In this document: positions 1-30,411 of the stretch, piece after piece | Layout: each line of letters begins with the position of its first letter | Numbering within the stretch: position 1 is the first letter of the stretch | Position numbers and translations under genes: made by a program | The notes under the pieces: model-generated | What the model was told of the DNA's origin: nothing | The model's database searches: none | Seen by the model: the letters and a program-made list of their open reading frames with translations, nothing else | IMG/VR virus record: IMGVR_UViG_2562617133_000007 | Reading direction: 5' to 3' (one strand) | DNA length: 30,411 nucleotides | Source: a virus | Taxonomy: Duplodnaviria > Heunggongvirae > Uroviricota > Caudoviricetes

Positions 1-1
1 T

Positions 2-2884
2 TCGGCGGCGTCATCGGCATCATCTGCGTCTGCTTCAAAAGATGAGGCGACCAGACAGGCGTCAGCAGCGAAGGGCAGTGCCACGACGGCATCCACGAAA
101 GCAACAGAGGCGGCAGGCAGTGCGACGGCAGCATCTCAGAGCAAAACTGCTGCTGAATCCGCTGCGACCCGTGCGGAAGCTGCTGCTGATCGTGCTGAAG
201 AGATTGCCGGTGCAGTTGCGATGGAAGACGCAAGCCTTACAACTAAAGGTGTTGTGAAACTTAGCAGTGCTGTCGACAGCACCAGTGAATCGCTGGCCGC
301 AACGCCAAAAGCAGTTAAAGCAGCCAATGACAATGCGAATAGCAGGGTGCCATCTAACCGAAAAGTTAACGGTAAAGCACTGACTGCGGATATCACATTA
401 ACGCCGAAAGATATTGGTACTTTAAATTCAGTAACGATGTCTTTCTCTGGCGGGGCAGGGTGGTTCAAACTGGCTACGGTTACCATGCCACAAGCGAGTT
501 CCATCGTTTACATCGCATTGATTGGTGGCGCTGGTTACAACGTCGGCTCCCCACATCAGGCAGGCATTTCAGAACTGGTTCTACGAGCAGGCAATGGAAA
601 CCCCAAAGGGATTACAGGTGCTTTGTGGAAGCGTACAGCTGTCGGATTAACGAATTTCGCCTGGATCAACACATCCGGCGATACATATGATATTTACGTT
701 GAGATTGGCAATTATGCGACTCGTGTAAATATCCATTGGGATTGTACTGCAAATGCGACAGTTTCTATTTATACCTCGCCAACATATTCAGCGAGTAAGC
801 CTTCCAGCGTTACCGATGGTGTTGTTTATACGATGTATAGCTCACATCAGAAACCTACACCATCAGATATTGGAGCACTGCCAACAACCGGAGGAACAGT
901 TTCAGGTCCGTTGTCTGTTACAGGTGGATTAACTGGTTCATTGAATGGTAATGCAAGTACAGCCACGAAATTGCAGACGGCAAGATCTATCGGTGGAGTT
1001 GTTTTCGACGGTTCTGCAAATATTAACCTTCCAGGTGTAAACACTACGGGTAATCAGAACACCACTGGTAATGCTGCAACTGCTACAAAACTTCAGACGG
1101 CAAGAACTATCGGCGGCGTGAGCTTTGATGGTACTGCGAATATTAATTTGCCAGGTGTTAATACGACTGGTAATCAGAATACAACGGGCAACGCGGCTAC
1201 TGCTACGAAGTTGCAGACTGCGCGTACTATCAATGGGGTGTCGTTTGACGGCTCGGCAAATATTTCCTTGTCGCCAGCAAATATAGGTTGCCCGGCATCT
1301 CCTACTGGTTGGTTAACTACAGGAAGTAATGGCGGAGCAATAACAACAGCACAGTTAGTGACGTTATTGCAAAATAATGGAGCATTTAACACAAAGTCAT
1401 GGATTGCTCGATGTGCGTGGGCCTATGCCAATAGTGCAACCATACCAAATAGTGAAACTGGTTGTGGCGTTATTCCATTAGCAGGAGCTGTTATAGAGGT
1501 ATTTAATAACGGTAGTAGCTCAAACAATTATACGATCCGTATAACAACGGCCACAACGGCGAGTGTCTCTGGTGCTCTCACTAATGCGGAGTTTATCTAT
1601 GTATTTAACGGGACGAGCTATTCACCAGGATGGCGCAGAGCGTATAACACTAAAAACAAGCCTACTGCGGCTGATGTCGGAGCTTTACCACTATCTGGAG
1701 GAGCGTTAACTGGCGGATTAACGTCTTCTGGTGAGATCGTTTCAAAATATGCAAATGGTTTCCGCATTGCTTACGGTAGCTTTGGGTTCTTTATCCGTAA
1801 TGATGGATCGAACACATATTTCATGCTAACAGCATCAGGAGACACATTAGGTTCATGGAACGGTTTGCGACCTATTACAATTAATAATACCAGCGGTGCT
1901 GTGTCCATTGGTAATGGACTAAATGTTACTGGTGGCGTAAATGGTAGTTTGAACGGTAATGCTTCAACAGCTACGAAGTTGCAAACTGCTAGAAAAATAA
2001 GCGGCGTGTCTTTTGATGGTTCTGCTGATATAACACTAACAGCTGCAAATGTATCTGCTTTTGCTCGACGCGCTACTGGAACTTATGCCGATGCTAGTGG
2101 TGCGGTCCCGTGGAATGCCGAATCAGGTGCGTATAATGTTACACGCTCCGGGGATTCTTATATCGTTGCAAATTTTTATATAGGCGTAGGTAGTTGTCGG
2201 ACTCTCCAAATCCGAGCGCATTATAAAAATGGTGGATTGTATTACCGTTCATCACGTGATGGCTATGGGTTCGAAGAGGACTGGACTCAGATATATACTA
2301 AAAAAGACAGCATTCCAGGTGTGAATGCAGATGGGAACCAGAACACTACTGGTAATGCCGCAACCGCCACAAAATTGCAGACAGCAAGGAAAATTGCTGG
2401 TGTGGCGTTTGATGGCTCTGCCGATATAACTTTGACTGCGGCTAACCTTAATGCTTACACGAAAACAGAGGTAACAAACCTTCTAAGTTCCTATGTGAAG
2501 AGCAGTGCTCTTCCAAGTATGACTGTGCGAACTTCCTCTGTTTCAGGTGGGGATATGGGCATGAGCTTGTCCGCATTCATTAGCCACCTAAAATCAAATG
2601 GGGCGTTTAGCAAAAGTTATTGGATTGGCTTTGGCGATGCTATGGGATTCAATGCTGGCAGTATCAACAATATAACGGGATTTGGTGCTGTAGAATTAGC
2701 AGAATCTATAATCGAAGTTTTTAATCTACCTAACGGTGATTATACAATTCGTTTAACGACGTCACACAAAGCTGACTATGGTGGGATTACAAACGCAATC
2801 CTCGTTTATCACTACCGTAGTAATAGAAGTCCGTCAGGTCAATGGCTGAAATTTGCAGGTACTGTTGGGGCAACAAGTAACTGA
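2..2884 (+). CDS. Tail fibre protein, 5'-truncated by the window edge
   Basis: Frame 2 is open from position 2 to the stop at 2884 with no stop before the Met at 221, so the gene begins upstream. N-terminal Ala/Ser/Thr/Lys-rich stretch typical of fibre shafts. Five copies of the motif NTTGNAATATKLQTAR.IGGV.FDGSA.I and DIGALP..GG..TG motifs, as in phage tail-fibre repeat families. Confidence 0.85.
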   Translation, partial: SAASSASSASASKDEATRQASAAKGSATTASTKATEAAGSATAASQSKTAAESAATRAEAAADRAEEIAGAVAMEDASLTTKGVVKLSSAVDSTSESLAATPKAVKAANDNANSRVPSNRKVNGKALTADITLTPKDIGTLNSVTMSFSGGAGWFKLATVTMPQASSIVYIALIGGAGYNVGSPHQAGISELVLRAGNGNPKGITGALWKRTAVGLTNFAWINTSGDTYDIYVEIGNYATRVNIHWDCTANATVSIYTSPTYSASKPSSVTDGVVYTMYSSHQKPTPSDIGALPTTGGTVSGPLSVTGGLTGSLNGNASTATKLQTARSIGGVVFDGSANINLPGVNTTGNQNTTGNAATATKLQTARTIGGVSFDGTANINLPGVNTTGNQNTTGNAATATKLQTARTINGVSFDGSANISLSPANIGCPASPTGWLTTGSNGGAITTAQLVTLLQNNGAFNTKSWIARCAWAYANSATIPNSETGCGVIPLAGAVIEVFNNGSSSNNYTIRITTATTASVSGALTNAEFIYVFNGTSYSPGWRRAYNTKNKPTAADVGALPLSGGALTGGLTSSGEIVSKYANGFRIAYGSFGFFIRNDGSNTYFMLTASGDTLGSWNGLRPITINNTSGAVSIGNGLNVTGGVNGSLNGNASTATKLQTARKISGVSFDGSADITLTAANVSAFARRATGTYADASGAVPWNAESGAYNVTRSGDSYIVANFYIGVGSCRTLQIRAHYKNGGLYYRSSRDGYGFEEDWTQIYTKKDSIPGVNADGNQNTTGNAATATKLQTARKIAGVAFDGSADITLTAANLNAYTKTEVTNLLSSYVKSSALPSMTVRTSSVSGGDMGMSLSAFISHLKSNGAFSKSYWIGFGDAMGFNAGSINNITGFGAVELAESIIEVFNLPNGDYTIRLTTSHKADYGGITNAILVYHYRSNRSPSGQWLKFAGTVGATSN
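941..1270 (+). repeat. Tandem in-frame ~120-bp repeat units inside the tail-fibre gene
   Basis: Units starting near 950, 1070 and 1190 each encode ...NASTATKLQTAR.IGGV.FDGSANINLPGVNTTGNQNTTG. Diverged extra copies near 1936-2040 and 2352-2450. Confidence 0.8.
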
Positions 2885-3087
2885 TTTAGACATTATTTAT
2901 ATGGCTGTGTGGTTTAAAAATGCGATTTCACAGCCGCAATCATAGGGATATATTAGTGAGTTACTAGATGCGAATATGAACAACCGTTAAACGGTATATG
3001 TATAGGTAGGTAAGTATATACCTACAATTAAAAGGAGAAGTGTGATATAAATCCGCCATCCCGATTTGACTTTTCACGGAGGAAAAC

Positions 3088-3411
3088 ATGTCGAACGAGA
3101 TGGCGGGCGTTACAACAGAGCAAGTTGAGCGTATTGCCGCGATCGTTGCTCGGGAGGTTGTTGGCAAATTAGGCAAAGAGCTACGTGAAGAAATTGGCCA
3201 GGAGGTCAATGATCAGCTGAAAACCTACTTTGGTGATATGACCCCGGCGCAACATAGTATTCAACACTCCAACCTGGACAAGCTCCTTAACCGGTTAGAT
3301 TCCATCTCCAGTGGGTTCTTTGGCGGCATTGTTTCTAAAATAACGTCGTTCATTATTACTGCACTGCTTTTGGGGTTAGCCGCGTATGGCGTAAAAAATG
3401 GACTGCAATAA
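3088..3411 (+). CDS. Hypothetical protein with a single C-terminal TM helix; possible holin or lysis-associated protein
   Basis: 107-aa ORF; hydrophobic segment ITSFIITALLLGLAAYGV near the C-terminus; AGGAG-type RBS (GGAGGAAAAC) before the ATG; first gene of a cluster that ends in an Rz/Rz1-like pair. Function is from context only. Confidence 0.45.
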   Translation: MSNEMAGVTTEQVERIAAIVAREVVGKLGKELREEIGQEVNDQLKTYFGDMTPAQHSIQHSNLDKLLNRLDSISSGFFGGIVSKITSFIITALLLGLAAYGVKNGLQ

Positions 3412-3424
3412 CAGGAGATCAAGG

Positions 3425-4117
3425 ATGAAGACTCCGAGAGGCATTCGTAATAATAACCCCGGTAATCTTGATAAAGGATCACCGTGGCAAGGTCTGGTTG
3501 CGAATCCAGACGAACCGCGCTTTTGCACGTTTAAAGACCCTGTTTGGGGGATTCGTGCGCTGGCGGTGACTCTAATTACCTACCACGATAAACGTCGCGC
3601 AAAAGACGGCACAAGTATCGATACCATTCGTGAAGTTATTGAACGCTGGGCACCGCCGAATGAAAACAATACTGACGCCTACATTAATGAGGTGTCTAAA
3701 GCCGTTGGTGTAACCGCAGACATGATCATCGATCTGCATGATTACGACATCCTTCGACCTTTGGTTGAGGCAATCATTCGCCACGAGAATGGCCGAGGCC
3801 CGCTAAAAACGCTGAACACCTGGTATGCGGCAGAAGTTATTGAGGAAGGTCTGCGTCGAGCTGGCGTTGTTAAGCCGGTGAAAACCGTGAAGGCTGTTCC
3901 TGTAACTAAAGAAACCGCAGGCGCAACTGTTACAGCAGGTATTGGTCTGGCGCAGCTGGCCGATGTTATGCCGCAGGTTTCCGCTGCTATGGATAAAGCA
4001 CAAGGTCATATCTCTAGCGGGGATACAGTACGCATCATCTTCGGTATTGCCACTATTGTTGTGGCAGGATTCATTGCCTGGTCGCAGGTAAGAAAACACC
4101 AGAAAGGGATGGTCTAA
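3425..4117 (+). CDS. Hypothetical protein (RNNNPGNL motif) with C-terminal membrane anchor; possible cell-wall hydrolase by position only
   Basis: Start moved to the ATG at 3425, which has an AGGAG RBS 7 nt upstream; the longer track ORF starts at 3398. About 140-aa globular N-domain, basic/Val/Lys linker, then TM segment IIFGIATIVVAGFIAW. Lies between the holin-like gene and the spanin-like genes. Confidence 0.5.
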   Translation: MKTPRGIRNNNPGNLDKGSPWQGLVANPDEPRFCTFKDPVWGIRALAVTLITYHDKRRAKDGTSIDTIREVIERWAPPNENNTDAYINEVSKAVGVTADMIIDLHDYDILRPLVEAIIRHENGRGPLKTLNTWYAAEVIEEGLRRAGVVKPVKTVKAVPVTKETAGATVTAGIGLAQLADVMPQVSAAMDKAQGHISSGDTVRIIFGIATIVVAGFIAWSQVRKHQKGMV

Positions 4118-4118
4118 T

Positions 4119-4370
4119 ATGCTAGGCAGCCTGATGACAAAGCTAAAAGTTGCTTTGATTACGCTGGCTGCCGTTCTTTTCGTTCTTGTCGGCGCTTACA
4201 CGATGGGCGGGAATGCGGCGCGACGAGCAATGGAAGAGAAGGCAAAACAGGAAGACAGAAAACGACTTCAAAACACAGTGAAAGTGGTGAATGAGACGAG
4301 CAGTAAAATACGTCAGAAAGATGCTTCTGCCGTTCATCGTGAGTTGTATGATAAGTGGGTGCGTCATTAA
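4119..4370 (+). CDS. Rz-like inner-membrane spanin candidate
   Basis: 83 aa with N-terminal TM helix (LKVALITLAAVLFVLVGAY) followed by a charged, coiled-coil-like region. Its 3' end overlaps a lipoprotein ORF in another frame. Confidence 0.5.
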   Translation: MLGSLMTKLKVALITLAAVLFVLVGAYTMGGNAARRAMEEKAKQEDRKRLQNTVKVVNETSSKIRQKDASAVHRELYDKWVRH

Positions 4371-4506
4371 ACCACAAACAGCCAGCGTGTTGTTCTGCGA
4401 TGGGGCTGAGCCTATCTATATCAGCAATAATGATGTAATGACTGAAGAAACCGAACGCCAAATCCTTTTTCACAATACGATGGGAGAGAGGGTTTGTGGT
4501 TGGTGA
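4291..4506 (+). CDS. Rz1-like outer-membrane lipoprotein spanin candidate
   Basis: Signal peptide with basic n-region and lipobox ISGC (MRRAVKYVRKMLLPFIVSCMISGC); short Cys-containing mature part. Begins inside the 3' end of the Rz-like ORF in the +1 frame, the classic overlapped spanin arrangement. Confidence 0.45.
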   Translation: MRRAVKYVRKMLLPFIVSCMISGCVIKPQTASVLFCDGAEPIYISNNDVMTEETERQILFHNTMGERVCGW

Positions 4507-4513
4507 TGTCGAA

Positions 4514-4535
4514 GTTCCCCTCAAATGAGGGGAAC
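4514..4535. terminator. Hairpin between convergent genes; possible bidirectional terminator
   Basis: GTTCCCCTCA / TGAGGGGAAC perfect inverted repeat between the + strand spanin genes and the - strand GNAT gene. Confidence 0.45.
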
Positions 4536-4538
4536 ACA

Positions 4539-5060
4539 TTATTCTTCGAACAATTTTTCGATAGATTTTGTAGGATAGAACAAAGAACGCTCGTTGTTAC
4601 CAACCAGCTGGATAAAGCCTAAACTTTTATAAAACGCCTTGGCTTTGTCATTTAACGCCTCAACGAAAAGTCCATGAATGCCTACAGCAAGAGATGCATT
4701 GTACACAACGCGCATTGCATGTGTTACAAGCATTGAGCCAAATCCTTGACCTTGAAGGGACTTGTCCAAAGCCAGCCTACCCAAAGTAACACTTGGAACA
4801 TTCCGATAAGGAACCTTCTTTTGTTTGCTTCTTGAAGGTAAGGACTCCTTTTCAAAACAACTACCTGACAAAGTGTAATATCCTAACACTTTTGGCCTTT
4901 CTTCTTGAGTGCAAAGCACATAAGCACGAAGAATTTTTCCCTCATGCTGCCTTTTTAAGTGGTTGGCTAAAAAGGCGTTTAGTGACTCTTCGCCGCAATC
5001 AAAACCGTTTAGATCATAATCTTTCTCTCCAGAGAAAATCTCTATCGTTGTATTGCTCAC
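4539..5060 (-). CDS. GNAT-family acetyltransferase toxin (TacT/AtaT/KacT-type)
   Basis: 173 aa with GNAT acetyl-CoA-binding signature (QGQGFGSML ... AKAFYKSLGF). Lies immediately downstream of, and co-oriented with, a DUF1778-like antitoxin ORF. Apparent GTG start. Confidence 0.8.
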   Translation of the reverse strand: MSNTTIEIFSGEKDYDLNGFDCGEESLNAFLANHLKRQHEGKILRAYVLCTQEERPKVLGYYTLSGSCFEKESLPSRSKQKKVPYRNVPSVTLGRLALDKSLQGQGFGSMLVTHAMRVVYNASLAVGIHGLFVEALNDKAKAFYKSLGFIQLVGNNERSLFYPTKSIEKLFEE

Positions 5061-5067
5061 GAGTAAA

Positions 5068-5338
5068 CTACTCCATGCTTTTCAGACGATCAGCAGCTCG
5101 TTTCAGCTTGTCGTTCGGTGCCGGAGGATTGCTTATAGCGTCCATAACCAGATTCCAGGATTCTTCATTCAGAACTAGTCTACGGTGTTGCTCTATAACT
5201 TTCACGGCACGTTCAGATGCACTGCTAACCATAAACTGAGTAATGCTCTGGTTAGACATTGCGGCAGCTTCCTCGATGATGCTTTTATCGTCATCGGTTA
5301 ATCTCAAATCGATGCGCTGCTTTTTTAGTGCTGACATG
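5068..5338 (-). CDS. DUF1778/RHH-type antitoxin partnered with the GNAT toxin
   Basis: Start taken as ATG at 5338 (MSALKKQRIDLRLTDDDKS...) because AGGAGG sits 7 nt upstream on the minus strand. The longer 102-aa track ORF (start 5376) is less likely. Confidence 0.75.
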
Positions 5339-5347
5339 TATTCCTCC

Positions 5348-5375
5348 TGATGGCCGTGATGTAGGAAGGCCATCA
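5348..5375. promoter_or_regulatory. Inverted repeat just upstream of the antitoxin start; candidate TA operator
   Basis: TGATGGCC-N12-GGCCATCA (8-bp perfect arms) directly 5' of the antitoxin RBS on the minus strand. Confidence 0.35.
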
Positions 5376-5655
5376 ATCTCCTCTGTTCAAACTGAGTTTT
5401 CGACTCAAAAATTACTTTAAAAGGCTATAGCCCATTACGTGTGCATTATCAAATTGTGTACGGCATATCACCGTACTTGTAATATAGAGGTCATTGTTAC
5501 TTTTTTCAACAGACAAATACAAGCTATGATTGCCAATTGTTAACCACAACCTACCATTTAACCTTTACACCGTAGCCGTAGGCATTTAGGCTATATCACA
5601 TATAAGAAAACAAGTTGTTTCAGACGATAATAATAGACGCAAAGGGAACTCTCCA

Positions 5656-6324
5656 ATGACCAAGATCTTTGTGGTTGGCGGCACAAAGGGCGGGCCTGGC
5701 AAATCCACCGTTGCCCAGCAAATTGCCGTTTGCCTGAAAGTCAAAAAGAAGAAGAAGGTTTATATCACTGATATAGATATTCAGCGCACGACAACAAGCT
5801 GGTGTGAAGACCGTCGACAGAACGAAGACCTTGAGCTGATTCCTTTTGCATACGTTCAGGATGACATCATTAAGCACCTAAAATCGCTTCAGGGTAGAGC
5901 TGAGTTTGTAGTGGTAGATGCTGGTGGCTTTGACTCCGAAATTCAGCGACAAGCGATGCTGATGGCCGACGTTATCATTATCCCGCTTCGTCCTAAGCGT
6001 CGTGATTTGAAATCTCTGCGTGACATCGATCCTATTATCGACAATGTTCGTAATGTAAACGATAAAGTGAAGGTCCGCGCGGTCATGAACCAGTGCCCGG
6101 CTTTGCCATCACAAGTGTCTCGCATTCTGGCGGCTAAAGAGATTGTTGAGACGTTTGGCATCGAGTCTGCGCCAGTCAATCTATATAACCGCAACGTCTA
6201 TGATGATGCGGAAGAGTCTGGTCGTTCTATCTTTGAAATGACCGGTAGCGAGCGCGACAAAAAGGCGGAAGCCGAGTTTGAAGAATTTGTAGATTATCTG
6301 TTGAGTCTGGAGGAAGAAGAATAA
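5656..6324 (+). CDS. parA: ParA-family partition ATPase
   Basis: Deviant Walker A VVGGTKGGPGKST near the N-terminus; 222 aa; AAGGGA RBS; stop overlaps the start of the downstream small basic protein gene. Confidence 0.85.
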   Translation: MTKIFVVGGTKGGPGKSTVAQQIAVCLKVKKKKKVYITDIDIQRTTTSWCEDRRQNEDLELIPFAYVQDDIIKHLKSLQGRAEFVVVDAGGFDSEIQRQAMLMADVIIIPLRPKRRDLKSLRDIDPIIDNVRNVNDKVKVRAVMNQCPALPSQVSRILAAKEIVETFGIESAPVNLYNRNVYDDAEESGRSIFEMTGSERDKKAEAEFEEFVDYLLSLEEEE

Positions 6325-6683
6325 TGTCCATGAAAATGGGTGACCTAGCAAAGCGCAAAGAGCCTGATGCACCGGCTAAGAACACAACTCCTTTGCGCCA
6401 ACCAGTCAGACCACAGGGACGCCCGACTCGTGGCAAAGAGAAAATTAAAAGCCGCACAATGTCACTGGAGGACGAATACTTCGAACTGCTGGAGATGATG
6501 AAGTTCATCCCTCGCTTCGAGAAGTTCACTCGTTCTGACGTGATTCGTGCTGCTATTTTCCATCTTGCGGAGAAGACACCGCAGGAAATCGAGGACATCG
6601 TGAAACTTAACGAGGCGATCACAGCTGCCGATGTCACGATGCGTACCGATGAAATTAAACGCGAGTTGATGAAGAAAGGGTGA
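6324..6683 (+). CDS. Small centromere-binding partition protein (ParB/ParG-like)
   Basis: 119 aa; basic Pro/Arg/Lys-rich N-terminal tail; start overlaps the parA stop (TAATG). Confidence 0.55.
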   Translation: MSMKMGDLAKRKEPDAPAKNTTPLRQPVRPQGRPTRGKEKIKSRTMSLEDEYFELLEMMKFIPRFEKFTRSDVIRAAIFHLAEKTPQEIEDIVKLNEAITAADVTMRTDEIKRELMKKG

Positions 6684-6685
6684 TT

Positions 6686-6712
6686 ATATTGGGCGTTTGT
6701 TACGCCCAATAT
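6686..6712. repeat. Perfect 11-bp-stem hairpin just after the parB-like stop
   Basis: ATATTGGGCGT-TTGTT-ACGCCCAATAT; no T-run follows. Confidence 0.5.
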
Positions 6713-6734
6713 ATGAGTTGAAGGATAGACACCA

Positions 6735-8441
6735 ATGGAATCGATAGAAGTATTTTTAAAAAATTTTTTGGACTCAGATCATCGGGTTGCTGTCATAAAA
6801 GGAAATTGGGGAGTAGGTAAAACGCATTATTGGAATAGCTTTTATACTAAACATTCTAAAAAATTAGATTTTAATGCATATTCATATGTTTCTTTGTTTG
6901 GAATAAATTCTATTGGAGACATTAAAAAAGCTCTTTATCATTGTGCCACACCAATTAATGAAAAGAAATATAAAGAACTGATTTTATCTGAAACGGATCG
7001 AACTATGATTCGTTATAGAAATGGGTTTTGGGGATGGTTGAAATACAACTCCTTGTCAAAATTTTTAATACATTTTGGAAAGAACGATTTTTTTGGGTTC
7101 AAAACTGATAATCTGCTGTCATCTCTTGAGTATAAATTTGTTAATAATTATTTGGTTTGCATTGATGATATTGAACGAAAAGGTAGTGCGCTAGAAATTA
7201 AAGAGATTATGGGGGTAATTGATGAGTTGGCAAGAAGAAAAAATTGCAAGGTTGTTCTAATATTAAATGAAGATAACTTACATGAAGAAACTGCACAACA
7301 ACAGTTTTTAGAGTATAGAGAAAAAATAATTGATGTGGAAATAAAATACGATCCCACGCCTGAGAAAAACTTAAGAAAAGTTTTTTATGAGACTGACCCT
7401 GATTTTCTTTTGTTAAAAAACCTAGCAAATGATTTAAACATCAAAAACATTAGAATATTAAATAAAATAAAATCATCTCTAGTTATATTTAGAGATGTGC
7501 TAAAGTTAGCAGAGGATAAGGTTAGAGAAAGTTTTATTAATAGATTGGTCTTATTTTCAGTGGTTTACTATTTTGGTGTTCCTAGCGTTGATTATGCTTC
7601 ATTTAAGGAGTCAATCAAAAATATACATGCATTCGACTATATGTTAGATGATAAAGATGAAAAGGAAGAAGTTAACTCTGTATATTCATTTGTTAATAGC
7701 CTTGATATTATTTATGAACGAGCAGAAAGTGCTTTCGATGATGATATAGATTTTTACCTTAAGAACGGTTATGTGTCTTCTGAAAGCAATATTCTAAATA
7801 TAATAAAAGAAAAAAATGAACAATATAGAGATAATAGGGTTTTATGTGAGGTTTATAAAATTTGGGATGTTTTTAGAAACTCTTTTAAAGATAATGAATC
7901 AGAGTTTATTTTTCAAATTGAGCGCGTAATTAACGATAGTCTGTTGCGTATACCAATTGGACAGTTCGTAGGTTTAATAAATGTCCTAATCAAATTGGAT
8001 AGAGATTGTAATAATATTATAGAGGCATATGCAGATGCTTTTGTTAATAAAGACAATGCGTATGCTACATTTAATTCTTTGCGAGTAGAGATCTTCGGAA
8101 ATGAAGAATTAGGTTTCAGAATTGAAAAAAAATTGAAAGATAGAAATCCAGATGACTATAACTTAGATAAAATTATAAAAAAAATAGCTGGTGGAAGATT
8201 TAACCATAGTGATGTGAATATTCTTAACAGTTTTTCTAAAGATGATTACGTAAACTGGATATTATCCTGTGATCAGGATGCTTTGAATTTAGTAGAAGAG
8301 ACTATGCTCAAGTTCAAGGGTATGCAACACCCGACAGACGAACAGAAGAGCATCACTGATAAAGCAATAGAAGCTTTGGAGGAAGTTGCTTCAAAATCAA
8401 CACTTAATAAGCTGCGTGTTAATAAAATACTCAATCATTAA
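6735..8441 (+). CDS. KAP-type P-loop NTPase-like protein (AT-rich cargo gene)
   Basis: 568 aa. Walker A GNWGVGKT at residues ~23-30 and Walker B-like LVCIDDIER about 115 aa downstream. Hand-sampled GC roughly 20-40% versus ~55% in the adjacent parB-like gene. Confidence 0.75.
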   Translation: MESIEVFLKNFLDSDHRVAVIKGNWGVGKTHYWNSFYTKHSKKLDFNAYSYVSLFGINSIGDIKKALYHCATPINEKKYKELILSETDRTMIRYRNGFWGWLKYNSLSKFLIHFGKNDFFGFKTDNLLSSLEYKFVNNYLVCIDDIERKGSALEIKEIMGVIDELARRKNCKVVLILNEDNLHEETAQQQFLEYREKIIDVEIKYDPTPEKNLRKVFYETDPDFLLLKNLANDLNIKNIRILNKIKSSLVIFRDVLKLAEDKVRESFINRLVLFSVVYYFGVPSVDYASFKESIKNIHAFDYMLDDKDEKEEVNSVYSFVNSLDIIYERAESAFDDDIDFYLKNGYVSSESNILNIIKEKNEQYRDNRVLCEVYKIWDVFRNSFKDNESEFIFQIERVINDSLLRIPIGQFVGLINVLIKLDRDCNNIIEAYADAFVNKDNAYATFNSLRVEIFGNEELGFRIEKKLKDRNPDDYNLDKIIKKIAGGRFNHSDVNILNSFSKDDYVNWILSCDQDALNLVEETMLKFKGMQHPTDEQKSITDKAIEALEEVASKSTLNKLRVNKILNH

Positions 8442-8449
8442 TAGATTAT

Positions 8450-8512
8450 GACCTGCTTCCGTATGTATTTAATAAGTTACTTATTATTTGTATATACAGA
8501 AGCAGGTCTTTT
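8450..8512 (+). terminator. Rho-independent terminator candidate after the KAP-like gene
   Basis: GACCTGCTTC ... GAAGCAGGTC perfect 10-bp stem around an AT-rich loop, followed by TTTT. Confidence 0.55.
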
Positions 8513-8622
8513 AAAGACACCCACCAGAACAAGTCCCTTCCGTTTCCACTTCCAAAAACTGCCACCAGTCGCTATCATCCGCTCATTGTGATAAGTAAGT
8601 AACTACCTACCAGGTGAGCCAC

Positions 8623-17527: not shown

Positions 17528-18261
17528 TTCGTTGAGACGCGACTGTTTGAACTTAAATACAAGTGCAAACGAAGAAGTCTATCTGGCAGTAGCCTAATAA
17601 GCCAAACACCAGCGAGGTCAGTTTCCAGCCTCGTTACCGAAATGGGACACACTGAGCGAGTGTGATTGCAGAACGCAGGAGAGGGCATGATACGGCACCA
17701 CCCATGCCCTCTCCGATGAAGTAACAGAATGGGCGGTCGGTATATTTCCAACTCCATATCACTCCCGGATTCTTAGCCACTGACCGCCCATCCTGTTACG
17801 TCATTTTGTTCAATTATGTCGTTTATACTGGGTTAAAAAGCGGCGACGTAGCCCGGCTGGTATGGTTAGCCAGCACACAACGTTGAGGCCATTACATTTT
17901 TATCAATTCTAAGGTTCTATTCACAGAGATACTGGCGAACGTTGATATGTAACATGTTGGGCAAACATTCAATCGGGGTAGTGGCCTCAACGTTGTGAAG
18001 ACAGGATTGTTGTGTAGGTTTAACCACTGTTGCCATTGGTGCCTGTTTTCACAACAAATGATTCCATACACCGCATTATGTAAATTACAAAGTAGGTGCT
18101 GTCCTCAGAAACATCATCTACTTAAAGATTTTGCCTTCTATTGAGCGAAGTCGAAAACGTCTGGCACTAACGAAAAGTGCAAGTAGCGGTGCGTTTATTG
18201 GCAAAAACTAACACCGCCGCGATTGGCACTGCTGAGTAATAAATACTGGCAGTGCTGAATT

Positions 18262-18336
18262 GATGGTGTAGCTCAGCGGTAGAGCAGTTGGCTGTTAACC
18301 AACTGGTCGGTGGTTCGAATCCACCCACCATCGCCA
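18262..18336 (+). tRNA. tRNA-Asn (anticodon GTT)
   Basis: Hand-folded cloverleaf: acceptor GATGGTG/CACCATC, D stem GCTC/GAGC, anticodon stem GTTGG/CCAAC with loop CTGTTAA, T arm GGTGG-TTCGAAT-CCACC, encoded CCA. Confidence 0.85.
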
Positions 18337-18341
18337 ATTTA

Positions 18342-18428
18342 GGGGAGTTAGTCCGTAGAGGTAGCGGTGTAGACTGTAAATCTACTGTCATTGCGACTCG
18401 GGTGGTTCGACTCCATCACTCCCCACCA
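18342..18428 (+). tRNA. tRNA-Tyr (anticodon GTA), type II with long variable arm
   Basis: Acceptor GGGGAGT/ACTCCCC; anticodon stem GTAGA/TCTAC with loop CTGTAAA; T loop TTCGACT; encoded CCA. The D arm folds atypically by hand. Confidence 0.7.
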
Positions 18429-18432
18429 AATT

Positions 18433-18508
18433 GCCGGTTTAGCTCAGTTGGTAGAGCAGTCGCTTTGTAAGCAAATGGCCAGCGGTTCAAGTCCGTTAAC
18501 CGGCACCA
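18433..18508 (+). tRNA. tRNA-Thr-like (anticodon TGT) with a weak anticodon stem
   Basis: Acceptor GCCGGTT/AACCGGC; D arm GCTC-AGTTGGTA-GAGC; T arm AGCGG-TTCAAGT-CCGTT; CCA encoded. The anticodon stem GTCGC/GCAAA pairs at only 3 of 5 positions. Confidence 0.55.
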
Positions 18509-18802
18509 ACATAATATTGAGAACATTGGCGTAACGGGTTCATATCCCAATTTATGAATATAATGTTGCGTTGCAGCGTGACAACCTGTGTTCTCAACAT
18601 TGTGGTGAATGCACAGGCTGATGTGCGACGTAGAAGCAAGCGGATGAACTGCCTGAAGGCCGCTAACGTAGGCAATGCCGGAGATCAGCACCGGCCATCA
18701 CAATTTGGCTCTCTTGCAACAGCATAACGCTGAAATACGTCCAACCTGGTGCGGTCTGATCACCCGCCGTTAGCTCCACGAAACGGAGCACACAACACAA
18801 TT

Positions 18803-18889
18803 GGAGAGTAGGGAGCATGGTGCTCAAGCGGTCTTGAAAACCGTCCCATTGTGCAAACGATGATGGTTCGATTCCATTACTCTCCGCCA
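18803..18889 (+). tRNA. tRNA-Ser (anticodon TGA), type II
   Basis: Acceptor GGAGAGT/ACTCTCC; anticodon stem GCGGT/ACCGT with loop CTTGAAA; long variable arm; T arm GATGG-TTCGATT-CCATT; CCA encoded. Confidence 0.65.
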
Positions 18890-18890
18890 G

Positions 18891-18970
18891 ACACAGCGTT
18901 GAGCGGTTTGGCCTTTTAATCAACCAGATTAAGACTCCGCTAACATAAACCAGACCGCTCAACGCTGTGA
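18891..18970. repeat. Long inverted repeat immediately 3' of tRNA-Ser
   Basis: ACAGCGTTGAGCGGT (18893-18907) and ACCGCTCAACGCTGT (18954-18968) are perfect reverse complements; pairing extends to about 20 bp around a ~40-nt loop. Confidence 0.6.
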
Positions 18971-19043
18971 TAGACAATTACGGCAGACGTTCTTAACCAT
19001 AGCTTGCTAACATCCTAGCAACACTTTTTTCAGCGCAAAATTC

Positions 19044-19066
19044 AAAGGGGCTTCGGCCCCTTTTTT
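19044..19066 (+). terminator. Rho-independent terminator
   Basis: AAAGGGGC-TTCG-GCCCCTTTTTT: GC stem, tetraloop and T-run. Confidence 0.75.
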
Positions 19067-19182
19067 GATTTGTTGACACTTAGTTATATTCACGTATCGT
19101 TTTATCGCTTTGATCCGAGGCAGCGTTAGACTGCCTTCATGTTCCTGATTAGATCGCAGCAGTTAAACATGGAGACAAATTA

Positions 19183-19737
19183 ATGAAGAAGTGCCATCTC
19201 AATATTTTCGCATCTCTAATAATTGCGTTAACACTAACAGGGTGTAACGAATCTGAAATAGATGAATTAACGTTAATAGGCAAAGATAAAAGTGAACTTG
19301 AACAAAATTATAAAGCCCAATTCAAGAAGCTAACACAAAATGTTGAAGTGTTTATTCTTCAAGATAAAAATAGTCCGACTGAAAAAGAACCGCATACGAA
19401 TGGCAACCTGATCGACGGAAAAGTCGAAATGTCATTAACCAGTAATGTTGGTAAGTATACATTCATCCAGATAAGTGAAATGCTGACAAAGGAGTACGGA
19501 AAACCCGTTGCTACAAAAGATCGTGTTTTTAACAGAGAAGCAGTATCTGGCATGGACTGTATTGAAACTAAAACTTGTGGAGCTGGTAAATATTATGAAA
19601 TCTTTCGAGGGAAGGATAGATTGATTATGGTGTCAAACGGTGCCGGTCTTTTACACGAAAAGGAAGGTGTAACACTACTCACCATCACCGATAAACAATT
19701 TAAATTTTCTCGTTTAGAAGAAGATAAAATAAAATAA
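19183..19737 (+). CDS. Lipoprotein of unknown function (AT-rich cargo)
   Basis: Lipobox LTGC in MKKCHLNIFASLIIALTLTGC; 184 aa; GGAGA RBS; AT-rich relative to the backbone. Confidence 0.7.
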   Translation: MKKCHLNIFASLIIALTLTGCNESEIDELTLIGKDKSELEQNYKAQFKKLTQNVEVFILQDKNSPTEKEPHTNGNLIDGKVEMSLTSNVGKYTFIQISEMLTKEYGKPVATKDRVFNREAVSGMDCIETKTCGAGKYYEIFRGKDRLIMVSNGAGLLHEKEGVTLLTITDKQFKFSRLEEDKIK

Positions 19738-19988
19738 TGACAGGGGCGTATACGCCCCTATCTAAAATTTGACATTAAACATATATTGCATCTGGTATCA
19801 GCAATTTTTGTGCGCTATGTAAGTCCTTACCTGCAATCAGTCTCATAAATATCGGATTTTACGTAGCGTACCATCGTTACAGCAAGCATCAAATTATTCA
19901 CTGACATTTATGCGCTGAAAACAGCGTTACTTACCGTAAAATAACAATTTTCAGCGCAAAATTTAAAGAGGCTTCGAATCTGCACAAC

Positions 19989-21317
19989 CTATTGTGCGTA
20001 CTCGCCCAATTTTAATGTTTCACGCTTATATTCATCAACTATCTCACATGATTTAATATAGATATGGCACAATAGGTTATCACTATCATCATTATCGTTT
20101 ATTGCCATAAGTGCCAACTTTTTCTCATATTCATCGATCGCATCACTCAACTGATCACCTGTAATTACATCTGACTCACTCGAGAAATATAACTGCCCAA
20201 GATTTACCGCATTTTTTCCAGTTTTTCTTTGCTCTATGTAATTTTTAATCATATCCTTCACATCCTTTTCACTACTCAGTATTTCACTTTCGAAATGGAC
20301 ATGCTCTGAAATCGACGCGACTCTGCAACCGATCAAACGATGAATATAGTCATCAATAGACGTAACACTATCATTAGCTTTTTTTAGTGCTTCATCAAAA
20401 ATGCTCTTTACCTCATTTGGCAAATTTTTAAAATAATCATCAATTAAACCAGATAATGGTGTTTGGTAGTTCATTAATACCGATGAAGCAACTTGCGGAC
20501 GACGAACCACCCAGATTTCTTTGACTTCAACTTGAGAATAATATTCCTTAATCACGTTCCAAAAGTATTTTAACATCTTGGTTTTAAATATTTTATCAAA
20601 TCTATCCTTTATAAATAGCTCTACTTCAGGCATGCTTGAATAAGCATCATCAAAGAATATTTCATCTTTGAAAAAATCATATTTATTTAATAAAGCATAC
20701 AGTTTTTTTGAATCCAGCGGTTCACGAGAATCGATGTCCAATCCAAAAACTGCAATAACCAACTTCATTTGCGGTGGTATTTTTCCACTCAATTGAATAA
20801 TATATTCCATTTTTTCATCAAAACAATTTCCATCTATGTAAAATCGGTTATCTACATAGACTAATATATTGGTAATATGTTTTATGTACTGAATAACCTC
20901 ATGCTTTCTTACCAATGGATAAAAAAACGAATGCATTTCATTTTTATTAAATTGTTTTTTTGTCTGTTCAATGATTGGTATGACATTATTGTACAACTCA
21001 TCATGCTGATTTAATAAAGTGTCAAACCATTCTTTGAAAGAATTTTTTCTCATCTCAATCAATGAATCGGTAGTTATCCTAACGGCCTCCAGTGCTGCCT
21101 TTGCACTTTTTCTTGCTTCATAGGCGTTCCACGCTGTTGCACAAAAAGCCGCTGTCGTTATAAAACTACTCAATACAGCAATTTGGTCTGTAACCTTCCA
21201 ATCTTGAAATGGCTCAAGTAGTAAACCTAAAAACAAAATTATTATGGAAAACATTAGAATTGCAACAGAAATAAAAACAGGCATGTATGCTCTCGTACTT
21301 ACCATTGTTAGTTGCAT
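19989..21317 (-). CDS. Two-TM membrane protein with large cytoplasmic domain, unknown function (AT-rich cargo)
   Basis: 442 aa; predicted TM helices PVFISVAILMFSIIILFLGLLL and IAVLSSFITTAAFCATAW in the first ~70 residues; remainder Lys/Asp/Glu/Tyr/Phe-rich; strongly AT-rich. Confidence 0.7.
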   Translation of the reverse strand: MQLTMVSTRAYMPVFISVAILMFSIIILFLGLLLEPFQDWKVTDQIAVLSSFITTAAFCATAWNAYEARKSAKAALEAVRITTDSLIEMRKNSFKEWFDTLLNQHDELYNNVIPIIEQTKKQFNKNEMHSFFYPLVRKHEVIQYIKHITNILVYVDNRFYIDGNCFDEKMEYIIQLSGKIPPQMKLVIAVFGLDIDSREPLDSKKLYALLNKYDFFKDEIFFDDAYSSMPEVELFIKDRFDKIFKTKMLKYFWNVIKEYYSQVEVKEIWVVRRPQVASSVLMNYQTPLSGLIDDYFKNLPNEVKSIFDEALKKANDSVTSIDDYIHRLIGCRVASISEHVHFESEILSSEKDVKDMIKNYIEQRKTGKNAVNLGQLYFSSESDVITGDQLSDAIDEYEKKLALMAINDNDDSDNLLCHIYIKSCEIVDEYKRETLKLGEYAQ

Positions 21318-21386
21318 TAAATATTAACTAAATTAAGTTGTGATTAACAGGCAAGTTTACGATGTATTGCAGACATTAAATAGGTT

Positions 21387-21414
21387 TTTACTTACCTATC
21401 TTTTATAGTAATAT
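21387..21414 (+). promoter_or_regulatory. Promoter-like motif (copy 2) upstream of the glutaredoxin gene
   Basis: TTTACT-N16-TAATAT; near-identical to the element at 17499-17525. Confidence 0.35.
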
Positions 21415-21456
21415 TTATTTTCTGGTTAAGTAACACATAATTATTATGAGGTAAAC

Positions 21457-21702
21457 ATGACTATCGTTATCTACGGACGAGATAACTGCTCATATTGCAA
21501 ACGTGCGGTCGAGCTGGCGAAACAACTAAAGGGACACGGCTATGGTGATTATGAGTACATCGACATCACCACTGCCGGTATCGATAAGGAAAAACTTAGC
21601 GAAATTGTTGGCAAACCGGTAGAGACTATCCCCCAGGTACTGATCGATGGCCAACCGATTGGCGGATACACAGAACTGGCTGCATACGTCACCACTCTCT
21701 AA
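21457..21702 (+). CDS. Glutaredoxin (Grx1-like)
   Basis: Active site CSYC near the N-terminus (IYGRDNCSYCKRA) and C-terminal GKPVETIPQVLIDGQPIGGYTE, which I recognise as resembling E. coli glutaredoxin 1. GAGGT RBS. Confidence 0.85.
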   Translation: MTIVIYGRDNCSYCKRAVELAKQLKGHGYGDYEYIDITTAGIDKEKLSEIVGKPVETIPQVLIDGQPIGGYTELAAYVTTL

Positions 21703-21706
21703 TTTT

Positions 21707-21731
21707 AACGGCTCACAGGAGCCGTTTTTGT
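21707..21731 (+). terminator. Rho-independent terminator after the glutaredoxin gene
   Basis: AACGGCTC-ACAG-GAGCCGTTTTTG. Confidence 0.7.
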
Positions 21732-21912
21732 TCCCACCAAACTCACGCTTGGTTCCCTTAAAATTCAAAAAACAACGGCTAAATGATTCCATACCTACTA
21801 TGTATGGAATCATTGCTGAAAATGAGTTACTTTTACTCTTGATCCTATAAGAATCTATGCCTAATATACTGTTTACTTATACAGTGCATCGGCGTAACTC
21901 GGTGATTGTCAT

Positions 21913-23016
21913 ATGAAAAATAGCTTTGACAGAGCACGCGCTGCGGAGAACACCTCAAAAGAGGCGATAGAGTATCTCGAAAGAGCATCTCAAATGCAGG
22001 CCGTTATGATCTCCCAGGTCAGCAATGACATGAGATTCTCGGACGCATTCATGTTATTCACTCGCTTATCTCTGCTGATAACCAGACGTCGGCCAGAGAT
22101 CGCTGTTCATTGTATTTTGATACATGTTTTGCCGCACATTGCCGATGTAAAAGTAAGTGACATTAATAGGTTCATGGTGAACCAACTGGTCAACCCACTA
22201 ATACTGGATGGCAAAATTGTTATGGGCCGCCGCGTTTTCTCTCTGATGAAGCAGTTCCTTAGCTGGTGCGCCTTCCAGGGGATGATAGACGTGTCACCGT
22301 TAAACGATATGTCACTTAACAAAGTTGCCGGTGGCGCAAAGCCCACACCTCGCGAGCGGAAGCTGACCGACGCAGAGGTATGGGTGTTCTGGAATATATG
22401 GGACTACTTCAATGTGTGCGCTGGTACAAAATGGGCGGCCAGGCTATGTCTTGTATCCGCAAGACGACCTGACGAAGTACTGCGGGCTAAAAAAAGTGAG
22501 TTCAATCTTAAGCGTGGGGTTTGGAATCAAGGCAAGAGGAACAAATCTGCCCGTGAGCATTCTCTGCCTTTAAGCTCATTAATGCGCACTTGTATTGAAG
22601 AGTTGTTCGAATATGGTAAAGACAGCCAGTGGCTCGTGCCTTCGAATAAAAAAATCGGGAAAGACCTTCCTATGTCTAAAGTGGCAATAGCCCAGGCATT
22701 ACGTCGTATTCTGGAACGACCAGAACTGATGGAGCTTGAGCCATTTACACCCCGAGATTTGCGCCGTACTGCGCGTAGTTACTTCCCAGCATTAGGCATA
22801 AGCCAGGAGGTATCACGTAAAATCATGAACCACAGTCTTGAGGGGATAGATCGGGTCTACGACCGGCACGATTATATGGACGAGATGCGAGACGCCTTAG
22901 AAAGTTTCTCGACGTACATCGCATCAATCGTAGAGCAACCGGATTTAGACGAAATTGACCACAAATTTAAGGGAGATCGTCTATCAACAGAGCTTATTCG
23001 TGTAAATTTTTCATAG
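21913..23016 (+). CDS. Tyrosine recombinase (integrase or resolvase)
   Basis: C-terminal catalytic signature: SARRPDE (box I Arg), RDLRRTARSY, NHS and RVYDRHDY (Tyr nucleophile region). No obvious N-terminal arm-binding domain. Confidence 0.75.
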   Translation: MKNSFDRARAAENTSKEAIEYLERASQMQAVMISQVSNDMRFSDAFMLFTRLSLLITRRRPEIAVHCILIHVLPHIADVKVSDINRFMVNQLVNPLILDGKIVMGRRVFSLMKQFLSWCAFQGMIDVSPLNDMSLNKVAGGAKPTPRERKLTDAEVWVFWNIWDYFNVCAGTKWAARLCLVSARRPDEVLRAKKSEFNLKRGVWNQGKRNKSAREHSLPLSSLMRTCIEELFEYGKDSQWLVPSNKKIGKDLPMSKVAIAQALRRILERPELMELEPFTPRDLRRTARSYFPALGISQEVSRKIMNHSLEGIDRVYDRHDYMDEMRDALESFSTYIASIVEQPDLDEIDHKFKGDRLSTELIRVNFS

Positions 23017-23397
23017 AGACTTTATGGCCTCAACAACCTTTTGTGATGCGCCTTTCTCTTTACCGAATCGCTCGTTATATGCAGCAAGAACCTGTTTTTC
23101 GTCCTCGTTAAGAGGAGCAGTGCCTTCTTTGTATAAAAATGCTGCGAGTTCGGGTTGGCGTTCTTCCAGCACCATCATCATAAGACGACTTGGCTCAATG
23201 CCCAGTGCCAGCGCCAGCGGACGAACCTTATCGATAGGCAAAGGAATTTTGCCGCTTTTAATTAAAGAAAGGTTGTTGGCGTTTTTATACCCAATTGTTT
23301 TGGCTATCTGGGCCTGGCTCATAGGTGAGGATTCAATCAACCCTGCGATAAAAGCAGCGTAGCGACTTTCTATAAATTCAATCTTGTTATCAGACAT
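23011..23397 (-). CDS. XRE-family helix-turn-helix transcriptional regulator
   Basis: HTH SQAQIAKTIGYKNANNLSLIKSG; 128 aa; AAAGG RBS; convergent with, and overlapping, the recombinase 3' end. Confidence 0.7.
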   Translation of the reverse strand: MSDNKIEFIESRYAAFIAGLIESSPMSQAQIAKTIGYKNANNLSLIKSGKIPLPIDKVRPLALALGIEPSRLMMMVLEERQPELAAFLYKEGTAPLNEDEKQVLAAYNERFGKEKGASQKVVEAIKSL

Positions 23398-23648
23398 GGT
23401 TACAACCTTTGCGCGTTCAATTCTCTCTGGTAAGTGCTTACCGATATTACATCAAAGGTTAGGGTTGTAAAGCTATTATCATTTTTTTCGATAGGCACTT
23501 AAAAGACCGGTTAAAGGCCATTGCACGGAGAAAAATTAGCCCAAAACAGGTAAGAAAATCAACTTGCATATGATATGAATGTATTCAGTATTGATATAGA
23601 TTTTAGTAGTATTCCTTACCATAGTATAAGTTAGAATGGATTGATTGA

Positions 23649-23861
23649 ATGAACACCACTATTTCCAGCCTAATCGCTCTTGAGATCGGACACGTACAGA
23701 AATTAGCTGATGAGTGTGTAGCTGACATCCTCACCGATCTACCGAATGAGCAGATTCAGGTTGGTGTGAATGACACAACTGGCTTTATATTCGAACTTAA
23801 CAACAAACGCTTCACGCTTCTCAATACCGGCTCCGGGTCTTTAGCCGTCAGAATCTGTTAA
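23649..23861 (+). CDS. Hypothetical small protein
   Basis: 70-aa ORF with weak RBS, preceding the CobT-like gene; hairpin CTGCGCGAA...TTCGCGCAG downstream. Confidence 0.35.
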   Translation: MNTTISSLIALEIGHVQKLADECVADILTDLPNEQIQVGVNDTTGFIFELNNKRFTLLNTGSGSLAVRIC

Positions 23862-23959
23862 CCCCTCTTCTCCCTGCGCGAATGGCTTAGTTCCCTGTTC
23901 GCGCAGTGCTACATTAAACACACTAGTAAATAATTTGTTTTCATAACAAAGGATTAGCC

Positions 23960-26068
23960 ATGTCTAAAAAACGTTCCATCAAAGAGGTTCAGGACTTCCG
24001 TGACAGTGTAAAACGAGTAGTCGCTCTCCTTTCAGGTAAAAACATCCCTGTTGCAGAACGAGGGGACGACGCTTATGTACGCTATAACGATGATGGAGAG
24101 CCAATTCTCGTAAACATCCCATCAATCCCGGATAACGCAACACCGGCATTGATGAATGCTGTGCGCGGATTTCTCGATCATGAGGTTGCTCACATTTTGT
24201 TTACCGATATTCGTGTGTCCAACAAAATGAGAGAAAAAGGACGCGTTCCTTCCTGGTCGCTATGGAATGCCTTAGAAGACGTGTTCATCGAGCGAAAAAT
24301 GGGTCAGGTCTTTAACGGAACAAGACGTAATCTGATGGCAACTCAGCGCCTTATAATCGAAAAAGTCTTTAAAACAAAGGCTTCAGAGGCTATTGCTTAT
24401 TGTGGCAAAGATCAGCGCGCGCTTTTTCTAAACTTCTTTCTCTGTCCGGTTGTAAGAGCCTGGGATGGCCAAGCACCGTTCGTAGATTTCATGGATGAAT
24501 ATTGGCCTGTCATTGAGAAACCAATTTCATTATTAAAAGAACATGGTATCGATGTGGCCGTGCGTAACATGTCTTGCACCGAGGATTGTGTAAAGGTGGC
24601 TGCGACCATAGCTAAGATCCTCAAAGACACTGAAAGTGAAAGCAAAGGTAAGGAGTCAGCTCCGGGAAAAACTTCCGATCCTTCAGACGCTGACCAGACG
24701 GATGCCTCTGGAGAAAACAATGAAGACAACGAAGATCATGAGACACCCTCAGCGTTAGATAATCACAAATCTATCAAATCAGAATCACACAGTAAGTACA
24801 AACATGATAATAACGACAGTGATGATTCAGATAATTCTGAATCATCAGAAACAATATTCGATGATACAGAAAATGATAAAGAGGTATCAGATTCTGGTGC
24901 TTCTGATAACGCGGCGTCAGAATCATTTACCACTGACCACGAAAAAAGAAAATCGACAGAAGACGGCTCTTCAGACATTCCAACTCCGTCAAAAATGAGT
25001 CTGGAAGAGGCTTTAGAGGAGTTGGATAGCATGGAAGATGAAGTCGGAGGCATGACAGAAGATGCGCTATCCGAAACGATTAAAAGCGAGTTAACAGAAA
25101 GCTCGAAAAGCGAATACAGGCCATACAATCGCTCATACGACTTCATCGGCTCGATTGATCAGGCAGAAGCCCATATCAAACGGCTTATTAAAACATTCTC
25201 CGATATTGATTTAGGTGGATATCCAATCAGCCGTTATCGCATCGTTCCTGAAGGCAACCAGCTCTTCGACAAATATATTGAAAAGCACCTTTCGTCAGGT
25301 GTTTCGTCGACGCTGGCAAAAGACCTGGAACGTGCAATAGCAAGCAGAAACAGAGTTCAGTTTATACCTGGCCAGCGTCGGGGGCGCATTCATGGTTCAA
25401 GTATCTACAGATTAACAATGAATGATGATCGCGTGTTTCGTAAAAAAGAAGAATCTAAAGCCGTTAACGCCTGTGTTCAACAAGTGATTGATTTATCGGG
25501 TTCAATGAGTGGCGAAACGATAAAACTAGCTCTTGCAAGTGCATATACCATCGCCGATGCACTTGATCGAATAAATGTTCCCAACATTATCACCGGCTTC
25601 ACTACATTTGGCAGTCATATGGCAGCAGGAGAACTTAAGGCTATCAAATATGAGTTCTCTCGCTTTGAATCTTTAATGCTACCTATCATCAAAAATTGGA
25701 ATGAAAAAGCAAATTCTCGCGAAGTTCGCTCACGTATGGGGTGCGTAGGCTACACATTCCCACTTCTTAATAACGTGGATGGTGAAAGCATAGCCAGCCT
25801 TGCATCGTTATTTTCCGGTCGCTTGGAGGACAGGAAGATCATGCTTGTTCTGAGTGATGGCGCGCCGTGGGCTGTTGGGAGAGGTTTTGACGCCCATTTG
25901 CGTTCGGTTACGAAGCAAATTGAAACGCAGACTGACATTGATTTGATGGCAATTGGCATCATGACTGATGCACCGGAGAGATTTTACGCAAATCATGCCC
26001 TGGTAACTAGTGTTGATAGTCTTGGTTCATCTGTAGTTACTGAACTATCTCGTATCATTTTGAAGTAA
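23960..26068 (+). CDS. CobT-like protein with C-terminal von Willebrand A domain and acidic low-complexity linker
   Basis: 702 aa; MIDAS-type DLSGSMSG (DxSxS) in the C-terminal domain; long Asp/Ser/Glu-rich segment (roughly nt 24640-25080); AAGGA RBS. Paired with an AAA+ gene downstream. Confidence 0.75.
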   Translation: MSKKRSIKEVQDFRDSVKRVVALLSGKNIPVAERGDDAYVRYNDDGEPILVNIPSIPDNATPALMNAVRGFLDHEVAHILFTDIRVSNKMREKGRVPSWSLWNALEDVFIERKMGQVFNGTRRNLMATQRLIIEKVFKTKASEAIAYCGKDQRALFLNFFLCPVVRAWDGQAPFVDFMDEYWPVIEKPISLLKEHGIDVAVRNMSCTEDCVKVAATIAKILKDTESESKGKESAPGKTSDPSDADQTDASGENNEDNEDHETPSALDNHKSIKSESHSKYKHDNNDSDDSDNSESSETIFDDTENDKEVSDSGASDNAASESFTTDHEKRKSTEDGSSDIPTPSKMSLEEALEELDSMEDEVGGMTEDALSETIKSELTESSKSEYRPYNRSYDFIGSIDQAEAHIKRLIKTFSDIDLGGYPISRYRIVPEGNQLFDKYIEKHLSSGVSSTLAKDLERAIASRNRVQFIPGQRRGRIHGSSIYRLTMNDDRVFRKKEESKAVNACVQQVIDLSGSMSGETIKLALASAYTIADALDRINVPNIITGFTTFGSHMAAGELKAIKYEFSRFESLMLPIIKNWNEKANSREVRSRMGCVGYTFPLLNNVDGESIASLASLFSGRLEDRKIMLVLSDGAPWAVGRGFDAHLRSVTKQIETQTDIDLMAIGIMTDAPERFYANHALVTSVDSLGSSVVTELSRIILK

Positions 26069-26163
26069 TTAAAACAGCCTTAATGATAAGTAACTACTTA
26101 CCATAGTTAATGGTATATTTATATAAGAACTTGAACGCTCATTAGAGAACAAAGGAAAAGCGC

Positions 26164-27399
26164 ATGACTACTACTGCACTGCAAAATGATAAAAATCCTT
26201 CTGATTACCTTGTTTGCAAGTGGTGCGGCAAATCATTTCACTATTTTAAGTCCCATGTAGCCAATGGTAATTGCGAGGGCATTCCTGAGTCAGTAAAAGA
26301 TGCCGATCCTGACACCGTACTGAAAATGTACACAACGCAGTTTCCAGATGAACCAACGCTATCGAAAAAGGCACTTGATGCAATTCAAGCTAAACGTGCC
26401 GAGCAAAAAAGCGAAATGGCCAAATCATCTGGCGTGACCAGTAGCCCAGGCTACACAGGCACAGTTGAGTACAAGACAGATCTGGTCGCAGCTCACGAAC
26501 TGCTAAATGTAACGGTGAAAGAACTCGGAACAAAACGTGGGACGCCGCTCATGGTTAGCGTCAACGTCAATACGCCGTTTCCAGAGTTCGTTCCAGAAGT
26601 GAAGAAGGGCTACGTATATGGCGACTTCGAACTGATCAAAGACATTTTCATGATGCTTGAACTTGGCATACCTGGCTATTTGTGGGGTCATGCAGGAACA
26701 GGCAAATCGTCATTGCCTACACAACTATGTGCTTTGCTCAATCGTCCGTTGATCCGTGCCCAACATACAGCATCAATGGAAGAGGCACATGTTACGGGGC
26801 AAATTCTGGCGCGTGATGGCTCTACGTATTTCGAGCCTGGCTTGCTTGCGCTCGCAATGAAGCATGGCTGGGTTTACCTCGCGGATGAATACGACTTTGC
26901 GTTTCCACAGATTCTTGGCGTGTATCAGCCAGTGCTGGAAGGTGAAGCGTTGGTCATCAAAGAGGCGACTCCAGAATGGCGTCGCATTACTCCGCATGAA
27001 CGGTTTGCTTTCATTGGCACTGGCAACACGAACGGATCTGGTGATGAAACCGGCTTGTACCAGGGTACAAACATCCAGAACGCCGCGAACTTTTCGCGTT
27101 TTGGCATCGTTTCGAATGTGAAATACATGAGCAAAGAGGCAGAGATCAACATGTTGATAAATGCCGGTATCGTGGATGAATACGCAGAAAAGATGGTTAA
27201 GTTTGCCGGTATCGTTCGCGATGGATACGAAGAACACCTTATCAGTCAGCCAATTGGCCCTCGTGAACTTTTGTTGTCGGCCAAGATTGGAATGATGCGA
27301 GGCGACTTTGTGACAGGTATTGAGCGTTCTTTCATTAACAAACTCCCTTCAGCTTCTGCACAAGCGGCTCGTGAAGTTGTTCAAAAAATATTTGGTTGA
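26164..27399 (+). CDS. CobS/MoxR-like AAA+ ATPase
   Basis: Walker A GHAGTGKSS and Walker B VYLADEYDF; 411 aa; AAAGGAAAAG RBS. Confidence 0.8.
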   Translation: MTTTALQNDKNPSDYLVCKWCGKSFHYFKSHVANGNCEGIPESVKDADPDTVLKMYTTQFPDEPTLSKKALDAIQAKRAEQKSEMAKSSGVTSSPGYTGTVEYKTDLVAAHELLNVTVKELGTKRGTPLMVSVNVNTPFPEFVPEVKKGYVYGDFELIKDIFMMLELGIPGYLWGHAGTGKSSLPTQLCALLNRPLIRAQHTASMEEAHVTGQILARDGSTYFEPGLLALAMKHGWVYLADEYDFAFPQILGVYQPVLEGEALVIKEATPEWRRITPHERFAFIGTGNTNGSGDETGLYQGTNIQNAANFSRFGIVSNVKYMSKEAEINMLINAGIVDEYAEKMVKFAGIVRDGYEEHLISQPIGPRELLLSAKIGMMRGDFVTGIERSFINKLPSASAQAAREVVQKIFG

Positions 27400-27579
27400 T
27401 CGTGCGTAAAGGATGTTTCGGCTCTCTTATCGCTGCTTCTGAAACTGGTAAGGCTTGTCTGGTATGTCCAGACAAGCCCGATTGTCACCAATCAGCAAAA
27501 GAAGTTGCGATTTCGATGTATGGGAAGTTCGTAGGCTTCCCCAATGACAAAATCAAAAAAACCATAAAGGTAAAAACAC

Positions 27580-30411
<2,832 letters not shown>

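What the first reader, a model, noticed from the sequence alone, without database searches (positions are those of the whole stretch)
6686..8512. AT-rich, hairpin-bounded KAP-type NTPase cassette between partition and replication modules: candidate defence or exclusion gene
Seen in sequence: a single 568-aa gene with Walker A GNWGVGKT and, about 115 residues later, LVCIDDIER. Its composition (hand-sampled about 20-40% GC) differs sharply from the flanking parB-like gene (about 55%). It is bracketed by a perfect 11-bp-stem hairpin (6686-6712) and a 10-bp-stem hairpin plus T-run (8450-8512). Established knowledge: KAP NTPases have a Walker B followed by an acidic-Arg pair, and many family members sit in defence islands. 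Inference: a horizontally acquired single-gene moron, plausibly an abortive-infection or exclusion NTPase that may be uncharacterised.
Basis: partly seen in the sequence, partly recalled or inferred. Interest (0 to 1): 0.75.

Follow-up and report, generated by a model that had tools for sequence, protein, structure and literature searches.

The report
Candidate anti-phage KAP NTPase cargo gene
A lone, AT-rich gene for a KAP-type P-loop NTPase sits in a swap-in/swap-out slot of an SSU5-like phage-plasmid of E. coli where relatives carry known or candidate anti-phage genes, so it is most likely an untested member of a known class of single-gene phage-defence proteins.

Summary
ORF 6735-8441 encodes 568 aa with GNWGVGKT and LVCIDDIER. 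Its GC is 29.5% against 47-50% in the flanking genes, and both hairpins are real.

The window is an SSU5-like phage-plasmid. The gene passes Pfam KAP_NTPase and matches the untested PADLOC candidate PDC-S49 and PHROG 4740 (function unknown).

Comparison with relatives and an empty site sets the variable segment at 6685-8444. The left hairpin travels with the cargo. The right palindrome (8450-8508) is conserved backbone, so the gene is not a hairpin-bounded cassette.

About 11% of E. coli elements with this backbone carry the gene, in two alleles. Others carry PD-T4-3 (a validated defence gene), DUF2971/PDC-S31, unknown genes, or nothing. Klebsiella and Salmonella relatives hold 39-44% identical homologues at the same site. 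Other homologues lie in the GpA-portal defence hotspot of P2-like prophages and next to a prophage repressor.

The predicted structure is an AAA+/STAND-like NTPase plus an alpha-solenoid C-terminus, with no membrane helices and no recognisable effector fold.

Verdict: a probable single-gene defence or exclusion protein that works like PifA. It is a new member of a known kind. Function and mechanism are untested.

The parts
5656..6324 (+). parA-type partition ATPase (backbone, left flank)
   Evidence: Pfam MipZ, AAA_31, CbiA and ParA hits. It is 82-89% identical in protein to the Klebsiella and Salmonella SSU5-like elements.
6324..6683 (+). 119-aa 'parB-like' gene (backbone). Its stop codon, 6681-6683, marks the left edge of the variable slot.
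   Evidence: PHROG 5111, E 1.5e-79. Only a weak ribbon-helix-helix-type hit in NCBIfam. It is 90-91% identical in the Klebsiella and Salmonella elements. Similarity to relatives stops at 6684.
6685..8444 (+). Variable cargo segment: left hairpin, ribosome-binding site and KAP gene.
   Evidence: BLAST breakpoints against phage Cyrano, PhiR41_1 and SSU5 fall at 6684/6685 and 8445-8451. The empty site in pCMZE123_2 joins the parB stop almost directly to the backbone palindrome.
6685..6713 (+). Cargo-linked stem-loop (12-bp perfect stem, 5-nt loop) directly after the parB-like stop. Read as a terminator or attenuator of the par operon; it lacks a proper U-tract here.
   Evidence: It is identical in allele 2 although the neighbouring bases differ. 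Most other cargo variants have a different GC-core hairpin at the same position (none was seen in SSU5 itself). The Salmonella KAP variant has a canonical GGCGCC-ACAC-GGCGCC-T6 terminator there.
6720..6725 (+). Shine-Dalgarno-like GAAGGA, 9 nt before the ATG.
   Evidence: Read from the sequence. No sigma-70-like promoter was found on the + strand between 5557 and 6914.
6735..8441 (+). KAP-family P-loop NTPase gene, 568 aa.
   Evidence: The exact protein is on 79 public contigs and is named only 'P-loop NTPase fold protein'.
6735..7508 (+). N-terminal NTPase domain (about residues 1-258), including a low-confidence insert at residues 97-125 between Walker A and Walker B.
6801..6824 (+). Walker A GNWGVGKT (residues 23-30).
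   Evidence: G23, W25, G26, G28, K29 and T30 are invariant in 36 homologues.
7152..7178 (+). Walker B plus acidic-Arg pair, LVCIDDIER (residues 140-148).
   Evidence: C142, D144, D145, E147 and R148 are invariant. The motif aligns with FIVVMDDLDR of F-plasmid PifA.
7509..8438 (+). C-terminal all-helical, alpha-solenoid-like domain (about residues 259-568). Proposed sensor or specificity domain.
8450..8508 (.). Conserved backbone palindrome with an AT-rich loop, followed by CTTTT. It is the right edge of the slot and is probably a bidirectional terminator or insulator ahead of the replication module.
   Evidence: Present with every cargo type and in the empty site. Fold z -6.9 on the + strand and -7.7 on the - strand.
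8614..9363 (+). 249-aa backbone gene (PHROG 2500, function unknown) preceding the DnaB-like helicase (9407-10747) and primase (10757-12010).

Best explanation
The gene is a horizontally exchanged, single-gene anti-phage (or anti-mobile-element) defence or exclusion determinant. An SSU5-like phage-plasmid carries it in a cargo slot between the par operon and a conserved palindromic terminator.

Shown here:
- It is a KAP-family P-loop NTPase with intact, invariant Walker A, Walker B-(E)R and YREK motifs.
- It is under purifying selection.
- It is interchangeable at this site with validated and candidate defence genes.
- Its relatives occupy known prophage defence hotspots.

Inferred:
- In the plasmid-prophage state the gene is transcribed at a low level by read-through of the stem-loop after the par operon.
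- The C-terminal alpha-solenoid domain recognises a component of an infecting phage.
- That recognition switches the NTPase, probably with oligomerisation as in AAA+/STAND proteins.
- The activated protein blocks phage development, either by abortive infection with membrane or energy collapse as described for the TM-less KAP protein PifA, or by a non-abortive block as reported for Enterococcus KAP proteins.
- No separate effector domain is recognisable, so the NTPase-solenoid assembly itself would be the effector.
For: Family:
- Pfam KAP_NTPase at 26 bits against a cut-off of 20.
- PADLOC PDC-S49, E 2e-21.
- The motifs align with PifA.
- Invariant catalytic residues in 36 homologues.

Functional constraint:
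- dN/dS between the two E. coli alleles is 0.09-0.28.

Variable slot:
- 28 of 263 E. coli genomes with this backbone carry the gene.
- An empty site exists.
- Alternative cargo at the same site includes PD-T4-3 (E 1.6e-23) and PDC-S31/DUF2971 (E 3e-41).
- PD-T4-3 is independently reported in SSU5-type elements (10.1101/2025.09.12.675607).

Same slot in other genera:
- The Klebsiella and Salmonella elements hold 39-44% identical homologues, while backbone proteins are 82-93% identical.

Homologues elsewhere:
- 4 of 25 sampled genomic loci lie between GpA and the portal/terminase of P2-like prophages. This is the known P2 defence hotspot (PMC13586616).
- One homologue sits next to the S24 repressor of a Pseudomonas prophage.
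- Others sit beside GajA/OLD, GmrSD and AbiJ-type genes.

Other support:
- The gene has lower GC than its flanks in all five different homologue contexts checked.
- Single-gene KAP NTPases have been shown experimentally to defend against phages: EF_KAP and three others (PMC12632615) and Reve (PMC13586616).
Against: - There is no phenotype for this protein or its family. PDC systems are explicitly untested candidates.
- The PDC-S49 match covers only residues 3-347 of 568.
- No effector fold and no membrane segment were found.
- Several chromosomal homologues sit alone among housekeeping genes.
- PADLOC hits among near neighbours were not more numerous than among far neighbours (187 against 212 families), and I had no genome-wide baseline.
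- No promoter of its own was detected.
Confidence: 0.6

Rival explanations
1. It is an accessory factor for partition or replication of the phage-plasmid. In this reading an initiator- or loader-like AAA+ ATPase acts with the neighbouring par or DnaB/primase modules.
For: The gene lies between the par and rep modules and is probably co-transcribed with parAB. The best structural matches of the NTPase domain are DNA-bound AAA+ proteins: Cdc6/Orc1, TnsC, MuB and clamp loaders.
Against: About 89% of E. coli elements with the same backbone lack the gene. Some have an empty site or unrelated cargo such as a GIY-YIG PD-T4-3 homologue. Homologues occur as lone chromosomal genes and in P2-like prophages that have no such par/rep modules. 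The structural matches are generic to the AAA+/STAND fold, at 8-16% identity.
Confidence: 0.05
2. It is an exclusion or incompatibility weapon aimed mainly at competing phage-plasmids or plasmids rather than at lytic phages.
For: The gene is carried by a plasmid-prophage. Within the plasmid collection (PLSDB), the near-full-length relatives are mostly on SSU5-like elements of about 110 kb. Strongly diverged alleles at one site (39-77% identity) would fit competition among related elements. The precedent is F-plasmid PifA.
Against: There is no direct evidence. The family is also common in chromosomes and prophages of many phyla that lack SSU5-like elements. The other cargo at this slot, PD-T4-3, was found as an anti-lytic-phage gene.
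Confidence: 0.12
3. It is cargo with some other role: counter-defence, lysogenic conversion, or a signalling NTPase unrelated to conflict between genetic elements.
For: The function is unknown in every database: PHROG 4740 'unknown function', no NCBIfam model, and the name 'P-loop NTPase fold protein'. Several homologues have no defence neighbours. No effector domain is present.
Against: Both identifiable alternatives at this slot are defence-type genes. Homologues lie in the P2 GpA-portal defence hotspot. KAP single-gene proteins tested so far are defensive.
Confidence: 0.18
4. It is a decaying or silenced passenger with no current function.
For: Its GC is very low (29.5%), which in enterobacteria often means H-NS silencing (established knowledge; not tested here). 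No promoter of its own was found.
Against: The reading frame is intact in all full-length copies examined. Catalytic motifs are invariant across phyla. dN/dS is 0.09-0.28. There are 547 clusters (50% identity) at E <= 1e-30; the best-scoring ones listed are mostly full length.
Confidence: 0.03

Closest known systems
PifA of the F plasmid (KAP NTPase that excludes phage T7)
   Same: Both are plasmid-borne, single-polypeptide KAP NTPases without transmembrane helices. Both share GxWGxGKT, hhhhDDx(D/E)R and Y-x-(E/Q)-K motifs and have a long C-terminal extension. PifA is described as causing membrane leakage and abortive infection (cited in PMC13001434).
   Different: Only the NTPase domain aligns, at 17% identity (hhalign E 2e-4, probability 47%). 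PifA is 741 aa and sits in the pifC-pifA operon, and there is no pifC here. The C-terminal domains are unrelated at sequence level.
PADLOC phage-defence candidate PDC-S49
   Same: It is the best defence-database match (E 2e-21), it is a single-gene system, and it has a similar length (profiles of 619-629 positions).
   Different: The match covers only residues 3-347 of the protein and profile positions 8-346 of 624. PDC systems were predicted by 'guilt by embedding' and are untested.
Enterococcus and gut-metagenome KAP NTPase defence proteins (EF_KAP and three others; PMC12632615)
   Same: They have a KAP NTPase followed by a C-terminal region of about 300 aa with no known domain. They are single genes, and the Walker B motif is required for defence.
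   Different: EF_KAP has two N-terminal transmembrane helices and this protein has none. Similarity to an Enterococcus plasmid KAP-type protein (not shown to be EF_KAP itself) is limited to about 200 N-terminal residues at about 24% identity. EF_KAP was reported not to act by abortive infection.
Reve (single-gene ATPase/KAP defence system from P4 satellite hotspots; PMC13586616)
   Same: It is a single KAP-type gene carried in the hotspot of a mobile element of Enterobacteria, and it gave experimental protection.
   Different: Reve is described as not recognised by PADLOC, whereas this protein hits PDC-S49. No chromosomal E. coli copy of this gene was found at DNA level.
STAND/Avs-type NTPase sensors and Tmn (YobI family)
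   Same: The overall logic is the same: a P-loop NTPase switch joined to a helical-repeat sensor. Weak structural matches were found to a STAND-TPR protein, Avs4, NLRs and RdrA.
   Different: The nSTAND3 hit is below its cut-off (19.6 against 27.2 bits). There is no N-terminal effector domain, no transmembrane insertion, and no PADLOC hit to Tmn or Avs models at E <= 1.

Membership tests
KAP family P-loop NTPases (Pfam PF07693) | Profile match above the curated gathering score | tested here: met
   26.0 bits against a cut-off of 20, E 6.6e-6, residues 18-258 on profile positions 22-282 of 293. Nearly all of the 120 listed homologues carry precomputed PF07693.
KAP family P-loop NTPases (Pfam PF07693) | Walker A of the GxWGxGK[ST] type, and Walker B hhhhDD followed by an acidic-Arg pair | tested here: met
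   GNWGVGKT (residues 23-30) and LVCIDDIER (residues 140-148) are invariant in the family. They align with GAWGSGKT and FIVVMDDLDR of PifA. That these motifs are the family signature rests on my own knowledge of Aravind et al. 2004, which is not held in the library.
KAP family P-loop NTPases (Pfam PF07693) | Transmembrane segments inserted in or next to the NTPase domain (typical of the family, but absent in PifA) | tested here: not met
   No 19-residue window exceeds Kyte-Doolittle 1.6. The insert at residues 97-125 is low-confidence and not hydrophobic enough. PifA also lacks such segments (PMC13001434), so this feature is not obligatory.
PADLOC PDC-S49 (candidate single-gene defence) | Full-length match to the PDC-S49 profiles | tested here: inconclusive
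   E 2.1e-21, but only residues 3-347 of 568 match profile positions 8-346 of 624. The two other models match in pieces. I could not run PADLOC's own coverage rules.
Pif system (PifA with PifC) | Orthology to PifA and the presence of the pifC repressor gene | tested here: not met
   Only the NTPase domain aligns, at 17% identity. F plasmid did not appear among the 45 spread-sampled rows of the tblastn plasmid hits at E <= 1e-3 (149 records in all, so it cannot be fully excluded). The upstream gene here is the parB-like gene, not pifC.
Tmn / YobI-family transmembrane NTPases | Two transmembrane helices inside the P-loop domain, and a Tmn profile match | tested here: not met
   No hydrophobic segment. 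PADLOC at E <= 1 returns only PDC-S49.
STAND NTPases (Avs-like) | STAND NTPase profile above its cut-off, and an N-terminal effector domain | tested here: not met
   nSTAND3 scores 19.6 bits against a cut-off of 27.2. Walker A starts at residue 23, which leaves no room for an N-terminal effector.
PHROG 4740 (phage protein family, function unknown) | Full-length profile match | tested here: met
   E 2.2e-165, residues 1-567 on profile positions 3-625 of 627.
Anti-phage defence system (functional class) | Reduction of phage infection on expression, dependent on the NTPase motifs | not testable with these tools
   Only contextual evidence is available: the hotspot cargo, prophage hotspots, and relatives of validated KAP defences.

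The most novel reading that the evidence does not exclude
The family could be a one-protein immune sensor with no separate effector, in which the KAP NTPase itself does the damage. After its alpha-solenoid domain recognises a phage component, it might drain NTPs or assemble on DNA. DNA assembly is suggested by its closest structural neighbours (Orc1/Cdc6, TnsC, MuB) and could block replication of the invader. The slot after parB would then be a previously undescribed defence hotspot of SSU5-type phage-plasmids, including those of epidemic Shigella sonnei.
Probability: 0.15. Interest if true: 0.7.

Novelty: new member of a known kind. Interest (0 to 1): 0.45.

Why it matters
SSU5-type phage-plasmids are common in E. 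coli, Klebsiella, Salmonella Typhi and drug-resistant Shigella sonnei. Allele 2 of this gene is on 928 public contigs.

A defence gene on such an element would shape which phages, including therapeutic ones, can infect these hosts, and which mobile elements can coexist with it.

The family is large (547 clusters at 50% identity, many phyla) and has no assigned function. One phenotype would therefore annotate many genes. It would also add a TM-less, effector-less example to the newly validated KAP class of defence proteins, whose mechanism is still open.

The slot between the parB-like gene and the conserved palindrome is a usable marker for finding further cargo. At least two cargo types there have no recognisable family.

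Tried and rejected
- Rfam scan of 6300-8900: nothing near a gathering score, so the hairpins are not a known RNA family.
- Sequence-profile search of PDB chains: only a spurious hit, citramalate synthase at E 0.13.
- NCBIfam: no model for the protein.
- Transmembrane prediction by hydropathy: negative.
- Direct comparison with PifA: distant, NTPase domain only.
- Literature search for 'PDC-S49': no paper.
- The Reve sequence could not be obtained because no supplements are held.
- Aravind et al. 2004 is not held.
- The DefensePredictor preprint does not mention KAP.
- Near-versus-far neighbour scan with PADLOC: intended to measure defence-island enrichment. It gave similar counts (187 against 212 families) and has no genome baseline, so I treat it as uninformative beyond the individual strong hits.
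- Positive selection as the cause of C-terminal divergence between alleles: rejected. dN/dS stays below 0.3 and dS itself triples along the gene, which points to a mosaic origin or recombination.
- A cassette bounded by its own inverted repeats (integron- or transposon-like): rejected. The right palindrome is backbone, the two hairpins are unrelated in sequence, and no recombinase is adjacent.
Full report
**What is there**

The window is part of an SSU5-like phage-plasmid of E. coli. It is identical over the queried 2 kb stretch to the plasmids MF554642.1 and NZ_CP151018.1. It is collinear with Salmonella phage SSU5, Escherichia phages Cyrano, PhiR41_1 and CMS-2020a, and Klebsiella relatives.

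The gene order is: endolysin and spanins, a KacT-type toxin-antitoxin pair, parA (5656-6324), a 119-aa parB-like gene (6324-6683), the gene in question (6735-8441), a 249-aa gene, a DnaB-like helicase and a primase.

The ORF, both motifs and both hairpins are exactly as described. The gene has 29.5% GC (GC3 23.9%) against 47-50% in the four neighbouring genes. The only numerical slips are small:
- The parB-like gene is 49.7% GC, not about 55%.
- The left stem is 12 bp, not 11 bp.

**Where the cargo begins and ends**

Similarity to Cyrano, PhiR41_1 and SSU5 stops at 6684, one base after the parB-like stop codon. It resumes at 8445-8451, a few bases after the KAP stop codon.

One E. coli plasmid (pCMZE123_2) has an empty site. 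There the parB-like stop is followed after about 27 nt by the same long AT-loop palindrome that lies at 8450-8508 in the window. That palindrome is present with every cargo type and in the Klebsiella and Salmonella elements. It is therefore backbone and not an end of a cassette.

The left stem-loop (6685-6713) is cargo-linked:
- It is identical in the second E. coli allele although adjacent bases differ.
- Most other cargo types have a different GC-core hairpin at the same place; none was apparent in SSU5 itself.
- In the Salmonella KAP variant that hairpin is a textbook intrinsic terminator.

I read it as the terminator or attenuator of the par operon, which is exchanged together with the cargo. 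No sigma-70-like promoter lies between parA and the gene. Low-level read-through transcription in the plasmid state is therefore the likeliest mode of expression; this is an inference.

**A variable slot filled with defence-type genes**

The parA-to-rep backbone occurs in 263 of 5,426 complete E. coli genomes, and always on plasmids. Of these, 28 carry the KAP gene: 7 with this allele at 99% identity or more, and 21 with a second allele at about 84% nucleotide and 76-77% protein identity.

The other elements carry one of the following at the same site:
- a LEM-3-like GIY-YIG protein that matches the validated defence gene PD-T4-3 (E 1.6e-23);
- a DUF2971 protein that matches candidate PDC-S31 (E 3e-41; also found in Cyrano and SSU5);
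- a 352-aa unknown protein;
- a pair of unknown proteins of 250 and 140 aa;
- an IS1 insertion;
- nothing.

A 2025 survey independently lists PD-T4-3 among the defence systems of SSU5-type elements. It used DefenseFinder, which does not call this gene.

The Klebsiella and Salmonella SSU5-like elements hold KAP homologues at the same site. These are only 39-44% identical to the window protein, while ParA, the parB-like protein, the 249-aa protein and DnaB are 82-93% identical. The slot has therefore been refilled with different members of one family, or the gene has diverged much faster than its carrier.

**The protein**

- It passes Pfam KAP_NTPase, matches PADLOC PDC-S49 over its first 347 residues, and matches PHROG 4740 (function unknown) over its full length.
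- NCBIfam has no model for it, and public records name it only 'P-loop NTPase fold protein'.
- In 36 homologues, invariant residues cluster in Walker A (G23, W25, G26, G28, K29, T30), Walker B and the following pair (C142, D144, D145, E147, R148), a YREK..D motif (residues 194-200) and N238/R240/K244. N178 is nearly invariant at the end of the fourth strand, the position of an AAA+ sensor-1. Calling R195 an arginine finger and R240 a sensor-2 is inference.
- The three N-terminal motifs line up with those of F-plasmid PifA. Nothing else does (17% identity, NTPase domain only).
- The AlphaFold2 model is confident (pLDDT 83.9) except for residues 97-125, which lie between Walker A and B where classical KAP proteins carry membrane segments. 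Hydropathy shows no membrane helix.
- The two E. coli alleles are about 93% identical in the NTPase domain and about 55% identical in the last 200 residues. dN/dS stays at 0.09-0.28, while dS rises from 0.31 to 0.98 along the gene. This indicates a constrained, functional gene with a mosaic, faster-diverging C-terminal domain, as expected for a specificity module.

**The family elsewhere**

A full scan of 1.84 billion representative proteins finds 547 clusters at E <= 1e-30; the best-scoring ones listed are mostly full length at about 530-630 aa. GTDB species genomes give 341 loci, in Gammaproteobacteria, Cyanobacteria, Desulfobacterota, Verrucomicrobiota, Bacteroidota, Chloroflexota and one archaeal MAG.

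The gene is always solitary, with no conserved partner. In all five different contexts examined it has lower GC than its surroundings, by 6-19 points.

Among 25 sampled loci, four lie between the replication gene GpA and the portal, terminase and scaffold genes of P2-like prophages. That interval is the principal defence hotspot of P2-like phages (PMC13586616). A Pseudomonas homologue lies beside the S24-type repressor of a prophage. Others adjoin GajA/OLD-type, GmrSD and AbiJ-type genes.

A near-versus-far neighbour comparison gave no gradient and lacks a baseline. I therefore rely on the specific contexts and not on an enrichment statistic. Some homologues sit among housekeeping genes.

**How it most likely works**

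Single-gene KAP NTPases are now an experimentally supported kind of phage defence:
- PifA excludes T7 with membrane leakage.
- EF_KAP and three metagenomic KAP proteins protect Enterococcus in a Walker-B-dependent way, and they carry C-terminal regions of unknown fold.
- Reve, from P4 hotspots, protects E. coli.

By architecture and context, this protein fits that kind. The best-supported model has four elements:
- low constitutive expression from the resident phage-plasmid;
- recognition of an invader's component by the alpha-solenoid domain;
- NTP-dependent switching or oligomerisation of the KAP domain;
- arrest of the infection.

Whether the arrest is abortive (PifA-like) or not (EF_KAP-like) cannot be decided here, and no effector domain is visible.

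I give the defence or exclusion reading about 0.6, plus about 0.12 for a version aimed mainly at rival plasmids or phage-plasmids. A role in partition or replication is unlikely, because most elements with the same backbone do without the gene.

**Novelty and verdict**

The sequence is public. The family is catalogued as an untested PADLOC candidate and a PHROG of unknown function. The class, KAP single-gene defences, is already known. This is therefore a new, uncharacterised member of a known kind.

The modestly new points are:
- the definition of a cargo slot between the parB-like gene and a conserved palindrome in SSU5-type phage-plasmids;
- recurrent occupation of that slot by very divergent members of one KAP family;
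- the effector-less, TM-less architecture.

Its picture of a hairpin-bounded cassette does not.

Noticed in passing
window 19000-21500: A second AT-rich island (GC 29-37%) lies just after a four-tRNA cluster and before a glutaredoxin-like ORF (21457-21702) and a tyrosine-integrase-like ORF (21913-23016). It holds a 184-aa lipoprotein-like ORF (19183-19737, +) and a 442-aa ORF with hydrophobic N-terminal helices (19989-21317, -). Neither hits PADLOC. It may be a second cargo or defence slot.
   Followed up: partly
window 18262-18889: tRNA genes Asn(GTT), Tyr(GTA) and Thr(TGT) lie in a tight cluster, with Ser(TGA) 300 nt further on. They are followed by a 20-nt, 95% inverted repeat at 18892-18969.
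   Followed up: no
window 4539-5376 (- strand): A 173-aa GNAT-type ORF and a 102-aa ORF sit upstream of parA. In phage Cyrano the equivalents are annotated as KacT acetyltransferase toxin and antitoxin. PADLOC gives no hit.
   Followed up: partly
window 8450-8508, and the same site in L001, L003, L004, L009, L011-L014 and L019: The long palindrome with an AT-rich loop is conserved across the E. coli, Salmonella and Klebsiella SSU5-like elements, whatever the cargo. Some base differences convert Watson-Crick pairs to G-U or G-T pairs. It could be more than a terminator, for example a site related to the downstream replication module.
   Followed up: partly
L001 about 2584-2620, L012-L014 about 1228-1270, L009 about 5958-5990, L019 about 2944-2980: Nearly every cargo variant carries its own, unrelated GC-core hairpin immediately after the parB-like stop codon, whichever strand the cargo gene is on. 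Exchange therefore seems to occur with a breakpoint right at the stop codon. The recombination mechanism is unknown.
   Followed up: partly
window 6324-6683: The 'parB-like' protein has no ParB domain. Its only hit is a weak ribbon-helix-helix-type match at residues 54-79, which suggests a ParG-like centromere-binding protein. Its annotation as 'RelE/ParE putative toxin' in phage Cyrano looks wrong.
   Followed up: partly
protein P0007 (allele 2, 76% identical): The second allele is recorded on 928 public contigs, many from Shigella sonnei. SSU5-type elements are reported to be linked to drug-resistant S. sonnei lineages.
   Followed up: no
L013 1289-2347 (-), and L014 1280-2032 and 2025-2447 (+): Three further cargo proteins at the same slot (352, 250 and 140 aa) have no Pfam family and no convincing PADLOC family. 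They are candidates for unknown defence genes.
   Followed up: partly
L012 1-51: In one relative, an InsQ/TnpB-family RNA-guided endonuclease gene sits immediately upstream of parA.
   Followed up: no

What the first reader, a model, noticed from the sequence alone, without database searches (positions are those of the whole stretch)
18262..18889. tRNA cluster with atypical members and a 294-nt structured gap
Seen in sequence: tRNA-Asn(GTT) folds canonically, but the Thr-like gene has only 3 of 5 anticodon-stem pairs, and the Tyr and Ser genes fold with unusual D arms in my hand-folds. Between the Thr-like and Ser genes lies a 294-nt spacer (18509-18802) with its own inverted repeats (TTGAGAACA at 18517 versus TGTTCTCAA at 18589; GCTCC-ACGAAAC-GGAGC near 18770). 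Inference: the atypical genes may be degenerate, or functional phage tRNAs with unusual structure, and the spacer may hold a further RNA.
Basis: partly seen in the sequence, partly recalled or inferred. Interest (0 to 1): 0.5.

Follow-up and report, generated by a model that had tools for sequence, protein, structure and literature searches.

The report
Phage tRNAs interleaved with tRNA-like RNAs
The "gap" in this phage-plasmid tRNA cluster holds conserved, tRNA-shaped non-coding RNA modules that also sit unannotated in P1, lambda and hundreds of other enterobacterial phages, next to phage tRNAs whose odd anticodon stems match published nuclease-resistant designs.

Summary
Four tRNA genes, all with encoded CCA, lie at the stated coordinates. 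Thr(UGU) has only 3 of 5 anticodon-stem pairs. Tyr and Ser have non-standard D arms. The two inverted repeats exist.

The tRNAs look functional, not decayed. The Thr changes (A43, U28-A42, G39) and Asn C39 fall on positions reported to give resistance to the P2-OLD and PARIS-AriB tRNA nucleases. Tyr is the retron-Eco7 target. ACA and UCA are also this element's preferred Thr and Ser codons.

The 294-nt spacer is three modules of a large family that is unannotated in the records examined:
- **D1** (18516-18598) is a 13-bp stem with a variable insert.
- **D2** (18599-18704) is a tRNA-like three-way junction. Its two hairpin loops form a covarying kissing helix, and a hypervariable insert replaces the anticodon arm.
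- **C** (18720-18789) is three hairpins.

Covariation is strong and no ORF is conserved. Relatives occur in P1, P7, lambda's late leader, 1530 of 5426 complete E. coli genomes and at least 120 viral contig stretches. One D2 variant scores as tRNA. Another is Rfam STnc100, which is reported as structurally related to PasD sRNAs.

Function is inferred, not shown: co-transcribed, excised small RNAs built on a tRNA scaffold. An SsrA-like tag template lies 700 nt upstream.

The parts
18262..18336 (+). tRNA-Asn(GUU). Canonical fold. Position 39 is C where the paper gives E. coli tRNA-Asn as U36AAUC|C41.
   Evidence: AriB site taken from PMC12409363.
18342..18428 (+). tRNA-Tyr(GUA). Type II, with a 4-nt linker before a 3-bp D stem.
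   Evidence: Nearly identical in three related replicons.
18433..18508 (+). tRNA-Thr(UGU) with a weakened anticodon stem: G27.A43, U28-A42, C29.A41, and G39.
   Evidence: Resistance determinants from PMC12445682.
18516..18598 (+). Module D1. A 13-bp stem (18516-18528 with 18586-18598) encloses a 57-nt insert.
18599..18704 (+). Module D2, a tRNA-like three-way junction. Closing stem 18599-18607 with 18696-18704; hairpin X 18611-18626; hypervariable insert 18627-18676; hairpin Y 18677-18695. Loops X (GCUGA) and Y (UCAGC) can kiss.
18720..18789 (+). Module C, three hairpins at 18720-18732, 18751-18767 and 18773-18789. In other loci it lies directly 5' of a D1; here tRNA-Ser follows instead.
18803..18889 (+). 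tRNA-Ser(UGA) with A8, a compact D arm and a 6-bp variable arm. The consensus fold has an 8-bp acceptor stem and a 4-bp T stem.
18892..18969 (+). 20-bp inverted repeat directly after tRNA-Ser.
19044..19066 (+). Intrinsic-terminator-like hairpin with a T run. Probable end of the RNA operon.
17882..18054 (+). Second, diverged D1-D2 unit: GTTGAGGCCATT...AGTGGCCTCAAC, then TTGTGAA...TTCACAA.
17525..17600 (+). Module M, a tmRNA-like 5' region plus tag reading frame. 17565-17600 encodes ANEEVYLAVA followed by two stops.
17490..17518 (+). Weak promoter-like TTTACT-17 nt-TAAGAT, at the position where the swi2 and KlebP_265 loci have TTGACA-17-TAGATT in front of M. This is inference only.
   Evidence: Read. 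Below the threshold of the scan.

Best explanation
Window 17.5-19.07 kb is a non-coding RNA operon of a ~110-kb phage-plasmid. It carries four phage tRNAs interleaved with modular tRNA-derived RNAs.

(1) The tRNAs are working replacement tRNAs. Thr(UGU), Asn(GUU) and Tyr(GUA) are the isoacceptors destroyed by P2-OLD, PARIS-AriB and retron-Eco7 PtuAB. The "atypical" Thr anticodon stem (27:43 unpaired, U28-A42, G39) and Asn C39 remove the motifs those nucleases use. Thr(UGU) and Ser(UGA) also read ACA and UCA, the codons this element prefers.

(2) The 294-nt spacer encodes modules D1, D2 and C on the + strand. D2 folds like a tRNA without an anticodon arm. An acceptor-like stem stacks on a T-arm-like hairpin, and a loop-loop kissing helix replaces the D-loop/T-loop elbow. 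A hypervariable insert sits where the anticodon arm would be.

I infer that the modules are co-transcribed with the tRNAs. I also infer that the host tRNA-processing machinery (RNase P, RNase E, 3' exonucleases) cuts them out as stable small RNAs. The conserved scaffold would give processing and stability. The variable insert would carry specificity, as a base-pairing seed or a bait, as reported for the relatives STnc100 and PasD.

Shown here: the structure, family membership, strand, and co-orientation with tRNAs. Inferred: transcription, processing and trans-acting function.
For: tRNAs:
- Published determinants: phage tRNA-Thr resists P2-OLD through U43A plus CNG changes such as C28U/G42A. 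AriB cuts U36AAUC|A41, and a U39 change abolishes cleavage. PtuAB degrades tRNA-Tyr.
- ACA is 33% of Thr codons and UCA 24% of Ser codons in the window's 19 long ORFs.

Spacer:
- It is 81-85% identical to the stretch downstream of trnT in P1-like replicons. It occurs in 533 of 5426 E. coli genomes with no annotated feature under the match in the 60 hits listed, and P1 itself has only minus-strand ORFs there.
- The scaffold is conserved while the 50 nt between X and Y is replaced outright.
- At least 120 viral stretches carry the X motif. There are 100 distinct D2 copies with inserts from 6 to about 150 nt.
- A structure-only descriptor search recovers the family: 53 of 55 hits.
- D2 scaffold: 94.7% of cells paired, 10 of 23 pairs with double changes, 0 of 500 shuffles as good, slid controls 26-52%. 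This includes the kissing helix.
- D1 stem: 90% paired, 10 of 13 pairs compensatory, with a conserved U.G wobble.
- G.U outnumbers A.C by 53 to 24.
- The minimum-energy fold of D2 alone reproduces the model.
- A D2 variant scores 40 bits as tRNA with the same acceptor stem, UGUGGUG/CACCACA.
- 10 of 64 D1 inserts carry a canonical T arm, against 0.07 expected.
- 43 of 157 D2 sites have a tRNA within 600 nt, and all 43 are co-oriented.
- STnc100 has the same architecture and occupies the same slot.
- PasD is reported as an abundant Hfq-bound sRNA next to Q and as structurally homologous to STnc100.
Against: - There is no expression or processing data for this locus.
- The window's D2 is not followed by a terminator, unlike many lambdoid copies and the Pas sRNAs. 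It also gave no STnc100 hit in the window at E<=10.
- No CCA follows D2 here. Only about a quarter of copies have ACC after the stem.
- The window's insert is not notably structured, z = +0.56. It has no complementary site within the 30-kb window.
- Anticodon-loop-like hairpins are only weakly enriched in inserts: 9 observed against 3.0 expected.
- No strong promoter was found upstream.
- Nuclease resistance of these particular tRNAs is extrapolated from other phage tRNAs.
- P1's own tRNA-Thr allele keeps both CNG motifs.
Confidence: 0.6

Rival explanations
1. The spacer modules are cis-acting transcript elements rather than trans-acting RNAs. They would act as processing punctuation, nuclease or Rho insulators, or antitermination-type structures that ensure maturation and stability of the neighbouring tRNAs or of late mRNAs.
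For: - Units sit directly after tR'-type terminators in lambdoid late leaders, and between tRNAs.
- A minimal D2 with a 6-nt insert exists, so the scaffold alone is maintained.
- CACAAC linkers recur at every junction.
Against: - Scaffold sequence conservation goes well beyond what pairing requires.
- Hypervariable inserts of up to about 150 nt are kept.
- The relatives STnc100 and PasD are reported as discrete Hfq-associated sRNAs with targets.
Confidence: 0.2
2. The spacer is evolutionary debris: decayed tRNA genes and recombination scars carried along with the tRNA cassettes, with no function of their own.
For: - The modules are tRNA-derived.
- The arrays are shuffled cassette-wise. Tyr, Ser, C and whole units are present or absent between P1, P7, Cyrano, CMS-2020a and the window.
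- The window's D1 has two mismatches relative to its relatives.
Against: - Compensatory changes occur in four helices, including a tertiary kissing helix.
- The scaffold is near-identical across unrelated phage types and about 20 enterobacterial genera.
- It is present in 1530 of 5426 E. coli genomes.
Confidence: 0.08
3. The spacer encodes small proteins: homologues of P1 Plp and Upl on the minus strand, or the 57-aa ORF at 18554-18727 on the plus strand.
For: P1 annotates plp and upl here. ORFs of 57-104 aa exist in the window.
Against: - plp overlaps trnT in antisense.
- Frames are broken differently in the window and in the P1 group, and the central 50 nt is replaced with a length change that is not a multiple of three.
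- The 60 listed RefSeq E. coli hits carry no CDS there.
- The conserved U.G pairs and the covariation fit RNA.
Confidence: 0.03
4. The tRNAs serve only to match the element's AT-rich codon usage. On this view the unusual anticodon stem, D arms and A8 are neutral drift, not anti-defence adaptations.
For: - ACA runs at 18.8 per thousand and UCA at 17.3 per thousand. They are the top Thr and Ser codons in the window, which has 43.8% GC. From my own knowledge, E. coli uses both at roughly 7 per thousand.
- P1's Thr allele keeps an intact CNG-bearing stem.
Against: - Asn and Tyr have a single isoacceptor each, so codon choice gives little reason to carry them.
- Asn, Thr and Tyr coincide with the known targets of PARIS, OLD and retron-Eco7.
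- The Thr and Asn changes fall on the experimentally defined determinants.
Confidence: 0.3

Closest known systems
STnc100 (Rfam RF02076) and the PasD prophage sRNAs
   Same: STnc100 model positions 31-147 have the same plan as D2. There is a closing stem (caUGGUG/CACCAug), an AAU linker, a 5-bp hairpin with a 6-nt loop, a variable middle, and a 5-bp hairpin abutting the 3' closing strand. STnc100-type copies in P1 and P7 follow the D1 3' strand just as D2 does. PasD is reported as structurally homologous to STnc100 and lies next to Q.
   Different: The window's D2 gave no STnc100 hit at E<=10. It uses different hairpin sequences with a covarying X/Y kissing helix. It has no terminator after it. 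It sits inside a tRNA array of a phage-plasmid rather than in a lambdoid late leader. In the sources I read, D1, C, the tRNA derivation and the copies in lambda and P1 are not described.
Nuclease-resistant phage tRNAs (T5-type tRNA-Lys/Thr/Asn against PARIS; phage tRNA-Thr6 and Thr21 against P2-OLD; T5 tRNA-Tyr against retron-Eco7)
   Same: The same isoacceptors are involved: Thr UGU, Asn GUU, Tyr GUA. The same kinds of change are present: 27:43 unpaired with A43, C28U/G42A, and an altered U39.
   Different: Resistance was not tested for these sequences. The window's Thr has an extra C29.A41 mismatch. No tRNA-Lys(UUU) is present.
tRNA itself, and tRNA-scaffold or tRNA-like RNAs processed by RNase P (P1/P7 C4 RNA; phage T4 species 1 and 2 RNAs; the last two from my own knowledge)
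   Same: The 5' and 3' ends pair in an acceptor-like stem that stacks on a T-arm-like hairpin. The modules are co-located and co-oriented with tRNA genes. One D2 variant keeps genuine D and T arms.
   Different: There is no anticodon arm, no encoded CCA in the window copy, and no Rfam C4 or tRNA hit in the spacer. The elbow is made by Watson-Crick loop-loop pairing.
allo-tRNA and tRNA-Sec-like 8/4 tRNAs (for tRNA-Ser; from my own knowledge of Mukai et al. 2017)
   Same: Long variable arm, compact D arm, A8 able to pair with U at the start of the T stem, and a near-threshold tRNA-Sec score.
   Different: The anticodon is an ordinary Ser UGA. The 8th acceptor pair never varies in 8 homologues, so 8/4 against 7/5 is unresolved.
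tmRNA (for the upstream M module)
   Same: A ten-codon tag frame of the form ANxxxxLxVA/AA with no start codon in most copies, an A-rich leader, double stops and pseudoknot-like hairpins after it. There are weak hits to tmRNA_permuted and beta_tmRNA.
   Different: No tRNA-like domain with G3:U70 and CCA was found. Scores are below the Rfam gathering thresholds. ARAGORN finds no tmRNA.

Membership tests
Bacterial tRNA (Rfam RF00005 / ARAGORN) | Covariance-model score at or above the gathering score of 29 bits | tested here: met
   Asn 75.5, Thr 63.8 and Tyr 41.6 bits. Ser is the exception: it has no RF00005 hit and only tRNA-Sec at 44.8 bits, below 47.
Bacterial tRNA (Rfam RF00005 / ARAGORN) | Cloverleaf with a 7-nt anticodon loop and an encoded CCA | tested here: met
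   ARAGORN folds all four, and each ends in CCA.
Bacterial tRNA (Rfam RF00005 / ARAGORN) | Five-pair anticodon stem | tested here: not met
   Thr has 3 of 5 pairs. The other three tRNAs are intact.
P2-OLD-resistant phage tRNA-Thr(UGU) | Shortened anticodon stem (27:43 unpaired, A43) together with an altered CNG motif | tested here: met
   G27.A43 is unpaired. U28-A42 replaces C28-G42, so neither C28-N-G30 nor C40-N-G42 is present.
P2-OLD-resistant phage tRNA-Thr(UGU) | Resistance to cleavage and rescue of OLD toxicity | not testable with these tools
   Needs a cleavage assay or a rescue assay.
PARIS/AriB-resistant phage tRNAs | Loss of the U36AAU39 recognition sequence | tested here: met
   Thr reads U36AAG39 and Asn reads U36AAC39. 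Resistance itself was not tested.
STnc100 (RF02076) / PasD | Rfam gathering score of 47 bits | tested here: not met
   No STnc100 hit in window 18000-19200 at E<=10. The P1 sister unit reaches 33.4 bits.
STnc100 (RF02076) / PasD | Closing stem, AAU linker, 5' hairpin, variable region, 3' hairpin stacked on the closing stem | tested here: met
STnc100 (RF02076) / PasD | Intrinsic terminator at the 3' end and Hfq association | tested here: not met
   There is no terminator between 18704 and 19044. Hfq binding is not testable here.
8/4 allo-tRNA-like fold (tRNA-Ser) | 8-bp acceptor stem with a 4-bp T stem, supported by covariation | tested here: inconclusive
   RNAalifold predicts 8/4, but A8-U is invariant in 8 homologues.
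tmRNA (upstream module M) | Tag reading frame without a start codon, ending in a hydrophobic Ala-rich C-terminus | tested here: met
   Eleven tag variants across 49 loci, with synonymous changes.
tmRNA (upstream module M) | tRNA-like domain with G3:U70, a T arm and CCA; detection by Rfam or ARAGORN | tested here: not met
   Rfam scores are 16-26 bits, below 47. ARAGORN -m finds nothing credible.

The most novel reading that the evidence does not exclude
The D1, D2 and C modules together with the upstream M module (an SsrA-like tag template with no tRNA-like domain of its own) could form a phage-borne, multi-piece system acting on trans-translation. D2-type RNAs resemble a tmRNA tRNA-like domain: acceptor and T arm, no anticodon arm. 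They might bind SmpB or partner with M. The phage could then retarget or block ribosome rescue during lytic growth. This would be present in P1 and many other enterobacterial phages (lambda carries D1-D2; M was not examined there) and would have been overlooked so far.
Probability: 0.1. Interest if true: 0.9.

Novelty: new variant of a known kind. Interest (0 to 1): 0.62.

Why it matters
Three points would matter if this holds.

1. A structured, tRNA-derived RNA family with a covarying tertiary contact and a hypervariable cargo site lies unannotated in the two best-studied temperate phages, lambda (right after tR') and P1 (ban operon). It is also in about 28% of complete E. coli genomes. It links the orphan sRNAs STnc100 and PasD to tRNA ancestry and to a larger modular array. 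It also gives a natural counterpart of the engineered "tRNA scaffold" for expressing RNAs.

2. It explains the odd tRNA-Thr as a likely counter-measure to Toprim tRNA nucleases. It suggests that P1-like and SSU5-like phage-plasmids carry alternative alleles tuned to different defences.

3. P1's plp and upl genes are probably mis-annotations.

The SsrA-like tag module opens a testable link between phages and ribosome rescue.

Tried and rejected
- **Extra tRNA in the spacer.** ARAGORN at relaxed thresholds, with introns and in mitochondrial mode finds none.
- **Known RNA families in the spacer.** Rfam at gathering score and at E<=10 gives only chance-level hits, sR9 and rydB.
- **Coding.** No ORF is conserved between the window and the P1 group.
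- **Antisense target in cis.** There are no complementary k-mers above chance in the 30-kb window.
- **Anticodon-stem-loop decoys in the inserts.** Only weak enrichment, 9 observed against 3.0 +/- 1.6 expected.
- **Encoded CCA after D2.** ACC is somewhat enriched across copies but CCA is not general, and it is absent in the window.
- **Identity with PasA-C sRNAs.** Rejected. Those are described as sRNAs with a 3' intrinsic terminator (PasA 84 nt), and PasA/PasC lie between the esterase and holin genes.
- **Literature search for the motif strings.** Nothing found.
- **Searches for P1 upl/plp and lambda late-leader RNA papers.** Nothing relevant.
- **A complete tmRNA around module M.** Not found.
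- **ARAGORN's "tmRNA" in swi2.** It reuses the tRNA-Met 3' half and is taken as spurious.
- **Promoter scan.** No strong sigma-70 site upstream.

Full report
**Observation.** ARAGORN places tRNA-Asn(gtt), Tyr(gta), Thr(tgt) and Ser(tga) at exactly the coordinates given, each with an encoded CCA. Rfam scores Asn at 75.5, Thr at 63.8 and Tyr at 41.6 bits. Ser misses the tRNA model and only reaches tRNA-Sec at 44.8 bits, below that family's 47. The Thr anticodon stem has two mismatches, G27.A43 and C29.A41. Tyr needs two extra bases before its D stem. Ser has A8 and a compact D arm. The spacer is 294 nt and both inverted repeats are present.

**Where the window comes from.** The region is 99.7% identical to plasmid pTIC and to an E. 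coli plasmid. It is closely related to "Escherichia phage CMS-2020a" and "Cyrano", which are phage-plasmids of about 110 kb.

**The tRNAs.** The Asn-(type II tRNA)-Thr trio is shared with P1-like plasmids and with phage N4. The Ser(UGA) gene has homologues in rV5-like, T5-like and T4-like Klebsiella phages and in Pseudomonas and Acinetobacter phages.
- Two Thr alleles circulate. The P1 type has an intact CCUGC/GCAGG stem. The N4/CMS type is GUCGC/GCGAA, and the window carries one further G41A change on it.
- Published work shows that P2-OLD cuts E. coli tRNA-Thr(UGU) at paired CNG motifs in the anticodon stem. Resistant phage tRNA-Thr combine U43A, which leaves 27:43 unpaired, with CNG changes such as C28U/G42A (PMC12445682).
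- PARIS AriB cuts tRNA-Lys(UUU), Thr(UGU) and Asn(GUU) at U36AAUC|A41, and changing U39 abolishes cleavage (PMC12409363).
- Retron-Eco7 PtuAB degrades tRNA-Tyr, and phage tRNA-Tyr rescues this (PMC11555353).
- The window's Thr has A43, U28-A42 and G39, and its Asn has C39. So the "defects" coincide with defined resistance determinants. This is inference; no cleavage was tested.
- Codon supply also fits. ACA (33% of Thr codons) and UCA (24% of Ser codons) are the preferred codons in 19 window ORFs.
- For Ser, RNAalifold on eight homologues gives an 8-bp acceptor stem, a 4-bp T stem and a 6-bp variable arm with compensatory changes. The eighth acceptor pair never varies, so 8/4 against 7/5 stays open.

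**The spacer is conserved and modular.** It is 81-85% identical to the stretch downstream of trnT in P1-like replicons (immediately after trnT in CMS-2020a, after a further ~200-nt unit in P1 itself). There P1 annotates only the minus-strand ORFs plp and upl, and plp overlaps trnT. It occurs in 533 of 5426 complete E. coli genomes, with no annotated feature under the match in the 60 hits listed. Pieces of it recur separately in three settings:
- P7 and D6;
- lambdoid Cronobacter and Klebsiella prophages, between Q and the holin gene;
- siphoviruses, upstream of tRNA clusters.

Aligning the window with five relatives shows near-invariant flanks around a 50-nt segment that is replaced outright.

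**Anatomy.** Reading the loci gave a recurring unit. The consensus is CACAACAG, then D1, then D2. D1 is a 13-bp stem, GGTAAGAGCATTG with CAGTGCTCTTWCC, around a 26-124-nt insert. D2 runs TTGTGGTG-AAT-hairpin X-insert-hairpin Y-CACCACAA. Module C lies directly 5' of D1 in other loci. In the window the coordinates are as follows:
- D1 is 18516-18598.
- D2 is 18599-18704.
- C is 18720-18789 and is followed by tRNA-Ser instead of another D1.
- A second, diverged D1-D2 unit lies at 17882-18054.

**Evidence that this is RNA structure on the + strand.**
It gave 100 distinct D2 copies with inserts from 6 to about 150 nt.
- A structure-only descriptor search over 1.18 Mb returned 55 unique hits, 53 of them family members.
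- On 76 distinct D2 scaffolds, 94.7% of cells pair and 10 of 23 pairs show double changes. None of 500 shuffles did as well, and slid controls fell to 26-52%.
- The X-loop/Y-loop helix (GCUGA/UCAGC) covaries, for example GUCGA/UCGAC and ACUGA/UCAGU.
- The D1 stem is 90% paired, with 10 of 13 pairs compensatory and a conserved U.G wobble.
- G.U exceeds A.C by 53 to 24.
- D2 folded on its own gives the same three-way junction.
- No ORF is conserved.

**tRNA ancestry.**
- Anchoring on D1 shows that D2 always begins TTGTGG and ends CCACAA, but its interior comes in several types. Some types have genuine D and T arms.
- Rfam scores one of these (L151) at 40 bits as a tRNA whose anticodon arm is replaced by 68 nt. 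Its acceptor stem, UGUGGUG/CACCACA, is the family's closing stem.
- Ten of 64 D1 inserts carry a canonical T arm, nearly always abutting the 3' strand, against 0.07 expected.
- Of 157 D2 sites, 43 have a tRNA within 600 nt, and all are co-oriented. The baseline is 6.9%.

**Distribution.**
- One E. coli-type unit is present in 1530 of 5426 genomes, with no annotated feature under the match in the 25 hits listed.
- Lambda carries D1 at about 44,791-44,861, immediately after tR', followed by a D2 variant.
- A one-genome-per-species scan found 44 stretches, mostly in about 20 Enterobacterales genera.

**Relation to what is known.** No Rfam family reaches threshold on the units. Rfam STnc100 hits the next P1 unit at 33.4 bits, and its model has the D2 architecture in the D2 slot. 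A 2026 preprint reports PasD sRNAs (Hfq RIL-seq, northern-validated, next to Q) as structurally homologous to STnc100, with different seeds and targets (PMC13192938). The window's D2 is therefore best filed as a divergent relative of STnc100 and PasD. I did not find D1, C, the kissing helix, the tRNA origin or the lambda and P1 copies described anywhere.

**Mechanism.** This part is inferred. The array is probably read from a weak promoter-like site at 17490-17518 through to the terminator at 19044-19066. The tRNA-like shape of D2, and of some D1 copies, would let the tRNA-processing machinery excise them. The scaffold would provide stability, and the variable insert would provide specificity. 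Against this, the window's insert shows no special structure and has no target within the window. Its D2 also lacks a terminator and a CCA.

**Side observation.** Window 17565-17600 encodes ANEEVYLAVA followed by two stops, an SsrA-like tag frame. The same module is in P1 (tag ANDDLMMVAA) and in 49 of 303 held loci. It shows synonymous variation, usually has no start codon, and is followed by covarying pseudoknot-like hairpins. It often occupies the D2 slot after D1. No tRNA-like domain accompanies it. A 2014 census lists phage ssrA only in mycobacteriophages, Bacillus phage G and DS6A (PMC4131195).

Noticed in passing
window 17525-17600 (tag frame 17565-17600); also L001 1729 = phage P1 at about 68,944: An SsrA/tmRNA-like tag template. 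The window encodes ANEEVYLAVA** and P1 encodes ANDDLMMVAA*, with nine other variants. Most copies have no start codon and are followed by two covarying pseudoknot-like hairpins. It is present in 49 of 303 held loci and often sits in the D2 slot after D1. Rfam gives only sub-threshold tmRNA_permuted and beta_tmRNA hits, and no tRNA-like domain was found.
   Followed up: partly
window 17882-18054: A second, diverged D1-D2 unit upstream of the tRNAs: GTTGAGGCCATT...AGTGGCCTCAAC, then TTGTGAA...TTCACAA. It is preceded by a CCGG...GTAA...CCGG-type hairpin and a CACACAAC linker.
   Followed up: partly
L257 (phage lambda) 901-1053 = lambda at about 44,787-44,940: Lambda's late leader, directly after tR', contains a D1 that is 97.6% identical to the consensus. 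A D2 variant (TTGTGCTG...CAGCACAA) and a terminator-like hairpin follow. The record annotates only orf-64 there.
   Followed up: partly
L001 (P1) 2257-2826, minus strand: The P1 genes plp and upl overlap trnT and the conserved RNA modules in antisense. Their frames are not conserved in relatives, and the RefSeq records examined carry no CDS there. They are probably not genes.
   Followed up: partly
window 18892-18969: A perfect 20-bp inverted repeat (CACAGCGTTGAGCGGTTTGG ... CCAGACCGCTCAACGCTGTG) lies immediately after tRNA-Ser. Its function is unknown.
   Followed up: no
L013 1037-1113 (Salmonella plasmid pMFDS1011716): A tRNA-Arg(tct) has the same acceptor and T arms as the cluster's tRNA-Asn but a different anticodon arm and D loop. 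This looks like an apparent anticodon-arm swap within the cassette.
   Followed up: no
window 18803-18889 and L251-L256: Phage tRNA-Ser(UGA) genes from rV5-like, T5-like and T4-like Klebsiella phages and from Pseudomonas and Acinetobacter phages all share A8 and a compact D arm. The consensus fold is 8-bp acceptor with 4-bp T stem. Rfam's tRNA model misses the window copy.
   Followed up: partly
L001 2865-2984 (P1), L006 ~1921-2045 (P7): The units after module C in P1 and P7 are STnc100-type (33.4 bits in P1). STnc100-like RNAs therefore also exist in the P1 ban operon, not only in lambdoid prophages.
   Followed up: partly
L136 2609-2797 (E. coli UTI89 prophage): C4 antisense RNA (83.6 bits) and isrK (67 bits) lie side by side within the annotated Rha-family regulatory gene, about 2.3 kb from a D1-D2 unit that sits downstream of the cI-like repressor gene.
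   Followed up: no

Follow-up and report, generated by a model that had tools for sequence, protein, structure and literature searches.

Organization of the locus

The window analyzed here, a stretch of 30,411 nucleotides, derives from an SSU5/pHCM2-like Escherichia coli phage-plasmid. The whole plasmid (CP083480) measures 111,656 bp and possesses phage structural genes as well as repB and par genes. Its backbone shares ~96% identity with the Escherichia phages CMS-2020a, Cyrano and PhiR41_1, and 80% with SSU5. The locus begins behind an array of four tRNA genes (Asn, Tyr, Thr and Ser), the last of which, tRNA-Ser(UGA) on the plus strand (18803–18889), was identified by both ARAGORN and Rfam and is conserved in all relatives examined. 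A search with Rfam over 17500–22000 returned nothing besides the tRNAs. The array is followed on the plus strand by a segment (19027–19066) that contains the first copy of the 30-nt repeat described below and a complete intrinsic terminator, composed of a hairpin (19044–19063) and a subsequent T-tract. Two convergent genes lie beyond it, encoding a lipoprotein on the plus strand (19183–19737) and a membrane-anchored protein on the minus strand (19989–21284). On the right side, the plus-strand gene grxA (glutaredoxin, 21457–21702) belongs to the conserved backbone again.

The lipoprotein gene encodes 184 amino acids (phrog_15156) in an open reading frame that begins with a signal peptide, and its assignment in the sequence-only reading is confirmed. 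The N-terminus consists of MKKCHLNIFASLIIALTLTG directly followed by C, with KK in the n-region, and the lipobox L-T-G-C as well as the Asn at position +2 are invariant in 13 homologues. Based on this N-terminus, the protein is predicted to be sorted to the outer membrane. Two further cysteines, C126 and C132, are also invariant. A Shine–Dalgarno sequence, GGAGA, is situated at 19172–19176, and a sigma-70-like promoter on the plus strand (19073–19100) is assigned purely as a consensus match (TTGACA and TATCGT separated by 16 nt, 10 of 12 positions). Directly after the stop codon, a G+C-rich hairpin with a 10-bp stem (19739–19762) is scored as a minus-strand terminator, and hence it probably terminates both convergent transcripts.

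The membrane gene (phrog_18168) had been described as encoding 442 amino acids. The corresponding open reading frame, 19989–21317 on the minus strand, does exist; the protein itself is almost certainly shorter. All ten full-length sequences in our alignment open with Met-Pro, M1 and P2 both being invariant, and RefSeq lists 431 residues. Translation almost certainly starts at M12 (21284), yielding 431 amino acids, and the 11 extra codons probably remain untranslated. Between this gene and the divergent grxA lies one copy of a dispersed 20-nt backbone palindrome, ATAGGTAAGTA-N3-ACCTAT (21380–21399, minus strand), a probable operator or promoter at the beginning of the grxA operon. In the alignment of alleles, a related palindrome is likewise visible ahead of grxA.

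A swappable slot between the tRNA array and grxA

Comparison with related elements demonstrated that the locus is a swappable slot for accessory genes between two operons, extending from ~19067 to ~21446. Its left edge is the terminator of the tRNA array, which marks the boundary in nearly every variant examined, and its right edge is the ribosome-binding site of grxA, where the homology of the variants resumes. The flanks were matched by 245 plasmids and the content by only 3, so the earlier suggestion of exchangeable cargo is borne out. The same applies to the AT-rich nature of the region, since the GC contents of the membrane gene (0.326) and the lipoprotein gene (0.35) fall below that of the plasmid (0.469).

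Other contents of the slot were read directly in loci L002–L011. Relatives carry either the lipoprotein gene together with an HNH-like nuclease gene or the membrane gene alone, while the combination of both window genes is confined to one lineage. Thus, relatives that are collinear in other respects hold different and unrelated cargo between conserved flanks, as is characteristic of a hotspot. The nuclease found in the pHCM2-type and pERB3f3-type slots, which is absent from the window, matches the PADLOC model PDC-M68A (E 5.7e-25). Further defence matches among the slot cargo comprise a weak HEPN-like one (E 1.6e-4) and the AbiC/P-like gene described below, the latter via profiles only. The literature that we searched contained no description of this slot between the tRNA array and grxA.

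The second copy of the 30-nt repeat is a recombination scar

A 30-nt direct repeat with three mismatches had been noticed at this locus. Its presence was confirmed, as copy 1 (TTTTCAGCGCAAAATTCAAAGGGGCTTCGG, 19027–19056) and copy 2 (TTTTCAGCGCAAAATTTAAAGAGGCTTCGA, 19948–19977) on the plus strand are identical at 27 of 30 positions, with 0 matches in 100 shuffled sequences. Copy 1 includes the left arm of the terminator hairpin, and this terminator is the final conserved backbone element before the variable DNA in nearly all relatives examined. Copy 2 is located 11 nt past the stop codon of the membrane gene and differs by its three substitutions. As had been observed, it lacks the right arm of the terminator; the T-tract is gone too. 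The same copy 2 is found unchanged in the sister variants L044–L046. No further occurrence of the motif was found in the window, nor anywhere in the 111,656 bp of CP083480. The possibility that it is a common terminator fragment, raised by the sequence-only reading against its own proposal, was consequently dropped, as the motif is confined to this locus plasmid-wide.

The membrane-gene-only loci, 16 from IMG/VR and 4 from plasmids, contain one copy of the terminator, which is positioned 15–52 nt past the stop codon of the membrane gene. Two copies of the motif occur only in the lineage of the window. Since the terminator adjoins the membrane gene in this manner elsewhere, copy 2 is, judged by sequence comparison, a decayed remnant of the junction at the tRNA-array terminator and hence a recombination scar. 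The proposed recombination at a terminator-like sequence is in line with this result and explains the repeat. The related claim that the repeats bracket the entire island is not supported: they flank the lipoprotein module alone, and the slot as a whole reaches the ribosome-binding site of grxA. The scar represents a clear and datable case of cargo shuffling at a terminator boundary, although such shuffling is unsurprising in itself.

Upstream of copy 2, a lineage-specific spacer of 185 nt (19763–19947) is present only in the 3 plasmids sharing the cargo, and for the 210-nt segment 19738–19947 no relatives were found beyond these 3 identical plasmids. The spacer holds a third, inverted and partial copy (19908–19931) that matches 19017–19040 at 20 of 24 positions and can pair with 19948–19961 as a 14-bp stem. 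This inverted copy had been overlooked in the earlier reading.

The membrane protein is a divergent relative of AbiC and AbiP

Two N-terminal transmembrane helices had been proposed for the membrane protein. The first one, TM1 (residues 5–23), is strongly hydrophobic with a Kyte–Doolittle value of 2.99. The second, TM2 (residues 34–54), is moderately hydrophobic (~1.4 by hand calculation) and is retained as a probable transmembrane helix. Basic residues after TM2 and acidic residues in the loop fit a cytoplasmic location of the C-terminal domain. The juxtamembrane helix (residues 43–95) is conserved and contains many invariant positions; its identity amounts to 66–77% between alleles that share 15–25% in their C-terminal halves. 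It is followed by a degenerate putAbiC-like region (~126–210) and a variable, all-helical C-terminal part. The AF2 model is of moderate quality (pLDDT 72.6, with values below 50 for residues 19–68) and is all-helical outside TM1 and TM2. A Foldseek search of this model against PDB and BFVD returned nothing at E ≤ 0.001. The top, non-significant matches included α-pore-forming toxins (ClyA, AhlC, SmhA), which were discounted as evidence.

When the two window proteins were searched in Pfam, PADLOC, NCBIfam and PHROGs, significance was reached only for PHROGs families without an assigned function, which in the case of the membrane protein was phrog_18168 (E 2.5e-204). Alleles of this family, 30–56% identical, occupy the slot position in 138 PLSDB plasmids from six genera (Escherichia, Klebsiella, Enterobacter, Salmonella, Citrobacter and Pantoea). 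The gene is therefore not unusual cargo.

The window protein itself gave no match to putAbiC at E ≤ 0.01 and reached no Pfam or PADLOC threshold, while two sister alleles (L003 and L004) are borderline on putAbiC, at 21.7 and 22.2 bits with a cutoff of 22. A profile search of 1.84 billion proteins resulted in 87 relatives, and 48 of the 61 that were aligned match Pfam PF16872 (putAbiC), the best with an E of 1.4e-11. With E values from 1e-19 to 1e-44, the family profile also retrieves proteins that score 32–38 bits on putAbiC; for instance, P0027 and P0028 were found at 2.8e-44 and 4.3e-37 and score 32.7 and 36.2 bits, respectively, against the same cutoff of 22. Alignment of the close family with the putAbiC-bearing relatives using hhalign gave a probability of 100% and an E of 6.5e-41 over 388 columns. 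Among the relatives, 8 matched the PADLOC model of AbiC and 5 that of AbiP. Given this full-length homology, the membrane protein is placed, through transitive or profile-based links, as a very divergent member of the AbiC/AbiP group. The abortive-infection or exclusion role once suggested for it thereby gains support from homology, as its putAbiC relatives align over the full length, and an actual anti-phage activity would be consistent with this placement. One distant family member (L038) is a singleton among housekeeping genes on a bacterial chromosome. Our literature search on putAbiC/PF16872 returned nothing relevant, and the 'Abi_C' domain in a paper on S. aureus SadR turned out to be a different, HEPN-type domain that is irrelevant here.

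Like the window protein, lactococcal AbiC (pTN20) and AbiP are single-gene systems on mobile elements and consist of an N-terminal transmembrane part followed by an all-helical domain with no recognizable catalytic fold. AbiC comprises ~344 amino acids, and the window protein is longer. In contrast to both lactococcal proteins, the window protein resides on Gram-negative phage-plasmids at a fixed backbone position and shows strong allelic diversification. AbiC has two transmembrane helices and AbiP one, while their extra-membrane fold is common to both (PMC13064643). They act after DNA entry, on the production of capsid protein and on replication or transcription, and their mechanism, which seems to differ between them, has been unknown since the 1990s (PMC13064643).

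The lipoprotein belongs to an orphan family

The homologues of the lipoprotein are 61–85% identical and were found exclusively on enterobacterial phage-plasmids, including pHCM2 of S. Typhi and plasmids of clinical isolates. Large homology searches revealed no relatives below 61% identity, and none were obtained from Pfam, PADLOC or, by profile search, PDB. By these searches, the lipoprotein constitutes an orphan family. Its AF2 model (pLDDT 48.7) is too poor for a fold search, and a literature search on the pHCM2 lipoprotein found nothing relevant.

An analogy with T5 Llp had been drawn for this protein. Llp and Cor (phi80, N15, HK022) are likewise phage-encoded lipobox lipoproteins predicted to reach the outer membrane, but they lack homology to the window lipoprotein. 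The lone match to Cor in PHROGs (E 0.041) covers residues 1–50, which correspond to the signal peptide, and the analogy is thus left without sequence support. In addition, the mature part of the window lipoprotein (~163 amino acids) is much larger than Llp. Most likely, the lipoprotein is a lysogenic-conversion or exclusion factor acting alone.

Two probable modules joined by recombination

Both genes occur together in 3 PLSDB plasmids, 5 IMG/VR contigs and 3 Logan contigs, all of one lineage. In the IMG/VR loci with the membrane gene, the lipoprotein is present in 5 of 26, all from the window's own lineage, and in 0 of the 21 others; the membrane gene is the sole detected cargo gene in 16 of the 26, as well as in L003–L006. 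Conversely, the membrane gene is absent from all 14 other IMG/VR loci with the lipoprotein, 12 of which have the HNH-like nuclease 40–50 nt downstream. Since the usual neighbour of the lipoprotein is the nuclease, the comparison of loci argues that the two window genes are not a demonstrated pair, and the paired system envisaged earlier finds no support in these counts.

We consider it probable that the slot houses two independent, separately transcribed modules, one of the AbiC/P type and one orphan lipoprotein, which were joined by recombination. Module 1 would be the minus-strand single gene, whose N-terminal hairpin may anchor the protein in the inner membrane with the all-helical domain in the cytoplasm. 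In analogy to the lactococcal proteins AbiC and AbiP, the prophage in its plasmid state would express this protein to stop competing phages once their DNA is inside the cell, via either abortive infection or membrane exclusion. The near-invariant transmembrane and juxtamembrane segment could act as a common effector or anchor, and the divergent C-terminal part may set which phages are recognized. Module 2 would be the lipoprotein gene on the plus strand, equipped with a promoter-like site and a hairpin of its own. Their combination likely arose once, through illegitimate recombination between a slot of the lipoprotein type and one containing the terminator plus the membrane gene. The membrane-gene cassette would have arrived with a boundary terminator of its own, and the later decay of this copy would have produced the armless second repeat.

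The same data have been weighed against other arrangements of the locus. The two proteins could form a single envelope-spanning system with an outer sensor or blocker and an inner effector, as the genes are adjacent, converge on a common hairpin (19739–19762) and are kept together in two or more sub-variants of this lineage, and one product is predicted for the outer and the other for the inner membrane. This reading is improbable, however, because the genes co-occur in a single lineage, the nuclease replaces the membrane gene in 12 of the 14 other lipoprotein loci, and the convergent genes are not co-transcribed. The two also evolve at different rates (61–85% identity for the lipoprotein, 30–56% for the membrane protein), and the scar is evidence for a secondary junction between the modules. 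Even further from being credible are att-like sites, at which the nearby tyrosine recombinase (21913–23016) would have inserted the lipoprotein cassette. Direct repeats do flank exactly one gene module, and the recombinase gene starts only ~450 nt downstream of the slot; it is nevertheless kept in all variants, whatever the slot contains. Moreover, a second copy is missing from 12 IMG/VR and several plasmid loci with lipoprotein and nuclease, most of which keep one copy. The motif is the terminator itself, adjoins the membrane gene where that gene is alone, occurs nowhere else in the plasmid and has no copy at the right edge of the slot. A site-specific cassette of the att/attC type was rejected, since two copies occur in one lineage and the other variants have at most one, the terminator.

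Other functions of the modules were also considered. The membrane protein might confer superinfection exclusion or immunity against related SSU5-type phage-plasmids by blocking DNA entry at the inner membrane, as P22 SieA or T4 Imm do, rather than serving as an abortive-infection factor directed at unrelated phages. Its membrane anchor would suit such a role, and its fixed position across the group with divergent alleles in ~95% identical backbones fits competition among relatives. On the other hand, the distant homologues are single chromosomal genes among housekeeping genes rather than phage genes (L038), the sole characterized relatives (AbiC and AbiP) exert their effects at stages that follow DNA entry (PMC13064643), and no similarity to known Sie proteins was detected in PHROGs or Pfam. 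Entry exclusion is thus regarded as unlikely. Somewhat less likely still is that neither gene is anti-phage, whereby the lipoprotein would be a conversion factor for host fitness or virulence, such as lambda Bor or TraT, and the membrane protein would serve the phage-plasmid itself, for example in lysis timing, plasmid maintenance or post-segregational killing. While the conservation of the lipoprotein in S. Typhi pHCM2 and clinical isolates points in this direction and PADLOC recognizes neither protein, the membrane gene is dispensable and replaceable, with many relatives carrying the nuclease instead, and its product is homologous to the putAbiC superfamily. The low GC content of this gene, its orientation opposite to its surroundings and the extreme divergence of its alleles typify defence cargo rather than core functions.

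The two-module reading can be extended, more tentatively, to a widespread anti-phage determinant in a fixed slot that the standard tools miss. Under this possible but less favoured extension, the near-invariant membrane and juxtamembrane segment of phrog_18168 would kill or block, the hypervariable cytoplasmic domain would determine the specificity for phages, alleles exchanged between nearly identical backbones would decide to which phages a clinical lineage is resistant, and the lipoprotein could cooperate in the lineage of the window. The genera named for this determinant are Escherichia, Klebsiella, Enterobacter, Salmonella and Citrobacter.

Relation to other defence loci

Clinical E. coli, Shigella, Klebsiella and S. 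Typhi commonly carry phage-plasmids of the SSU5/pHCM2 type, and in a 2025 survey based on DefenseFinder, few defence systems were reported for SSU5-type elements. If the AbiC/P-like gene does work against phages, standard tools overlook it in 138 PLSDB plasmids. In that case, the diversity of alleles could affect the host range in phage therapy as well as the competition between mobile elements, and the gene would offer a Gram-negative model of the AbiC/AbiP group that is tractable in E. coli. The locus itself is of value as an annotation and does not represent a new kind of system.

Hotspots for accessory ('moron') or defence genes are known from temperate phages and satellites, for example those of P2/P4 (PMC13586616). 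They share with the window slot the conserved flanks and the alternative, AT-rich and separately transcribed cargo, which is placed between a terminator and the following operon, and nuclease-like and Abi-like genes are among the cargo in both. The window slot differs in that it belongs to an SSU5-type phage-plasmid, with the tRNA array on one side and grxA on the other. HNH-type endonuclease effectors (PADLOC PDC-M68A, nuclease effector models and the N-terminal domain of SduA) correspond to the nuclease in the slot of the relatives, whereas the window carries the AbiC/P-like cassette in its place.

A variable cargo slot between the tRNA array and grxA

The backbone of the window is about 96% identical to that of Escherichia phages CMS-2020a, Cyrano and PhiR41_1, and about 80% identical to that of Salmonella phage SSU5. 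Across the locus studied here, the window shares 99.9% identity with NZ_CP083480, a complete plasmid of 111,656 bp whose gene content comprises tail, capsid, portal and terminase genes as well as repB, par genes, nrdAB and dnaE. The presence of phage structural genes together with repB and par on the matching plasmid identifies the window as an SSU5/pHCM2-type phage-plasmid.

The locus is bordered on the left by tRNA-Ser (18803-18889), the last gene of a four-tRNA array, and on the right by grxA (21457-21702). In PLSDB, the flanks of 18900-21500 were matched by 245 plasmids, while the same content was found in just 3 of them. Direct reading of the relatives established the alternative contents: in pERB3f3, pHCM2 of S. 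Typhi and Enterobacter, a lipoprotein homologue and, 30-50 nt downstream of it, a 262-aa gene; in Citrobacter, the lipoprotein without the 262-aa gene; and in many E. coli and in Klebsiella, a minus-strand gene of 408-432 aa alone. In nearly all variants examined, the terminator of the tRNA array closes the conserved backbone, and conservation restarts at the ribosome-binding site of grxA, GAGGT, which places the slot at about 19067-21446 as judged from these alignments. The locus is therefore a variable slot, of an ordinary kind among phage accessory slots. The AT-rich character claimed earlier for the membrane-protein gene is borne out by its GC content of 0.326 versus 0.469 for the plasmid; that of the lipoprotein gene is 0.35.

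Just downstream of grxA lie a tyrosine recombinase gene (21913-23016, plus strand) and an HTH regulator gene (23011-23397, minus strand), both of which are retained irrespective of slot content in the E. coli relatives that were examined. In pM-199-4197 (L005), where the slot holds the 56% allele of the membrane gene, an insertion of blaCTX-M-199 (5648-6215 of that locus) lies on the far side of the tRNA array, about 2 kb away from the slot. The gap between tRNA-Thr and tRNA-Ser (18493-18791) is about 82% identical to a region of phage P1 annotated plp/upl, which also adjoins P1's own tRNA-Asn and tRNA-Thr genes; two different phage-plasmid groups therefore have this tRNA neighbourhood in common.

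A terminator relic marks the junction of two cargo types

The sequence-only reading had described a 30-nt direct repeat, and its two copies were recovered at the same positions, 19027-19056 (copy 1) and 19948-19977 (copy 2), with 3 mismatched positions; no comparable pair arose in 100 dinucleotide-preserving shuffles. Copy 1 supplies the left arm to an intrinsic terminator of canonical form, in which T-rich sequence comes after the hairpin (19044-19063). Copy 2, whose 3′ end reads ...GGCTTCGA, lacks the right arm, as had been stated, and also the T-tract. A third, inverted partial copy, overlooked in that reading, lies at 19908-19931 (minus strand) and agrees with 19017-19040 in 20 of 24 positions. 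The core of this third copy pairs with 19948-19961 of copy 2 to give a 14-bp stem with a 26-nt loop; the third copy could have originated from template switching during recombination, or it could be a replacement terminator.

In loci with the membrane gene only (16 from IMG/VR and 4 from plasmids), the terminator is situated 15-52 nt past the stop codon of this gene, on the opposite strand, whereby a single terminator serves both convergent transcripts. In the window, the stop codon of the membrane gene is followed after 11 nt by the degenerate copy 2; 921 nt to the left of this copy, past the intervening lipoprotein module, comes the intact terminator. The two repeat copies are confined to the window's lineage, the only elements with both cargo genes (3 plasmids, 5 IMG/VR contigs and 3 Logan contigs). 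Combined, the terminator beside the membrane gene in single-gene loci and this restricted distribution show copy 2 to be what remains of the boundary terminator, brought along by the membrane-gene cassette at its fusion with a lipoprotein-type slot. The homology of the window's lipoprotein module to the pERB3f3-type module stops essentially at the lipoprotein stop codon, 19736, and the following 210 nt (19738-19947) are unique to the window's lineage. A sister variant carries a mosaic lipoprotein gene in the same architecture, with an identical scar.

Two other explanations of the repeat were considered. If the motif were a common terminator fragment, it should recur, but no further copy was found elsewhere in the window or in the complete NZ_CP083480, which rules this out. 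A reading of the copies as att sites was rejected because the second copy is missing from lipoprotein modules elsewhere and the right-hand border of the slot carries no copy. The earlier proposal that recombination at a terminator inserted or swapped cargo is upheld: the terminator-relic scar accounts for the repeat, and the disparity between flank and content matches among plasmids shows the cargo to be exchangeable.

The lipoprotein and its nuclease neighbour

The lipoprotein gene proposed at 19183-19737 is real; its product has a classical signal peptide and an invariant LTGC lipobox, Asn at +2 and two Cys. Its family, phrog_15156, is tight (61-85% identity) and confined to enterobacterial phage-plasmids, being found in 108 plasmids including pHCM2, with one exception on an IncY plasmid. 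In this exception, pLR-25_1 (L010, NZ_AP027501.1), a 67%-identical homologue (3501-4055) lies next to a YaaC-family gene in unrelated surroundings, so that the lipoprotein module moves from one replicon type to another. No relatives of the lipoprotein were detectable in Pfam, PADLOC or the PDB, and its AF2 model (pLDDT 48.7) is unusable. The suggested precedent of receptor-blocking lipoproteins such as Llp found no backing at the sequence level, the sole similarity being to the Cor family at E 0.041 over the signal peptide only.

The 262-aa slot protein is an endonuclease of the HNH type, with a PADLOC match to PDC-M68A (E 5.7e-25) and further matches to the SduA N-terminal domain and to nuclease effector models. 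Such endonucleases of 257-263 aa are the usual downstream neighbour of the lipoprotein in pHCM2-/pERB3f3-type elements (PDC-M68A, E down to 1.8e-25), as at L002 (5881-6669), L009 (pHCM2; 4096-4887) and 12 IMG/VR loci (L053-L065, L067). Lipoprotein and nuclease may represent the true conserved two-gene module of the slot. A further gene of 242 aa, with a weak HEPN-like PADLOC match (RTasHEPN, E 1.6e-4), separates the tRNA array from the lipoprotein gene in pHCM2 (2694-3422 of L009) and in four other relatives (L008, L058, L064, L065).

The lipoprotein and the membrane protein had been regarded as one joint layout. Outside the window's lineage, the lipoprotein is absent from all 21 membrane-gene loci in IMG/VR, and the membrane gene is absent from all 14 lipoprotein loci, 12 of which have the nuclease. 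The two genes are convergent, evolve at very different rates and meet at a recombination scar. A single system of the two genes is thus unsupported.

The membrane protein is a divergent relative of AbiC and AbiP

The convergent open reading frame at 19989-21317 also proved real, though not at its claimed length of 442 aa: a Met-Pro N-terminus is shared by all ten full-length sequences in the alignment of its homologues (A2), and the RefSeq annotation gives 431 aa, both of which point to M12 at 21284, rather than 21317, as the true start. Of the two N-terminal TM helices described, TM1 (residues 5-23) is strong, while TM2 (34-54) is just moderately hydrophobic; an acidic loop separates them, and a basic stretch and an all-helical domain follow. 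Residues 43-95 retain 66-77% identity among alleles whose C-terminal halves are just 15-25% identical; W52, E56, K62, E77 and W86 in this juxtamembrane part are invariant.

In direct family scans the sole match was phrog_18168 (function unknown; E 2.5e-204). The alleles of the single-gene loci belong to the same family and are 30-56% identical to that of the window, and tblastn located members in 138 plasmids from six genera of enterobacteria. The model of the protein resembled nothing among the solved or viral predicted structures searched. When 1.84 billion representative proteins were searched with the family profile, just 87 relatives emerged. Of the distant members, one stands as a single gene surrounded by housekeeping genes, and another lies on a plasmid- or phage-like contig. 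Pfam PF16872 putAbiC was matched by 48 of 61 aligned relatives (best E 1.4e-11), and the PADLOC models AbiC and AbiP by 8 and 5 relatives, respectively. Relatives scoring E 1e-19 to 1e-44 on the family profile reached 32-38 bits on putAbiC (cutoff 22), with the domain at residues ~130-245. When the close family was compared with the putAbiC-scoring relatives by hhalign, the probability was 100% (E 6.5e-41) over 388 columns, indicating that homology spans the full length.

A 2026 review (PMC13064643) classes lactococcal AbiC, with two TM helices, and AbiP, with one, together as 'AbiC/P' on account of a shared extra-membrane fold whose function is unknown. According to this review, AbiC reduces the production of capsid protein, and AbiP is an RNA-binding protein that interferes with replication and early transcription. 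The TM layout and all-helical domain of the window protein fit this architecture, and on these profile comparisons we assign it as a divergent member of the known but mechanistically obscure AbiC/P group.

In the mechanism proposed here, the phage-plasmid would express a membrane-anchored AbiC/P-type protein, and competing phages would be stopped once their DNA is inside the cell, or possibly as it enters. The membrane and juxtamembrane segment, being conserved, would serve as a common module, with specificity determined by the divergent cytoplasmic domain; the lipoprotein would be a separate envelope factor in exclusion or host fitness. We consider the whole package of slot, scar, homology and mechanism to be rather probable; its anatomical and evolutionary part, in which slot, scar and homology are shown, stands on far firmer ground than its functional part. 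The practical point is that the membrane gene is overlooked by standard defence annotation; a survey based on DefenseFinder reported that SSU5-type elements contain few systems.

Other features of the window

A second AT-rich island (6735-8441, plus strand; GC 0.295) encodes a 568-aa KAP-family P-loop NTPase (Pfam KAP_NTPase, E 6.6e-6; PADLOC candidate PDC-S49, E 2.1e-21). At least 80% of this region is covered in 23 of 643 flank-matching plasmids, while others have different genes there, such as DUF2971, which makes it a second variable slot.

A dispersed 20-nt palindromic motif, ATAGGTAAGTA-N3-ACCTAT, occurs at 3006-3025, 8591-8610, 17483-17502 and 21380-21399, i.e., at 4 sites in the window versus 0.05 expected, and a relaxed pattern has 13 sites in the full plasmid versus 0.48 in shuffles. 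The sites that were compared with the annotation are intergenic, and each of the two variable slots has one site at its right edge. The palindrome probably serves the SSU5-type backbone as an operator or promoter element.
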